The position numbers and the translations under genes were made by a program. A DNA stretch of 64,000 nucleotides from Abditibacterium sp. (GTDB taxonomy: Bacteria > Armatimonadota > Abditibacteriia > Abditibacteriales > Abditibacteriaceae): the NCBI GenBank assembly GCA_965246885.1, contig OZ251992.1, positions 1,856,001 to 1,920,000 on the forward strand, read 5' to 3'. Position 1 is the first letter of the stretch. Each line of letters starts with the position of its first letter. This document shows, in pieces, positions 1 through 64,000 of this stretch. Below the pieces are notes generated by a model. The model had not been told where the DNA came from. It ran no database searches and saw only the letters and a program-made list of their open reading frames with translations.

Positions 1-2049
1 CAACTGCTGCCCGCCGGAACCAACCTTGTGTTGGACGACGAGCGCGCCCGTGTGGATGGGAGTGTCGCCGACGCCCGATTGGAGGCCGACCCCGGCACCT
101 ACGACATCCGCGTCGTGGCCAACGACCGCGCCCGCACCCCGCTCGGCCCCGTCGCCCGCTTCCAAATCCCCGGCTTCAAACGCGAAGCGGGACGTTGGCT
201 GTTCAACGGCTCTCCCGTTGTTTATGAAGGCGCGAACCCGGCGACGACGACTTCGTTCGTGCCTAATCTGCGCCGCGACAAGCAGGTGAAGTTGCCGCTT
301 TCAGTGGCGACGGGTGCAGTTTTGAAGTGGGACACGCTGGACGTGGGCGCTACGCTGGATGAAATGAGCCGAACAGGTTTTGATGTTGCTGCATTCACGG
401 CGAACTTGCGCGCGCGGATGGCTCAGAAGCCACAAATATACCTCGGATTCTCTGTTGCGGCGGGAACGTCTGCACCTTTGAACAGCATTTTGCCCTTTCG
501 CTCTGACGCCGACAGGTATAAGTTGGTGTGGCCGCAATTGCGTGCTGCTTTGAACGCTTTGGCTCCAGATGCTGCTTTGGTTTTTCGCTCCTCCTATGAA
601 GAGCAAGTGTTGGACGCGATAGCTCCCCTTGCCGATGCTATCGAAGTGGGGTCTTCTCTAAGACAAGGTGATTCGGATGCTCGCGCCTTGGAGATGATAA
701 AAATCGCCCGTCGCAATGTTGAGGAGTCCGCGAACTTCGATCTTCCGATATTTGCGAAATTCGGTGGCGGCTACCCTTCCGCAGATCCTGAGACGTATTT
801 GAGAGCGTTCCAGTCTGGCGCTTCCAACATCATTATCTCTGACGGGACGACTCCACCGGCTGACTTCGCCGCAGTTCTCGCCCGCCAATCCGCGCGCTTT
901 ACGGGCGCTGTGACGCTTGAAGATGTCGGGTTGCGCGCCAAGGATTTCGACCGCTTCGCGCCGATTTTGCGTCGCGCGGGGCGGGTGCCGCTTTTGGCGC
1001 GGCTCCCCGGCGAGGGCAACGGCGAAAAGAAGAGCGACGAGAAAAGCGCCGAGTCGCTGCTTGTCGCGTTCGACGCTACGACGGACGCGGCGACGCTGGA
1101 CAAGATAGAGCGCGCGGCCAAAGTCGGCGCCACCATCTACTGCGAAGGCGCGCTTCCGCCCGCGCTGCTGCCGCGTTGGAGCGAGATAACCAAGACCCAA
1201 ATCGCCGCGCTCCCGGCTCCCAAACGCGCAACTCTCACGCTCGCCGAGCCTTGGTTTTGGGGCACCATCAACGACCAGAATTTCGACGTGTCGCAAAGCC
1301 TGAGCGTCTCCGTCAAGCCCTCGCTCGCCGCGCAAACCAAGGATGTCAAAGGCCAAGCCCGCGAAACCGTCGCCCGCCCCATCGCCCGCTTCAACGACGA
1401 CCCGAACGGCATCATGCTTTGTCCCATCGGCAAAGGCCGCGTCATTTGGGCACCGTTTGATGTAACGGGGATGCTTCCATTCACGAGGTTGGAGAATCGG
1501 GTTGCAGCCCCGCCGAGAGTCACAACTGCTCCCCGTCTTACTGGGCGCGGTCTCAGGACATATATAGCTGACAAGCCTTTCAATACGCTGGACATTCCGA
1601 AAAGACCGCTCCCGGTTCAGACCCTTACATCGGACACTTCGGCACAAGCATCCTCGGCTCAGATTACGAATTACTACGCCGCCGTCGCGGGCGCGATGCA
1701 ACCGGCGCTCGTGGATTATGCGGCGACCAAGGGCGACGCTTCGGGCGTGACGGTTGCGCTGCGCGCGTTGCCCGCTGACCCGACCAACCCCAAAACCAGC
1801 GCCGTCACGCTCGCCGCGTTCTTCAATTCGTCCGCCGCACCCGTTGATTTGGACGCGAACGTGCGCGGCGACGCGGCTTACGCGCTCGACCTGATGACCG
1901 ACCAACCCGTGCCCGTCAAAGTCCGCGACTTCGGCTCGCGCCTGTCGCTGTCGGTTCCCGCCAACGGCTTTCGCTGGATCGCCCTCGCCAAAGACGCGGC
2001 GGCGTGGAACGACGCCGGAAAGGGCAAAGTCCACGCGCGGTTGCGGTAG
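1..2049 (+). CDS. Large hypothetical protein, 5'-truncated by the window edge; possibly glycoside-hydrolase-associated (TIM-barrel-like region followed by a beta-galactosidase-trimerisation-like region)
   Basis: Frame 1 is open from base 1 to TAG at 2047-2049 with GC3-rich codon usage. Weak similarity cues only (e.g. IGKGRVIW; C-terminal 'LSVPANGFRWIAL'). Confidence 0.6.
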   Translation, partial: QLLPAGTNLVLDDERARVDGSVADARLEADPGTYDIRVVANDRARTPLGPVARFQIPGFKREAGRWLFNGSPVVYEGANPATTTSFVPNLRRDKQVKLPLSVATGAVLKWDTLDVGATLDEMSRTGFDVAAFTANLRARMAQKPQIYLGFSVAAGTSAPLNSILPFRSDADRYKLVWPQLRAALNALAPDAALVFRSSYEEQVLDAIAPLADAIEVGSSLRQGDSDARALEMIKIARRNVEESANFDLPIFAKFGGGYPSADPETYLRAFQSGASNIIISDGTTPPADFAAVLARQSARFTGAVTLEDVGLRAKDFDRFAPILRRAGRVPLLARLPGEGNGEKKSDEKSAESLLVAFDATTDAATLDKIERAAKVGATIYCEGALPPALLPRWSEITKTQIAALPAPKRATLTLAEPWFWGTINDQNFDVSQSLSVSVKPSLAAQTKDVKGQARETVARPIARFNDDPNGIMLCPIGKGRVIWAPFDVTGMLPFTRLENRVAAPPRVTTAPRLTGRGLRTYIADKPFNTLDIPKRPLPVQTLTSDTSAQASSAQITNYYAAVAGAMQPALVDYAATKGDASGVTVALRALPADPTNPKTSAVTLAAFFNSSAAPVDLDANVRGDAAYALDLMTDQPVPVKVRDFGSRLSLSVPANGFRWIALAKDAAAWNDAGKGKVHARLR

Positions 2050-2103
2050 GAATTGCCCGCATTTTCAAGCGGCTTATCCCCTTGTCGTTCGTCCCTTCAA
2101 GCG

Positions 2104-2919
2104 ATGAAAATTCTGGCCTTGGACACGGGCGGATTGGTTTCGCCCGACGCGGCGACGGTCGTGGCGATGCAGTGGAGCGAGGGCGACGATGTTTCGATTC
2201 TGGCGCTCGAATCGCTCGTCAACCCGCGCGAATTGGGAGCGCGCTTGGCGCAAACTCTGGAGGGCGCGGTCGCAACGGCGGGGTGGACGTGGCCCGAAGT
2301 GAACGGCTTGGTCGTCGGGACGGGGCCGGGGAGTTGGACGAGCTTGCGCGTGGGCGTGGCAACGATGAAGACGCTCGCGCAAACGCTCGACATCCCGCTC
2401 GCGGGCGTGCCCTCGTTCGATGCCCTCGCCGCCGCCGCGCACCGTGCTTTGACGGAACACGAACTGACCGCGCCTAAACCCAAAGGTCGCCGCAAGCGGC
2501 AGGCGGAAACGGATGGCCCGCAAGTATTGCTGTGCTTGGCGCCGTGTCGCCCCGGCGAACTGTATGGCAAAATCTTCCTGCGAACAGCGCACTACGTCGC
2601 CGGAGCGCAACGCGAGTGGATCGCGTCCGCCAAAACCCATACGGACGCCGCGTTTTCGCAAGCCTTGGCCGATGACATAGACGCGCCGCTCATTCTGTGC
2701 GGCGGCGCGACCGACGAAGCCGCGACCTACCTCGCCGCGCGCAACGAAGCGCACGTTGTCGTCGAAGTCGAGGCCCCGCAAGTCGCCATCGAACTGGCGA
2801 TTGCGGGCGCCTTCCAACTGGCTTCGGGCGAAGTGTTGCCGCTCGAAGAAATCGCCCCGCTTTATCTGGCGCCTTCGAGCGCCGAACGCGTGCGCGAGGA
2901 GTTGTTGGCGGCGCGCTGA
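2104..2919 (+). CDS. tsaB: tRNA threonylcarbamoyladenosine biosynthesis protein TsaB
   Basis: MKILALDT start, GTGPGSWTSLRVG motif, C-terminal PLYL; directly upstream of rimI. Confidence 0.9.
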   Translation: MKILALDTGGLVSPDAATVVAMQWSEGDDVSILALESLVNPRELGARLAQTLEGAVATAGWTWPEVNGLVVGTGPGSWTSLRVGVATMKTLAQTLDIPLAGVPSFDALAAAAHRALTEHELTAPKPKGRRKRQAETDGPQVLLCLAPCRPGELYGKIFLRTAHYVAGAQREWIASAKTHTDAAFSQALADDIDAPLILCGGATDEAATYLAARNEAHVVVEVEAPQVAIELAIAGAFQLASGEVLPLEEIAPLYLAPSSAERVREELLAAR

Positions 2920-2922
2920 CCG

Positions 2923-3345
2923 ATGATCCGCCCCGCCACGCCCGCCGATTTGGAGTTGCTCGACGCTTTGGAGCGCGCCTCTTTTCCCGATCCTTGGACG
3001 CGCGACTCGCTTGCCACCGCCCTGCGCGAAGCGGGGTATCTCGTGCTATTGTGCGACGAAGTCGGCTTTCTGCTCGGCTGGAATACCGGTGAGGAAGCCG
3101 AAATCGCGCGCTTAGGCGTCGTGGAAGCGGCGCGCGGGCAGGGCATCGGCGCGGCGCTCGTCGAGCGCGCACTGTCCGACTTCAAAGCGCGCGGCGTGAC
3201 GGCGGTCTTCCTCGAAGTGCGCGAGGTCAATGGCGCGGCGCGGCGTTTGTACGAGAGGCAGGGCTTCGCCGAAATCGCGCGCCGCGCGGGATATTACACC
3301 GACGGCGTGGATGCCGTCGTGATGCGGCGCGACTTAGCAGCCTAA
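2923..3345 (+). CDS. rimI: Ribosomal protein S18 alanine N-acetyltransferase (GNAT)
   Basis: RGQGIG acetyl-CoA motif, [29 protein letters not shown]; tsaB-rimI synteny. Confidence 0.9.
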
Positions 3346-4055
3346 ATCGCGCACACCATTGTGCCGACGTCTTCGCCCATTGCGGCGCGTAAGACATTCC
3401 CCGGCACTTCCATGTTGAACACGATGATGGGGAGTTTGTTGTCCATCGAAAGCGTGATGGCGGTCGAGTCCAGCACTTTGAGGCCCCTGTCTAATACGTC
3501 CAAGTAGCTGAGGCGGTCGAAGCGCACGGCGTCGGCGAACTTTTGCGGGTCGCGGTCATACACGCCGTCCACGTCGGTCGCTTTGAAAATCGCTTGCGCG
3601 CCGATTTGGGTTGCCCGCAGCACCGCCGCCGTGTCGGTTGTGAAGAACGGGTTGCCCGTGCCCGCCGCGAAGATGACGATGCGACCCTTTTCCAAATGCC
3701 GTAAGGCGCGGCGCGGAATGAACGGCTCGGCAATCTCCTTCATTTCGATGGCCGACAGGACGCGCGTCGAAACCCCGGCGCGCTCGAAGTAATCTTGCAA
3801 GGCGATGGAGTTCTGCACGGTCGCCAGCATGCCCATATAATCGGCCATCGAGCGATCCATGCCTTGGTCAACGGCTGCCTTCATGCCGCGAAAAAAGTTG
3901 CCGCCGCCCACGACGACGCCCAATTCGATGCCCGCCTCGTGGACGGTCTTGATTTCCTGCGCGATGCGCTGCAAAACCTCGCCGTCCAGTCCAAAACCCT
4001 TGGGGCCAGCCAGCGCCTCGCCCGAAAACTTAATCAATATCCGCTTGTATTTCAT
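3342..4055 (-). CDS. pyrH: UMP kinase
   Basis: [43 protein letters not shown]. The true start is ATG 4055; the 732-aa ORF is over-extended. Confidence 0.97.
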
Positions 4056-4118
4056 TCGGGGCGCCAGTGTAGCCCGACTTTTCCCCGGTCTCGCGCGATT
4101 CTTGCTCTTTGGGCGGCC

Positions 4119-4583
4119 ATGAAAAGATTGCCGCGCTGGATAATTCCCCTCGTTTTGCTGCTGCTTGCCGTCTTTTTCTGGCGCCTGACGCACCCGAAAC
4201 TCACCGACGAGCAGCAAATCCGCGTCGCGCTCGACGACATCGGCGCGCAGGCGGGCCACAAAAGCGCGGGCGGCGTCACTTACTATCTCTCCAAAGACTT
4301 CCGCGTCCAAGGGCTTGGCCCCAACGGTTTGCGCAAGCAACTCGCGGGCGGGTTTCTCGAATACGCCGCCGTGCGCCTCCAAACATCGGGCGTGCAAATC
4401 AAAGTGACCGGCGACACCGCGACGACGACGGGCCTTTACGACATCGGCCTCAAGCGCGAATTCAACTCGCCCGAAGAGAAGTTCTCCGACCTCTTCACGC
4501 TCAAGTGGAAGCGCGAGGACGGGGGGTGGAAAATCTCCGACGCCCCCGGCGTGACGGTGCCCAAGGGGTTGGACGGGGGTTAG
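4119..4583 (+). CDS. Membrane-anchored NTF2/SnoaL-like fold protein
   Basis: N-terminal hydrophobic helix, then 'VTGDTATT' and '[12 protein letters not shown]', typical of NTF2-like folds. Confidence 0.65.
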
Positions 4584-4603
4584 GTGGCTTGCTAAACCTT
4601 CGG

Positions 4604-4718
4604 AACGGGGATATAAAATCCCCGGCATCCGGCTTCGCCAAGCGTTCTCCGAACGCAGTGCAGCGTGTCCGGCAGGACACTTGGCGAAGCCGGATGCCGG
4701 GGATTTTATATCCCCGTT
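4604..4718. repeat. Long palindromic element, family 1 (MITE/REPIN-like), copy 1
   Basis: Perfect 39-bp inverted repeats (AACGGGGATATAAAATCCCCGGCATCCGGCTTCGCCAAG) at 4604-4642 and 4680-4718; second copy at 60603-60739. Confidence 0.9.
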
Positions 4719-4723
4719 GCCTT

Positions 4724-5602
4724 CTAAAAGTGCCCCCAGAAACTCGGTTTGTGCCACACCGCGAACCACCACAAACTCGCGCCCGCGAGCGCGTTGACGA
4801 CCGGAAATGCGCGGTAAATGCCCATCACGCCGCTTTGCGAGTTCGCGCGGAGCGATTGCAGCATCAAAACCGAGTAAACCGCCGCCAGAACCGCCGCCAA
4901 CCAGCCCAAAACTCCGGAAGATAGCGCCGCCGCGCCCAGATAGAACGCCCAACAGCCCAATAATGTCCCCCGCAGCCCCAGCCAAGTGGCGACGGTGGGC
5001 ACGCCCGCTTCCGTGTCGGCGTCTATGTCGGGCACGGCGGAGTAGGCGTGCATCGCCATCGCCCACAGCGTCGCGGCGAGGAACAGTTGGGGCGAGAAGT
5101 GGCGCCCGCCGCACACGAAATAGCCCAGCGCGCCGGGGAAAATGTAGAGGACGTTGAAGGCGGAATCGAGGAGCGGCCTCGCTTTGGCGCGGATGGGCGG
5201 CGCCGAGTAAAAGAGCGAGAAGAACAGAAACCCCGCCAAACACACCCAACTCGCGCGCGGCGAAAAGGGGAGCAACGCGGCGAACGGGAGGCACCACAGC
5301 GCGATGGATTTCCACAAGGCGGCGCGTTCGTCGGGCGGGACGAGAGTCTCGTAGCCGCGCTTTTTGGCGTTGAGAACGTCGGTATCGTAGTCGAAGATGT
5401 CGTTGGCGCCGTAGATGAGCAGGTTCGCCGGGAACAGAAAGAACAGCGCCCAGCCGAGCGCGAGCGGCGACAAATAAGCGCGCGGGTTCGGGCTGCCAAT
5501 CAGCGCGCCGACGATGAATGGCCCGAAAACATACATCCAAAAACGTGGGCGCGAAGCACGAAACAAGCGGCGAAAAGGCACGCGGGGAGTTTGGCGCCTC
5601 AT
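4724..5602 (-). CDS. UbiA-family prenyltransferase, lycopene elongase-like (CrtEb/LyeJ type)
   Basis: [20 protein letters not shown] (first Asp-rich motif), [21 protein letters not shown]; multi-TM; next to a CruF-like gene. Confidence 0.8.
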
Positions 5603-5614
5603 CCCGTCAACTGG

Positions 5615-5901
5615 AGGCGTCGCGCGACTCTGGCGGGAAGCCGCGCCGGAGTTGATGGAAAGGAATCAAGAGCCGAGGGAGTTCGCGCGACTCTGGCGGG
5701 AAGTCGCGCAAGAGCCGAGGGAGTTCGCGCGACGACCGAAGGAGTTCGCGCGACGACCGAAGGAGTTCGCGCGACGACCGAGGGAGTTCCTTCGGGAGCC
5801 GAGGGAGTTCCTTCGGGAGCCGAGGGAGTTCGCGCGACGACCAAAGGAGTTCCTTCAAGAGCCAAAGGAAGCCGTTCGGGAGCCGAGGGAAGCCGTTCGG
5901 C
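5615..5901. repeat. Degenerate 21-nt tandem array A
   Basis: About 13 units such as CCGAAGGAGTTCGCGCGACGA and CCGAGGGAGTTCCTTCGGGAG. Confidence 0.9.
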
Positions 5902-5912
5902 ACACTGGGGAC

Positions 5913-6644
5913 GTGCAATTTTCCCGTCGCGGCGCGCTGTGGCTGCTTTTCGGCGCGCTGTTTTTATTTTTGCAAGGGTTTTTCGTAGCCAAAGTCCCCG
6001 GCGCGACGCGGCCCGAACTGGCGAACGTATCGGCGGTGTTCGTTCTCGTTCTTTACGCGCCGTCCGCGTGGGCGCTGGGCAAGTGGCTCGGCGCGAAACG
6101 CGCCATAGGGGTGTTGACGGCGTTAGGCGCGTTCGCGTTGGTGTTGGAAACTTTCGCCGTCAAGACCGGGGTTCCGTATGGGCGCTTCGTGTATGGGCCG
6201 AAAATAGGCGCGCTGTTGTTTGGAGCGGTGCCTTGGACGGTGCCATTTTCGTGGCCGCCGCTCGTGTTGGGTGCCCTCGCGCTGGCGCGCGGGAAGAGTG
6301 CCCCCACCCTCGTCGCGCAGGCGACGCTGTGGCTGCTCGCGTTCGATTTGCTGCTCGATCCGGGCGCCGTTTCGCAGCGTTTTTGGACTTATCAAGCGGG
6401 CGGCTTCTTTTACGGCGTGCCGCTCACGAACTTTCTCGGTTGGCTCCTAAGTGGGGCGGCGGGAAGCTGGCTGCTGTGGCGCTTGAGCGGCGAGCGGTTC
6501 GATTTTCCGCCGCCACTAATTTCCAGTGTCGTGCTGGTGCTGTCGTTTTGGACGGGTGTGTGCGCCTTTTCGGGCATTATCGTCCCGGCGCTGGTGGGGT
6601 TTGGGTTGCTCGGAGTGTGCGGGTGGCGAGTTTGGAAGGGGTGA
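5913..6644 (+). CDS. Carotenoid biosynthesis protein, CruF/DUF422 family (carotenoid 1,2-hydratase-like)
   Basis: E..AVKTGVPYGRFVY, GAVPWTVPFSW, FDLLLDPGAV, FYGVPLTNFLGW. The GTG 5913 start is inferred; the frame is also open through the upstream repeat. Confidence 0.8.
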   Translation: MQFSRRGALWLLFGALFLFLQGFFVAKVPGATRPELANVSAVFVLVLYAPSAWALGKWLGAKRAIGVLTALGAFALVLETFAVKTGVPYGRFVYGPKIGALLFGAVPWTVPFSWPPLVLGALALARGKSAPTLVAQATLWLLAFDLLLDPGAVSQRFWTYQAGGFFYGVPLTNFLGWLLSGAAGSWLLWRLSGERFDFPPPLISSVVLVLSFWTGVCAFSGIIVPALVGFGLLGVCGWRVWKG

Positions 6645-7598
6645 TTATCCGTGCCCGCGTTGCGGCAGATCGTCCGCGTGTTCCAAGAACCAACGGTAAG
6701 TAGATTTAAGGCCCTCGCGCAGACCAATCTTCGCGCTCCATCCGGCTTCTTTGAGGCGCGAGACGTCCATCAATTTGCGCGGCGTGCCATCGGGTTTGCT
6801 CGCGTCGAAGCGCAGTTCGCCCCGGAAGCCCACGACTTCGCGCACCATGTCGGCGAGTTCGCGGATGCTCAGGTCTTGCCCCGTCCCGACGTTGATGGGG
6901 CCGGGCTGCGAGAAGTTGTCGAGCAGAAAGAGGCAAGCGTCGGCGAGGTCGTCGCAGTGCAAAAACTCGCGCTTGGGCGTGCCGCTTCCCCAGATTTCAA
7001 CCGTCGCGGCGCCTGCGCGCTTGGCTTCGTGCGTTTTGCGGAGCAGGGCGGGCAAGACGTGCGAGCCGTGCAGGTCGAAGTTGTCGTAGGGGCCATAGAG
7101 GTTGGTGGGCATCGCCGAGATGAAATCGTCGCCGAACTGGGCGCGGAACGAGTCGCACATCTCGATGGCGGCAATTTTGGCGACGGCGTAAGCGCGGTTG
7201 GTCGGTTCGAGCGGGCCAGTGAGGAGGGCGTTTTCGTGAAGCGGTTGCGGCGCTAACTTGGGGTAGATGCAACTGGAGCCAAGGTTGAGCAGCTTGTGCA
7301 CCCCGGTTTCGTGCGCGGCTTGAATGGTGTTGGCGGCGATTTGGATGTTGTCAAGGATGAAGTCGGCGGGGAACTGCGAGTTCGCCAAAATGCCGCCAAC
7401 GCGCGCCGCCGCGAGGATGACGACTTCGGGCTTTTCGTCGCGGAAGAAGGCGCGCGTCGCGGCTTGGTCGCGCAGGTCGAGTTCGGAGGAGGTACGGGTG
7501 ACGATGTTCTGGAAGCCGTCGGCGCGCAAGCGGCGCATGAGCGCGCCGCCCACCAAGCCGCGATGCCCGGCGAGATAAATCTTCGTGGAGTGGTGCAT
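6645..7598 (-). CDS. fcl: GDP-L-fucose synthase
   Basis: KIYLAGHRGLVG, AAARVGGI, LGSSCIYP, YAVAK, PTNLYGP, SKPDG. Start may be 7598 or 7622. Confidence 0.95.
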   Translation of the reverse strand: MHHSTKIYLAGHRGLVGGALMRRLRADGFQNIVTRTSSELDLRDQAATRAFFRDEKPEVVILAAARVGGILANSQFPADFILDNIQIAANTIQAAHETGVHKLLNLGSSCIYPKLAPQPLHENALLTGPLEPTNRAYAVAKIAAIEMCDSFRAQFGDDFISAMPTNLYGPYDNFDLHGSHVLPALLRKTHEAKRAGAATVEIWGSGTPKREFLHCDDLADACLFLLDNFSQPGPINVGTGQDLSIRELADMVREVVGFRGELRFDASKPDGTPRKLMDVSRLKEAGWSAKIGLREGLKSTYRWFLEHADDLPQRGHG

Positions 7599-7622
7599 GG
7601 AAGAGGAGAAAGTGTGCGCCAT

Positions 7623-8861
7623 TTATCGCTTGGGCGCAGTTACTTTGAGGATGAGGTCGTGGAACTGTCCGGCGATTTGGTCGAGGTTGTAATCGCGTTC
7701 AAAAGCGCGGCGCGCGGCTTCGCCCATTGCGCGCGCGCGGTCGGGCGCATCAGCGAGGGCTTCTATAGCGCGTGCCAAACCGGGCGCGTCGTCGCCATTC
7801 ACGCGCACGCCGCAACTTTCCTCGGCCAAGACGCGCGCCGTTTCCGCCGTCTCGCCCATCAGGGCAATGGTAGCTCGTCCCGCCGCCAGCAGGTTGTAGA
7901 ACTTGCACGGCACGGCTAACCCCTCCGTTCCTTTTTCAAGCGTTATGAGCGCCACATCGCAAGCGCCGAGCAGATCGGGCAGTTCCTCGGCGGGCACGAA
8001 GTCGAAGAACTGAACGTTGCCGATGCCCTCGTTTTCCGCGCGCGCCTCGACTTCATCTCGCTTAGCGCCGCCGCCGACGAGGGCAAACACGATGTCCTCG
8101 CGCGTGCGTGCGATTAGTTTCGCGGCGTCAAGGATGGCGTCGAAGTTATGGAACTGCCCGAAATTGCCCGCGTACAGCACAACGAACTTCCCGCTCCAGC
8201 CATGCTCCTGCGCAAAGCGCGAGTCGGCGCGCGCGACGGGTTCGGGAATGGCGCCCCAGTTGGAAATCACGCGGATTTTGTCGGGCGACGGGACAAAGCT
8301 CTTGTCCAGATGCTCCTTCATGCAGCGCCCCAACACGACAACGGCGTCGCTTTCGTGCAAAAAGCGACGTTGCATTGCTTGTGCGGCGCGGATGGAGCGC
8401 GAGTTGTGCGACGCCTGACCCATTACGACGGACATATCGGCATAGAGGTCGTGGATGAGGTAGATGACTTTGGTGCCGCGCAACCGTTGCATCCACAGCG
8501 CAACGAGGGGGAGCATCGGCGGGTTGGTCAGCACGACCAGCACGTCGGGGCGCGGGCCAAGCAGCAGCTTCTTCCACACCGCAAGGGAGAACTGAACGCC
8601 CGCCAACAAGCGTTTCACGGTCGAGGGTTGCTTGGTCGGAGGCGTGTCCACGCGGCGAATGTGGATGCCCCGCCAGTTCTCGCGGCGTCGGAGCGGCTTG
8701 TGGGTGCCGCGATAAAGGTGCGTCGAAGTGATGGCACTGATGCGCACGTCGGGGAAGCTGTCGTGCAACTGGCGCGCGAGGTGCGAGATGATAGTGCCGG
8801 TCGAGCCGAGGTTATCGGGATAAAAGAACTCGCACAAAAAGCAGACTTGGAGCGGCGTCAT
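7623..8861 (-). CDS. Glycosyltransferase family 4 (WcaI-like)
   Basis: CEFFYPD, YLIHDLY, VLYAGNFG, GLAVPCKFYNLLAAG (GT-B fold). Confidence 0.88.
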   Translation of the reverse strand: MTPLQVCFLCEFFYPDNLGSTGTIISHLARQLHDSFPDVRISAITSTHLYRGTHKPLRRRENWRGIHIRRVDTPPTKQPSTVKRLLAGVQFSLAVWKKLLLGPRPDVLVVLTNPPMLPLVALWMQRLRGTKVIYLIHDLYADMSVVMGQASHNSRSIRAAQAMQRRFLHESDAVVVLGRCMKEHLDKSFVPSPDKIRVISNWGAIPEPVARADSRFAQEHGWSGKFVVLYAGNFGQFHNFDAILDAAKLIARTREDIVFALVGGGAKRDEVEARAENEGIGNVQFFDFVPAEELPDLLGACDVALITLEKGTEGLAVPCKFYNLLAAGRATIALMGETAETARVLAEESCGVRVNGDDAPGLARAIEALADAPDRARAMGEAARRAFERDYNLDQIAGQFHDLILKVTAPKR

Positions 8862-8863
8862 CT

Positions 8864-9637
8864 TTAGTAAGCGCCATGTTTGCTTTTGCCGCAAAGCACG
8901 CCAATAGTTTTGAGCACGATCCACAAGTCAAGAGCGAGGTTGTGACGTTCGATATATCGCAAATCGAGTTCGATGCGCTCTTCGTAAGAGGTATTGTTGC
9001 GCCCGCTCACTTGCCACAACCCCGTGAGTCCCGGCTTGATTGAAAACAGGAGCGGGGCGCTCTGCCCGTATTTCTCTATTTCGGCGGACACGATGGGGCG
9101 CGGCCCCACCATGGATAATGAGCCGCCGAGAACGTTAAAGAACTGTGGCAGTTCATCCAAGCTGGTGCGACGCAAAAAGCGCCCGACACGCGAAACGCGC
9201 GGGTCATCTTTGAGTTTGTGGAAAGCATTCCACTCAGCTTTGAGTTCGGGGTTCTCGCTCAATAAGAGGGCAAATGCCGCGTCACCGTCGTGCCCGACAC
9301 CAGTACAATACTCCCATTTCATGGAACGAAACTTCCATACGTGTAATTCTTGCCCCTTAATTCCAAGGCGCCGATGCTTGTAGATGAGCGGCCCTGGGGA
9401 GGTGAGTTTGATCGCTGCAATCAAAAACAGGAACAACGGAGAGAACAGCGTGATGCACACGCTACTTACAACAATATCGAACAACCGCTTGTCCCATTTG
9501 GGGGGCGGGATGGGCACTGACGAGGGAGTCAACCCCTTCTCCGATGCTGATAGCCCCAACGGTGAGGGATCACCGTGAGATGCCATTGGATTTGCGCTTC
9601 GCACCGAGGCAGGAAAATTAAGCTGTTCAAGCGACAT
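8864..9637 (-). CDS. Initiating phosphoglycosyl (sugar) transferase, WbaP/WcaJ C-terminal type
   Basis: KRLFDI, KFRSM, DDPRVSRVGRFLRRTSLDELPQFFNVL, PGLTGLWQVSGR. Start uncertain (9637 or 9586). Confidence 0.9.
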   Translation of the reverse strand: MSLEQLNFPASVRSANPMASHGDPSPLGLSASEKGLTPSSVPIPPPKWDKRLFDIVVSSVCITLFSPLFLFLIAAIKLTSPGPLIYKHRRLGIKGQELHVWKFRSMKWEYCTGVGHDGDAAFALLLSENPELKAEWNAFHKLKDDPRVSRVGRFLRRTSLDELPQFFNVLGGSLSMVGPRPIVSAEIEKYGQSAPLLFSIKPGLTGLWQVSGRNNTSYEERIELDLRYIERHNLALDLWIVLKTIGVLCGKSKHGAY

Positions 9638-9963
9638 AGGGTTCAAAACAATAAAGAGGATAAGCACGCCCCACAGCCGTTTGCAAGCAGAAAGCGAGCC
9701 AGTGTCAAGTGCGTCCTCCGCCACTCCTCCTTCGCGCGAGACGGCAAGGTTTAACAAAACCACAAGAAGAGGGGAGCGACTATGTCGCAAAAAGGACTCC
9801 CGCGCATAGCTGCTATACCAATGGAAGCCCGCGCGGGCGATGTTGAACCACACTCCGCTCCATCCAAAAGCCGCCGATAAACCAAAGCGTATTTTCGTAG
9901 AACCTAAGCAAAAGCGCCATACTCAACCCGTGAGTATGGCGCCTTCCAGCTCCCCGCGTGGGA

Positions 9964-10971
9964 TTACGGACAGGCCGCGCCACTACGACAGTGGTTGACC
10001 AAGAATTCTCCGGGGTCTCCGGGGGTTGGCGTCCAACCAACCCGAACCGGTACGTGCGCTTTGACGTGGCCATCCACATACAAGTAGTTGTTCATCCCGG
10101 TGTGCCAAGGGTTTGCCCCTGCATTTTGGCACGTCTCCCCAAAGACGTTGGTCGGGTCAATCCACGCAGTGCAAGCCGCCGATGTGACATAATAACCGCC
10201 AACGGTCTTCCAGTCTCCGTTGCGCCCCACGTATCCGTTGTAAAAGCCGTTCTTTGTCAACGACGTTTGAGCGGGAATCCCCTCATAAAGTAGATTTGTC
10301 GCGGCGGGTTCGCTGATAGCTGCCGCCGAGATGCCACTGGGCAAAGCGCCGAGGTTGTTGCTGGTCGCCGAAGTTCCACACGATGACGTCGGGTAAGGAG
10401 ACGAGAAGCTATTGCACGCATCTACATCGGTAACTGGATTTTTAGAGGGGTCGGGAATGAAGGTGGCGCCCGATGCTTTAACGGGTTGGCCCGCAGCGCG
10501 CAAGTAGTTGTTCATTCCATAAGAGCGGGGAAACTTGTAGAAATAGCTGCCCAACCCCTGAATCGGCATGCCGGTCGCATCGAACTTCGCTTGCGTCGTG
10601 GCTGATGCTCCAAATGTTGGCTTGAGGCCTGACCCGAAGTCGGAGCAAACGAAGACTTGTTGCGAAGAGGTGCCGCGATTCTTTAGATAAACGTCGAGCA
10701 CTTTCGAGTTGCCATTAGCGTCCACATCGTCCCAAGCAGGGAGTCCGCCTGTTCCGCCCGGTGCAGGATACTTCTCATCGTAGTCCTGCGAATATTGCTG
10801 AAAAGCTAACCCCAACTGCTTGAGGTTGGATTGACACGAAGCCTGTCGCGCTTTCTCGCGTGCTTGTGAAAAAGCCGGGAAGAGGATGGCAGCCAGCAAA
10901 GCGATGATGGCGATAACTACTAACAATTCTATCAAAGTAAATGCGCGGCGCGCTGGATACGTATTTTGCAT
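9964..10971 (-). CDS. Prepilin-type N-terminal cleavage/methylation protein, DUF1559 with H-X9-DG motif
   Basis: [44 protein letters not shown]-terminal [15 protein letters not shown]. Confidence 0.92.
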
Positions 10972-11079
10972 AATTGTTGTGTCGAATGCTTATTAGCAAA
11001 GGCAATTGCCCGCCTGCAACACCCAACCCTCTAAATTATGCATCTGGGAGGATTCCCATAGGTTAAGGTTTCTTTATGT

Positions 11080-12069
11080 TTAGGTTAATTCTTGGCCTGT
11101 CAGCCCAAAGGCGTCGTCTCTGAGCCAATCTCCAGAGGCTGTCGATGATCGAGAGACGGCGGGCGAAGGCTGGCGGACGGCGGCGGAGCAATAGCGGACG
11201 TCTGCCGAACGGTGACGGGCGACGGTGAAGCGGCGGCGGTAGTCGCGCGGCGAAACGCCGAAGTGGGCGCGGAAGCGGCGGGCGAAAAAGTTGGCGTCGC
11301 CGTAGCCCACCCGCAGGGCAACGCGGGCAATGGATTCGTCACCGCCCAATAGTAACCCCGCCGCGCGCTCCATGCGCTCGCGCAGGAGATATTCCATCGG
11401 AGGAATTCCCAGCGCCCGTTTGAATTCGCGCGATAAATGTTCGCCCGATACGTGCGAGCGGCGGCTCAGTTCGCCCAATGTCCACGCGCGCTCCGATTCG
11501 TTGGAAAGCAGCGCCGCCGTCGTTGCTACGGCGGGGTGAGGCGCCCGCGTCGGGTTGGCTTCGAGTGGGCAACCGCGCCATAATTCGCATAGCAGGAGGA
11601 GGGTATGCGCGACGCTTTCAGTGCGGTGCGAGGCCGCGACCGCCCGCCGCCATAGGGTCAAGATCGTCTCTAAGCGCGCTTCCTCGATTTGCCAGACCTC
11701 CTCGCCGCGCCATGACGGAAAGCGCCAGCTTTGCACCCGCGCGCCCAACGCTGCATCGCAACCCAACGCCGACAGTTCGCGCCCCCCGAACGCCTCGCTC
11801 CAGCACACGTTGTAAACGCTGAGCGCAACGCACTCCCGATAAGCGTGCCAAGCGCGCGGACGCAGGAAAAGGACGCTGCCCCGTTCCAAGCGCGATTCGC
11901 CGCTTCCGGTTGAGTGGCACCCGGTTCCGCTTTCGATAATCGCCAACTCCCAAAAATCGTGATCGTGCGAAAAGAGCGAGCCATCCAACTGCGCGCTGTT
12001 CAAGTGCAAACCGAACGCGGGGGCGAAGGTCTCACGTCCTGATAGATGCCCCTCAACGGCTTCATTCAT
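11080..12069 (-). CDS. AraC-family transcriptional regulator (cupin plus double HTH)
   Basis: HDHDFWE cupin, HLSREFKRALG, VGYGDANFFARRFRAHFGVSP. Confidence 0.92.
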   Translation of the reverse strand: MNEAVEGHLSGRETFAPAFGLHLNSAQLDGSLFSHDHDFWELAIIESGTGCHSTGSGESRLERGSVLFLRPRAWHAYRECVALSVYNVCWSEAFGGRELSALGCDAALGARVQSWRFPSWRGEEVWQIEEARLETILTLWRRAVAASHRTESVAHTLLLLCELWRGCPLEANPTRAPHPAVATTAALLSNESERAWTLGELSRRSHVSGEHLSREFKRALGIPPMEYLLRERMERAAGLLLGGDESIARVALRVGYGDANFFARRFRAHFGVSPRDYRRRFTVARHRSADVRYCSAAVRQPSPAVSRSSTASGDWLRDDAFGLTGQELT

Positions 12070-12162
12070 CGCTCCCAGTCTGCCCGCTTTATCAAGGGCA
12101 TGCTACTTTTGCGCGCGTCGCGTCACCGTTTCGCGGCGGCAGATGCCGCACACTGAAACGCC

Positions 12163-12963
12163 ATGACACCTGTCCAACATTCGTCCACCTTGCTCGATGC
12201 CCCCGACGCGCCAGTCGAGCCGACCGCCGATGCGCTTCCTTCGGAACTCGTTGAGTTCTACCAGTCCAACGGCTTTGTCCGCGTGCGCGGCTTGGTCGAG
12301 CGCGAGCGCGCCTTGGAACTGGGCCGCGCCGCGAGCGACTTTGCAGAGCACGGCCCAACCAATGGGCAGAGCGCGATTTTTAAGCAACTGGTGAACGTGT
12401 GGACGCAGAACGAAGCACTACGTTCTTTGACGCTCGACCCGCGCATGGGACGCATTGCCGAGCGGCTGGCGGGTGCCGAGTTGCGCTTGTGGCACGACCA
12501 CCTACTTATCAAAGCCCCGCACAACGGCGCGGCAACGCACTTCCACCAAGACCAACCGTACTGGCCGCACGCCAACTCCTCGCACCCCCTTTCGGTGTGG
12601 ATTGCCTTGTGCGATGTGCCCGTCGAGCGCGGTTGCATGACGTTTATCCCCGGCTCGCACGAGCGCACCGACCTCCCCGCACAGAACCTCGCCAGCGCGT
12701 CCAGCCTCTTCGAGATTTGCCCGGACTTGACGTGGGCACCGCGCGTCACGCTCCCGCTTCGCGCGGGCGATTGCACCTTTCATCACGGGCGTTGCGCGCA
12801 CATGGCCACGCCCAATCTCACCGACGAACCCCGCGTCGCGCACGTTGTGATTTGGATGGACGCTGCCACGACCTACACCGGCGCCCCGCACGTCGTGACG
12901 CAACCGCTCGGTTTGACCGTCGGGCAGGTCATTGAAGGCGAGCTATTCCCGCGCGTCGGATAG
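12163..12963 (+). CDS. Phytanoyl-CoA dioxygenase family (Fe/2-oxoglutarate) protein
   Basis: FYQSNGF, HFHQDQPYW (HxD), WIAL, GCMTFIPGSH, distal His in 'HMATPN'. Confidence 0.88.
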   Translation: MTPVQHSSTLLDAPDAPVEPTADALPSELVEFYQSNGFVRVRGLVERERALELGRAASDFAEHGPTNGQSAIFKQLVNVWTQNEALRSLTLDPRMGRIAERLAGAELRLWHDHLLIKAPHNGAATHFHQDQPYWPHANSSHPLSVWIALCDVPVERGCMTFIPGSHERTDLPAQNLASASSLFEICPDLTWAPRVTLPLRAGDCTFHHGRCAHMATPNLTDEPRVAHVVIWMDAATTYTGAPHVVTQPLGLTVGQVIEGELFPRVG

Positions 12964-13371
12964 GGGCGGCTTAGCCAACAAGCGCCGTGCGACAACCTCG
13001 GCGGCGAAGTCGTCAACCGGGCAGGGCGGGGCTTGAGCCGATAAGGGCACCAAGCGGCGCCAACCGCGTGGCGGGTTGACCCCGAAATACAGGGCGCGCG
13101 CTTCGAGAGTAGAGTTCTTTTCGTCCACCAGTTCAACAGAGATGGCCCAACCGCGCTCAAATATAAGCGCTTCGATGAGCGCGCGAGCAGTTTGGGAGGA
13201 AGTCGAGTCGCCCAAAGCGATGCGGGTGATGGGCCAACGCGCGGCGGCGTCTTCGATGGACTGCGCGAGGGCCGTCGTTGCGACGACGGCGCGGAAATGC
13301 ACTTTTCCTTCCGTGTCTACGACGGCCAGCCCGGTCTTGTCGCGGCCCGGATCAACGCCCAAGACGGTCAC
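12943..13371 (-). CDS. YqgF/RuvX-like RNase H-fold nuclease
   Basis: VLGVDPGRDKTGLA, VDEKNSTLEAR, PVDDFAA. Confidence 0.85.
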   Translation of the reverse strand: MTVLGVDPGRDKTGLAVVDTEGKVHFRAVVATTALAQSIEDAAARWPITRIALGDSTSSQTARALIEALIFERGWAISVELVDEKNSTLEARALYFGVNPPRGWRRLVPLSAQAPPCPVDDFAAEVVARRLLAKPPLSDARE

Positions 13372-14981
13372 GCCACATCCCCCACTACAAAGCGCACTTG
13401 GAGAGGCTCGGCGGAGTCCAAGTCGCGCGCTGCCACCACCCGAACCGTCACCGGATGCCCCACCTTTTGCACTTGCCGCAAGGCATCGAAGAGTTTTTGG
13501 CCGGTATCGCCGTCGAAGAAGTTCTGCTCTTCTGAGGACAATGGCGGCGAAGCCCCATTCTTAACGGCGCTGAGTCGGGCGTCATCCACGAGGCGCTGCA
13601 AATCGCCAAAGATGGCCGACTCGCTTTTGCGCGCGTCAATGGGCGCTTGAGTAATGATCTGGCGGGCGCTGTAGATGGTGCGAATGGGCACGAACACGAA
13701 GCGCGCAGCGACGACGGTAGTGGTCGCGGGGTAGTTGAAGGCCGACACGAGGCGGGCCGACACCGTTTGGTTGGCCGAAGAAAGCGCGCGGGCATAGACC
13801 TGCACCGTCTCGTCTTCGCTTAGTTCTATGGAGCGCCCCGTCGCTGGGTCGGCGAAGGGTGCGCCGACGACGAACTTAGCGCCCGGCACGAAGCCGTCTT
13901 TGTCGCCAACGGCCACGCGAGCGGCATCAATAAGGATGCGAAGCTGACGCACGATTTCTTCGGGGTGGTTAGTGGCATCGAAGCGGCGCTCGGCGAGCGT
14001 TTTGTCTACGGGCACACGGATGTCGCTAAACGCCAAGCCTTCGGCCAGTTCTCCGTATTGGGTGGCGGCAAGTTGCGCCTGCCCCACGTCGTCGTGGAGC
14101 GCTTTGACCTGTTTTTGTAAGCTGTTGCGCGCTGCCCGCGCCGCGTTCACTTCTTTTTGCGCTTGTGCGACTTCGCGGTAGGAGGCGGCAACTTCGCGGT
14201 AAGACTTTTCCAATTTCGCTTGCGTGCTTCCCAACTTCAAGTTCACTATCGCCAAGCGCACGTTGGCTTCGTTCAAGCGCGCTTGGCCCTGCGCGAGGCG
14301 GGCTTGCGTGCGTTGTAGCGCGAGTTGCGCTTTTTGGAGGGCGCCCTGCGCAACCTGCTCTTGGGTGCGGGCCGCGATTGCCGCAAGGCGGGCGCGCCCC
14401 TCGTTTGCCAAAGCGACTTGGGCGCCGTGCCGCGCGTTTTGCTCGCCGCGCCGCGCCACTTGTTCACCGAGTTGCGCGCGTTGGAGGTTGCGTTGCGCGC
14501 TTTGAAAGGCGCTTTGGGCTTGTTGGGCGGCGCTTTGGAAACGTCTCGCTTCGGTTTGAGACTGTTGGGCTTGAGCGCGCGCCGTCTGCGCTTGACCGCG
14601 AAACGCGGCGACGCTGGCTTGGGCGGTAGTCGCCGCGCTTTGCGCTTGGGCGCGGCGCTCGTCGGCGCGGCGGGTGCCCTCTTGGGAAAGGCGCAGTTTT
14701 TCCGCTGCCTCTTGCGTATCACGGGCAAAGCGGGCGCGCTCCGCATCGTAGCGGAAGAGTGCATGGCGAAGCGGCGCCACTGCCGCCAAGAGCGCCGCGA
14801 GCGTGAAGATCATTATCACCCAACTGGAAGCGACCGTGAGCAGGGTGGCCGACGTGCGCGGGCGCAGGCCGAAGACGGACACGCGCTTTTTGCCCAGTTT
14901 CTTGCCCAGATTATCCGACCAATGCGCGATAAAAGCCGTCGCCAGAAGCAACGCAACGAATAGCGCCAAAGGTGTCAGCAT
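13368..14981 (-). CDS. DUF3084 coiled-coil membrane protein
   Basis: DNLGKKLGKKRVSVFGLRPRTSA between two TM helices, followed by a long Ala/Gln coiled coil. Confidence 0.85.
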   Translation of the reverse strand: MLTPLALFVALLLATAFIAHWSDNLGKKLGKKRVSVFGLRPRTSATLLTVASSWVIMIFTLAALLAAVAPLRHALFRYDAERARFARDTQEAAEKLRLSQEGTRRADERRAQAQSAATTAQASVAAFRGQAQTARAQAQQSQTEARRFQSAAQQAQSAFQSAQRNLQRAQLGEQVARRGEQNARHGAQVALANEGRARLAAIAARTQEQVAQGALQKAQLALQRTQARLAQGQARLNEANVRLAIVNLKLGSTQAKLEKSYREVAASYREVAQAQKEVNAARAARNSLQKQVKALHDDVGQAQLAATQYGELAEGLAFSDIRVPVDKTLAERRFDATNHPEEIVRQLRILIDAARVAVGDKDGFVPGAKFVVGAPFADPATGRSIELSEDETVQVYARALSSANQTVSARLVSAFNYPATTTVVAARFVFVPIRTIYSARQIITQAPIDARKSESAIFGDLQRLVDDARLSAVKNGASPPLSSEEQNFFDGDTGQKLFDALRQVQKVGHPVTVRVVAARDLDSAEPLQVRFVVGDVA

Positions 14982-15026
14982 GGTGGGTGGCTTCTCTTCA
15001 GACGCGCGAAGGGCGCGCGGTTTCCG

Positions 15027-16277
15027 TCAACTCTTCTGCGCGATGAGTAGAGCGCCCAGCCCCGTCAGAATGAGGAAGGGCAGATACGCGGCAAGGATGG
15101 GCGCCGGGAAGCCGCCTTTGCCCCACTGCGTCACGAGCGTCCAGACGATGTAGTAGCTCAGTAGCACCATCAGCGACAAGCCCAGTGCCAAACCCGCCGA
15201 CGCGGTGCGTTGCGGGCGGATGCCAAGCGGCGCGCCAATGAGGAGCATGGCGAACACCACAAGCGGCGTCGCCAACTTGTCGTGGATGCCAAACGTCGCC
15301 GCGCGCACTTCCGATTCGAGGAAGCCTATTTTCTTCGTGTTGCGCGGGTCGTCGCGCCGCGTTTGACTGGCGCGGGTGGCGAGCGTGGCGCGGTAAGCCG
15401 CCAACTCTTGCATGGAGACCATCTCGAAGTTATGGAGCGCCAACTGCCCCGGCAGGTCGCGCCCGTCTTTGTTTAGCTGAGCGGGGTCAAGCGAGAACTG
15501 CGTTTTGAAGCTCTGCTCGTCGAACTGCATCACGCTGTAGCCGCCCGTTAGCCCGTTCCTGTCCTTACCCGGTGCCGGTTCGCGCGTGGTGCGACCGCGC
15601 ACGAAGACCCACTCGCCCCGTGCTTTGTCCCAGCGCGCGCTTTGGGCGGTGATGTGAAGCGCCGAGCCGTCGGGGTCATACAAGCGGATGTCGGGGCGCG
15701 TTAGCACCAAGTTCTTCTGGTCGAAGTCGTCGGCTTGCACTAACTGCTCGACTTTGCCAGTCGCCGAGTTCTTGCCCACGATCGGGAATATCTGCGACGC
15801 CTTGGCGTTTTTGAGCATGGATACCTGAAGCGCGCCGCGCCGCAGTTCGCACTGGGGCGCCACTTTCTCTTGCAACCAGAACGCGATGCCCGCGAGGACA
15901 ACTGCCGCCACGAGCGGGGCGCGCAACATGCGGCGCAGGCTCATCCCGCCCGCCATGAGGGCCGTCAGTTCGCCGCGCGACGACATCTCCGTAAACGTCG
16001 AGACCGTGCCAAACAGAAACGACGACGGAATGGTGAACACGATGATGCGCGGCATCTGCAACAGCATGAACTCGAACAACACGCCGAGCGGCATCTTTTG
16101 CGACGCCACCTTTTGCGCGCCCGACACAAGCACGAAGGCCATGAACAGCCCAACAAACCACGTCAGCCCGCGCAAAAAGCCGCCCACCACGTTGGATTCG
16201 AGATACCCATCGGCGAGCGGCCACATCCCGCGCCGCGTGCGGATGGGCGACTCCTTGAAAGAACGTGTGCGCGGCAT
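15027..16277 (-). CDS. LptF/LptG family LPS export permease
   Basis: SRGELTALMAGGMS, periplasmic jelly-roll ('ITAQSARWD'), LIGAPLGIRPQR; follows lptB. Start approximate. Confidence 0.88.
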   Translation of the reverse strand: MPRTRSFKESPIRTRRGMWPLADGYLESNVVGGFLRGLTWFVGLFMAFVLVSGAQKVASQKMPLGVLFEFMLLQMPRIIVFTIPSSFLFGTVSTFTEMSSRGELTALMAGGMSLRRMLRAPLVAAVVLAGIAFWLQEKVAPQCELRRGALQVSMLKNAKASQIFPIVGKNSATGKVEQLVQADDFDQKNLVLTRPDIRLYDPDGSALHITAQSARWDKARGEWVFVRGRTTREPAPGKDRNGLTGGYSVMQFDEQSFKTQFSLDPAQLNKDGRDLPGQLALHNFEMVSMQELAAYRATLATRASQTRRDDPRNTKKIGFLESEVRAATFGIHDKLATPLVVFAMLLIGAPLGIRPQRTASAGLALGLSLMVLLSYYIVWTLVTQWGKGGFPAPILAAYLPFLILTGLGALLIAQKS

Positions 16278-16287
16278 GGACTGGGGA

Positions 16288-17034
16288 TTAGAGGGAGCGG
16301 CCAATTTTTTCACCGAAATACACCTCCCGCGCGCGCTCGTTGCCGAGCAGTTCATCGGGCGAGCCGGACACCAAGATGCGCCCTTCAAAGAGTATCAGCC
16401 CCCGGTCAATCACTTCGAGGGTGTTCTTCTCGTTGTGGTCGGTAATCAGCACGCCGATGCCCAGCGTCTTCAGATTCGCCACGATGTTTTGAATTTCCTC
16501 CTTCTGTATCGGGTCAATGCCAGAGAACGGCTCGTCCAACAGGATGAACTGCGGACTGGACGCCAAGACGCGCGCAATCTCGGTGCGCCGCCGCTCGCCG
16601 CCCGACAGGGCCATGCCGAGCGCCTTGCGACGCGCCACTAAGTCGAAGTTATGCAAAAGCTCTTCGCAGCGCGCCTGACGGGCGGCGCCCGTCATCGGCA
16701 TCAGTTGCAAGATGGCCATGATGTTCTCCTCGACGGACAGCTTGCGGAACACGCTCGCATCCTGCGCGAGGTATCCGATGCCCGCGCGCGCCCTGCCGTG
16801 CATCGGCCAGCGCGTCACGTCCGTCGTGCCTAACTCCACCTTACCCGCGTTGGGTTTAATCAGCCCCATGATCATATAGAAGAGCGTCGTTTTGCCCGCT
16901 CCGTTGGGGCCGAGCAAGCCGACGACCTCGCCGCGCCGCACTTCGAGCGAAACATCGTTCACGACGAGCCGCTCGCCATATTTCTTGACGAGGTGGCTGG
17001 CGGTGATTTGCGCGGGGCCTTCAAGGGGGGGCAT
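16288..17034 (-). CDS. lptB: LPS export ABC transporter ATP-binding protein
   Basis: GPNGAGKT, GIGYLAQDASVFRKLSV, LSGGERRR, LLDEPFSGIDP, ITDHN. Confidence 0.95.
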   Translation of the reverse strand: MPPLEGPAQITASHLVKKYGERLVVNDVSLEVRRGEVVGLLGPNGAGKTTLFYMIMGLIKPNAGKVELGTTDVTRWPMHGRARAGIGYLAQDASVFRKLSVEENIMAILQLMPMTGAARQARCEELLHNFDLVARRKALGMALSGGERRRTEIARVLASSPQFILLDEPFSGIDPIQKEEIQNIVANLKTLGIGVLITDHNEKNTLEVIDRGLILFEGRILVSGSPDELLGNERAREVYFGEKIGRSL

Positions 17035-17037
17035 GGC

Positions 17038-18060
17038 TTAAAACTCGAACCCCGGAGCATTGATTTGGACGGGGGCGCCCGTGACTTCGACGTTGAGGCC
17101 GCTTTGCGCGCTACCTGCGGTGGGGGCGTAGGCGATGGTGGCTTGCTCGCCGGAGAACTTGTAGTCTTGCGGGCCGCTCGCGGTTTGCAAGCGGTAGAAG
17201 CCTTTCACGTCGCCGGAAAACGTCGCTTTACCCGTTGCGCGGTCGAAAGTGGCGCCGTTGCTGGTCACTTCGACGTGCGTGGGGGTGCCGAACTGGTTGG
17301 GCTTGGTGGCGGCGGCAGGGTCGGGCGGCAGGTCGTATTTGACGACGGTTTTGCCCTTAGTCGTGAGCGTGGAAAGCGTCCCGTCGCTCCCGCGCGCGAT
17401 GATGAAGGTAGGCGCCGCGAGGTCGAAAGCGTTGGTGCCGCCGACGGATTGGGCGCGGGCGTCGCCCGTAAAGGTGGCGTTGCCACTGCTTTGATCCACT
17501 TGTCCGCGCTTGGCGGATACGCGCAGTTCGCCCAAGGCGTCGGCGCGTCCGAAGGTTTCGGCGGGGATTTGCAAGGTCGGGTTTTGCACGTCCGCTTGGA
17601 AGTTGCCTGCTGTGAAGGACAAGTCGGCGCGGTTGCCGGAGAGGGTGTTTTTGCCGCCGTCGCCGATTTGGTAGAAGCCGCTCAGGTTGCCGATGAGTTG
17701 CAGGGTGCGGGCACTCGTCGTGAGGGTGGCGGAGTCGGACTTGGCTTCGACGTAGGTTTTAGGGGCTTTGTCGGTCGCGGCGATGTTGAGCTTGAGGGCG
17801 ACGCCGCCTCCGGCGCGCACCTGCGAGATGGTGCGGGCGCCCAAGTCGAAGGCGATGACGGGCGCGACGACCGACAGTTGCGGCGAGTTGATGCGCGCGG
17901 GGTTTTGGGCGGTGCCTTCCAAGCGGATACCGTTTTGGCGGGCGACGACTTTGGGAGCGGAATACGTGAACGCACCGGTCGCGGGCGCGGCCTTGGTTTG
18001 GGCGCGCGCGCCGGGGGCAAGGAGCAGAAGCAAGACGAGCAGGAAAACAATTCTGGGCAT
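17038..18060 (-). CDS. LptA/OstA-like periplasmic protein (duplicated beta-jellyroll)
   Basis: Signal peptide, repeated beta-rich units (ATFTGD/ATFSGD); directly upstream of lptB. Confidence 0.7.
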   Translation of the reverse strand: MPRIVFLLVLLLLLAPGARAQTKAAPATGAFTYSAPKVVARQNGIRLEGTAQNPARINSPQLSVVAPVIAFDLGARTISQVRAGGGVALKLNIAATDKAPKTYVEAKSDSATLTTSARTLQLIGNLSGFYQIGDGGKNTLSGNRADLSFTAGNFQADVQNPTLQIPAETFGRADALGELRVSAKRGQVDQSSGNATFTGDARAQSVGGTNAFDLAAPTFIIARGSDGTLSTLTTKGKTVVKYDLPPDPAAATKPNQFGTPTHVEVTSNGATFDRATGKATFSGDVKGFYRLQTASGPQDYKFSGEQATIAYAPTAGSAQSGLNVEVTGAPVQINAPGFEF

Positions 18061-18175
18061 AAAGGAAGCGTTGGGGAAGCAGTTTGACGGACGCTCGGCG
18101 CCGGGGCACGGCGCGGCGTTTAGAGTTGTCGGGGAGTGGCAAGCTCAAGGGGGAGGGGCGACACTAACGGGCACG

Positions 18176-20212
18176 ATGAACCCCATCTTCCGGCGGGAGT
18201 TTCTGGCGCGCTGGCGCGACTGGCGGTCGCACTTGCTGCTGCTGGGCTTGGCGCTTCTGCTGAGCCTGACGGCGTTTCTGGTGTATCGCTTTGCGCTGCA
18301 AGACGCGCCGATGAACTACCGGGTTTATCCGCCGCGCCCGATTGTGGAGTCGTTGGCGACGCGGGCGTCGCGGGCGGGGCACACGCTGTTCACGTGGCTG
18401 GCGTGCGGCAACGTCGCCGTTTGGTTTCTGCTCGCGCCGCTTTTGTGCGCGACGGGGATCGCGCGCGAGCGGGAGCGCGGGCTGTTGGAGGGGTTGCAAC
18501 TGTCGCCGATGTCGCCGCGCTCGCAGGTGTGGGCGCGGGCGCTATCGGCGATGCTTTATCTGGCGGCATTGCAACTGGTGACGCTGCCGATTTACTTCGT
18601 GGCGTTCTCGTTTGGCGGGGTGTCGGAAGGGGAAATCGGTCGCGCGTGGTTGGTAGTGGCGGCGACGGCGTGGTGCGGAGTGGGGTTGGGGCTGTCGTTG
18701 TCGGCGGCGGCGTATCGGCCATCGGGCGCGCTGTTTGGGGCGGTGGCGCTGGTGTTTGGGTGGACGGTAGCGGCGGTGCTGGGGTTTAGTGGCATGGCGG
18801 GGCCTTGGGGGATGCTCAGTTTGGGGGTGTGGACAAGGCCGCTCGCGTTCGTGTTGTTCTGTTCGCATCCGGCGATGGTAGCGGGCGCGGTGTGCGACTC
18901 GACGTTCGCCGGTTACTTTAGCGTGGTCAGTCCAACCAGTTACGGGCCGCCGTTTTGGACGTTCGACCGCGTGTTTCCGCTTTGTGTGGCGGGATGTTTC
19001 GCGGCGGGCGCGCTTGGCCTGTGGAAGACGACGCGCGAGGTGACGCGCGCCTTCGAGCCGTCGGGGTGGGCGGGGCGTAACCCGTTGGTCGAAGGGTGGA
19101 AGAAGCGGCGCGCGGCGCGGCTGGAATCGCGGCGAGCGCGGGCGCGGACGCGCATGAGCGTCGAGGGCGCGCTACTGGCCGACTTGCCCTTCGACAAGTG
19201 GATTCGCTTCAAGAACCCGCTCCTGAACCGCGAGGTGAGAAGCCGCTTTCGCTTGCGGCGCACGAGCGCGCCGCTGTGGTTCGGGCGCGGCGTGTTGGCT
19301 TTGTTGGCGGCGAGCGCGTGGTTGCGGGCGGTGGATGCGCTCCTTGACCCGCCCGGACGGGTGGCGGGCGCGGCGTTTCTGCTGTGGACGGAGTGGCTAC
19401 TGGGCGCGGCGCTTGTCGGGACGTGGGCGGCGTCGGGATACGCGCGCGAGCGCGAAGCGGGAACATGGGAAGGCTTGCGCTTGTCGCTGCTGGGAAGCGG
19501 CGCCATCGCGCGCACCAAGTGGGCGTCGCCGCTTCTCGCCTTTGCGCTCCTGACCATCCCCTTGTGGGGGCTGTTGCTCGCTTTTGCGCACGTCGGGAAC
19601 TGGAGCGGCGTGCCGATAGCGGTGCTGTTGGCGGGGGCGCTGGTCGTCGCGACGTCGCTGGGGGTCATCAGCGCGCTGGGCAACTGGGTATCGCTGCGCG
19701 CCCGCAACACCACCACCGCGACCTGCTGGACGCTGGGGCTGTTGCTGGGCGGTTTCGCTATCGCGCCGCCCCTGTTGGATGAGGTGGGCGTAAGCGACTG
19801 GTGCGTGCGGCACATTACCGGTGTGCCGAGACCAAGCGACTACGTTGGCAGTGGCCAAGACTATCAGTGGCGACAATTCCCAGAGGTTCTCGCGCGCTAC
19901 GAGTGGGAGACTGGAAGCAAGGCTCCCCCCCTCCAGCCACCTCACCCGCTCACTCACGCAGGAATACTGTCTTTTGCGGAAAAGAATAAGCGTTTTAGCG
20001 CGTGGTGCGAAACAAAAGGGGCGCAAGTGGCGGATGTCGGCGTTTCGTTGAAGGCTTGGAACCCCCTTTCTGTGCTGTACCGCTTCGAGAACCAACCCGA
20101 CAAGGACGATGATTACGTGCGACTGGCCCTCACGCATGCCGTCTTGTGCGCCGTTGCCATCGCGCTCCTCCTCGGAAGCACAGTGCGGCGGCTAAAGGGG
20201 CGGCTGGACTAA
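18176..20212 (+). CDS. ABC-2-type permease-like membrane protein with two tandem permease modules
   Basis: NPIFRREF and IARERERGLLEGLQLSP; second module NPLLNREVRSRFR and AREREAGTWEGLRLS. Confidence 0.8.
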   Translation: MNPIFRREFLARWRDWRSHLLLLGLALLLSLTAFLVYRFALQDAPMNYRVYPPRPIVESLATRASRAGHTLFTWLACGNVAVWFLLAPLLCATGIARERERGLLEGLQLSPMSPRSQVWARALSAMLYLAALQLVTLPIYFVAFSFGGVSEGEIGRAWLVVAATAWCGVGLGLSLSAAAYRPSGALFGAVALVFGWTVAAVLGFSGMAGPWGMLSLGVWTRPLAFVLFCSHPAMVAGAVCDSTFAGYFSVVSPTSYGPPFWTFDRVFPLCVAGCFAAGALGLWKTTREVTRAFEPSGWAGRNPLVEGWKKRRAARLESRRARARTRMSVEGALLADLPFDKWIRFKNPLLNREVRSRFRLRRTSAPLWFGRGVLALLAASAWLRAVDALLDPPGRVAGAAFLLWTEWLLGAALVGTWAASGYAREREAGTWEGLRLSLLGSGAIARTKWASPLLAFALLTIPLWGLLLAFAHVGNWSGVPIAVLLAGALVVATSLGVISALGNWVSLRARNTTTATCWTLGLLLGGFAIAPPLLDEVGVSDWCVRHITGVPRPSDYVGSGQDYQWRQFPEVLARYEWETGSKAPPLQPPHPLTHAGILSFAEKNKRFSAWCETKGAQVADVGVSLKAWNPLSVLYRFENQPDKDDDYVRLALTHAVLCAVAIALLLGSTVRRLKGRLD

Positions 20213-20237
20213 GGCGGGGGCGCACACTATAACCCCG

Positions 20238-21942
20238 GTGGCCCGCTTTTCCGATTTTCCCATTCTCACGCGCGAAGTGCGGGCGCGCTTTCGGCGTGAG
20301 CGGGCGTTTGCTTTGCTGGGAGTGTTGTTGATGGCGGCGGTGTGGATGGTGTTGCGGCGCTTGGGGGCTTCCGACGTGCCGATAGCGCCGGGAGTGTCGG
20401 TGCTGGTGCCGTTGTCGCAGGAGTTACTGGTGCAGTTGGTGTGGACACAAATCGCGGGCGTGTGCCTCTTGGCGCCAATGATAGCGGCGCCCCTCATCGC
20501 GCGCGAGCGGGAAAGCGGCGCGACGGACGACTTGTTGCTAACGCCCCTGTCGCCGCTCCGGTTGGCACTGGAAAAGTGGGCGGCGGGCGGGCTGTTTTTG
20601 GGATTATTGTTGCTCGCACTGTGGCCGCTCGACATGGTGGCGCTGTTGCTGGGCGACACGCCGATTGCGGACATGTGGCCGCTCGCGCTCTTGGTGGCGG
20701 GTTGTTGGGCGTGGGGGAGCGCGTTGGGAACGGTGTGCTCGGCGGGGGCACGTCGTGCCGCGAGTGCGCTGCGGAGCGCGGTGGGCATAGCGTTCGTTTG
20801 GCTGGCAGGCTCGCTGTTGTGTGCTGTTCTAACGGGCGAGACGACTTGGGGCGCGGGCGTGGAGCGCAGCGCCGGTTTGGGTGGCGTGGATAGGGCGCAC
20901 CAACCCGATTTTGTGCGCGCTCGATTTGCTGCATCCCTCGCTCCTGCTGCCCGCGAAGTGGCCGTTTTGCGCGGCGTTCTTGGCGGGCGGAACGGCGCTG
21001 TTTGTGGGCGTGGCCGCGTTGTCGCTATGCAAGCCGTTGCCGGATTTGCCCATCATCGCAGCCAAGCACAACGGCAAAATTGGCGGGGTGAGCGGCGCGC
21101 TGTCGCGGTTGGAGATGCCGCTCGTGGGGCGCTTCGCGCCGAGTAATCCTGTGTTGGGCCGCGAAGCGCGGGGCAAGTTCCGCTTGCGTCAGCCGCCCTT
21201 GGCGGTGCTGGTGTCGGAGGTGGTGCTGGCGCTGGGGGTGATGGGAGGTTACGGGTTCTTGGTGCGCCAAGCGATTGTTGACTCCAAGACGCGTCCGGCA
21301 ATTTTCTGGGGCGTGGCGTGGACGGGCTTCTTCGTGTCCATCTTGGCGGCGGCAAGTCTGGGCGGGGCGGCCTTAGCGCGCGAGCGCGAAAACGGCACGT
21401 GGGACGCGCTGCGCCTCTCGCTGTTGTCCGCCCCGCAGATAGTGCGCGGCAAACTAATCGCGGCGTTGGCGACGTGCCTTGCGCTCTCGCTCCCGGTATG
21501 GCCGTTGCTGCTCTTGTGCGTGGATTGGGGCGGCGCATGGGTGCCCACGCACGGCGCGCAAGTGCAACCGTTCCAGTTGGTCGCGGCCATGCTCATCTGG
21601 CTGGGCGTGTTGTGGAGCCATACACTGCTGGGGTTGCTCTTGTCGGCGAGGGCGTCCAAGGCAGGAGCGGCAGTGGGCGGCGCCATCGCGGTATCGCTCG
21701 CGTGGATGCTTGGATCGCTGTTTTTGGTAACGGGCAACGGTGGCGCCATCGGGCTATTGGCCATCATCAACCCGCTAATGGCGTTGGCCGTAGCGACTGA
21801 CCCGCCACCCACATATATGGCGGCGGCGGCTGGTTGGCCGTATGCCCTCTTCGCGTTTGCGTTGGGCGCGCTGATGCTGGCGCTGGTCGAGTCGGAAGTG
21901 GTGGCGTTGTTGGAAGGGCCGCTACAGCGCGTGAAGGAGTAG
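20238..21942 (+). pseudogene. Paralogous two-module ABC-2 permease-like gene split by a +1 frameshift near 20845-20880
   Basis: ORF 20238 carries module 1 (PILTREVR, IARERESG). ORF 20881, in the +1 frame, carries the rest (TNP, NPVLGREARGKFR, ARERENGTW). Joined, they are colinear with 18176-20212. Confidence 0.75.
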
Positions 21943-21949
21943 ACGAAGT

Positions 21950-23188
21950 CTACTCCCCCACCGGTGCAATCGCCACCCGCGACGACAATTGCAACACCCC
22001 GCCGCCCTTCGCATCGGGGTAGTCCGCCGCTCCGAAGAGGGCTACCCATCGCGCTCCTTTTGGCGGTTTGGGACGCGGCGCCACCCAGTTGGCACCGCGT
22101 CGGGTCATCGGTGTTGCGCTCCAAGTGGCTTGCCGAAAGTCGCGCGAGCCGCTCCACGCCCAGTGCAAAAGCGCGCTCCCCGCGCCCGGCGCGCGTAGCT
22201 CTTCCTGTCCCGCCGTCTTCTGGAGCGTGGGGTTGGGTATCGTTTGGCCCGCGAGCGTGCGGCGTATCCACTGTGCCGAGCTTTGCAGAAGCGTGGGAAC
22301 GCTATTGCCCATCGTGTGCCCTGCCCCGGCGAAATAGAGCCAGTTCGTTGGGCCGCGTACCTCTTTTGCAAAAGCGTCGGGCGCATCCGGTGTCCAGTAG
22401 TCCGAGTTCGTGGCGTCTATGAGCAGCTTCGGCACGCGGATGTCCGCGCGAAAGGAGTACGGATCCCACGTCTGCAACAGCGCCACACCGCGCGGCTGTT
22501 GCAAGCGCGCCTCGTAGTCCGTCCCGACCATCGCCGTCCAATGCGGTGATAGCTGCCCCCAGTCGCGGAGTTGCAAACGGGTCTGCGCCGCCAGATTCAA
22601 GTTGTTGTAGCCCAGCGACACCAGCGCCGCCACGCGCGGGTCGCTCGCAGTCAGCCATGCACCCAGCGCCCGCTTGGAAAAACCGACCAGAACGAACCGC
22701 TTCAGGGGCGCCTTGGACGGTGCAGCCCACGCTTGCACTGCGTCCATCGAAGCTTTGGCCGCCCTTGCGAGTGGGAAGGCGAGAGACCACGTCGGGTCGC
22801 CCGTCTGCTCGGAGCGCTGTATCGAATAACCGAGCAGGCCGTTCTCCCTTCGGTTCCACAACGGCTGATTCGGCACGTCGTACACCATCGCAACGGTTGT
22901 GCCCGTCGCGTCCGCCGCCAGTTGCCCGCCCAAACCGTCCCAAGGCACCGGATTCGTCAGCAGCAACAGCGTCGCTGTGCCGGGAAAGCGGTTGTCGCGC
23001 GGCACGAACACCCGCGCGCGGTGCGTCCACACCGTCCCGTGCCACGCGCCCGACGAAAAGGAGAAATTCGCCGCGCCGTCGCGCCGCAAGTGCAGGTCGT
23101 GCTTGGCCGCGAGGAACTGCCGGAGTGGGCGAGTGGCGTCGGTTGCGCTGCGATGCGGCGGGGCGGTGCTTATAGGCAGTAAGGGCAT
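21950..23188 (-). CDS. PqaA-family (PhoPQ-activated pathogenicity-related) alpha/beta hydrolase
   Basis: VPNQPL, FVLVGFSKRALGAWL, DPYSF, ATNSDYW, GAGH. Confidence 0.8.
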   Translation of the reverse strand: MPLLPISTAPPHRSATDATRPLRQFLAAKHDLHLRRDGAANFSFSSGAWHGTVWTHRARVFVPRDNRFPGTATLLLLTNPVPWDGLGGQLAADATGTTVAMVYDVPNQPLWNRRENGLLGYSIQRSEQTGDPTWSLAFPLARAAKASMDAVQAWAAPSKAPLKRFVLVGFSKRALGAWLTASDPRVAALVSLGYNNLNLAAQTRLQLRDWGQLSPHWTAMVGTDYEARLQQPRGVALLQTWDPYSFRADIRVPKLLIDATNSDYWTPDAPDAFAKEVRGPTNWLYFAGAGHTMGNSVPTLLQSSAQWIRRTLAGQTIPNPTLQKTAGQEELRAPGAGSALLHWAWSGSRDFRQATWSATPMTRRGANWVAPRPKPPKGARWVALFGAADYPDAKGGGVLQLSSRVAIAPVGE

Positions 23189-24568
23189 CTAAAACGCCCT
23201 CGCGGTCAGCACCCGTTGCCCGTTCGTCCACAGCGGCGACGCCAACACGAGCGGCGAAGGCGTTCCCTTCTCGCTCCACTGCGCTTGCGCGAAGACCGCG
23301 CCGAACGGCTCAAGGCGTGCGTTGGGCACGCTCAACACCCAACCGGTTTCCGTATGTTGCATCGGAATCGAGCGCCACTGGGCGTGGCGGAAATCACGGG
23401 ATTGGCTTTTCGCGCCCCAAAGGACGACCGATGTTGGAGCGCCGCTCACTGTTGCCGTAAACGTGTCGCCGCCGTGCATAAGGCTAATGGTGGGCACCGT
23501 CTCGCCGCCCAAAAGTAGCCTCGACCACACCGCCGCCGACTGCGCGAGGGGCACAATCTGCGCGCCGAGAAAGTGCGTGGAGTTCGGCGCGTAGTAAGTG
23601 GAAAGCGCGGTCTGATGACCGAGTTCGTCGCGGTAGAGGGTTTGGGCGTCGTGCGGCCAATAGCCATCGTTGGTGGCGTTGATGGAGAGGATGGGCACCG
23701 TGAGGCGCTTCAAATAGGAGTAAGGGTCAACGGCGCGCAGTAGCTCTTTGCCGCGCTCCGAGCCGGTAGCGCCTTCGTCCATCAAGCCGAGGTTGGAGAA
23801 CGCGACGGACAAGTCGGAGGTGCCGCCCCACACCTCGTGCTGATGCCGAATTTGCGCGGGGATGTTGAGGTTGTCATACACGACCGGCGCGGCGCCGCCG
23901 ACCCGCTTATCACCCGCCGCGACCAAGTAGGCCGTCCAGCCGCGCTTGCTCGCGCCGGTGACGATGAAGCGCTCAATGCGCTTGCCGTTCTTTTGCAACG
24001 ACCACGCTTGCAAGGCATCCATTGCTTTCACGACGGACTTAGCCATCGGCAGCAGAATAGGCCAACTGGCGTCTCCCGTTTCGAGGTATTTTCCAAAGGA
24101 ATAGGCGACCAACTCATCTTCCTCGCGCCCGTAAAGCGGCTGATTTGGGACGTTGAAGACGTTGACGGCATAGGCGCCGGACACATCGGCGATGCCTTGG
24201 CCGAGAATGGATTCGGGAAAGGAGCCGCCGCCGTACGAGATGTTGAGCACGGCGGCGTCGGGGAAATCGAGTTTGGCGGGCTTGAACACCTGCAAGCGGT
24301 GCGTCCAGTCGCCGCCCTGCCATGTTTGCGAAGTGAGCTTGAGGTTGGCGAAGCCGTCGCCCGCGTAGTCGGGCGAAACGTCGCTCCATTTATAACTGGG
24401 TTCGGGGCGTTTGAGAAAGGTGTCCAAGGCGGTGGGTTCGGTTTGGGGCGTCGCGGCGGATGCTTTCGGGGTGGACGCAACGGATTTGACGAGCGGCGCG
24501 GCGGGAGTAGTCGTGGCGGCTTGGCATCCGGCGAGGGCGAGCGCGGCCAACGGGAGAAGGCGAGACAT
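23189..24568 (-). CDS. PqaA-family alpha/beta hydrolase lipoprotein
   Basis: Lipobox LALAGC, LTSQTWQ, VPNQPL, PMAKSVVKAMD, GASKRGWT, VDPYSY. Confidence 0.87.
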   Translation of the reverse strand: MSRLLPLAALALAGCQAATTTPAAPLVKSVASTPKASAATPQTEPTALDTFLKRPEPSYKWSDVSPDYAGDGFANLKLTSQTWQGGDWTHRLQVFKPAKLDFPDAAVLNISYGGGSFPESILGQGIADVSGAYAVNVFNVPNQPLYGREEDELVAYSFGKYLETGDASWPILLPMAKSVVKAMDALQAWSLQKNGKRIERFIVTGASKRGWTAYLVAAGDKRVGGAAPVVYDNLNIPAQIRHQHEVWGGTSDLSVAFSNLGLMDEGATGSERGKELLRAVDPYSYLKRLTVPILSINATNDGYWPHDAQTLYRDELGHQTALSTYYAPNSTHFLGAQIVPLAQSAAVWSRLLLGGETVPTISLMHGGDTFTATVSGAPTSVVLWGAKSQSRDFRHAQWRSIPMQHTETGWVLSVPNARLEPFGAVFAQAQWSEKGTPSPLVLASPLWTNGQRVLTARAF

Positions 24569-24622
24569 GTCTCTCTTCCAGACGCCCATGCCGCGCCGAT
24601 GTTTCCCGACGCGGCGTGGAGA

Positions 24623-24740
24623 AGCGCCGATGTCCGGGAACGAGTGACAGACGTCTGAGAATCAATGACAGGCGTCTGGGAATCGGTGACAGGCGTCTGG
24701 GAATCGGTGACAGGCGTCTGGGAATCGGTGACAGACGTCC
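24623..24740. repeat. 21-nt tandem array B
   Basis: About 5.5 units of GTGACAGGCGTCTGGGAATCG (variants included). Confidence 0.9.
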
Positions 24741-24881
24741 GTCTTCCTTTGGCGGATGGCGGCAAGAGGAGGGAGCGCGCGGGCTGTCATAAGCGTTTGG
24801 GAGCGGCCCATCGGAAAAGCCTCCAAACGGCCTTCCTATACTTCCATAGAAATGAACTCACATAAAAAAGAGGCTTTGCCC

Positions 24882-26684
24882 GTGCGCGAAGACCTTCGCA
24901 ATATCGCCATCGTCGCCCACGTTGATCACGGCAAGACGACTCTCGTGGATACCATGCTTCAACAAGCGCACACCTTCCGCGCCAATCAAGAACTCACCGA
25001 CCGCGTGATGGACTCGATGGACTTGGAGCGTGAGCGCGGCATTACCATTATGGCCAAAAACGCGGCGCTGCGCCTCGACTACAAGGGACAGGCGATGAAA
25101 ATCAACATCATTGACACCCCCGGCCACAGCGATTTCGGCGGCGAAGTCGAGCGCGTGCTTTCTATGGCGGACGGCTGTTTGCTGCTTGTGGACGCGGCGG
25201 AAGGCTGTTTGCCCCAGACCCGCTTCGTCTTAGGTAAGGCGCTGGAAGCAGGGCTGACGCCCATCATCGTTGTCAATAAAATAGACCGTCAAGACGCCCG
25301 CCCCGAAGCCGTGTTGGATGAGATATATTCGCTTTTCATTGATCTGGACGCCGACGAAGACCAGTTGGACTTCCCGGTCATCTACGCCATCGGGCGCGAC
25401 GGCATCGCCAAGAAAAACCTTGCCGATGAGTCGAGCGACTTGATGCCCTTGTTTGACGCCATCATCGAGAGCGTTCCCGCGCCCCGCGCCGACGTGGAAG
25501 CGCCGCTTCAGATGATGATTTCCAACCTCGATTACAACGACTTCGTGGGCCGCTTGGTCATCGGGCGCATCATTGCGGGCACCATTCGCGCCAATCAGGA
25601 AGTCATGCTGTGCACTTTGGACGGCGAGTTCAAGAAGTATAAAATCAGTTCCCTGTTTGGCTTCGAGGGGTTAAAGCGGGAGCCGATTCAAGAGGCCGGG
25701 GCGGGCGACATCGTGGCCTTTTCGGGCATTGAGAACCCGCAGATAGGCGAAACCGTCGCCGACGTGGAAAACCCCGTCGCGCTTAAGCCGCTTACCGTTG
25801 ACGAGCCGACAATCGCCATGAACTTTGCGGCGAATGTGTCTCCCTTTGCGGGCAAGGACGGCAAGTTTGTGACGGGCCGCCACCTCCGCGACCGCTTGGC
25901 GCGCGAGGTTTTGAGCAACGTCGCCATCCGCGTGGAACCCGCCGCCGAGCCGGACACGTTCAAAGTCTCCGGTCGCGGGGAGTTGCAACTTGCCATCATC
26001 ATCGAGCAGATGCGCAGGGAAGGCTTCGAGCTTCAGGTGTCGCGCCCGGAAGTCGTAACGCACACCGAAGAGGGCAAGCTGATGGAGCCGGTGGAGCACG
26101 TGTTCATTGACGTGCCAACGGAAAGCGTGGGTGTCGTCACGGAAGCGCTCGGACGGCGCAAGGGGGTCATGACACAAATGACCAATCACGGGTCGGGCCG
26201 CGTGCGCTTGGAGTTCGACATCCCGTCGCGCGGGCTGATTGGGTTCCGGAGCCAGTTCCTGACCGAGACGCGCGGCATGGGCCTGCTGAACACGCTCTTC
26301 GCGCGCTATGCCGAGTGGGGCGGCCCGATTGCGCAGCGTCAAAGCGGCGCCCTCGTGGCTGACCGGAACGGTCAGTCTACACCCTTTGCCATGACCAACC
26401 TGCAAGAGCGCGGGACGATGTTCGTCGAACCTCAGACCCCGGTCTACGAGGGCATGATCATAGGCGAGAACTCGCGCGAGTCGGACATGAACGTCAACAT
26501 CACCAAGGAGAAGCACCTGACCAACATGCGCGCGTCCACGTCCGATCTGACGGTGAAAATTGTGCCGCCGTCCGTGCCCACTTTGGAGCGCGCCCTCGAA
26601 TGGATTAACGACGACGAGTTAGTGGAAGTAACGCCCAAAGCGATTCGCATCCGTAAGAAGAACCTGTCGAGCAACCGGAAGTAA
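24882..26684 (+). CDS. typA: Translational GTPase TypA/BipA
   Basis: [48 protein letters not shown]. Start GTG 24882 (GAGG upstream) or ATG 24852. Confidence 0.97.
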
Positions 26685-26863
26685 AAGTCAAAGAAGTGCT
26701 TGAGCGGTTATCTGCTGACGGTTGGGTATTGGCGCGGACGGCGGGAAGCCACCGCCAGTTCCATCACCCAACCAAACCGGGAACAGTCACCGTTTCTGGA
26801 AAACCTTCCTTGGACATTCCTCCCGGCACGCTGGGAAGCATCAAGCGTCAGGCAGGTTGGTAG
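26681..26863 (+). CDS. hicA: HicA-family mRNA interferase toxin (not in ORF track; first codon is GTA, alternative GTG at 26696)
   Basis: Manual translation: [60 protein letters not shown]. Contains the GSH motif and lies directly before hicB. Confidence 0.85.
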
Positions 26864-26876
26864 CAACGACAACGAT

Positions 26877-27089
26877 ATGGAATACACCGTAATTATCGAG
26901 CAAGGCCCCGGCAGCTTCGGCGCGTTTGCGCCTGACCTGCCGGGGTGCGTCGCTGTTGGGGAAACGCGCGAGGAAGTCGTGGAGCTAATGCGCGAGGCCA
27001 TCGAGTTTCATCTCGAAGGCTTACGCGCGGCGGGTGAAGCCGTTCCTTTGCCCATTCACTCCAGTGAGCGCGTCGCTGTAGCGGCTTGA
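26877..27089 (+). CDS. hicB: HicB-family antitoxin (short, no DNA-binding domain)
   Basis: MEYTVIIEQG, APDLPGCVAVGETREE, EAIEFHLEGL. Confidence 0.9.
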   Translation: MEYTVIIEQGPGSFGAFAPDLPGCVAVGETREEVVELMREAIEFHLEGLRAAGEAVPLPIHSSERVAVAA

Positions 27090-27099
27090 ACGTTGCGCC

Positions 27100-29034
27100 C
27101 TACTGCACCTCCTCAACCCCCTCGCACCACGCCAGCACTTCCCCGAAGCGGTAACTTTCCAAGCGTCCGCAGAGCGGGTGTTTCATCAGGCGGGCCTTGG
27201 ACAGGGCGGGGGAGTTGAGGCCGCACAGGAAGCGCGCGGTTTGGCGGGGGGAGGCAAGGGCTTCGGGGTGCGCGGAGCGCACGGAGTCTAACTCGGCGCG
27301 CGGGATGACGGATTCTATGGGCGCTCTCTCCGATTCGGGCGGAAGTGTGGCGGCCTTTCCACTCACGCAAAAGGAGCAGTGGCCGCACGGCTGGGCGCGC
27401 TTTTCGCCGAAGTAGGCGACGAGGGCGTTGGTTTGGCATTTGGCGCACTCGACCAGACGGAGCACGTCGCCGATGCGCTTGATTTCGGCGACCTCGCGGG
27501 CGGCAAACTTTTCCATCAGCCCCGCGACGAGCGCGGGCTTGTCCCAATCGGGCTGGGTGCGCTCGAACTGGTGGCGCAGGTCGCTGGCTTTGACCTGCGC
27601 GACATTCTTCTGTTCCATCAGTTCGACGGCGCGCACGACTTGGGCGCGCGGGCACCCCAAGCGCTCCGCCGCCGCGTCGGGGTCTATCTTGAGCCATTTA
27701 TCTCCGCGCTTCGAGACGCTCACGATGTTGCGCAGGAAGTCCGTTGCTTTGGGCGTGAACGCCTCGTAAACGGAGTTCCAGTTGCCCATCGGCGCCACCT
27801 CGTAGCCCGCGTAAAAGGGCGTGCCCTGCTTGATGACGCCGTCTAATTCGAGGTAGGTCAGCGCAGTGCGCAGGACGAGAGAGCGCAAATCGCAAGACTG
27901 CGAGAGTTCGTTTTCCTTGACGGCAAAGCGCTCTCCCATCCCGTCGAGGGCATCTATCAGCGTGGCAAGCGCGTCTTGCGTGGGCGTGTCGCCATAAACG
28001 AAGTTTTCGAGGGTGGACACGTCGTCGCGGCAAGCGAAGAGTTCGACAATGGCGGGTTTGCCATCGCGTCCGGCGCGCCCGATCTCTTGCGCGTAAGATT
28101 CCAATCCTTTGGGCAGGTTGAAGTGGTAGATATAGCGCACGTCGCTTTTGTCTATGCCCATGCCAAAGGCGATGGTGGCGACGACGACGCGGTTCGCGCC
28201 GCTCATCCACCAATCCTGCGTTCCGGCGCGCACGTCCGGCTCCATTCCGGCGTGATAGGCGCGGGCATCCACGCCGTTGCTTGCCAAAAACGCCGCGACT
28301 TCTTCGGCGGTCTTTTGGAGCGTAACATACACGACCGTCGAACCCGGCGGGCGTTTTTGCAAGCGCGCAAGGAGCAAGTCGTGGCGGCGATGAGCGGGCG
28401 TGGGTGTCAGGCACATCTTCAAATTCGCCCGGTAAAAGCCGGTGTTGACCGCGCCCTTGGCGGGGATGCCGAAGCGCTCGCAGATGGAGCGCGCGACTTT
28501 GGGCGTGGCCGTCGCGGTGAGCGCGAGGATGCGCGGGACGCGAAGCTCCTCGGCGAAGCGGCCCAACTTGAGGTAGTCGGGGCGGAAGTTGTGGCCCCAT
28601 TCGGAGATGCAGTGCGCTTCGTCAACGGCGAAGAGGGAGAGGTTCGAGGCGCCGAGCAGGGCGCGGAATCGTTCGTTGTTGAAGCGTTCGGGCGCGACAT
28701 ACAGCAGCTTCAATCGCCCCGCGCGCAGGTCGTCGGCGACGGCGCGGGCGGTGTCGGCGTCTTGGCTGGAATCGAGCCGCGCGGCGGCGATGCCCTTACT
28801 CGTGAGGAAGTCAATCTGGTCTTTCATCAAGGCGAGCAGGGGAGACACGACGAGCGTCGTGCCGTCGAGCGCGAGGGCGGGTAGCTGGTAGCAGAGCGAC
28901 TTCCCGGCGCCCGTCGGGAACACTGCCAAGGCGCGGCCCGACCCTTGGAGCAGTTCGTCCACGACCTCGAACTGACCCGCGCGGAAGCCGGGGAAGCCGA
29001 AGGTGGACTGGAGGATGTCGAGGGGGTCTGGCAT
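27100..29034 (-). CDS. recQ: RecQ-family ATP-dependent DNA helicase
   Basis: PTGAGKSLCYQ, VDEAHCISEWGHNFRPDY, ALTATA, ATIAFGMGIDK, QEIGRAGRDG, Cys-rich Zn site. Confidence 0.93.
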   Translation of the reverse strand: MPDPLDILQSTFGFPGFRAGQFEVVDELLQGSGRALAVFPTGAGKSLCYQLPALALDGTTLVVSPLLALMKDQIDFLTSKGIAAARLDSSQDADTARAVADDLRAGRLKLLYVAPERFNNERFRALLGASNLSLFAVDEAHCISEWGHNFRPDYLKLGRFAEELRVPRILALTATATPKVARSICERFGIPAKGAVNTGFYRANLKMCLTPTPAHRRHDLLLARLQKRPPGSTVVYVTLQKTAEEVAAFLASNGVDARAYHAGMEPDVRAGTQDWWMSGANRVVVATIAFGMGIDKSDVRYIYHFNLPKGLESYAQEIGRAGRDGKPAIVELFACRDDVSTLENFVYGDTPTQDALATLIDALDGMGERFAVKENELSQSCDLRSLVLRTALTYLELDGVIKQGTPFYAGYEVAPMGNWNSVYEAFTPKATDFLRNIVSVSKRGDKWLKIDPDAAAERLGCPRAQVVRAVELMEQKNVAQVKASDLRHQFERTQPDWDKPALVAGLMEKFAAREVAEIKRIGDVLRLVECAKCQTNALVAYFGEKRAQPCGHCSFCVSGKAATLPPESERAPIESVIPRAELDSVRSAHPEALASPRQTARFLCGLNSPALSKARLMKHPLCGRLESYRFGEVLAWCEGVEEVQ

Positions 29035-29037
29035 GGC

Positions 29038-30180
29038 TTACGCTAAAAGGGCCGCGCCCGCTTCGGCGTCGCACACCCAGCCGCGCGCGTGGCGGTTAGT
29101 GGCGATCTCGTAGTCGTGCCGTAAACGTTCGATGAACCCTTCCGCTTGGGCGCGCTCCAACAGTGTGACGGTGCAGCCGCCAAAGCCCGCGCCCGTCATG
29201 CGACTGCCGAGCACGCCCGGTTGCTTGCGCGCCCAGTCGGTGAGGAAGTCAAGCTCCATGCTGGTGACGGCGTAGAGGTCGCGGAGCGAGGCGTGGGACT
29301 CGTTCATCAGGGCGCCAAAGCGGATCATGTCGCCGCTTTCGAGAGCAGCGACGGCGTTGAGAGTGCGCGCGATTTCACCGACGACGTGCGCGACGCGGTG
29401 CGCGACCTCTTCGGGCAAATCTGAGTGGTGCGCTGCCAACTGGTCGGGGGAAATGTCGCGCAGGCTCTTGGCGTCGGGATACCATCGGCGCAGGAGCGCC
29501 AAGCCTTGCTCGCACTGGGCGCGGCGCGCGTTGTAAGCACTCGACGCTAACTCGCGCGGCGCGGCGGAATCAATCACAACAAGCGCGTGCTCCTTCAACT
29601 GGAACGGCACTTGGCGGATGGCGTTGGTGCGGCAATCGAGCAGGAGAGCGTGGTCTTTGGCGCAGGCCGCGACCGCCATTTGATCCATGATGCCGCAGTT
29701 GACGCCGACGAACTCGTTCTCGGCGCGCTGGCACAGGAGCGCAATTTCGGTGGGGGACTTCTCGACGCCCGCCAACTCCAAGAACGCGAGCGCGACGGCG
29801 ACTTCAAAGCTGGCCGAGGAAGAAAGGCCCGACGCGAGCGGGATGTCGGATGCGATGGCGCCCTCGAAGCCGCCCAGTTCGATGCCTGCGTCTTGCAACG
29901 CCCATGCGACGGCTTGGGCGTAGTCTATCCATGACCCCTCGCGCTGTAAGTGGTCGAGCGAAAAGTCAACGGTCGCATCGAAAAGCGGGGAATAGAGCGC
30001 GACGCGGCGGTCGGCGCGCGGGCGGAACACGAGGTCGGTTTGCAGGGAAACCGCGATGGGAAGCACGAAGCCGCAGTTGTAGTCCACGTGTTCGCCGATA
30101 AGGTTGACGCGTCCGGGCGAGCGGAGCGCGTGCGACGCCTCGCCGCCGAACTGCGCCGTGAAAAGGGAGTGGAGATTCAT
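29038..30180 (-). CDS. galK: Galactokinase
   Basis: PGRVNLIGEHVDYN, GLSSSAS, CGIMDQ, GSRMTGAGFGGC. Confidence 0.95.
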   Translation of the reverse strand: MNLHSLFTAQFGGEASHALRSPGRVNLIGEHVDYNCGFVLPIAVSLQTDLVFRPRADRRVALYSPLFDATVDFSLDHLQREGSWIDYAQAVAWALQDAGIELGGFEGAIASDIPLASGLSSSASFEVAVALAFLELAGVEKSPTEIALLCQRAENEFVGVNCGIMDQMAVAACAKDHALLLDCRTNAIRQVPFQLKEHALVVIDSAAPRELASSAYNARRAQCEQGLALLRRWYPDAKSLRDISPDQLAAHHSDLPEEVAHRVAHVVGEIARTLNAVAALESGDMIRFGALMNESHASLRDLYAVTSMELDFLTDWARKQPGVLGSRMTGAGFGGCTVTLLERAQAEGFIERLRHDYEIATNRHARGWVCDAEAGAALLA

Positions 30181-30250
30181 GGAGAAAAAGGTTAGCGCGC
30201 CGCCCCGCACCGGGACAGGGGCAATGTGGGGTGCGCGCTAAAATAAGGCT

Positions 30251-30429
30251 ATGAGCATCATCATCGAAACCCAACCGCCGAATCTGTGCTGCAAGCATTG
30301 CAACAAGAATCCGCCGACGAGGAAATGGCTGCGTGGCGCGTGGCGTCGGTTCACTCCCCTCGGCACTTCTTCGAGGAGCAGGCGTGAGAGAAAGTTGATT
30401 GGAGGGAGGAGGCGACCCCGCTCGGATGA
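30251..30429 (+). pseudogene. Possible degraded small gene (antitoxin-like remnant)
   Basis: TAAAAT lies 6 nt before ATG 30251 (MSIIIETQ). A shifted frame reads AESVLQALQQESADEEMAAWRVAS...FFEEQA*EKVDWREE. Confidence 0.3.
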
Positions 30430-30446
30430 ACTGGAGCAAAGCAAAA

Positions 30447-30542
30447 GGCAGAGTTGTCATGCTGAGCCTGTGAAGGATATACAAACACACCGTCTGCCCA
30501 GTAACGATAGATCCTTCACCGGCTCAGCATGACGACTCTGCC
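30447..30542. repeat. Palindromic element, family 2, copy 1
   Basis: GGCAGAGTTGTCATGCTGAGCCTGTGAAGGAT pairs with ATCCTTCACCGGCTCAGCATGACGACTCTGCC. Confidence 0.85.
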
Positions 30543-30560
30543 GACATTATACGCGCGCGC

Positions 30561-31967
30561 TTACATCCGTTGTTTAAGCGGCAGTAGGATTGTGAAAGTG
30601 GTGCCCACGCCCAGTTCGCTTTGTACGGCGACGTGACCGCGATGGCGGCGCACGATGTCGGCGACGATGCGCGTTCCTAAACCCGTCCCCCCCGGTTTAG
30701 TGGAGATGGCTTCGTCGGAAAACAGCGCTCCGCGCACTTCGGGCGTCATGCCGCGCCCGGTGTCGGCGACTTCGATGATGAAGCTGTCTTCTTGTGGCCC
30801 TAATCGGCGCGTGCGCAGGCACACCACGCCGCCTTCGGGCGTTTCGGGGATGGCGTTGCTAACGAGGTTGTACAGAGCGTTATAAATCAGCTTGTGGTCT
30901 ATCTCGGCGGGCGGAAGCGTCATGTCGAAGTCAGGCGCCAAGTCCACTTGGCAGTCGTGGGCGACCAAGCGGAGCGCGGCAATCACTTCGAGGCAGACGG
31001 AGTGAATGTCCTCTTCGACAAAGCGCGGCGGGGCCGAAACGCCCTTCACCGCGTCGGCGATCTCTTTGGTGCGGATTTGCACGCGCTCGGCGGCGTCGAG
31101 GGCGTTTTGCAAAATCCACTCGTACTCCTCGCGCGCCATTTGCGTGGCTCCCATCACGCGGTCGCGCCACTCGGTGGGCATGTGGGCGCACTCGGTTTCA
31201 AGGGCTTGCCACGTTTGGCGCAGGAGTGGGTCGAGCGTCCACACGCCAGTTTGGATGGGCGTGAGCATGTTCTTGATGTCGTGGGACACATCGCCGATCA
31301 GGTTCACCATCGCCGCTTTGCGCGCGCCCTGTTCGAGCCGCGCGTTTTCGATGGCAATGGCCGCCTGCCCCGCGACTACGCTCAGTACTTCGAGGTCGTA
31401 AGAGTCGTAGTTCTCCGAGAAGTTGAGCACCTGCATGACGCCGATGGGCGAGTGGCCGGGACGCTTAATCGGGACGGTCGCCATGCTTTGCGTCACAAAG
31501 CCGGTTTGCGCGTCCACGTCGCGGTTGAACTCCGAGGAGTTCTGCACATCGCCCGTGATGTCGGGCATCCCCGACCGAAACACGCGGCCCGAAATGCCCT
31601 GCGAGGCGGGCATGGTGAAGCCGAGCAGCCGTTCCGAGGCGGGGCCGACGACGTAGCGAAACACGAGATGGTCGCGCGTCGGGTCGTGCATTTGAATCGA
31701 ACCCGCGCCCGCGCCGACGGTTTCCATCGCAATGACGAGCGTTTGGCGGATGAGCGATTCGGTGGAGTGCTGGGCGAACAGCGCCGCCGAAGAGCGGCTC
31801 ATCGCCTCGATTTGGCGCTCGCGGTGCTCCAAAGCGCGGCGGAACTCCTCCAAGGAAGTGGGCGGCGTCGGGGGCGCGATGCCGTCCGTCGCTGGCGCGG
31901 CAACGGTGGACGCGGCTCCATCGAGCGAAGCGGGTGAGGGAACGTCGGGTGGAGAAGAGAAGCGCAC
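30561..31967 (-). CDS. GAF-domain sensor histidine kinase (cytoplasmic, no adjacent response regulator)
   Basis: GAF (GFVTQSMATVP, QAAIAIENARL), H-box SHDIKNMLTP, NLVSNA, DTGRG, GTGLG. Start approximate. Confidence 0.9.
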   Translation of the reverse strand: MRFSSPPDVPSPASLDGAASTVAAPATDGIAPPTPPTSLEEFRRALEHRERQIEAMSRSSAALFAQHSTESLIRQTLVIAMETVGAGAGSIQMHDPTRDHLVFRYVVGPASERLLGFTMPASQGISGRVFRSGMPDITGDVQNSSEFNRDVDAQTGFVTQSMATVPIKRPGHSPIGVMQVLNFSENYDSYDLEVLSVVAGQAAIAIENARLEQGARKAAMVNLIGDVSHDIKNMLTPIQTGVWTLDPLLRQTWQALETECAHMPTEWRDRVMGATQMAREEYEWILQNALDAAERVQIRTKEIADAVKGVSAPPRFVEEDIHSVCLEVIAALRLVAHDCQVDLAPDFDMTLPPAEIDHKLIYNALYNLVSNAIPETPEGGVVCLRTRRLGPQEDSFIIEVADTGRGMTPEVRGALFSDEAISTKPGGTGLGTRIVADIVRRHRGHVAVQSELGVGTTFTILLPLKQRM

Positions 31968-32052
31968 GGCAGGAGGAAATCTTGAGAAAGGTTTACCTAT
32001 AACGCGCGGTGCGTGCGAGGGGTGCCCTAACGTTGCTTTCCGCTTTAAGGGT

Positions 32053-32742
32053 TTAACCTTGTGATGAATCTCCCAAGCGGCGAATTGGCTTGAGATAAAC
32101 CGTCTCGCGTCCAGCCAGCCAGTCGCTGTTGACGCCCTCGACGCCCAGCACTTTGTCCCAACTGCGCTCGAAGCAATGGGCCGCGTCGGGGAAGCGCGCG
32201 GAGAGTTCAAGGGCGCGCCCCCAGAACTTGATGGGACGGGCGCGAATCAGGGCGCGCGAAACGGCAAACTGCCCGCCCAGCCGAAAGGTATAGGTATCCG
32301 GCCCATCGCTTCCAAACAACGCGCGGTGAAAGGCGCCCATGCCAAGAGCGCGCCCGTCCTCGTTCTTGCTCCAGCCCCGGAACAAGCGCGCGCCGTTCGC
32401 ATCGTCGGTGTCTATGATATGCCCGAACCACTCGAACGACGCAATTTCGTCTGGCGCTTCGGCCATGCGGCGCAATGTCGCGTGGAAGTCGAAAGCGTGG
32501 TCGAAGGGATGCCCTTGGCAAAACACCGTCCAATCGGCGAGGGAATCGTAGCGCGCGCAGATGAAGTGCAAGTAGGACTGGGCTTCGCGCCCGACGTTGG
32601 GCAAGCGGACGGCGCCGGGCCAAGGGGCGTCGGGGTGCTTGTCGAGGACGGTGCGCGCGAAGGCGGGCGGCACGCGGCGTAGCCAGTTCAGCGCTTCGCC
32701 GTAACGAGCGACAACCAGTTCGAGGGAACTTCTTTGCTCCAT
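32053..32742 (-). CDS. DUF3431-like protein
   Basis: LELVVARYGEALNW, LPNVGREAQSYLHFI, TVFCQGHPFDH, GGQFAVSR, HCFERSW. Confidence 0.75.
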   Translation of the reverse strand: MEQRSSLELVVARYGEALNWLRRVPPAFARTVLDKHPDAPWPGAVRLPNVGREAQSYLHFICARYDSLADWTVFCQGHPFDHAFDFHATLRRMAEAPDEIASFEWFGHIIDTDDANGARLFRGWSKNEDGRALGMGAFHRALFGSDGPDTYTFRLGGQFAVSRALIRARPIKFWGRALELSARFPDAAHCFERSWDKVLGVEGVNSDWLAGRETVYLKPIRRLGDSSQG

Positions 32743-32760
32743 ATGATACAGTAAAGGGTG

Positions 32761-33093
32761 ATGAAACACTTGCTCTTGCTTGGCGCCCTTGCCGCCACCA
32801 CGCTGATCGCCGTCGCCGCGCCTAAAACCGCCGCTCCCGCCCCCAAAGCTCCCGCCAAGGTCGCGCCCAAACCCGCGCTCAAAACCTTGAGCTACTGCCC
32901 CATCTCCGGCGAGAAGTTGCCCGCTAAGAAGCAGGGCGCCACCACTTACAAGGGCTACAACATCGCTTTCTGCTGCCCCGGTTGCCCCGAAGAGTTCAAG
33001 GCCCTTAGTCCCAAAGAAAAGGACGCCAAAATCGCGGCCATCGTCGCCAAGCAAGCCAAAGCTGAAGCCAAGCCCGCCGGAAAAAAGGCGTAA
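32761..33093 (+). CDS. Secreted YHS/TRASH-like metal-binding protein
   Basis: Signal peptide, CPISG...YKG..IAFCCPGC. Confidence 0.75.
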   Translation: MKHLLLLGALAATTLIAVAAPKTAAPAPKAPAKVAPKPALKTLSYCPISGEKLPAKKQGATTYKGYNIAFCCPGCPEEFKALSPKEKDAKIAAIVAKQAKAEAKPAGKKA

Positions 33094-33129
33094 ATCCCTT
33101 TTTGCGCCGCCCGTGTTAAAATGGGCGGC

Positions 33130-33669
33130 GTGAAAACCTTCTTCCTGCTGGTTTGCCTCGTGATTCCAAGTGGGGGCGCGTGGGCGTGCGAAAATGGCGA
33201 AGCGCCGCCCCCGCCCCCTTCGTCCACGCCTTCTATGTCGTCTTCCGCTCCCGCCGCTCACCGCGCGCCCAAACCCGCCGTCGTCGCCCAACTCGAAACG
33301 CTTGTGGACGGCTTGCAAATGCCGTCCGAAACCGACGCGCCCATTCACGTTTTTTGGACGCCCGACGCGCCCGAAGAACCCAAGGCCGCCGACCTTGCCC
33401 GCCTGAGCGGAACGCCCATCAAAGCTGGCGCCCCCGTCGAGATGCGCACCTTGTCCGACCTGCTCGACGGCCCCGCCCAAGAAGAGGACTGGATGCGCGA
33501 CGACGACAAGAAGACCGCGCGCCGCTTCGCCGCCCTGCGTGCCTTCTTAGAAGCCAACTTCGCTGAAATCGAAGTCGTCGCGTGGGGCGATACCGAGAAA
33601 CAAATCGTCGTCGCCGGACGGGTCGAGGGCGGCTACGCCGGGTTCGTCACCCTCATCGTGGAAACGTAA
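33130..33669 (+). CDS. Nuclease A inhibitor (NuiA) family protein with N-terminal signal peptide
   Basis: GLQMPSETDAP, EEDW, 'ARRFAALRAFL', C-terminal G..TLIVET; convergent with a NucA-like gene. Confidence 0.8.
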   Translation: MKTFFLLVCLVIPSGGAWACENGEAPPPPPSSTPSMSSSAPAAHRAPKPAVVAQLETLVDGLQMPSETDAPIHVFWTPDAPEEPKAADLARLSGTPIKAGAPVEMRTLSDLLDGPAQEEDWMRDDDKKTARRFAALRAFLEANFAEIEVVAWGDTEKQIVVAGRVEGGYAGFVTLIVET

Positions 33670-33695
33670 GAGAGCATAAGTGAAGTCGAGAAAAC

Positions 33696-33775
33696 CGTCA
33701 TCCTGAGCTTGCGAAGGAGCCATAGCGACTGCACGGATGGCGTTACTATAGATCCTTCGCAAGCTCAAGATGACG
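33696..33775. repeat. Palindromic element, family 2, copy 2
   Basis: CGTCATCCTGAGCTTGCGAAGGA pairs with TCCTTCGCAAGCTCAAGATGACG; same arm consensus as 30447-30542. Confidence 0.85.
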
Positions 33776-33824
33776 AAACTGGCGCTTTTGCCCGCTTTCC
33801 CGACACGTCTCCTAACGGCGCGAT

Positions 33825-34697
33825 TCAACTTTCCGTATCAATCTTTGCTTCGAGGGCGTGCTTCGTCTGCGCGGGCAGGGCGGCGAACAGATCGAGGTGC
33901 GTTGCGCCCTCCACTTGTTTAGGCGTTACCAAATACGACCGCCAATCTGCCGTTTCGAGGCTTTTGTCGTCGGTATTGGGCATCACGACGGCGATAACGC
34001 GCGAGTTCCCATTGATGCGCGCCAAGTCGTTCGTGCCGTTGGGCAGAATAAGCGCCACTTTCCAGCACGCTTGGGGCACTACGACCGCGCCTGAGGCGAT
34101 AGTTCCTGCCGTTCCTGCTGGCCCCGCCACTTCATAGACCTCGTTGCCCGCCCGCACTTGCTCGCGCAGATAGCTTTCCAACTTCTCCCAGACGTGGCGG
34201 TTCAGGGCGGCGGTTTGGGGCAGCATATTGGACATGCAAAAAGTCGCGTCGTTGTTCTCGCGCGAGTCCGTCCGGTCGCCTGAGGGACTCACATGGCCCT
34301 TGTCATAGCCGGAGTTTTTGTAGTCGGACGGCAGAATCTGCCAATCACTGGGCAGGGCCGGGTCGGGGTGGAACTGCCCCCGGCTAACACTGCCTAAGTC
34401 CGACTCATCCGTGTGCCACGCCACCCAGTTCGGCCCGCCGTTGCGCCGGTTGTAGGAGAGCGTGTACTGCGGCTTTTGAACAAGGAAGTTGTTCGCGTCC
34501 GTCGCGGCGCCACTGGGGTTGCCGAGCAGCAAATTCCCCTCGTTCGAGGAGCCGCTCACCGGGCCACCGGACGGAACCGACGACCCGCCCGATGGCGGAA
34601 GAGAAGGAGGAGGCGCGCTTTGTTGGCTTTGATTGCGGCATCCAGCGAGAGCGAGGAGCGCGAAGGCGGCGCAAATGCAGAGAATGCGGCGGTTCAT
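33825..34697 (-). CDS. DNA/RNA non-specific endonuclease (NucA-like) lipoprotein
   Basis: Lipobox LALAGC, LLLGNPS, PNWVAW, YDKGH (DRGH-type), NMLPQ, W..LE. Confidence 0.9.
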   Translation of the reverse strand: MNRRILCICAAFALLALAGCRNQSQQSAPPPSLPPSGGSSVPSGGPVSGSSNEGNLLLGNPSGAATDANNFLVQKPQYTLSYNRRNGGPNWVAWHTDESDLGSVSRGQFHPDPALPSDWQILPSDYKNSGYDKGHVSPSGDRTDSRENNDATFCMSNMLPQTAALNRHVWEKLESYLREQVRAGNEVYEVAGPAGTAGTIASGAVVVPQACWKVALILPNGTNDLARINGNSRVIAVVMPNTDDKSLETADWRSYLVTPKQVEGATHLDLFAALPAQTKHALEAKIDTES

Positions 34698-34733
34698 GGT
34701 GCCTCCAGTTTGACGCCGCGCTAAAATCAAGGC

Positions 34734-36914
34734 GTGAATCCGCTTTTCTGGCAGTTCCCCTTGCCGCGTCCGCATTGCGGCGTGCCGCTTGCCAACGGAA
34801 CCTTGGGTGTCCTCGTGTGGGGCGACGACGTGCTGTATCTTACAGTTGCCCATGCCGGTTTTTGGGATAGGCGCGCGTCGCGGCCCTTTGGCGCCCGCGC
34901 CACCTTTGCGCGCGTGCGGGAGTTGTGGGAAAGCGGCCAAGAAGCGCAACTGCGCGCCCTTTTCGCCGAAGACAACCAGCCGGGGCTACCGCCGCGCCCG
35001 CAACAAATCGGCGGCGGTCGCTTGGAAATCCGCTTCGCGGAAGGCTTCGCGCCGCGCAGTGCGGCGCTTCACTTGGAGCGTGGGCAACTGGAAGTCCATC
35101 TGGAAGCGCCCAATGGTGCGCGCCGGAGCGTGACCGTATGGGTGCATCCCGACGCGTCCGTGTGCGTTCTCGAAGGCGCCGACGATGCGCACTTCACCCT
35201 GCGCCCGACGTGGGAATGGATCGGGCCTCAATTGGAGCAGTGGGGCTTCGAGCCGCCACGCACGCTCGACATCGCGGACGGCGGCGGCTTCGTGCAAGAC
35301 GTGCCCGACAACGAGGCGCTCGCGCTCGTGTGGCGGCGCGGCGAGAGGGTTCTCATTGGCGCCGCGTTGGGTGACGACCCCGAAGCCGCCGCCAAGCGCG
35401 CCGTCCAAAACGCGCGGCAGTTGCCCGACACGGGGGCGCAGTTCTTCTGGAACGCTTATTGGCGCGACGTGCCAACAGTCGAGTTGCCCGACGCGGAACT
35501 GAACCGCAAATGGTGGCTGGGTCTGTGGAAGCAAGCGGGGCTGACGGCGCCGGGGGGTGTGGCCGCGACGCTGCAAGGGCCTTGGATGGAGGAGTATCAG
35601 CTACCGCCTTGGAGCAACGACTACCATTTCAATATCAACGTCCAGCTTATCTATTATCCGGCGCTGATGACGAACCGCTTGGAGCACTTTGCGCCGCTCT
35701 GGGCTTTAATCCGCGAGTGGATGCCGACGCTGCGCGCGAGCGGCGAAGCGTTCTTCGGGCGCGCTGGCGTGCTGATGCTGCCGCACGCGGTGGATGACCG
35801 GTGCGGCGTCGTCGGGCAGTTTTGGACGGGCACGATAGACCACGCTTGCACTGCGTGGGTGGCGCAAATGGCGTGGCTCCACTACCGTTATGGGTTGGAC
35901 GAAAAGCACCTGCGCGAGGTCGCGTGGCCCTTGCTCAACGGCGCGTTTGAGGGCTACTGGGCGATGGGCGAGGAGACCGAAGACGGCATCTTGTCACTGC
36001 CGATGAGCGTGAGTCCCGAATATCGCGGCGACGCCATGAACGCGGCGGGGCGCGACGCCTCGTTTCAACTGGCGGCGTGGCACATGGTCGCGCAAATCCT
36101 GCCGCGCGCCGCCGCCGTTTTGGGCGAAGCCGTTGACCCGCGCTGGCAAGAAGTCGAAGACCGCTTGCCGCTTTGGTCAACGGTCGAAATTCCCTCCGCC
36201 CGCTCGCCGCGCCCCCGGCGCATCGCGCTTTGGGAAGAATTGGAACTGGAAGAGTCGCACCGCCATCACGCGCACTTGGCGGCGATTTGGCCGTTCTGCT
36301 CGGTTGACCCGTTCGACCATGCGCAGGTCGTCGCCCAATCCATTTCGTTTTGGAACAAGGTGGGCGCGGGCGAGTGGACGGGCTGGTGCTTGCCTTGGGC
36401 TGCCATCCTTTGCGCGCGCTTCGACTTGCCCGATGCCGCCGTCGCGTGGCTGGGCTGGCTCGATCACTACACCAACGTCGGCGGCGGCACGCGGCACAAC
36501 GCCGACTTCGCAGGCGCGGGCGCGTGGGACAACGGCGAGATGTGGGACAGAAAGCCCTACGCCGAGGAAGCCGAGATCATGCAAGCCGACGCCGCACTGG
36601 GCGTTTTAATCGCCGTTTGCGAACTGCTCGTCCAAAACCGGGGCGAGGTCGTCCACGTCCTGCCCAAAATCCCGCGCAAGTGGAAGCGGCTCCATTTCGA
36701 TGGCATCCGCACCGAGGGCGCCTTCCTCGTCGGCGCGACGGTCGAGGGTGGGCGCACCGTCGAAGTGCGCGTCCGCTCCGAACGCGGTGGGGTGCTCAAA
36801 CTCGCGCACGGCTTGGGCATAGAGTTCCTCGTGGACGGCGAAGCGGCGCGCGGCGCCGTATGGGAGCGGAAGATGCGCGCGGGTGAAGAGGGAGTGTTGA
36901 GCCGTCAACGGTAA
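34734..36914 (+). CDS. Glycoside hydrolase family 95-like (alpha-L-fucosidase-like)
   Basis: GVPLANG, ATLQGPW, PPWSNDYHFNINVQLIY, SVSPEY, SHRHHAHL. Confidence 0.8.
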   Translation: MNPLFWQFPLPRPHCGVPLANGTLGVLVWGDDVLYLTVAHAGFWDRRASRPFGARATFARVRELWESGQEAQLRALFAEDNQPGLPPRPQQIGGGRLEIRFAEGFAPRSAALHLERGQLEVHLEAPNGARRSVTVWVHPDASVCVLEGADDAHFTLRPTWEWIGPQLEQWGFEPPRTLDIADGGGFVQDVPDNEALALVWRRGERVLIGAALGDDPEAAAKRAVQNARQLPDTGAQFFWNAYWRDVPTVELPDAELNRKWWLGLWKQAGLTAPGGVAATLQGPWMEEYQLPPWSNDYHFNINVQLIYYPALMTNRLEHFAPLWALIREWMPTLRASGEAFFGRAGVLMLPHAVDDRCGVVGQFWTGTIDHACTAWVAQMAWLHYRYGLDEKHLREVAWPLLNGAFEGYWAMGEETEDGILSLPMSVSPEYRGDAMNAAGRDASFQLAAWHMVAQILPRAAAVLGEAVDPRWQEVEDRLPLWSTVEIPSARSPRPRRIALWEELELEESHRHHAHLAAIWPFCSVDPFDHAQVVAQSISFWNKVGAGEWTGWCLPWAAILCARFDLPDAAVAWLGWLDHYTNVGGGTRHNADFAGAGAWDNGEMWDRKPYAEEAEIMQADAALGVLIAVCELLVQNRGEVVHVLPKIPRKWKRLHFDGIRTEGAFLVGATVEGGRTVEVRVRSERGGVLKLAHGLGIEFLVDGEAARGAVWERKMRAGEEGVLSRQR

Positions 36915-36950
36915 GGACGCGCTCCCGCTTCCTGTGCTACATTGTCCGGC

Positions 36951-37760
36951 ATGAAACGCGCGCGCTTGCCCGATGGCACCCCGCTTTGGAGCGATGCCCC
37001 CTTGGGTGTGACCACTGTCTGGGACGAGATCAGCTCCTACTTTGCGGAAGGGGAGGCGGTACGCGCGGGTGAGGTAGTCTTCGATGTCGGAGCCAACATC
37101 GGCCTCTTCTCGCTCGCGGCGTGGCGGCAAAGCGGGGGCGGCGCGCAGATTTACAGCTTCGAGCCGATCCCCGCCACGCACGCCGTTCTCGCGGCCAACG
37201 CCCGCCTCTTCGACCCTATGGGGACAAGCTGGCACACGGTGCGCGCCGGGTTGGGCGCGCGGGTTGAACTGGCGCGGCTGCATTACTTCCCCCGCCTGAG
37301 CGTCCTGTCGGGGAGCATGCGCGGCTCCGGTCAAGCGCGCTGCGAGTTCGATGAACTCTTAGCAGGCGTGCGCATCGGCGCGCCATTCGGTTTCCTCAAC
37401 GCCATTCCGCGCCCCGTGCGCCGTGCTTTGGGCGCCCTCGTTGGTGTGTGGGCGCTTCGCACCCGCCCCATCGCCGCGCCCATCTGGACATTGTCGGACG
37501 CGCTTGACCGCTTGGGCGTCGCGCGCGTGGACTGGCTCAAGATAGACGTCGAAGGCGCTGAATTCGACGTGTTGCGCGGCGTCTCGCCCGACGACTGGCC
37601 CCGTATCGCGCGCGTCATTCTCGAAGCCGAATCCGACGAAGCGGCCCGCGCCGCCGTTACTCTGCTCAAAAGCGCGGGCTTTTCCGTCGCCGTGCGCCCT
37701 AATACCGTCTTTCAAAACGAGCGCCTCCAACTGCTCTTTGCCCGCCGCCCCTTAAGATAG
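36951..37760 (+). CDS. FkbM-family SAM methyltransferase
   Basis: VFDVGANIGLFS, YSFEP, LKIDVEGAEFDVLRG. Confidence 0.9.
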   Translation: MKRARLPDGTPLWSDAPLGVTTVWDEISSYFAEGEAVRAGEVVFDVGANIGLFSLAAWRQSGGGAQIYSFEPIPATHAVLAANARLFDPMGTSWHTVRAGLGARVELARLHYFPRLSVLSGSMRGSGQARCEFDELLAGVRIGAPFGFLNAIPRPVRRALGALVGVWALRTRPIAAPIWTLSDALDRLGVARVDWLKIDVEGAEFDVLRGVSPDDWPRIARVILEAESDEAARAAVTLLKSAGFSVAVRPNTVFQNERLQLLFARRPLR

Positions 37761-37878
37761 GTGTAGCAAACCCGCGCGTGGGTCGGGGCGCTTCGCTTCA
37801 GGCTGCTTCGGATTCCCCGTCGGTTTGTGACGATTTATGTCTTGCAGGTGAATAGCATATGGTGTACGATTGCCTCGT

Positions 37879-40056
37879 ATGAAACGACCCGCTTTCTTGG
37901 CATTTTTCGCCTCCCCCACTCCAAAATGGGGGGCGAGGAGGGCTGCATTATTTGCAGTGGCGCTGTGCTTAGGGATGGCGACCGCCGTTTGTGCCGCCTC
38001 TGTTCCTTTTGGCGCGAAGGTGGATTACGGCGCTGGCTCCACCCCGCAGTCGGTGGCCGTTGGCGACTTCAACGGCGATGGCAACCCCGACCTCGCCGTT
38101 CCCAACAGTGGCAGCGGCACCGTCTCCATCTTGTTGGGCAACGGCAACGGCACCTTCGCCGCGAAGGTGGATTACGGTGTCGGCTCTACCCCGCAGTCGG
38201 TGGCCGTTGGCGACTTCAACGGCGATGGCAACCCCGACCTCGCCGTTCCCAACAGTGGCAGCGGCACCGTCTCCATCTTGTTGGGCAACGGCAACGGCAC
38301 CTTCGCCGCGAAGGTGGATTACGGTGTCGGCTCTACCCCGCAGTCGGTGGCCATCGGCGACTTCAACGGCGACGGCAAAATTGACGTGGCCGTTCCCAAC
38401 GACGGGGACAATACGGTGTCGGTGCTATTGGGCAACGGCAACGGCACCTTTGGCGCGAAGGTGGATTACGGCGCTGGCTCTACCCCGCAGTCGGTGGCCG
38501 TTGGCGACTTCAACGGCGATGGCAACCCCGACCTCGCCGTCGCCAACAACGGTGATAATACGGTCTCGGTGCTATTGGGCAAAGGCGATGGCACCTTCTC
38601 GACCAAAGCGGATTACGGTGTCGGCTCTTTTCCCGCCGCCCTCGTCGTCGGCGACTTCAACCGCGATGGCAGTATCGACCTCGCTGTAGTCAACAATGGT
38701 GACAACACGGTGTCGGTGCTATTGGGCAAAGGCAATGGCACCTTTGGCGTCAATGTCTCTTACCCTACTGGCTCCGGCCCTTTCTTCGTCGCCGTCGGCG
38801 ATTTGAACCGTGACGGCAGTTCCGACCTTGTTGTCGCCAACTCGAACAACGACACCCTTTCGGCGCTGTTAGGTAAAGGAGACGGCACTTTTGGCGCCAA
38901 GACCGATTATGGCACCGGCTCCGGCCCCCAATCGGTCGCTGTGGGCGATTTTAACCGCGACGGCAATCTTGACCTCGTGACAGCCAACTTGAAGGGCAAC
39001 ACTGTTTCGGTGTTGCTCAGCAGTCTGTCCCCGGCGGCACCAAGCGGCGCCGTCATTAGTCAATTCCGCTTGGCCGGGCCAAATGGCCCAACGGATGAGT
39101 TCATCGAGTTGGCAAACACCACTGCGTCGGCGCTCCTCCTCGACGGGTGGAGCGTGGCGGCGGGCGGCGTTACCGTCCCCATCAGTGGCAGCCTCCCGGC
39201 AGGCGGGCATTTGTTGCTCGCCAATTCCGGCGGCTACTCCTTGGGCGCCATTGCAACGGGCGATGTGTCCTACACCGGAGACATTCCCACTAACAGCCCG
39301 CTCACCCTCAAAAACGCGGCGGGTACCGCCGTTGACAGCGTGAGCGACCTTTCCGCTACCGCTGCTCCCACGTCCGCCACCGCGCAGTACGCTTATCTGC
39401 GTCGCCTTGAAACGGGTGCCCCGGCCAAGACTGGCAATGACTCCACCGACTTCAACCTCGCCGATACTGCCGCGAACGCCAGCACCGCTGCCGCATCGGG
39501 CGTTGGCACTCTGACTGCCGCGCGCTTGGGAAGCCCCAATCCCCACAACACCGCCAGCACTGTTCAGCGCAATGACGGAATTAGCAACAGCCCGCTTAAC
39601 ATCGGCTCGGTTTATACCGCCGCCCGTTACGCGAGCAAGGGGAGCGGCGTTGACTCCAAAGGTCGCTTGTCCATCCGCCGCACCATCACCAACAGCACCG
39701 GTGCCGCCGTTTCCAAGTTGCGCTTTCGTGTTGTCGCGATAACCGGCGGCGCCAGCGGCACGGCGGGCGTCGCCGATTTGCGCGCCATTTCGTCGGGCGG
39801 CGTGCGCTACTACGACAATACCCACACCATCCAACGCGCCGCATACGGCATGACCTTGGACGCGCCTACCACGCCTAACGAAGCGCCGCTCACTTCCAGT
39901 TCGAGCGGCAAGGGGGGGGGCCTGAACGCTTCATGGACGGCGCAACTTCCGGGTGGTACCCTCGCTGCAGGCGCCAGTGTGAACGTCGAGTTCCTGTTTG
40001 GCATCCAAGCCGAGGGCAAGTTTCGCATCGTCGTGGACGCCGAAGTGCTGCCCTAA
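37879..40056 (+). CDS. Secreted FG-GAP/VCBS seven-repeat beta-propeller protein with lamin-tail-like domain
   Basis: Signal peptide; seven 49-aa repeats with GDFNGDG.PDL; then VISQFR...DEFIELAN. Confidence 0.88.
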   Translation: MKRPAFLAFFASPTPKWGARRAALFAVALCLGMATAVCAASVPFGAKVDYGAGSTPQSVAVGDFNGDGNPDLAVPNSGSGTVSILLGNGNGTFAAKVDYGVGSTPQSVAVGDFNGDGNPDLAVPNSGSGTVSILLGNGNGTFAAKVDYGVGSTPQSVAIGDFNGDGKIDVAVPNDGDNTVSVLLGNGNGTFGAKVDYGAGSTPQSVAVGDFNGDGNPDLAVANNGDNTVSVLLGKGDGTFSTKADYGVGSFPAALVVGDFNRDGSIDLAVVNNGDNTVSVLLGKGNGTFGVNVSYPTGSGPFFVAVGDLNRDGSSDLVVANSNNDTLSALLGKGDGTFGAKTDYGTGSGPQSVAVGDFNRDGNLDLVTANLKGNTVSVLLSSLSPAAPSGAVISQFRLAGPNGPTDEFIELANTTASALLLDGWSVAAGGVTVPISGSLPAGGHLLLANSGGYSLGAIATGDVSYTGDIPTNSPLTLKNAAGTAVDSVSDLSATAAPTSATAQYAYLRRLETGAPAKTGNDSTDFNLADTAANASTAAASGVGTLTAARLGSPNPHNTASTVQRNDGISNSPLNIGSVYTAARYASKGSGVDSKGRLSIRRTITNSTGAAVSKLRFRVVAITGGASGTAGVADLRAISSGGVRYYDNTHTIQRAAYGMTLDAPTTPNEAPLTSSSSGKGGGLNASWTAQLPGGTLAAGASVNVEFLFGIQAEGKFRIVVDAEVLP
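38008..39021 (+). repeat. Seven intragenic 147-nt repeats (units 1-4 highly similar)
   Basis: 38041-38205 is repeated essentially identically at 38188-38352. Confidence 0.9.
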
Positions 40057-40064
40057 ACCGGAAC

Positions 40065-43000
40065 TCAAGGGGCGTACGACGCGGCCTGGAGTTCTCCCTG
40101 CCCGCCATCCCACAGCGCGAAGCTCGCAGTTATTTCCATCCCGGCGGCTTTGGCGGCGCACTTCATCGCGTGGAAACGCGCGCGCGCGGCGGTCTCGTCC
40201 TCTCCCGTCGCCGCGAGCAAAAAGCCGCCCGCATCGAGAGGAGCCAGCCACTCCCACGCGCCCACGACCAGTTCTTCCCTCCGTCCAAACAACGACCCGC
40301 GCGCGCCGAAGGGCACATCTTGGCGCAAGTCGGCGGCGCTTTGGCCGCACGCTCGTAGCTCGCGTTCGAGGAGTTGGCGGATGGCGGCGTCTTTGAGCGT
40401 GGAGGAAGGCGGGCCGTAGAGCGCGTCAAAGCGAACCTCGCGCGCCGCGCCCGCGACGAAGGGAAGGGGAGCTTCGAGCGAGGTCGGGGGCAGATTCGTT
40501 TCGCTCATGCGGGGCGCGGGCGGCTCGGCGTTTTCGGTAAGGGCCGGAACGAGCGCGCGCAAACCGCCCATCGCGGGGCGGGCGAAGTCGGCCCATGAGT
40601 TGGCGGGCGCATCCGCTACGGTTTCGAGCAGAACCAAGTGCGACTGAGCGCGCGTGCAAGCGACGTAGAACAAGCGCTTCCATTCGGCTTGCGAACGCTC
40701 GAACGCGGCGCCGCGCAAGATGTCGTAGGCGAGCGGCGCGGGCGGTTTGTCTTTGCCGTCGCCGTCTTCTTCTCGCTCACGGCCAAGGGAAAACGCCGCC
40801 AAAGTCGCGCCCGCCACTTCTCCCCATACGAGCGGTTGGTCGCCGCCCTCGCGCTTGGCGTTTTCCAGTTGCGCGAGAACGCACGCCGGGAACCCCAAGC
40901 CCTTACTCGCGTGCACGGTCATCAGTTGAATGGACGCGCCCGACGGAAGCGGCGCAAGCGGCTCGCGGTCGTCGTGGCTGTTGGCCTCGAAGAAGTCCAC
41001 AAGCGCGCGCAGACCGCCTTCGCCTTCGGTTTCCCGCGCGCGCACCAAGTCGAGCACTTTGCGCCAGTTCTCGCGCCGGATGGCGGCGTCATGCAGGCCC
41101 GCCTCGTAAAACGCGACCTCGGATTCGTCCAAGGCGCGCTCCAATACGTCCGACACCGGGAGCACGCCCGCGAGCGAACGCCAGCGCGCCATGCGCGGCA
41201 GAACGGTGTGCCACATCGCGGCGTCGAGTTCATCGGACGGCGCCCACCCGTCCACTTCCGCGCGACGTGCGACGTGCCGTTCCAGAAGCGCGAGGTCGCT
41301 TTGCCCGCCCAAGGGCGAGCGCAACAGCCCGACCGCAGCCGCTTCGTCGTCGGGGTCGAGCAGGGCGCGCAAGAGGAGCATACTCCAGCGCACCGCGTCA
41401 CTTGTCCAAAAGCCGCGCCCTTTAAGCGACTCGAACGGCACGCCGCGCGCGCGGAGCACCTCCTCGAAGAGCGCCTTCACGCTGTTGTCGGCGAACAAGA
41501 CCGCAACCGCCGCTTTGCCGCGCGCGATGGCTTGGTTAATCGCGGCGAAGTCGGGTTGCCTTCGCGCACCGCCCTCGGCGCGCGCGTCGGCCACCAACTC
41601 CAACAGCCACGATGCGAGGGCATCGGCGGCGCGGCGGCGGCGCCCTTCGATGTTGTCCCCGGTGGGTGCCGCATCGCTTGCATCCTGCCAGTTGTGCGGG
41701 GCCAGCGTGTAAACGCCGGGGCAATCGCCCGGTGCGAGGGGCGTTTCCCACGCTTGCGGCGCGGCGACAAGCGGGCCGTGCGCGGCTTCAAACGGCTCGC
41801 GCGGTGCGCCGTCGGGCGGCAGGATATGGGCAAAAGCGCGGTTCGTCCACTCGACCAAGGGCGGCGCGGAGCGGCGCGAGATGCGCAGTTGCTCGAACAG
41901 CGCGCCCTCCTTCCCCAACGTGCGGCGGCCCTCCTCGAAGACCCGCAAGTCGCCGCCGCGAAAGTCGTAGATGGCCTGCTTGGGGTCGCCCACCAGCAGG
42001 GTGTTGCCCTTTGTGCCGTTGCCCTCGGCGGCGCGGCGGCGCAAGCCCTCGATGACCTGCCACTGCTCGCGGTTGGTGTCTTGAAATTCGTCCACAAGCA
42101 GCCACTCGATTTCCCCTTGCAAGGCGGCGCTCACGGCGGGGTCGCGCAACAGTTCCAGTGTGGCACGCGACACGTCGGCGAAGTCGGCCAGCCCGCGCGC
42201 CGCCTTCCACGCGCGCTCGGCGTTCTCCCACCATTTGGCATAGCGTGCGAGGGACGCGACCGCGCACCGTGAGCGCCACTCGCGCTCCCAAAGCGGGGCG
42301 CCAACGCCCTGCTCATCGCACCAGCCGAGCGCGTCGCGCCGCACATCGCCATCGGCGACCGCTTCGCGCCACGCGAGCAATCGCTTGGCGAGCGCCGTTT
42401 TCGCCGAATCGGACAGCGTCGGCGGAAACTCGCGCGCGACCGGCGCGCTCCAGCCCGTGCCGGTCAACACGCCGCCACTTTTCACCGGCGCCTTGACGAT
42501 ATTGGGATCGAGAAGTCGCCCGCGCAACGACGGAGCGATGTCTGCCAACCGTTCAACTGCCAAATTGTGCGCCTGCCACAGGCGGTCCGCGCGCTCATCG
42601 AGCACGTCCAACAACAGCGCGGCATAATCCCCGAACTCCGGTAATCGCGCCAACCGCTCCACTTCCTCGCGCGGTCGTCGAGCGGTGTCGCGGATGAGAA
42701 GAAGCGCGTTCTCGCGGCGCTCAAAGATGTCCAGAAACGCGAACAATTCCTCGGCCTCCGGCGTATCGAAGCTGTCGGCCCACGCCCAGAACTCGCGGCG
42801 CAGGGCACGCACCAACGCGCGTTCTTCACCCGCCGTTGGCAAGCGCGCATTGCGAGACAAGGCGGCGGCGTCGGGGAACATGGCCAACAGCCGCGCGCCA
42901 AGCGAGTCGAACGTCCAAATGCGGTTCTCTTCAGCGAAACGAGCGCGTAGCCCCAACAGCCGCGCGCGTTCCCCAGCGTCCTGCGTGCGCCGCAAACGCC

Positions 43001-43304
43001 GCACAAGCGCGCGATACACGCGGCTCCTCATTTCGGCGGCGGCTTTGTTGGTGAAGGTGAGCGCCACGACGCCTTCTAACTCGGTGGGCGCGCCCTCCTC
43101 GCCGCCATCGAGCAAGAGCTTCAAGACGCGCTGCGTCAGCAGTTCGGTCTTGCCCGTTCCCGCGCCCGCCACCACGACCAAGTGCCCGCTCCCCGCGTCG
43201 CGCACGCGGGCTTGTTCGGGCGACAGAATGTGCCCAAAAGCGTCCGCCTCGCGCACGGCGAGTGGAGCATCGGGAGTGTCGAAGAGAAGGGGGAGTTGGG
43301 ACAT
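40065..43304 (-). CDS. addA: AddA/UvrD-like SF1 helicase with degenerate C-terminal nuclease domain
   Basis: AGAGTGKT, TFTNKAA, VDEFQDT, VGDPKQAIYDFRG, TVHASKGL, RLFYVACTRA; downstream of addB-like gene. Confidence 0.82.
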   Translation of the reverse strand: MSQLPLLFDTPDAPLAVREADAFGHILSPEQARVRDAGSGHLVVVAGAGTGKTELLTQRVLKLLLDGGEEGAPTELEGVVALTFTNKAAAEMRSRVYRALVRRLRRTQDAGERARLLGLRARFAEENRIWTFDSLGARLLAMFPDAAALSRNARLPTAGEERALVRALRREFWAWADSFDTPEAEELFAFLDIFERRENALLLIRDTARRPREEVERLARLPEFGDYAALLLDVLDERADRLWQAHNLAVERLADIAPSLRGRLLDPNIVKAPVKSGGVLTGTGWSAPVAREFPPTLSDSAKTALAKRLLAWREAVADGDVRRDALGWCDEQGVGAPLWEREWRSRCAVASLARYAKWWENAERAWKAARGLADFADVSRATLELLRDPAVSAALQGEIEWLLVDEFQDTNREQWQVIEGLRRRAAEGNGTKGNTLLVGDPKQAIYDFRGGDLRVFEEGRRTLGKEGALFEQLRISRRSAPPLVEWTNRAFAHILPPDGAPREPFEAAHGPLVAAPQAWETPLAPGDCPGVYTLAPHNWQDASDAAPTGDNIEGRRRRAADALASWLLELVADARAEGGARRQPDFAAINQAIARGKAAVAVLFADNSVKALFEEVLRARGVPFESLKGRGFWTSDAVRWSMLLLRALLDPDDEAAAVGLLRSPLGGQSDLALLERHVARRAEVDGWAPSDELDAAMWHTVLPRMARWRSLAGVLPVSDVLERALDESEVAFYEAGLHDAAIRRENWRKVLDLVRARETEGEGGLRALVDFFEANSHDDREPLAPLPSGASIQLMTVHASKGLGFPACVLAQLENAKREGGDQPLVWGEVAGATLAAFSLGREREEDGDGKDKPPAPLAYDILRGAAFERSQAEWKRLFYVACTRAQSHLVLLETVADAPANSWADFARPAMGGLRALVPALTENAEPPAPRMSETNLPPTSLEAPLPFVAGAAREVRFDALYGPPSSTLKDAAIRQLLERELRACGQSAADLRQDVPFGARGSLFGRREELVVGAWEWLAPLDAGGFLLAATGEDETAARARFHAMKCAAKAAGMEITASFALWDGGQGELQAASYAP

Positions 43305-43325
43305 GAAAGCAGAGGGTTAGGGCAA

Positions 43326-46300
43326 TTACCACACGACGGGCGCCGGATAATACACGACTTGCGAGTCTTCGTGCGCCGCCGCGCGCGCCGTCTGAATCGC
43401 CGGGTTTTGCCCGCACATTGCGGCGTGCGCGCAGTAATCGCAGCGCGCGACTTTGGGCGCGCGCACGGACAGGTTGAACGTGCCCGCTTCGATCAGGGCC
43501 GCGATGCGTTCCAGTTGGGCGCGCGTATCGGCGAGCCACTGCGCTTGGACGGCGGGGGCCAGCGCGGTGCGCGCGGCTTTGGCGCCAACGAAGGCGGGCG
43601 AAGCGGCGACCCCGGCGAAGCCCTTACGCGGCGACAGATACGCCGCGCCGACATCGGGCGCCGGTTGCCACGCTCCCGCCAAATGGCGCGCGGCCTCGAT
43701 GTAAATCGCCAGTTGGAAGTGCAAGCGGTCGCTGCCCTTGTGGAACGCAGGAAGCGCCGCCGCGCTTCCCGTCTTGTAGTCGAGAACCCGTAGCGCGAGG
43801 CCGTCGGGCGAAGCATCGAGGCGGTCAATGCGCCCGCGTAGCGTCACGCCCGCCAAAGGCAGGCGAAACGCTTGCTCCAGTCCGTTGCCCACGACGGAAA
43901 GGGCGAAGCCGCCCGCGCCCTGCAAGTGCACAAGCGGGACAAAGGCGCCGGAAAACGTGGTAGCCTCGCCCGCCGCAAGCGCGTCGGCTTCGCGGCACTC
44001 GGCACGCAGGATGCGCGTTAGAGCGCCGTCGCGTGCGGGAGTCCCAAGCAAGCGGCGCGCTTCGGCGCGGCGCAGAATCGGCGGCAAACCCAAGCGCGCG
44101 CACTCGCGCCGGACGTGCGATTCCAACGCGGCGCGGGCGCGCTCGAAGGTGCTTCCATCGAGCGGCTCGCTCCATTCGCGCCGGAAGTGGTGCAGCACTT
44201 TGTGCACCAAGTCGCCCGCTTCGGCGCGCGTCAAGTCGTCTTCGGCGCGCTCCTCGTCGCCCAGCCCCAACACGCGCTCGAAGAAAAAACGCAAGCCGCA
44301 ACGCGCGTAGCTTTCGGCGCCGGACGCGGAAAGCTCCAAGTGCCCGTCGTCGCGCGGCAAAAGCGGCGCGAGCAGTGGGCGCCCGCGTTCGCCCAGCACC
44401 CCATTGGTGCGCCCGAACCCCGCCGCGTCGGTGCGCTCGCGCCGCATTGACTCCAGCGCTCGCAACGCCGGGTCGGTCGGCGCCGCGCCGCTCCTCGCCA
44501 GTTGACGTAGCCACAGCGCGCGCGAAGTCGGGCGCTCTGGCAGGGCCAGTTCGGGCCAAGCCGCGTTTGGAAAGAGGGCGCGCAAATCCTCGATGAGCGG
44601 CGAGGGCGACACCTCGACGCCGTTTTGCCAAGCCGGAAACGACAGATGCAACCGCGCTCCGCCCGCCAGCAAGCGCGCCAAGCCGTGCAACGCCCCAGCG
44701 AGCGGCGCGCTTTCTCCAGCGCGCAATGCTTCCAACGCCTTGGCAGTCGCGGCGGGCCAACGCGATTTGGGCGCCCTCGCGGGCCACGCGCGCTCGGTCA
44801 AACCGGGCACGAACACCTCCGTCTCGCCCTTTTTCCCCGCTTCGCCGACCTCGCCCACGCGCAAAACGCGCACGCACGCCGTCGGAATAGATGCGTCTTC
44901 TTCGGGGCGGACGCTTGTAAGTTCCACCCGCAACCACGCCACCCAGCGCCCCGCCGCGCGCACGTCCTCCTCGCCCGCGCGCGCGACGACACCCGCGATG
45001 CCCGCCCGCAAAGTGGTGAGGGCGGCTTGTTTGAGGGGTGCGGTTTCCTCCGTTTGGAGTGCGCCCGTGAGGGCGTCCGCTTCGCCCTTACGGGCGCACT
45101 CCAAACCTTCCAACAACGCAATTGCCGCTTCCGCCCAACGCGCGGCGCCAAGCGGCTCCGTGAAGGGGGCGAGGAGCGCTTTGAAGCGCGCGACGCCCGC
45201 CAGATCGCCGCCATCGAGCGAAGCGGCCAGCCACCCCGCCCGCGCTTCGTTGGCCATTCCGCCCGCGTCGTGGATGCGGCGTAGCTCGGCCTCCCAGATT
45301 TGCGCCCAGGCTTGCGGGTCGCACCACGCGGCTTCGTCACCCTCGCCCCGGTTCGAGCGGTGCGCGCGGCGCAGGCGTCCGGCGTCCAAACGCTTTTCGC
45401 TCCCGTCTTCCTCGGCCCAGCGTAGTTGCAGCGTGCCGTCGCCGAAAAGGTCGTGCAGTTCGTCCACGCTCCACGCGCCCCGCGCGGCCAACACGCGCAA
45501 CAGCTTTTGCACCAGAGGCGACGCGGCGGGATCGGGAAATTCTGGCGGGAGCGGCACGCCGTGCGCGCGAAACGCGGCGCGAGCGAGGGGCATTTGCGCC
45601 GCGTAGTCGGGCACCACCAAACAAAATTCGTGGGGAAGCGCGCCTTCATCCAAGCGCGCCCGAACGTGCGCGGCGATGCGCTCCCACTCGTCGTGCGGCG
45701 TGTGCGCTTCCGTCAGGAACACCCCATCGGGCAGGGCATCGGGCGTTTGGGCGTCGCCCAATAACGCGCGCGCCACGCTCAAACGGGGCGAAGAGGGCGC
45801 GTCCACCCACTCGAAGCGCGCGCTGCGCCCTTCCCAGAACGCGCGCGCGCGATTGGCCACGTCGTCCTCGAAACCATTGGGGAGCGCCAACGTCGCGCAC
45901 GCAGCACCCGCGCGGTCAAGCAGGGTGCCCAGCCCCAACGCGAGCGCGGGCGACACGTCGGGCAGGTCGTCCACGAGAAGCGCTTTGGGGAACGCGAACG
46001 CGCGGTTGGCTTCCGGGTTGCGCGCGAAAAGGGCGGGCGCCGCTTCGGTATCGAAGGCGCCCGTTTCCGCCAAATGCGCATCATAAGCCGCGCGCCACTC
46101 GTCCAGTTCGGCGCCAAAGGGGTCATCGCCGACGGGTAAGCGCGTCTCGCATTGTCGCCGCATACGACCAAGGAGCGCGGCCATCGCGCGCAGCGAATCG
46201 GTGTCATCCGCGTCGAAATCGAGGTGTTGGAAGCGCGGCTCCAAGCCCCTCAGTACATCGGCCAATGCCCACAAGCGCGCCGCTCCGCGAAGCGCGGGTT

Positions 46301-46544
46301 GGCGCACATTTGCGCCGTGAAAGCGGGCAAAGTACGTTTCCGGTTCGACCAAACGCGGCAATGCCAGTGCGCTCGCCGCCCCCTCGCTCGCTAATGCCCG
46401 CCACGCCGCAAACCCGCGCGCACTCCCCAAAACAAGGGGCGGATCGAGGAGGGATGACGCGCCGCTTTGGGAGAGCCATTGCCACGCGGCGCGCCGCGCT
46501 TCGAGGAGGGTGGGCGCGCAGAAAACGGTGGGGAGCGTGGGCAC
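43326..46544 (-). CDS. addB: AddB-like subunit: inactive helicase fold plus PD-(D/E)XK nuclease with four Fe-S cysteines
   Basis: LSAS..ESYARC, RGRIDRLD, VLDYKTG, CDYC.....C. Confidence 0.82.
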   Translation of the reverse strand: MPTLPTVFCAPTLLEARRAAWQWLSQSGASSLLDPPLVLGSARGFAAWRALASEGAASALALPRLVEPETYFARFHGANVRQPALRGAARLWALADVLRGLEPRFQHLDFDADDTDSLRAMAALLGRMRRQCETRLPVGDDPFGAELDEWRAAYDAHLAETGAFDTEAAPALFARNPEANRAFAFPKALLVDDLPDVSPALALGLGTLLDRAGAACATLALPNGFEDDVANRARAFWEGRSARFEWVDAPSSPRLSVARALLGDAQTPDALPDGVFLTEAHTPHDEWERIAAHVRARLDEGALPHEFCLVVPDYAAQMPLARAAFRAHGVPLPPEFPDPAASPLVQKLLRVLAARGAWSVDELHDLFGDGTLQLRWAEEDGSEKRLDAGRLRRAHRSNRGEGDEAAWCDPQAWAQIWEAELRRIHDAGGMANEARAGWLAASLDGGDLAGVARFKALLAPFTEPLGAARWAEAAIALLEGLECARKGEADALTGALQTEETAPLKQAALTTLRAGIAGVVARAGEEDVRAAGRWVAWLRVELTSVRPEEDASIPTACVRVLRVGEVGEAGKKGETEVFVPGLTERAWPARAPKSRWPAATAKALEALRAGESAPLAGALHGLARLLAGGARLHLSFPAWQNGVEVSPSPLIEDLRALFPNAAWPELALPERPTSRALWLRQLARSGAAPTDPALRALESMRRERTDAAGFGRTNGVLGERGRPLLAPLLPRDDGHLELSASGAESYARCGLRFFFERVLGLGDEERAEDDLTRAEAGDLVHKVLHHFRREWSEPLDGSTFERARAALESHVRRECARLGLPPILRRAEARRLLGTPARDGALTRILRAECREADALAAGEATTFSGAFVPLVHLQGAGGFALSVVGNGLEQAFRLPLAGVTLRGRIDRLDASPDGLALRVLDYKTGSAAALPAFHKGSDRLHFQLAIYIEAARHLAGAWQPAPDVGAAYLSPRKGFAGVAASPAFVGAKAARTALAPAVQAQWLADTRAQLERIAALIEAGTFNLSVRAPKVARCDYCAHAAMCGQNPAIQTARAAAHEDSQVVYYPAPVVW

Positions 46545-46622
46545 GGGGAGAGTTTAAAGGCACTAACTCGCGTGGCGGGGTAAACCTATGGGCCGCCGAA
46601 TTGCGCGAGGCATCCGAACATC

Positions 46623-47966
46623 ATGGCCGTAGAAATTCAAATTCCATCCGTTGGCGAGTCCGTTTCCGAAATCGAACTGGGCGAGTGGCTCAAAAAAGAA
46701 GGCGACGCCGTCGCCCAAGACGAGATTCTCGTTATGCTCGAAAGCGACAAAGCCACCGTCGAACTGCCCGCGCCCGCCGCAGGCGTATTGGGACGCATCC
46801 TCAAGAAAACCGGCGACTCCGCCCAAATCGGCGAAACAATCGCCCTCCTCGAAAGCGCCGGAAGCGCGCCCGCGCCCGCATCAGGCGGCAACGGCGCCTC
46901 CCTTCACACGCAAGAAACCGGTGATTCCCCGGTCAAGGCCACGCCCGAACCGGGCGCCAACGGCTACGCGACCGGAACCGAGCCGCCTCGTTTGCGCGAA
47001 GGCCTCACCCCCGACGCGCCGCCCCAATCGCCGTCGGAAAACCAAGCGACGCAGCGTTTCGTGATGCCCGCCGCCGAGCGCGTCGCCGCGCAAGGTGGAC
47101 TGGACAGCGCAACCATCGAAGGCACCGGCCCCGGTGGGCGCGTCCTGAAAGAAGACGCGACCCGCGCCGTCGAAGCCAAAACCGCCGCGCCCGTCGCACC
47201 TCCGGCAATTGTCACTGAAAGCGCGCCGACCCCCGCCACTCAAGTTGCGGCTCCCCCCGTTGCTTCCGCTTTGGAAGAAGTGCAGCGCATGACGCCGCTC
47301 CGCCGCCGCATCGCCAAGGTCTTGGTCGAAGCGCAGCAAACCGCCGCCCTGCTCACCACCTTCAACGAGATAGACATGGCCGAAGTGATGGCGCTCCGCA
47401 AGGACAATCAGGAAGCGTTCTCCAAGAAGCACGGCATCAAGCTCGGCTTCATGTCGTTCTTCGTCAAAGCCTCGATAGACGCGCTCAAGCTGTTCCCCGC
47501 CGTAAACGCCGAGATTCGCGGCGACTCCATCGTGTACAAGAACCACTACGACATCGGCGTCGCCATTGGCGGCGGCAAGGGGCTGGTCGTGCCTGTGCTG
47601 CGCAACGCCGACCGCATGAGCTTCGCGCAAGTCGAAGGCGCCATCGCCGAATACGCCGGTCGCGTCAAAGACGGCAAAATCACGCCCGATGAACTCATCG
47701 GCGGCACTTTCACCATCACCAACGGCGGCGTTTACGGGTCGCTGCTGTCTACGCCCATCGTCAACCCGCCGCAGTCCGGCATCTTGGGCATGCACACCAT
47801 CCAAGAGCGCCCCATCGCCAAAGCGGGCCAAGTCGTCATCGCCCCGATGATGTATATCGCCCTCACCTACGACCACCGCATCGTGGATGGCCGCGAAGCC
47901 GTCGGCTTCCTCAAACGCATCAAAGAGTGCCTCGAAAATCCGACGCGGATGCTGTTGGAGGTGTGA
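46623..47966 (+). CDS. sucB: 2-oxoglutarate dehydrogenase E2, dihydrolipoyllysine succinyltransferase
   Basis: Lipoyl domain [33 protein letters not shown]. Confidence 0.95.
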
Positions 47967-48022
47967 GGCGCCGCGCGTTTTCGGGTATCATCTCTTGGTT
48001 CTTGCGAACACGAGGTGCCTCT

Positions 48023-48263
48023 ATGAAAACACACGACGCATTCGACGACACGCTCTGCTTTTGAGCGAATCAGCAAACGGCGACGGGGCTTCCCGTCCGA
48101 AACCCGCGTCAAGCGCGGCCCGCGCATCGTGCGCGGCGACAAGGAGCTAACTGAAAAACTGGGCCGCCGCGACCTGTGCCCCTGCAATTCAGGGCACAGG
48201 TTCAAAAACTGCTGCCTATCCTCCGGGCGCTACGACGGCTCCTTGCGGGCCTACTACTTTTAG
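48023..48263 (+). CDS. SEC-C zinc-finger small protein, apparently requiring a +1 frameshift at TTT-TGA (48059-48064); not in ORF track
   Basis: GAGGTG SD, then [13 protein letters not shown]. The +1 frame continues [19 protein letters not shown]...[20 protein letters not shown]...YYF*. Confidence 0.75.
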
Positions 48264-48281
48264 GGAGTAAACCGCTTCCAT

Positions 48282-48316
48282 TGGCCCGGTGCGTTTCGCA
48301 CCGGGCCAGTTTATTT
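48282..48316 (+). terminator. Intrinsic terminator downstream of the SEC-C gene
   Basis: TGGCCCGGTGCG-TTT-CGCACCGGGCCA followed by GTTTATTT. Confidence 0.75.
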
Positions 48317-48387
48317 GGAGGCTGTCAAAGGTGCAATTGGCAATTTCGACGCCCTATGCCACAGAGCCACTGGCCACCCAAAGAACC

Positions 48388-48906
48388 ATGTCGCCGCAAT
48401 TGAGAGAGCTTCGTCGTCGGGTCGCGGAAGCGGCGCTGTTGGGGGTGCGCGCGGCGCTGGCTTCGTGTGCGGCGGTGGCCATCGCGCAAAGTTTGCACCT
48501 CACTTACCCGTTGTATGCCGTCGTTGCGGCGGTGATTGTGACCGATGTGTCGAGTCAAAAGACGCAGCAGTCAGGCGTGCAGCGACTGCTGGGAACGGCA
48601 TTGGGGGCGCTCGCAGGGCCGTTGTTTGCGCTTGGGTTTGGGCACTCGCTCGCCGTAGTGGGCGCGGCGATTGCGGTGCTCATCTTCGGCTGTTACGTCG
48701 TGGGCTATACCGAGGCGTCAAAGTTGGCGGGTTATGTCGCAGGGCTGGTGGTGCTCGACCACTCGAATGCGCCTTGGAGCTACGCGCGCGACCGCTTCGT
48801 CGAAACGTCGCTGGGCATCGTGCTGGCGATAGTGGTATCCCTCCTGATTCCCGAACGGCGTTTGGTAGCGCCCCCGAACACTAACCCAAATGAGCCGGGG
48901 CTGTAG
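48388..48906 (+). CDS. FUSC/aromatic acid exporter family membrane protein
   Basis: YAVVAAVIV, QRLLGTALGA, RFVETSLG. Confidence 0.8.
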   Translation: MSPQLRELRRRVAEAALLGVRAALASCAAVAIAQSLHLTYPLYAVVAAVIVTDVSSQKTQQSGVQRLLGTALGALAGPLFALGFGHSLAVVGAAIAVLIFGCYVVGYTEASKLAGYVAGLVVLDHSNAPWSYARDRFVETSLGIVLAIVVSLLIPERRLVAPPNTNPNEPGL

Positions 48907-49588
48907 CCGCCAAGTGCCGCCGCGCGACCCACGACTGCGCGCCGATGGAAAGCAGCGAAGCATATACGACCAGTTTCTGACCGCCCGCTTGGATCATCAG
49001 ACCCGACGCCGAATCCGGCGCGGGGCCGGTCGTGATGAGCTTCAGGTATGCGAGCAAAACGGCAAAAAAGGCGGCGAATATCAACGCGCCCGCTTTGGGG
49101 AACGAGCGGCCCAACAGCATCGCGGCCCCGAAGCACAACACCGCAAGCGGGAACGCCTCGAACGCGGCAAAGACGTGGTGGACGTGTTCGCGCGGATAAA
49201 TGTTGGCCGGAGTTAGCGCGATGCCCACGAAATTGGCGGCGCACAATAAGCCAAAGAACGTCCCTGCCACCGTTGCGATGCGCTGCGCCAAGCCGTTCCA
49301 AAAGAAGCGCGCGAACGACACCCAAAAGACGCCCAACGCGGCTCCGGCGCTTGCTAACGCGGTGAAAAAGAGCAGTGAACCAAAGGGGTTGGGGCGACCG
49401 TTGCCGCGCGCGACGGTGCGACCCAAGTCGGAAAAGAAGTTCTCGAAAAAGCGGTAGCCGTGCGCGCCCCCATCGAGCGAGGTGCCGCCCGGATAAAGCG
49501 CCATTGCGCCCAGCGTCAACAGCACGAACGCGCAGCACACCACAATGACGAAATCAAAAGCCCACGTCGGGCGGCGGGAGAAAGTCAC
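48881..49588 (-). CDS. Multi-pass membrane protein (DUF998-like)
   Basis: YPGG, NFFSDLG, conserved His, about six TM helices. Confidence 0.65.
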   Translation of the reverse strand: MTFSRRPTWAFDFVIVVCCAFVLLTLGAMALYPGGTSLDGGAHGYRFFENFFSDLGRTVARGNGRPNPFGSLLFFTALASAGAALGVFWVSFARFFWNGLAQRIATVAGTFFGLLCAANFVGIALTPANIYPREHVHHVFAAFEAFPLAVLCFGAAMLLGRSFPKAGALIFAAFFAVLLAYLKLITTGPAPDSASGLMIQAGGQKLVVYASLLSIGAQSWVARRHLAATAPAHLG

Positions 49589-49685
49589 ACCGTTTTCCGA
49601 CGCACGGGCGCCCGCCGAAGCGGAAAAGAACGGTCGCGCTGTGACTGCCTCCCCGCGCGCCGTCAGGGACGTCCGCCGCGCGACG

Positions 49686-49831
49686 GCGGGAGGGATTCTT
49701 CCCGTGCGGGGAGGCGGCAGCGCCGTGCGGGGAGGAAATCATGGGACGAGGGGAGGAGTTTTTCCCGTGCGGGGAGGAATTTACGGGACGCGGGGAGGAG
49801 TTTATGGGACGAGGGGAGGAAATCATGGCGC
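49686..49831. repeat. 21-nt tandem array C
   Basis: About 7 units such as GCGGGGAGGAATTTACGGGAC and GAGGGGAGGAGTTTTTCCCGT. Confidence 0.88.
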
Positions 49832-49868
49832 GGCGGACGTCCTCCGCGTCATCACGGACGGCGGCGCT

Positions 49869-50618
49869 TCAGCACTTTTCCAACGCCCAGACCTCGACTT
49901 CGACGCCGGGCGAATAAAGGACGTGCGGGGCGCCATGCGGAGCGGAAAACCCTGCGGCACGGACGCAGTTCTCGCGCAGAGACAGCAAGCGCGCGCTTTG
50001 AAGGGGGTACGGCTCGTGATGAACGCGCCCGCGAAACAGTTGGCCGCCACGCTTGGAGTAGAGGACGTACCGCTCGGCCAAAAATTCTTCAAGAGAATCC
50101 GGCGCGGCGGGGTGCGGCTTTCCCAACGGCTCCCAGCGCGCGTGGCAAACGGCGGGTTTGGGCGCGGGCCAGAGGCGCGTTGACCAGAAATCGAAGCGGT
50201 TCCCGCGCTCAGTGAGTCTCATGCGCGCCTTAAAGTAGGGCAAGCGGAACCAAGAGCGGGCGGTCAAGACGGCAAGTGACGAAGCGGCGTCGAGGGAGAA
50301 AAACCACACGCCCGGAACACCGTCGCGCAGGACGTAGGTGCGCACGTTCAGTTCAGGAAAGCGGGAGTAGAAGTGCCCGTAGCGTCCCAATTCCGGCAAG
50401 GGGCGCGGGTTGACGCGGGCCATGCGGAACGGCACCAACCCCACATAAGCGCGCCCCTCGAAGGTGTCCAGTTCGAGGCCATCGGGAAGCAAGGCTTGTA
50501 CGGCTTTAGGCGGATATTGCCAATGCAGAAAGAGCAAATTCCGCCAATGTGGGCGCATCACAACCGGCCCATCGGGGCGATAACGCGACACACGCGCGCC
50601 TTGAAGGGAACGACTCAT
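49869..50618 (-). CDS. DUF2071/YqjF family protein
   Basis: WRNLLFLHW, FPELNVRTYV, GVWFFSLDA, FLAERY; ATGA overlap with the upstream gene. Confidence 0.88.
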   Translation of the reverse strand: MSRSLQGARVSRYRPDGPVVMRPHWRNLLFLHWQYPPKAVQALLPDGLELDTFEGRAYVGLVPFRMARVNPRPLPELGRYGHFYSRFPELNVRTYVLRDGVPGVWFFSLDAASSLAVLTARSWFRLPYFKARMRLTERGNRFDFWSTRLWPAPKPAVCHARWEPLGKPHPAAPDSLEEFLAERYVLYSKRGGQLFRGRVHHEPYPLQSARLLSLRENCVRAAGFSAPHGAPHVLYSPGVEVEVWALEKC

Positions 50619-50971
50619 AAGCCGAACCTTGCGGACAATTTGGAAAAGAATGGGCGATTGCGGGCGACGAGGGCGTAGCCAATCTCGATGAATGGTAAGA
50701 AGACGGGCCATTCGCCGATGCGGGCGAGGCGATTCCATTTGGTGAATCTTCCCAGAAACATGACGGCGCGCCCGGCATGAAGCAGGTCTCCGTTGGCTTT
50801 GACGACGTGGATAGCTTTAGTGCACGCGGCGCGCAGGTCGGGCGACAAGGCCACGTCTTGAAAGGGCGCAAATTCGAGGGCGCCAAAGCGGTCGCGCGCG
50901 CCAAGCCACTCGACGCAGCGCCGACAAAAGTCGCACTCGCCGTCCCACAAGACCAAATGTTTCCGGTTCAT
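50615..50971 (-). CDS. DCC-family (DUF393) thiol-disulfide oxidoreductase
   Basis: [16 protein letters not shown]. Confidence 0.88.
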
Positions 50972-50986
50972 TTAAAATCTAAGGCT

Positions 50987-51475
50987 ATGGATAAGTCCAA
51001 GTTGATTGCCATCATCGCCCTTGTCGTCGGAATAGGTGCTATTGCCGCCTTCAAAGAAAAGCCGTTGCCGCCCGATGAGGACGACGACCACCACGACACT
51101 CCCGCCGAAACCACGCCCACCCCGAAGTTCGATGTCGTGGGCGGCGTGAAGGCGCTGGGCATCAAAGACGTCACGGTCGGCACCGGCCCCGTCGCCAAAA
51201 ACGGCGACACCGTCAGCGTTCAATACACCGGCAAGCTGCTCAATGGCACTACGTTCGACTCCTCAGTGGGCAAAGACCCTTTGGAGTTCAAGTTAGGCAC
51301 CGGCGGCGTCATTAAGGGTTGGGACGAGGGCGTTCTGGGCATGAAAGTGGGCGGCAAGCGCGAGCTAACCATCCCCGGCTCGCTCGCCTATGGCTCTAAG
51401 GGCACACATGGCATCCCGCCCAACGCCACGCTTAAGTTTGACGTCGAGTTATTCACCGTCAACGGCAAGAAATAG
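50987..51475 (+). CDS. Membrane-anchored FKBP-type peptidyl-prolyl isomerase
   Basis: [39 protein letters not shown]. Confidence 0.93.
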
Positions 51476-51571
51476 GGCGGTGCCGGGAGGTGCTGTTAAA
51501 CTTGCTGCTCCGCAGCAAGCGGGGACGGCACGACTGGCCCCACAAAGCCCCTCCCGTTCATCGCTCCTCGC

Positions 51572-52942
51572 TTATTCTGGCTCGGCGCTTCCCTCCAAGA
51601 TGAGGCCGCGCGTTTGCGGGAAGCGGGCATACCAAAGCTCCAAAGCGTCGTGCAGGTGTTTGGCGTAGCGGTAGTGCGCGCCCAAGCCGGTGCGCAGTTC
51701 CGCTTCGTAGATGAACTTGTCGGCGGTGGTGGTGTGCTCGAAAGCGAATTGCGCGCCGAGCAGAAGCCAGTAAACCCCCTGCGGCCCGACGTGTTCGCGC
51801 GCCGCCGCTTCGGTTTGGCGCTCGCCGATGTCCAACAGGGCGCGCAGTTCCGGGTTGTCCGGCGCTTGGTCGCGGGCGCCGTAGAAACCGCGCGGTTGCC
51901 ACCCGACGGACTTGGAGCCGGTGCGGTGACGGTTGAGGTCGCGCAGTTCGGCCAACGCGACGGCGCTCCAGCCAAAGGAGACGCCCGTCATTTGCAAGTC
52001 GCGGCCAACGGGCGCATAGCGGTTGTCGTGAAAGCGCAAGTCTTGGGCGAAGCGGCGCGCGGCTTCTTCGTCGGAGTGGGTGCCGGGAAGCAGGACGCGC
52101 AACGAGGCGTTAGCGGGCGCTTCGCCCTCGCACGATGGCGCAGTGGGTTGCTCCGTTTCCACACGCAAGGCGCTTTGCAAGGAAGGTTGCGCGGTCGCGT
52201 GCTTGATGAGGCGCGGCGCCACAAGCGCGAGTTCGTCGCGGATGAGCGCGCCCAAACTTTGCGATTCGGGCAGGGGATGAGAGAGCAACTGCTGGCACAG
52301 CCCGACCCACGCGCGCGCGGATTGGACGAGCATGACGTTGGTCTTGAGCGCGGCAGGCAAGAAGTAGCGGGCGCGGTCGAAGGCGTAGTTGCGCTTCATG
52401 CGGGCGACGGTTTTCTGCGCTTTCTCGCTCGAATCGCCCAACAACTCGGCAGGGATGCGCGTGACGGCGGGGTCAGCTTCGGCGACGCCTTCCCAGAACG
52501 TGACGGCGCGCTCGTAGGCCGCGAGCGCTTCGCTCATGGCAGCGTGCCATTGGGCTTGGGCGGGGGCGGGGATGCCCAACTCGCTGGGGTCGGGCAGGTT
52601 ATCGGGCGACAAGCGGATGTAGCGCGTCGAGGACTCCTGCCCACCCGCGAGCGGGCACAAACCCCACACGTGGAAGGCGAGCCACATGGAAACCCCGTCG
52701 AGGAAAATGGCGACCGGCGCCATGTCCGCGACGCTGGCGTGCCCATAGTCAATCATCCGAAAGATGGAATCAACGGACTTATCGGGGTTAGCCGGGTCTA
52801 TGCGGGCGAGGATGGCTTCCAGACCATCGTTCGAGCGGGAATAACGCGCGCCGGTCGCGGCCAAAAGTTCGGGGGTAAGCGCAGGCCGCCCCGCGTCGGT
52901 GGCGGCTTGGGTGGGGCAAAGGGCAACGTGGGTGGCGCGCAT
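51572..52942 (-). CDS. Long two-domain ThyX-like (FAD-dependent thymidylate synthase family) protein
   Basis: ARYSRS, YGHASVAD, QESSTRY, FDRARYFLP, RDLNRHRT. Confidence 0.75.
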   Translation of the reverse strand: MRATHVALCPTQAATDAGRPALTPELLAATGARYSRSNDGLEAILARIDPANPDKSVDSIFRMIDYGHASVADMAPVAIFLDGVSMWLAFHVWGLCPLAGGQESSTRYIRLSPDNLPDPSELGIPAPAQAQWHAAMSEALAAYERAVTFWEGVAEADPAVTRIPAELLGDSSEKAQKTVARMKRNYAFDRARYFLPAALKTNVMLVQSARAWVGLCQQLLSHPLPESQSLGALIRDELALVAPRLIKHATAQPSLQSALRVETEQPTAPSCEGEAPANASLRVLLPGTHSDEEAARRFAQDLRFHDNRYAPVGRDLQMTGVSFGWSAVALAELRDLNRHRTGSKSVGWQPRGFYGARDQAPDNPELRALLDIGERQTEAAAREHVGPQGVYWLLLGAQFAFEHTTTADKFIYEAELRTGLGAHYRYAKHLHDALELWYARFPQTRGLILEGSAEPE

Positions 52943-52977
52943 GAAAGAAGCGGCCCGCAGTTTAGGGCGGGCCGCTT
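52943..52977 (-). terminator. Intrinsic terminator after the metalloprotease gene
   Basis: Minus strand: AAGCGGCCCGC-CCTAAACT-GCGGGCCGCTT then CTTTC. Confidence 0.65.
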
Positions 52978-52984
52978 GGGAGGT

Positions 52985-55777
52985 TTAACCGTCACCCCCA
53001 TCGCCATCGTCGCCCATGCTCGCGTCCGTGCTGTTCTTGACCCTAAAGGCGGCGTTGATGCGGCGCACGGCGTCAGTGGCGAAGAGGCGGGTGAGGGTGT
53101 CGGGCGAGCTTTGCGCAGTTTGCTGAAGGGCGGTGCGCAGCGTTTTGAGATCGCCCTGCGCCAGCAGGCGGGCATCAAGGGGCGCCGTCGGCATCTTGTC
53201 GGTCGCCATTTGGATGAGCAGTTGCAAGTGGTTGCGCGCGAGGTCGCGCTGTAAGTCGTCGTAGACCGTCTTCGGCCCAATTTGCCCCCAGACGCCTACG
53301 CGCGCACTTTGGAACAGTGTCGGGAGCGGCAGAGTTTGGCCGGGGAACTTGAAGTTCCCGTTGGACAAGCGGCGCAGGCGCGCGGAGTCGAAGAGGTCGA
53401 GGAGCAGTCCGGTGCGCAGGTTGGTGATTTGGTCGCGGATGGGAAAGGCGCTTTGAGCGGTGGCGTCGTTGATGTCGAGCAAGTCGGGCGAGGTCTTGGT
53501 GAGGTAAGACTGCGGCACGCGCCATGCGTGCTCATCGAAGACGAAGCGCTTCATCAGGTCGAGGGCGCGCTGCTGCTGGGCCAAGGGGATGGGGGTGAAC
53601 GGCTCGATGCGGGTCTTGTCGCCCTTGACGACGCGGCGCACGCGAAAGCCGCCGATGAAGCGCTGCGTGTTGTCGGCGTCCACCGTTAAGGAAGACAGCA
53701 ACCCGCGCAAGCGGCGGGTGAAGTAAGCGTAGGACTGGCCGGTCTTCGGCTCGCGCTTGCCGAGGGTGTCCAACAGGTAGCGGGTGACGCCAAAGGACTT
53801 CTCGGCGTAAGCGAGCGGGTCGCTGCTAAGGTCGTAGCGGACGTTGGTGGGGTCGTAGCCGTCGGCGAGTTCGTCGCCGTAGTAAACGAGGCCCGGCTCG
53901 CCGTTGCGGTTGGCAATGGCGGGTAAGGCTTTTTCGTTCGCGCTGTAGCCGTAGGCGATGGCCCAGTAGTCGTACTTTCCCGGCCCACGACTGTAAAGCG
54001 GCGCGTGGGTGCGCAGGCCAAAGACGTTGAAGCCGACGTAATCCATGATGCTGGCGGACACATTGTTCGCGCGCACGGTCGCGGGGTCGGCCAGTTGTTT
54101 CGGGGACAGGTACGTGGAGCCGACGAAGTTGTGGCGCAGGCCGAGAATATGCCCGAACTCGTGGCAGACGATGGCGCGCAGAAGATCGTCCACGTATTGC
54201 TCGTCGTTAAAGCGCGGGTCAACGGACTGCGCCGCGTCCAAACCAAGCGCGGCGTTGTCGGCGATTTGCCCGTCCAGTTCGCACGCTTCGCCCGCGACGG
54301 TGCTGCTTGTTTTGGGCGCGCGGGCGCCGTGCGAAGCGAGCGGGTCAATAATTTGGTTCTTTTCGCGGTAGCCGATGCGGGCGAAGTTGGCGTTGACGGT
54401 GATGGAAGCGTTGATGATTTCGCCCGTCAAAGGGTTCTCACGCAGTAGAGCGACGGCGTAGGCGCCGGAACTGGACGGGGGCGAAGCGACCCAGCGCAAG
54501 GTGTTGAAGCGCATGTCGGCGTGGTCGTACTCTTGGTCTTGCTTGGTGGTTTGCTTGGGCGCGTCGCGCACGACGACCGCGCCCTCGATGCCCAGCCGCT
54601 CGAACGTGGCGTTCCAAGAAAGGATGCCCTCGCGCATGGCTTTGCGGTAGCGGACGGGCACGGAGTCGTCTATCAGGAAGGTGATGGGCTTAACCGGCGG
54701 CGACATTTTGGCGTCGGGGTCAGCTTTACGCAGGTTCCACCGGTTGATGTAGTGGGTGCGCGGGTCGGTGGCGGCTTCGTTGTCGAAGTTCTCGAAGCCG
54801 GAGCGGTTAGCGGACAATTGGCCGTTGATAAAGTAGCCGATGCGCGGGTCGGCGAGTCGGGGCTTGTAGCCGTTGTCGGTCGGGAGGCCGTAGACGTTAA
54901 ACGTCACGCGGATGGGAAGTGAGCGCGGGTCGGCTTGGGTGGGCGAGCCGCCGGAACTGCCGGTGCGCCGGAAGTGATAGAGCGACTCCACGACGAGGTT
55001 GGTGGGGAAGTTGCGCAGGCGCTCGATAAAGCTGAGTTCCGGGTCGAGGGCGTACGACCCAGCGCCGGTTAGTTCCGAAAACGGCCCGCCGCGAAAGGCG
55101 GTGTCGAGGCCGGGGATGGAGCCATCGAAGAACGAGGAGAAGTCAACTAACAGGGTCTTCTTCTTGTCGTCGGTCGCCAAAATGGGCGTGATGTCGAGAA
55201 AAGCATCGGGGAAGTCGCGCTCGACGGCGATTTTAAGATTCGGGTCGGTGGAGCGATACCACAAGTTGGGCGTGACGACGGCCAAGCGGTTGTCGGGCGT
55301 TTTTTGCCAGCGCCACACGGTGTCATCGGCGGGGCGCCCCGCAACGGCGCTTCCGGCGTTGCCGGTCGCAAAGGTGGATTGCAAGAGGAAAAGGGGGCCA
55401 ATTTGCGACTCCTTGATTTCGACGAGCAGCTTTTGCTTGTTGTCGGCGGTGCGGCGGTAGATGGTGAACAAGCCCTCGATCTTCTCGTAGTTCTTGGTGA
55501 GTTGCTCGATGGTTTTGGGCTTGGGCGTCGCTTCGGGGTCTGGCGTGGGCGCGGGGGTGCCTTGCGGGGCGGCGGGGCCTTTTTTAGCGGAGCCGGGGGT
55601 GTCGTCTTTGCGCGGGTCTTGAACCGGAGTGCCAACGGGCGTGGGCGTGATTCCCGGCGCGGGTGGGGCGGGTGTGGGAGCGGCAGTGGCCTTGGGAGCG
55701 GGGGTGGGCGGGACTTGGGCGAGGGACGCGCGCGACAGTAGCAAGGGCAGCGCGAGCGCGAGGAAAATTCGGTTCAT
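52985..55777 (-). CDS. Secreted zinc-dependent metalloprotease (EcxA/DUF5117-DUF4953 type)
   Basis: Signal peptide, Pro-rich linker, PRLADPRIGYF, HEFGHILGLRHNF, SIMDY Met-turn, YDYWAI. Confidence 0.9.
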   Translation of the reverse strand: MNRIFLALALPLLLSRASLAQVPPTPAPKATAAPTPAPPAPGITPTPVGTPVQDPRKDDTPGSAKKGPAAPQGTPAPTPDPEATPKPKTIEQLTKNYEKIEGLFTIYRRTADNKQKLLVEIKESQIGPLFLLQSTFATGNAGSAVAGRPADDTVWRWQKTPDNRLAVVTPNLWYRSTDPNLKIAVERDFPDAFLDITPILATDDKKKTLLVDFSSFFDGSIPGLDTAFRGGPFSELTGAGSYALDPELSFIERLRNFPTNLVVESLYHFRRTGSSGGSPTQADPRSLPIRVTFNVYGLPTDNGYKPRLADPRIGYFINGQLSANRSGFENFDNEAATDPRTHYINRWNLRKADPDAKMSPPVKPITFLIDDSVPVRYRKAMREGILSWNATFERLGIEGAVVVRDAPKQTTKQDQEYDHADMRFNTLRWVASPPSSSGAYAVALLRENPLTGEIINASITVNANFARIGYREKNQIIDPLASHGARAPKTSSTVAGEACELDGQIADNAALGLDAAQSVDPRFNDEQYVDDLLRAIVCHEFGHILGLRHNFVGSTYLSPKQLADPATVRANNVSASIMDYVGFNVFGLRTHAPLYSRGPGKYDYWAIAYGYSANEKALPAIANRNGEPGLVYYGDELADGYDPTNVRYDLSSDPLAYAEKSFGVTRYLLDTLGKREPKTGQSYAYFTRRLRGLLSSLTVDADNTQRFIGGFRVRRVVKGDKTRIEPFTPIPLAQQQRALDLMKRFVFDEHAWRVPQSYLTKTSPDLLDINDATAQSAFPIRDQITNLRTGLLLDLFDSARLRRLSNGNFKFPGQTLPLPTLFQSARVGVWGQIGPKTVYDDLQRDLARNHLQLLIQMATDKMPTAPLDARLLAQGDLKTLRTALQQTAQSSPDTLTRLFATDAVRRINAAFRVKNSTDASMGDDGDGGDG

Positions 55778-55839
55778 GGAAAAGGCAGAAAAAGGACTTG
55801 CCACGCCCCCGCGCGGTTGCGCGGAAAAGCGGAAGAGTC

Positions 55840-55945
55840 GAGCGAATCAATTCGCAGCCAGCGAGAGCGTCAACCTTCGTTGACGTAAGACAGGAATTCC
55901 GTCGGCGAAGGCCGAGGTTCTCGCTGGCTGCGAATTAATTCGCTC
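55840..55945. repeat. Long imperfect palindrome, family 3
   Basis: GAGCGAATCAATTCGCAGCCAGCGAGA pairs with TCTCGCTGGCTGCGAATTAATTCGCTC; inner CCTTCGTTGACG/CGTCGGCGAAGG stem. Confidence 0.8.
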
Positions 55946-56722
55946 TTAGTCAAACACCCAGCGCGCCGACACCTGCGGCACGCCCGATTCGGGGTGCGGC
56001 GTCACGCTCATAGGGAGGCCAAAGACGCGTTCCAACGTCTCGGCGCGCAGCACCTCCGATGCGCTTCCGCTCGCGGCAACTCTCCCGCTTTCGTCGAGTA
56101 GGAGGAGCGTGTCGGCGATGCGCGCGGCGAGGTTGAGGTCGTGCAGCGACACGAGGCACGCCAACCCGTCTTCGCGCGCGACCCGGCGCACCACGCCCAG
56201 TATTTCGTGCTGAAAGCGGACATCGAGCGCGCTTACGGGTTCGTCCAGCAACAGTAGGGGCGCGCCCGTTGCCAACGCGCGCGGCAAAAGCGCCCGCCCG
56301 CGCTCGCCGCCCGACAGTTCTCCCAACTTGCGCCCCCGCAGGTCGGGCGCGACACGCGCGATTTGCGCTTCGACCGCCGCCTTGTCCGTCGCCGTTGGCG
56401 TGCCGTAGGGCGGCAGGTGCGGCGTGCGGCCCAGCATCGCCATCTCCTCAATCGTTAGTTCCAGCCCGCCGCCGAAGTTTTGCGGTAACAGCGCCACCAA
56501 GCGCGCGCGGGCACGCTTGTCGAGGGGGAAGGGCGCCCCGTCCCACGTGATGTCGCCGCTTTGCAGCGCGACCAAGCCCGCGAGCGCCCGCAGCAGGGTG
56601 GACTTGCCCGACCCGTTCGGCCCCAACAAGGCGCACATCTGCCCGCGCGCGACGCGCAACGACACGCTTTGCAACACGCGGCGCGCGCCCAACTGGACGG
56701 ACAAGGAGTGGACTTCGAGCAT
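55946..56722 (-). CDS. Iron-siderophore/cobalamin ABC transporter ATP-binding protein
   Basis: GPNGSGKST, LGRTPH, LSGGE, LLLDEP, HDLNLA. Confidence 0.88.
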   Translation of the reverse strand: MLEVHSLSVQLGARRVLQSVSLRVARGQMCALLGPNGSGKSTLLRALAGLVALQSGDITWDGAPFPLDKRARARLVALLPQNFGGGLELTIEEMAMLGRTPHLPPYGTPTATDKAAVEAQIARVAPDLRGRKLGELSGGERGRALLPRALATGAPLLLLDEPVSALDVRFQHEILGVVRRVAREDGLACLVSLHDLNLAARIADTLLLLDESGRVAASGSASEVLRAETLERVFGLPMSVTPHPESGVPQVSARWVFD

Positions 56723-56746
56723 GGCGGGCGAAAAGGATACGGCGCC

Positions 56747-57667
56747 CTAAACCGCGTTCGCCACGAAGCCGAGCGGCACCACGACGCGCAACGCGCGCGG
56801 CCACACGCTGAGCGCAAGGGGCGTGTGTTGGTTGATTTCGCCGTCCACGTTGACCTTAAGGCGCCTGCCAAGGCTTTCGACGCGCAGTTCTTTGGTCTCG
56901 AAAAAGGGGACTTCGGCGGCTTCGATGTGCGAGTCGCGCATCCAATGCCACGCGGCGCGCGCCAACTCCCACTTGGAATCGCCGCCCAGAGCGAAGACGG
57001 TTAGCTCGCTGTCTTGGAGCGAGGCGTCCTCGCTCGCGCGAATCGGCCCCGCGACGTAGCGCCCGTTGGCGACCATGAGTTGATGGGTGCGGAACGTCTC
57101 GCCGCCCTTGTCGCTGACCAAGCGCAAGCGCACCGCGCGGTGCCCCAACGCCACGCGCGCGCCGATGACAGGCCACGACAAAACGCCCAGTTTGCGCTTA
57201 ATCTCTTCGGTGAGCGCTCCGGCAATTTCGGCGCTCAGGCCGATGGACACGGAGTTGAGGAACACCCGCCCGTTGCACTTCCCGACATCCACCGCTTCGA
57301 TGCGCCCGCCGCCGATGGTTTTGGCGGCGCCTTCCAAGTCCACCGACAATCCCAGCGAGCGCACAAAAGTGTTGCCCGTGCCCATCGGAAGCACGCCCAT
57401 CGCTACCTCGCTTCCGGCCAAGAACCCCGCGCACGCCGAGAGGGTTCCATCGCCGCCGCCAACGACGACCAAACGCGCTTTGGCTTCGATTTCGCGGCGT
57501 AGCAATCGCTCCGTTTCGGCCTTGTCGCGCGTGAGGACGGCTTCCTTGACCTCGACTCCCGCCGCGCGTAAGCGGGCGACGGCGTCGCCGAACTGGGCGC
57601 GGCCTTGGCGGGAGTGGCCGTTGACGAGGAGCAACACGGGGGCAGAAGCGGAGGGCGAATCGGGCAT
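56747..57667 (-). CDS. Diacylglycerol/lipid kinase family (YegS/BmrU)
   Basis: GGGDGT, LPMGTGN, NVDGE. Confidence 0.9.
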   Translation of the reverse strand: MPDSPSASAPVLLLVNGHSRQGRAQFGDAVARLRAAGVEVKEAVLTRDKAETERLLRREIEAKARLVVVGGGDGTLSACAGFLAGSEVAMGVLPMGTGNTFVRSLGLSVDLEGAAKTIGGGRIEAVDVGKCNGRVFLNSVSIGLSAEIAGALTEEIKRKLGVLSWPVIGARVALGHRAVRLRLVSDKGGETFRTHQLMVANGRYVAGPIRASEDASLQDSELTVFALGGDSKWELARAAWHWMRDSHIEAAEVPFFETKELRVESLGRRLKVNVDGEINQHTPLALSVWPRALRVVVPLGFVANAV

Positions 57668-57729
57668 AGGCGCCCCTAACGGGGCAAATCGGCTTCCTTA
57701 ACACTTGCGTCTGTTATTGGCGGAAGCCG

Positions 57730-57756
57730 GGAACAAAACGCGCCCGTTAGGTCTTA
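57730..57756 (+). promoter_or_regulatory. Candidate ECF-sigma promoter for the msrB operon
   Basis: GGAAC (57730-57734), 16-nt spacer, then GTCTTA (57751-57756), 16 nt before the ATG. Confidence 0.4.
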
Positions 57757-57772
57757 TATCTTACGCATCGCC

Positions 57773-58750
57773 ATGAAACCACTCATTACCCGCGTCGCTT
57801 TCGTGCTGGCCGCTTCCACTGCAATCCTCGCGTGGAACGCCCAAACCAAAACCAACCAAGCCCAAGCCGCCAAGCCCACGCCTTCCAAAGCGCCGGAATT
57901 CATCGGTCAAAAGGAACAGTGGCTTAACACGGACGGAAAGCGCCTCACCCTCGCTTCGCGGCGGGGCAAAGTGACCATCGTCGAGTTCTTCGCCTTCGAG
58001 TGCTCCAACTGCCGCGCCAACGTGTCGGCCTACAAAACGTGGGCGAATCAGTGGCAAGCGCGCGGCGTCGAAGTCGTCGGCATCCACACCCCTGAACTCC
58101 CCGCCGAGCGCGACCCGAAAAACGTTGCCAAATACGCTCGCGAGGAAGGTTTGACCTTTCCGATTCTCATTGACGGCAACGGTGCCAACTGGAACGCTTG
58201 GAAGCAGCACTTCTGGCCCACCATCTACGTCGTGGACGGCGAAGGACACGTCCGCTTCAAGTGGGAAGGCGAACTCGAATCGGGCGGCGCCAAAGGCACC
58301 GCGCAAGTCAACAAGCAGGTCGAGGCCATCCTCGCCGAAACCGCCACACCGGGAAAAATCATGAAAACAGACGCCGAATGGAAGCGCGAACTCTCGCCCA
58401 AAGCCTATGACGTGCTCCGGCACGCCGGAACCGAAGCGCCTTATAGCGGCGCCCTCTGGGACAACCACGAAGCCGGAACCTACCACTGCGCCGGGTGCAA
58501 CCTGCCGCTCTTTTCCAGCGACACCAAGTTCGAGTCCGGGACGGGCTGGCCCTCCTTCTACCAAGCCCTGAGCAAGGGCGCGGTCATCGAAAAGACCGAC
58601 ACCACCCTTGGCATGAGCCGCACGGAAGTGTTGTGCGCGCGGTGCGGCGGGCACTTGGGCCACGTCTTCGATGACGGCCCCAAGCCGACCGGCCTGCGCT
58701 ATTGCATGAACTCCGCCGCGCTTACCTTCGAGAAGAAGGCCGCGAAGTGA
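57773..58750 (+). CDS. msrB: Exported thioredoxin-like domain fused to methionine-R-sulfoxide reductase MsrB
   Basis: Signal peptide; CSNC, GIHTPE, FWPT redoxin domain; MsrB with [35 protein letters not shown]. Confidence 0.92.
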
Positions 58751-59511
58751 AGCGCCTCGAAGCCAAGCACCCGCTCGCCATTCGCTGGTTTCACTGGATC
58801 AACTTCCCGGTGCTCAGCTTGATGGTGTGGAGCGGGCTGCTCATCTACTGGGCCAACGATGTCTACCGCATCGGCATCGGGCACTGGACGCTCGTCCATC
58901 TCTTTCCGCAGTGGTTCTATGAAAGGTTGGGCCTCGCTATCCCCAACGGTGACGGCACTGATAGCGGGCGCTTGGGCGAAGGGATGGCGTGGCACTTCGT
59001 CTTTGCATGGGCGTTCGCGCTCAACGGCTTGGCTTACGTCCTCTATGTCGCGCTGTCGGGCGAGTGGCGCTACTTACTCCCGACGCGCAAGACGCTGGGC
59101 GAGGCCATCCAAGTGGTCTTGCACGACCTCCACATCCGCAAAGCCCCGCTCCCGCGCGCCAAGTTCAACGGCGCGCAGCGCATCGCTTATACGAGCGTCA
59201 TCGTGATGGGCTTTGGCTCGCTCGTGACGGGGCTGGCCATTTACAAGCCGGTGCAGGTCGGCATCGTCACCCGCATCCTGACCCTCACGATGTTTGGTGC
59301 CAGTGGCTACGAAGTCGCGCGCTGGCTGCATTTCTGGCTGACGTGGGCGTTTTGCGCGTTCTTCCTCGTCCACGTCGCGCAGGTCGTGCGCGCCGGATGG
59401 AACAACTTCCGCGCCATGATCACTGGCTACGAGATCGTCCAAGACGACCCCATGCCGCAACTTGCCACCCCAACCGAAACCGCACCGAAGGAAATTGCCC
59501 ATGTCGCCTAA
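58747..59511 (+). CDS. Cytochrome b/b6-like membrane subunit
   Basis: RWFHWIN, WHFVFAW, KFNGAQR, RWLHF, LVHV (four His); GTGA overlap with msrB. Confidence 0.87.
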
Positions 59512-59689
59512 CACCCAAACCGAAATCTTGCCCGAACCGCCCGACCAGCAACATATCCAATGCGCCCAAGGCTGCACGCCCGCGCACCGCAAACTGCGCC
59601 GCGTCATGCTGTCCATTGTGGGCGTGCTCATCCTCGCGATCCTCGGCACGCTTATTTTTATCGCCCACACGGGAGGACTCACGCCGTGA
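59501..59689 (+). CDS. Small single-TM protein with CxxxC...H motif
   Basis: AAGGA upstream of ATG; overlaps both neighbours; HIQCAQGCTPAH followed by a TM helix. Confidence 0.6.
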   Translation: MSPNTQTEILPEPPDQQHIQCAQGCTPAHRKLRRVMLSIVGVLILAILGTLIFIAHTGGLTP

Positions 59690-60585
59690 CCGAACCCGAA
59701 TCACCCGAAGAAGCGCCCACCCCGGCGGAAGACGCGCCGCCTTCGGCACCCGTCGAGACCACGCCCGAAATCGAGCGCGCGACCGTCCCCGCCGCTCCAA
59801 AGATGCAGGCGGAAGAGGGAGAGGATGCCGAGCGCGCCATGCGCAAGCTGTCACGCCGGTCGTTCATGTGGGCGGGCGCGGCGGCTTTGGGCGTTTTCGG
59901 GGCGCAGCGTTGGATTAACACGCGGCGCACCGAAGACGGCCTCGTGTGGCCGCTCCGCCGCGCGCTCGATACGCAGGGCGATATTACGCATGACTTGTTC
60001 TCCCCCGCGCGCCTCGCGCCGGAGTGGAACCCCAAGCAGGCCCGCGAGCCGCGCACCAACGGCGACATCGGCATGGGCGACGACTTCGACCCCTCCGACT
60101 GGAAGTTGCACGTCACCGGCTTGGCCGATGGTGACTTGGAGTTGCCCCTCCACGCCATTGCCGCGCTTCCGCAACATGCGATGACCACCGAGATGAAGTG
60201 CATCGAAGGCTGGAGCGTCATTGTGTCGTGGAGTGGCGCGCGCTTTTCCGACTTCCTCCGCCGCTACCCGCCCTCTACCCTAAGCGGCAACGCTTATAAC
60301 CTGTCCAAGCCGGACGACCTGCCGCCCTATGTCGGCATGGCCACGCCCGACGGCGCGTATTACGTCGGCCTCGACCGTGAAGCCGCGCTCCATCCGCAAA
60401 CCCTGCTGTGCACCCACATGAACGGCCAGCCGCTCACGCTCGAACACGGCGCTCCCTTGCGCTTAGTGGTGCCCGTCAAATACGGCGTCAAGCACATCAA
60501 GCGCATCGGGAAGATTACGCTCACGAGCGAGCGCCCTGCCGACTACTGGGCCGAGCAGGGGTATGATTGGTATGGCGGGCACTAA
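59686..60585 (+). CDS. Molybdopterin-dependent oxidoreductase (sulfite oxidase/MsrP family)
   Basis: GGAGG plus GTG; LSRRSF Tat-like motif; CIEGWS; HGAPLRL..P.KYG.K.IK; YW...GYD. Confidence 0.88.
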   Translation: MTEPESPEEAPTPAEDAPPSAPVETTPEIERATVPAAPKMQAEEGEDAERAMRKLSRRSFMWAGAAALGVFGAQRWINTRRTEDGLVWPLRRALDTQGDITHDLFSPARLAPEWNPKQAREPRTNGDIGMGDDFDPSDWKLHVTGLADGDLELPLHAIAALPQHAMTTEMKCIEGWSVIVSWSGARFSDFLRRYPPSTLSGNAYNLSKPDDLPPYVGMATPDGAYYVGLDREAALHPQTLLCTHMNGQPLTLEHGAPLRLVVPVKYGVKHIKRIGKITLTSERPADYWAEQGYDWYGGH

Positions 60586-60602
60586 GCGACTGCCGCTCTC
60601 AC

Positions 60603-60739
60603 CGGGGATATAAAATCCCCGGCATCCGGGCGCAAGCGCCCAAGCGTTCTCCGAACGCGCTTCCCCAACGGCTCGTCACTTGGCTCCGCGTCCGGCAGAA
60701 CGCTTGGCGAAGCCGGATGCCGGGGATTTTATATCCCCG
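60603..60739. repeat. Long palindromic element, family 1, copy 2
   Basis: CGGGGATATAAAATCCCCGGCATCCGG ... CCGGATGCCGGGGATTTTATATCCCCG; same arms as 4604-4718. Confidence 0.9.
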
Positions 60740-61010
60740 TTTCACGCTGGCCCCTCACTTCGTCCAGCGCGGCGCGCACCCGCGTGCCCACTTCGTCCGG
60801 CACCCCAGCTTCGCCCAGCGACTCCCGTACCCGTCCGTCCAACCGCGCCTCGAAGCGAAAGCGCGGCCCGCAATGGCGGCAGATGGCGACATGAAAGGCG
60901 ACGCGGCGACGCTCGACGCGCGGCAGTTCGCCATCCAAATATGGCTCCAAGCGCAGCACCGCGTCGGCGCAGCCATAGAATTCGAGCGGGCCAAGGGCAA
61001 TGCGGTTCAT
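60729..61010 (-). CDS. Zinc-binding anti-sigma factor (ZAS, RsrA/RshA-like)
   Basis: C...LEPYLDGEL...HVAICRHC (HxxxCxxC); ATGA overlap with the sigma gene. Confidence 0.85.
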   Translation of the reverse strand: MNRIALGPLEFYGCADAVLRLEPYLDGELPRVERRRVAFHVAICRHCGPRFRFEARLDGRVRESLGEAGVPDEVGTRVRAALDEVRGQRETGI

Positions 61011-61672
61011 CGGAACATCCTCGCGGCGCCCAAAGCGGCGCACAACAGCACACTCAGTAAGTTCGCTTTGGACGAAGAAGTTCCCGCCGCGCCGGAATCC
61101 CCGTCTCCGCGCACCAAACCGCGCTCAAGCGCCAACTCCCACAGCGCGCGTTGCAACAGTTTGCGCCCGCGATGCAAGCGCGAGCGGACGGTGCCTAAAG
61201 GAACGTCCAACGCGCGCGCTATCTCCTCGTAAGCCAAGCCCGACACCCAAAACAGCGCGCAACACTCGCGGAAGTCGGGCGGCAACCCAGCAAAAGCGCG
61301 GGCGATGGCGGCGTTGTCGAGTTGGTCGAGGAGCCGCGCTTGCGGGTCGCCGCTTCGGGCATCAGTTCCCGTTGAGCGCAGACGGTCATACAGCGTGCTT
61401 TCCTCGCCTTCTTCGAGGGCGGCATCGAGCGAGACGGCATCCACACGGCGCGCACCCGCACGCAGGCGGTTGCGGTGCGCGTTAACCAGTATCGCCGCCA
61501 TCCACGCCGCGAAGTTGGAGCCTTGCTCAAAGCGGTCGAAGGCCCGAAAGCCGATGACGGCGGCTTCTTGCAGCAAGTCTTCGGCATCCTCGCGCCCATC
61601 CGCGAGGCGTAGCGCCAACCCCCACAAGCGCATCATGTGTTGCTCGAACAACGTCTCAAAGGAAGCGGGCAT
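61007..61672 (-). CDS. ECF RNA polymerase sigma factor (SigH/SigR-like)
   Basis: DAEDLLQE, FEQGSNFAAW, YEEIA..LDVPLGTVRSRLHRGRK. Confidence 0.92.
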   Translation of the reverse strand: MPASFETLFEQHMMRLWGLALRLADGREDAEDLLQEAAVIGFRAFDRFEQGSNFAAWMAAILVNAHRNRLRAGARRVDAVSLDAALEEGEESTLYDRLRSTGTDARSGDPQARLLDQLDNAAIARAFAGLPPDFRECCALFWVSGLAYEEIARALDVPLGTVRSRLHRGRKLLQRALWELALERGLVRGDGDSGAAGTSSSKANLLSVLLCAALGAARMFR

Positions 61673-61688
61673 AGTGCGGCAGTCGCCC

Positions 61689-62051
61689 TTAGTGTTGCGT
61701 AACCTCAAAGCGGTTGCCGTCCACATCCAGCGCGAAAGCGTACAGGCTCCCATCGTGCGGGCGCGTCCCGACGCCTTGCAAGAGGGCGCCGCCCGCGTCT
61801 TCGATGAGCGCCAGAGTAGCGGCGATGTCGTCGGCTTCGATGGCGAAATGCGGCGAAGGTTCGTGCTGCCAGCCGTTATAAGCGTGGCGCGCGTCGGACT
61901 GCCAGAGGTGCAGTTGGTTCGGCCCGAACTGCATCCACGCGATGCTCCCGCCTAAACTGGGCACGCGCTCCATGCCCAGCGCCGCCCAAAAAGCCGCCGC
62001 GCGTTCCACGTCCGCGACGGGAATCAAGATGTGGTGAATGAAGCGAATCAC
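61689..62051 (-). CDS. VOC/glyoxalase family protein
   Basis: IHHILIPV.D...A.AFW, QLHL, HFAI, DVDGNRFE; TATAAT 7 nt upstream of GTG 62051. Confidence 0.85.
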   Translation of the reverse strand: MIRFIHHILIPVADVERAAAFWAALGMERVPSLGGSIAWMQFGPNQLHLWQSDARHAYNGWQHEPSPHFAIEADDIAATLALIEDAGGALLQGVGTRPHDGSLYAFALDVDGNRFEVTQH

Positions 62052-62063
62052 GCCGGAGATTAT

Positions 62064-63041
62064 ATGGATTCTTCCCCCGCCGCGCGCTTGGAACGCGCCC
62101 ATAACTCGCTCGAAGGCCTCAGTGTCGGCGACGCTTTCGGCGAGCAGTTTTTCATGAGCTTCGAGATGGCCGCGCGCCTCCTCGAAAAAGAGGACGAGTG
62201 GGGCGGCCCGCCCTACGCTTTCGAGGACGACTTCATCTTGCGCGAACTCATAGACGTGCGCCGCTTGGAGTTCATGGCGCCGCGCTGGAAATGGACGGAC
62301 GACACTGCCCTCGCTTTGGAAGTCGTCGCCGAACTGCGGGGCGGCTGTATCAATCTCGATTCCCTCGCCATCCGCTTCTGCAAGCGGTATCTCCACGAAC
62401 CCGCGCGCGGCTACGGCGGCGCCATGCACTCTCTGCTTCCCCGCTTGGCGCGTGAGCATTGGCGCGAATCGGCGGGCAATCTCTTCGACGGGCAGGGCAG
62501 CTACGGCAACGGGAGCGCCATGCGCGTGCCGCCGCTTGGCGCCTACTTCGCCGATGACTTCGAGTTGCTCGCGGAACAAGCGCGCTTGTCGGCCATCGTC
62601 ACGCACGCCCACCCCGAAGGCGTCGCGGGCGCGGTGGCCGTCGCGGTCGCAACTGGCATCTGCGCCCGTATGCGGGCCGACTCCGAGGAATTGGAAACCA
62701 CCGCCTTCCTCTCCGAAGTCATTGTCCGCACGCCCCCGTCCGAAGTGCGCGACCGCTTGGTCGAGTGCCGCCGCTTCCCCGACAGTTACACGAGCGAGCA
62801 GGTCGCGCAAATCGTCGGGAGCGGCAACGCCGTCGCCTGCCAAGACACCGTCCCGTTTTGCATTTGGTGCGCCGCGACCGAAAACCTCCATTTCTCCGAA
62901 GCCATGTGGCTCACCGTCGCCGGACTGGGCGACCGCGACACCACTTGCGCCGTCGTCGGCGGCATCGTCGCCGCCAAAACGGGCATCGAAGGAATCCCCA
63001 CCGAGTGGCGAGAACGCCGCGAAGCATTGCCGGAGTTGTAA
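62064..63041 (+). CDS. ADP-ribosylglycohydrolase family protein
   Basis: GDAFG, WTDDT, GSYGNGSAMR, VTHAHP, GDRDT. Confidence 0.92.
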   Translation: MDSSPAARLERAHNSLEGLSVGDAFGEQFFMSFEMAARLLEKEDEWGGPPYAFEDDFILRELIDVRRLEFMAPRWKWTDDTALALEVVAELRGGCINLDSLAIRFCKRYLHEPARGYGGAMHSLLPRLAREHWRESAGNLFDGQGSYGNGSAMRVPPLGAYFADDFELLAEQARLSAIVTHAHPEGVAGAVAVAVATGICARMRADSEELETTAFLSEVIVRTPPSEVRDRLVECRRFPDSYTSEQVAQIVGSGNAVACQDTVPFCIWCAATENLHFSEAMWLTVAGLGDRDTTCAVVGGIVAAKTGIEGIPTEWRERREALPEL

Positions 63042-63440
63042 ATGGACACCTCAAAATCCCTGCAAGAATTGGAAAACGACGACTGGGGCGACCCGCACGG
63101 CCCGACAGGGATGGTCATACGCTGTATGCGATTGCGGCGCGTGCCCGTCCGCGACCTCACAGCGGACGATTGCCGCCTGCTTCTGGGACAAGAAATCGGC
63201 GTGCGCTTCGTCCTTCCTGTCGCGCTCGACTATTTATTTAAGAATCCCCTCGAGAGTGGAATCGGCGATACGGGCGCTTTAATGAGGCGCGTTTTGGAAC
63301 TCCCCACCGCGTTCTGGCAGAATCATCCCAACCTCTGGTGGGAAGCTAAGGAGGTGTTGATGGAAGTGGAGAACGCGCGGAATGCAATTGAAGAACTCAT
63401 GCCGAAAATCCGCGAGTTCGAGGCGATGGACGTCTCCTGA
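63042..63440 (+). CDS. CdiI-like (contact-dependent inhibition) immunity protein
   Basis: SLQELE...WG.P, LRRVPV..L, RLLLGQEIG, L..NPL, FW; recognised by eye. Confidence 0.7.
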   Translation: MDTSKSLQELENDDWGDPHGPTGMVIRCMRLRRVPVRDLTADDCRLLLGQEIGVRFVLPVALDYLFKNPLESGIGDTGALMRRVLELPTAFWQNHPNLWWEAKEVLMEVENARNAIEELMPKIREFEAMDVS

Positions 63441-63507
63441 AACCCGAAGCAGTTACACTCCCACCCGTGCTTCGCACGGGCAGACGCCCCGCGCCTCCAT
63501 AGACAAC

Positions 63508-63538
63508 AAAAAGCCGCCCACACAATTGTGCGAGCGGC
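63508..63538 (-). terminator. Intrinsic terminator downstream of tRNA-Ser
   Basis: Minus strand: GCCGCTCGCACA-AT-TGTGTGGGCGGC then TTTTT. Confidence 0.75.
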
Positions 63539-63550
63539 CTTCTTCTTTCG

Positions 63551-63640
63551 CGGAGAGAGAGGGATTCGAACCCTCGCTCCAGCTTGCGCCAGACTACAGG
63601 TTTAGCAAACCCGCCCCTTCAGCCACTTGGGTATCTCTCC
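63551..63640 (-). tRNA. tRNA-Ser(GCT), CCA not encoded
   Basis: GGAGAGA acceptor stem, anticodon arm CGGGT-TTGCTAA-ACCTG, long variable arm, GGTTCGAATCC; TATAAT upstream. Confidence 0.95.
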
Positions 63641-63690
63641 GAACGTGGCACTTGAAATTATAACGGAGCGCGCGCGGCGGGGCAATACCC

Positions 63691-64000
63691 TTAGCGCCCC
63701 AACAATTTCTTCGCCCACTTTTCCAATGGGGTCGGGTTGTTCAGTTTCCATTTGTCCTCCTCGGTCAAGAGTTCTGGGGCGACGCGGCTTTTGAGGCGGG
63801 GGAGCGATTTGTTGTCCACTTGGGCGACGGCTTGCATGAGGCGGCGCGAGACGGGGCCGCGCGCTACGACCGAGGCAGCAAAATCAATGACCCACACGTT
63901 GCCGTCGCCTGCCAAGAGTAGGTTCGAGCGCCTCTTCAGGTCGCCGTGTGCGACGCCGCGCGTGTGCATGGCTTCAATCACACGCGCGATGCGGGGGAAA
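63691..64000 (-). CDS. Protein-kinase-like (RIO/Kdo/APH type) protein, 5'-truncated by the window edge
   Basis: HGDLKRRSNLL and VIDFA motifs. Confidence 0.8.
   Translation of the reverse strand, partial: FPRIARVIEAMHTRGVAHGDLKRRSNLLLAGDGNVWVIDFAASVVARGPVSRRLMQAVAQVDNKSLPRLKSRVAPELLTEEDKWKLNNPTPLEKWAKKLLGR

Follow-up and report, generated by a model that had tools for sequence, protein, structure and literature searches.

A SEC-C knuckle gene of Abditibacterium sp. and its relatives is predicted to be read through serial +1 frameshifts at UUU-Y sites

The window analyzed here is a 64,000-nucleotide stretch of contig OZ251992.1 from Abditibacterium sp. (assembly GCA_965246885.1, forward-strand positions 1,856,001 to 1,920,000), and coordinates below are positions within it. 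Between sucB and an FUSC-like ORF lies a small gene, present in single copy in the genome, whose predicted product spans more than one reading frame. An initial annotation had described a Shine-Dalgarno (SD) sequence at 48012-48017 and an ATG at 48023 opening a 13-codon ORF that ends in TTT (48059-61) and TGA (48062-64), together with a +1 frame closed by TGA 48024, whose first possible start is the GTG at 48129 and which carries ATC at 48069; all of these coordinates are correct. The features of the gene, all on the + strand, are as follows.

47986..47991, +: possible -10 element TATCAT (tentative; TA-rich hexamers lie at a similar distance in relatives, as judged by eye)
48012..48017, +: Shine-Dalgarno sequence GAGGTG, seen in the sequence
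48023..48064, +: 13-codon leader in frame 0, with Cys-Phe-stop at its end and an acidic residue four codons before the Phe
48056..48065, +: shift site S1, TGC TTT TGA G (E, P and A codons), with predicted UUU-to-UUU +1 re-pairing
48063..48260, +: body in the +1 frame, with a basic stretch, the SEC-C knuckle and an aromatic tail
48165..48218, +: SEC-C metal-binding motif, four Cys and a conserved Ser (Pfam PF02810)
48172..48206, +: position of the family site S2, in frame here (AGG TTC AAA)
48172..48181 and 48192..48201, +: perfect 10-bp inverted repeat, with the S2 position at its 3' arm
48255..48264, +: shift site S3, TAC TTT TAG G, with TTT-TAG at the 3' end of the gene
48262..48270, +: tail Arg-Glu-TAA, reached in the +1 frame after S3
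48280..48318, +: intrinsic-terminator-like hairpin, a 14-pair stem-loop followed by a T run

The hidden SEC-C gene proposed for the +1 frame is borne out by Pfam (SEC-C, 28.6 bits against a cut-off of 20.4, E 1.3e-6), its body segment is 63-85% identical to homologues, and the terminator noted downstream corresponds to the 14-pair stem-loop and T-tail listed last; a consensus scan of the locus gave no full sigma-70 promoter upstream of the gene. If an in-frame TTT-Y is counted as one step, the ORF runs from ATG 48023 to TAA 48270 and encodes 81 amino acids. The 79-residue product of a single shift that had been suggested is therefore revised, since S3 (codons at 48255-48263) had been overlooked: the predicted Abditibacterium product is 81 residues long and would be reached via two +1 shifts. 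A single-base error in the reads, which had been named as a possible source of the break, finds no support in two Logan assemblies (X1 record 7 and X2 record 16) that show 0 differences and 0 gaps across the gene, both being from one study and possibly from the source sample. One base, at window position 48191, is absent from a single contig of run X3 (another study, ~90% alike, depth 2.7) and may be an error. Elsewhere in the window, a 456-aa ORF at 51572-52942 on the - strand matches ThyX only weakly (31 bits, where the cut-off is 88).

To place the gene in its family, we compared 11 loci from relatives, the best 80 of 484 confirmed GTDB-genome matches, 2 viral contigs, the best 80 of 451 metagenome matches, 9 loci from its own phylum and 16 from two other samples; six duplicate loci and three without an anchor were left out, and counts use 190 loci for the rule described next, 188 distinct loci for the census and 148 complete genes. 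Under a rule that treats an in-frame TTT followed by a pyrimidine as a four-base step (TTT-TTC excepted), with success defined as an SD-start, a full knuckle and a terminal Arg-x-stop, a complete gene is obtained at 160/190 loci, versus 0/190 under the standard code. The findings that the initial annotation had named as refuting it, such as homologues with a continuous ORF and no conserved slippery stop, were not borne out. The 30 failures of the rule include contig ends, mis-called starts and copies that are decayed or have altered tails, as well as three CTT-T or GTT-T first sites and seven unshifted TTT-CC at a Gly-Phe-Pro position; since these seven loci read TTT-CC without a shift, the rule is not absolute. 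Among 128 four-base rules, scored by a looser criterion, TTTY performed best (56/60, versus 27 for the next).

Because the rule test defines its own success, spacings were also counted without any rule. At S1 (188 loci), the best SD-start needs a +1 shift in 158, all with NTT-Y in the start frame (155 TTT-Y and 3 CTT-T/GTT-T). Another 13 have that start in frame and no TTT-Y, and 12 would require +2/-1; each of these 12 carries TTT-Y in its start frame, and those inspected are runs of seven T. Five were unscored (two skipped, three with a weak SD). At S2, within the knuckle, 175 loci were scored and 13 were unanchored: the spacing is 34 nt, one base too many, in 146/175, 145 of these with TTT-Y, and 33 nt in 26/175, 0 with TTT-Y, the other three being shorter. 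In 45 loci an extra base is found at a further position, S2b, in every case with TTT-Y. At S3, 143 loci combine TTT-Y with a terminal Arg in the +1 frame, 31 have that Arg in frame and no TTT-Y, 3 are discordant and 11 were unscored. The extra base and TTT-Y coincide almost perfectly at these four positions, and the Cys ligands are split between different frames in 146/175 loci. The SD-ATG in another frame, and with it the need for a +1 shift at S1 that had been claimed from the Abditibacterium copy alone, is conserved in 158/188 homologous loci, and this frame break is no chance effect. As expected of programmed +1 shifting, the break recurs at a site capable of re-pairing, and the protein is conserved on either side of it, with near-background synonymous usage and invariant residues; the multi-site recoding signal of the family is real and conserved.

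Variants at S1 were also seen. Several planctomycete loci (L042, L056, L077, L089 and others) have seven T at S1, where either a pair of +1 slips or a single -1 slip would be needed, and three loci (L133, L211 and L168) have CTT-TGA, CTT-TAG and GTT-TGA, respectively, in place of TTT-Y, CTT-TGA being the prfB site. Seven loci without S1 (L044, L103, L137, L138, L158, L203 and L215) cluster on the tree and often lie directly upstream of a TROVE gene.

Complete genes hold two to four sites, and none of the 148 has fewer than two. The commonest set is S1+S2+S3 (80/148); the Abditibacterium copy is alone in having S1+S3, without the commonest internal site, and its S2 region is one base shorter than in most relatives. 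S2 changes at least five times on a weakly supported tree, and because the sister of the Abditibacterium copy on this quick tree has S2, the site was probably lost here. The hairpin at the S2 position (-20.6 kcal/mol) is the strongest local one of 187 homologues, and this inverted repeat, which reaches the S2 position, hints at a template-switch mutation behind the loss. In L229 and L238, TTT for the Phe before Pro (here after TCC) comes with an extra base, giving a new site.

The family is patchy, occurring in 22/301 genomes of its own phylum (one probably SecA) and in 13/251, 1/201 and 7/301 genomes of three other samples, with record labels that include Acidobacteriota, Planctomycetota, Verrucomicrobiota, Armatimonadota, Pseudomonadota, Chloroflexota, Cyanobacteriota and others. 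Its database entries are only mis-called fragments with arbitrary starts, and a 39-aa core is matched by 725 clusters. Two plasmid records match, and the one inspected (L218:6001-6147) holds a decayed copy flanked by an integrase on one side and by SIR2 plus ATPase genes on the other; other decayed copies are L155, L192 and L230. Annotated phages gave no family match. One viral contig (L111:446-7651) carries the gene within an array of 19 tRNAs, all Leu, Ser, Tyr or Phe, and one genome (G354:C11) has two near-identical intact copies, L220 and L232, 1245 bases apart.

In the protein, four Cys are retained in 147-148 of the 148 genes (a set selected on these Cys), and the conserved Ser of the SEC-C motif is present, which together predict a metal-binding knuckle. 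The nearest solved sequences are the C-terminal knuckles of YchJ and SecA. Membership in the YecA, YchJ or SecA families was rejected, as NCBIfam scores of 22-27 bits fall short of cut-offs of 140-158 with matches centered on the C-terminal knuckle, and the protein lies far below the cut-offs of all five NCBIfam families touched. Like the SecA, YecA and YchJ knuckles (PF02810) it has a four-Cys motif with Ser; unlike them, it is a stand-alone 80-aa protein with a basic N-terminal part of its own. A single-sequence model reached pLDDT 47 and an alignment-based one a mean pLDDT of 55.8, confident only at the knuckle; Foldseek with the model gave no match at E <= 0.001, its top rows being SecA knuckles, and an atlas search with a homologue returned SEC-C clusters only. 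In characterized SEC-C proteins, SecA-type knuckles are reported to bind iron, with the Ser needed for iron preference (10.1101/613315), the SecA knuckle to bind 70S ribosomes (PMC6620043), and the C-terminal cysteines of YchJ to respond to oxidation and to assist in DNA binding (PMC13377102).

Codon usage around the sites follows the phase of the presumed slip. After TTT at S1 (148 site calls), the next codon is TGA in 51, CGA in 48, TTT in 26 (T-runs) and another in 23; at S2 it is CAA in 95/126. Stops against the C-variant number 51 versus 48 at S1, 28 versus 15 at S2b and 62 versus 17 at S3, with CAA favored at S2, and TTC accounts for 69% of Phe codons in the background. For the most part the next residue fixes the A-site codon, and where the choice is free it leans to slow ones: after TTTT, Arg is encoded by AGR, which gives UAG, in 64/64 cases versus 216/1745 (12%) elsewhere in the gene, as a slow A-site codon would predict, and Arg after TTTC is AGR in 17/27 versus 12/43 after unshifted TTC. 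Positions that call for no shift avoid TTT: Phe before Pro is TTT in 5/93 cases (33.0 +/- 4.4 expected), and Tyr at that position is TAT in 49 and TAC in 23. In the E-site, codons are mostly U-N-C at S1 and S3 and mostly Arg at S2, and a Ser codon there is TCC in 96% (23% in the background). Leaders mostly span 10-13 codons, and the 95 leaders counted have E or D at -4.

Starts are strong: in 95% of homologues the pairing with the anti-SD reaches at least -5 kcal/mol when spaced by 5 nt. The initial annotation had cautioned that S1 lacks a prfB-like internal SD nearby, and this holds across the family: at shift sites 0-16% reach -5 kcal/mol at 3 nt spacing, versus up to 95% at starts. Among up to 60 sites of each class, S1, S2 and S2b showed no conserved 3' stimulatory structure; the one structure seen was the terminator that follows S3, where the hairpin has a mean fold z of -2.8. 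A candidate conserved hairpin ending at S2 was discarded; its excess over permuted codons was no greater than in four control regions, it showed no covariation, and its consensus was unstructured. A search for a shared upstream motif gave only tRNA-like words in ~10-15 of 145 upstream regions.

In the Abditibacterium genome, in-frame TTT-Y occurs 6314 times, in 1645/1798 long ORFs, so that shifting must be low or context-specific. A single tRNA-Phe with a normal 7-base loop was called (genome 92.7% complete), and codon reassignment or quadruplet decoding was rejected, given the frequency of TTT-Y in ordinary genes and a tRNA-Phe without an enlarged loop. The genome's own prfB has CTTTGAC. ARAGORN also calls a 76-base tRNA-SeC (G000:C1:351206-351281), short for that class, and two tRNA-Stop genes elsewhere.

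The neighborhood points in places to RNA repair. A repair gene lies in 33/188 loci, at least three tRNAs in 13/188 and either in 40/188 (29/102 among loci of 5 kb or more), compared with a repair match in 2/355 ten-kb tiles of the Abditibacterium genome as a control; the neighbor queries were drawn from the same loci, and kin loci are not independent. The other 148/188, including that of Abditibacterium, have neither within the stretch of DNA retrieved, and 86 of the 188 are shorter than 5 kb. Recurrent neighbors are Hen1-Pnkp, RtcB, TROVE, Thg1, an HD-kinase with RNA ligase, and RlaP, often directly downstream on the same strand. The Abditibacterium genome has rtcB and hen1-pnkp away from the gene, and as rtcB occurs in 27/27 and hen1 in 22/27 genomes of its own family, a genome-level link is uninformative. 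In one cyanobacterial locus (L075:909-6463) the gene is flanked by an array of 24 tRNAs on one side and by rtcB on the other, resembling the long arrays of Anabaena. Anabaena genes of such a kind respond to translation stress (PMC8421152), and derepression of the stress regulon to which rtcB and a tRNA array belong in Anabaena is reported to lower frame fidelity (PMC10272220).

Based on these patterns, the shifts are very probably made by the ribosome, and we favor, at a probability of roughly 0.6, a full explanation that joins serial ribosomal +1 slips at UUU-Y with steep sensing of damaged translation. The P-site tRNA-Phe would slip +1 on UUU-Y, often at UCC/UGC-UUU-YGA, and a slow A-site (UGA/UAG, rare CGA, CAA/CAG) and a U-N-C codon in the E-site appear to help. 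Each shift would probably be inefficient at rest, keeping the 81-aa protein normally scarce, and the yield would climb when decoding slows or tRNA-Phe grips poorly, with tRNA cleavage, loss of A37 modification and antibiotics as candidate triggers. UUU-Ynn is described as +1-prone in bacteria (PMC5009743) and TTT_C as among the efficient +1 tetramers (10.1101/2025.10.02.679949); miaA loss raises +1 shifting (PMC9303304), and in one study its loss alone gave no rise at Tyr codons (PMC13326639). We give about even odds to a full-length yield that is the product of two to four low efficiencies and rises steeply under translation damage. The basic SEC-C knuckle might then bind RNA or the ribosome in an RNA-repair or translation-stress response, which is the least certain step. 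More tentatively, and at somewhat below even odds, the gene could serve as a fidelity gauge, widespread in bacteria, in which two to four UUU-Y slips form a multiplicative AND gate. The ribosome- or RNA-binding knuckle would then be produced only upon damage to tRNA-Phe or to the A-site supply, and would in turn act on RNA repair or the keeping of frame. At its boldest, such a gauge would sense the MiaA/MiaB modification of tRNA-Phe, which is iron-sulfur-dependent, and answer with an iron-binding protein; the predominance of Arg codons in the E-site at S2 makes a poor fit to a pure MiaA reading, and the presence of both miaA and miaB in the Abditibacterium genome does not discriminate between readings.

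The shifts could also be real and yet sense nothing, merely holding a toxic or low-demand protein scarce. That no regulator or stimulator was found, that most copies stand alone and that site number ranges from 2 to 4 are all compatible with such a constitutive brake; a weak SD or promoter would be simpler, however, yet the SD is strong, every one of the 148 complete genes keeps at least two sites though sites were lost several times, and repair genes accompany 33/188 loci, so we regard it as unlikely. The model of the initial annotation, in which the shift competes with RF2 as in prfB (and with RF1 at S3), draws on the stops that face both sites of the Abditibacterium copy, on the excess of stops over the C-variant at three of four sites despite 69% TTC in the background, and on CTT-T at S1 in two loci. 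In the Abditibacterium copy both remaining sites face stops (UGA and UAG), so termination speed would matter locally, but a dependence on stops does not extend to the family, which often has sense codons; RF2 specificity is likewise not family-wide, the A-site often being CGA, CAA or CAG (about half of S1 and most S2 sites have sense codons), with no internal SD and no release-factor gene among the recurring neighbors. We regard this model as improbable.

It is equally improbable that the ORF is a cis-acting leader in which ribosome progress through the shifts controls downstream repair genes or the terminator, the protein being secondary: repair genes often do follow directly on the same strand, and S3 adds just two codons right before the hairpin, but 63-85% protein identity across phyla, near-background synonymous usage and invariant Cys speak against it, and downstream genes are unrelated in most copies. 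Slippage of RNA polymerase on a T run, which would drop a base and put the mRNA in frame, could draw on the T-rich nature of every site and on the 12 loci whose first site, a longer T run, requires +2/-1; yet the runs are mostly of 3-4 T, CTT-T and GTT-T variants exist, and the signal is tied to codon phase, stop-creating Arg codons and the E-site codon, which leaves very little room for it. Separate peptides or internal starts, a UUUY-reading four-base tRNA, and errors or pseudogene decay are largely refuted. An ATG does follow Phe-Glu-x in 39/136 genes and some copies are decayed, but an SD-bearing internal start exists in only 11/136, 146/175 loci divide their Cys ligands between frames, the sole tRNA-Phe has a normal 7-base loop, and the breaks recur at identical positions across phyla.

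Serial ribosomal +1 slippage at UUU-Y also has partial counterparts among known systems. The prfB gene, encoding release factor 2, undergoes a +1 frameshift at CUU_UGA_C. The family resembles it in +1 P-site re-pairing onto UUU, an A-site stop and a position near the 5' end, and a few members have CUU_U; it departs from the prfB pattern of CUU_U plus UGA in its UUU P-site (UGA in 51/148 S1 calls), its frequent sense A-site codons and the missing internal SD, and in having 2-4 serial sites and a product that is not a release factor. The influenza PA-X motif UCC_UUU_CGU shifts at ~1% in eukaryotic systems (PMC3498833). S1 is often TCC/TGC-TTT-CGA (TCC in 44 and CGA in 48 of 148 calls; TGC-TTT-TGA in the Abditibacterium copy), and the two share a preference for UCC over AGC in the E-site, the +1 direction and the lack of 3' structure; unlike PA-X, the family is a bacterial chromosomal gene whose full product would require a whole series of shifts. 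The slip chemistry itself is already known (PMC5009743). Tetranucleotide and direction agree with E. coli UUU-pyrimidine slippage and the proposed YopN-TyeA site (PMC5009743, PMC3789692), but those are single sites, the YopN one described there as unconfirmed by mutation, whereas the sites of this family are conserved across phyla. Perkinsus mitochondria and Euplotes have several +1 shifts per gene (PMC5009743); theirs are special translation systems, whereas here TTT-Y is normal in thousands of places. Our literature search found no description of a bacterial gene with serial obligatory +1 sites, and the main text and two supplement files of Antonov 2013 (PMC3711429) do not contain 'SEC-C'.

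The 2012 PA-X paper left the use of its motif in cellular genes open (PMC3498833), and the family described here would be a natural, conserved use of both UUU-Y slippage and a PA-X-like motif in cellular genes. It accounts for hundreds of mis-annotated SEC-C fragments in databases, and its more than 150 alleles found in nature, among which sites have come and gone or changed from stop to sense codons and back, form a test set for the rules of the E-, P- and A-sites. If the shifts prove to be stress-gated, the gene would stand for a regulatory logic that is new and offer a template for steep reporters of translational fidelity.
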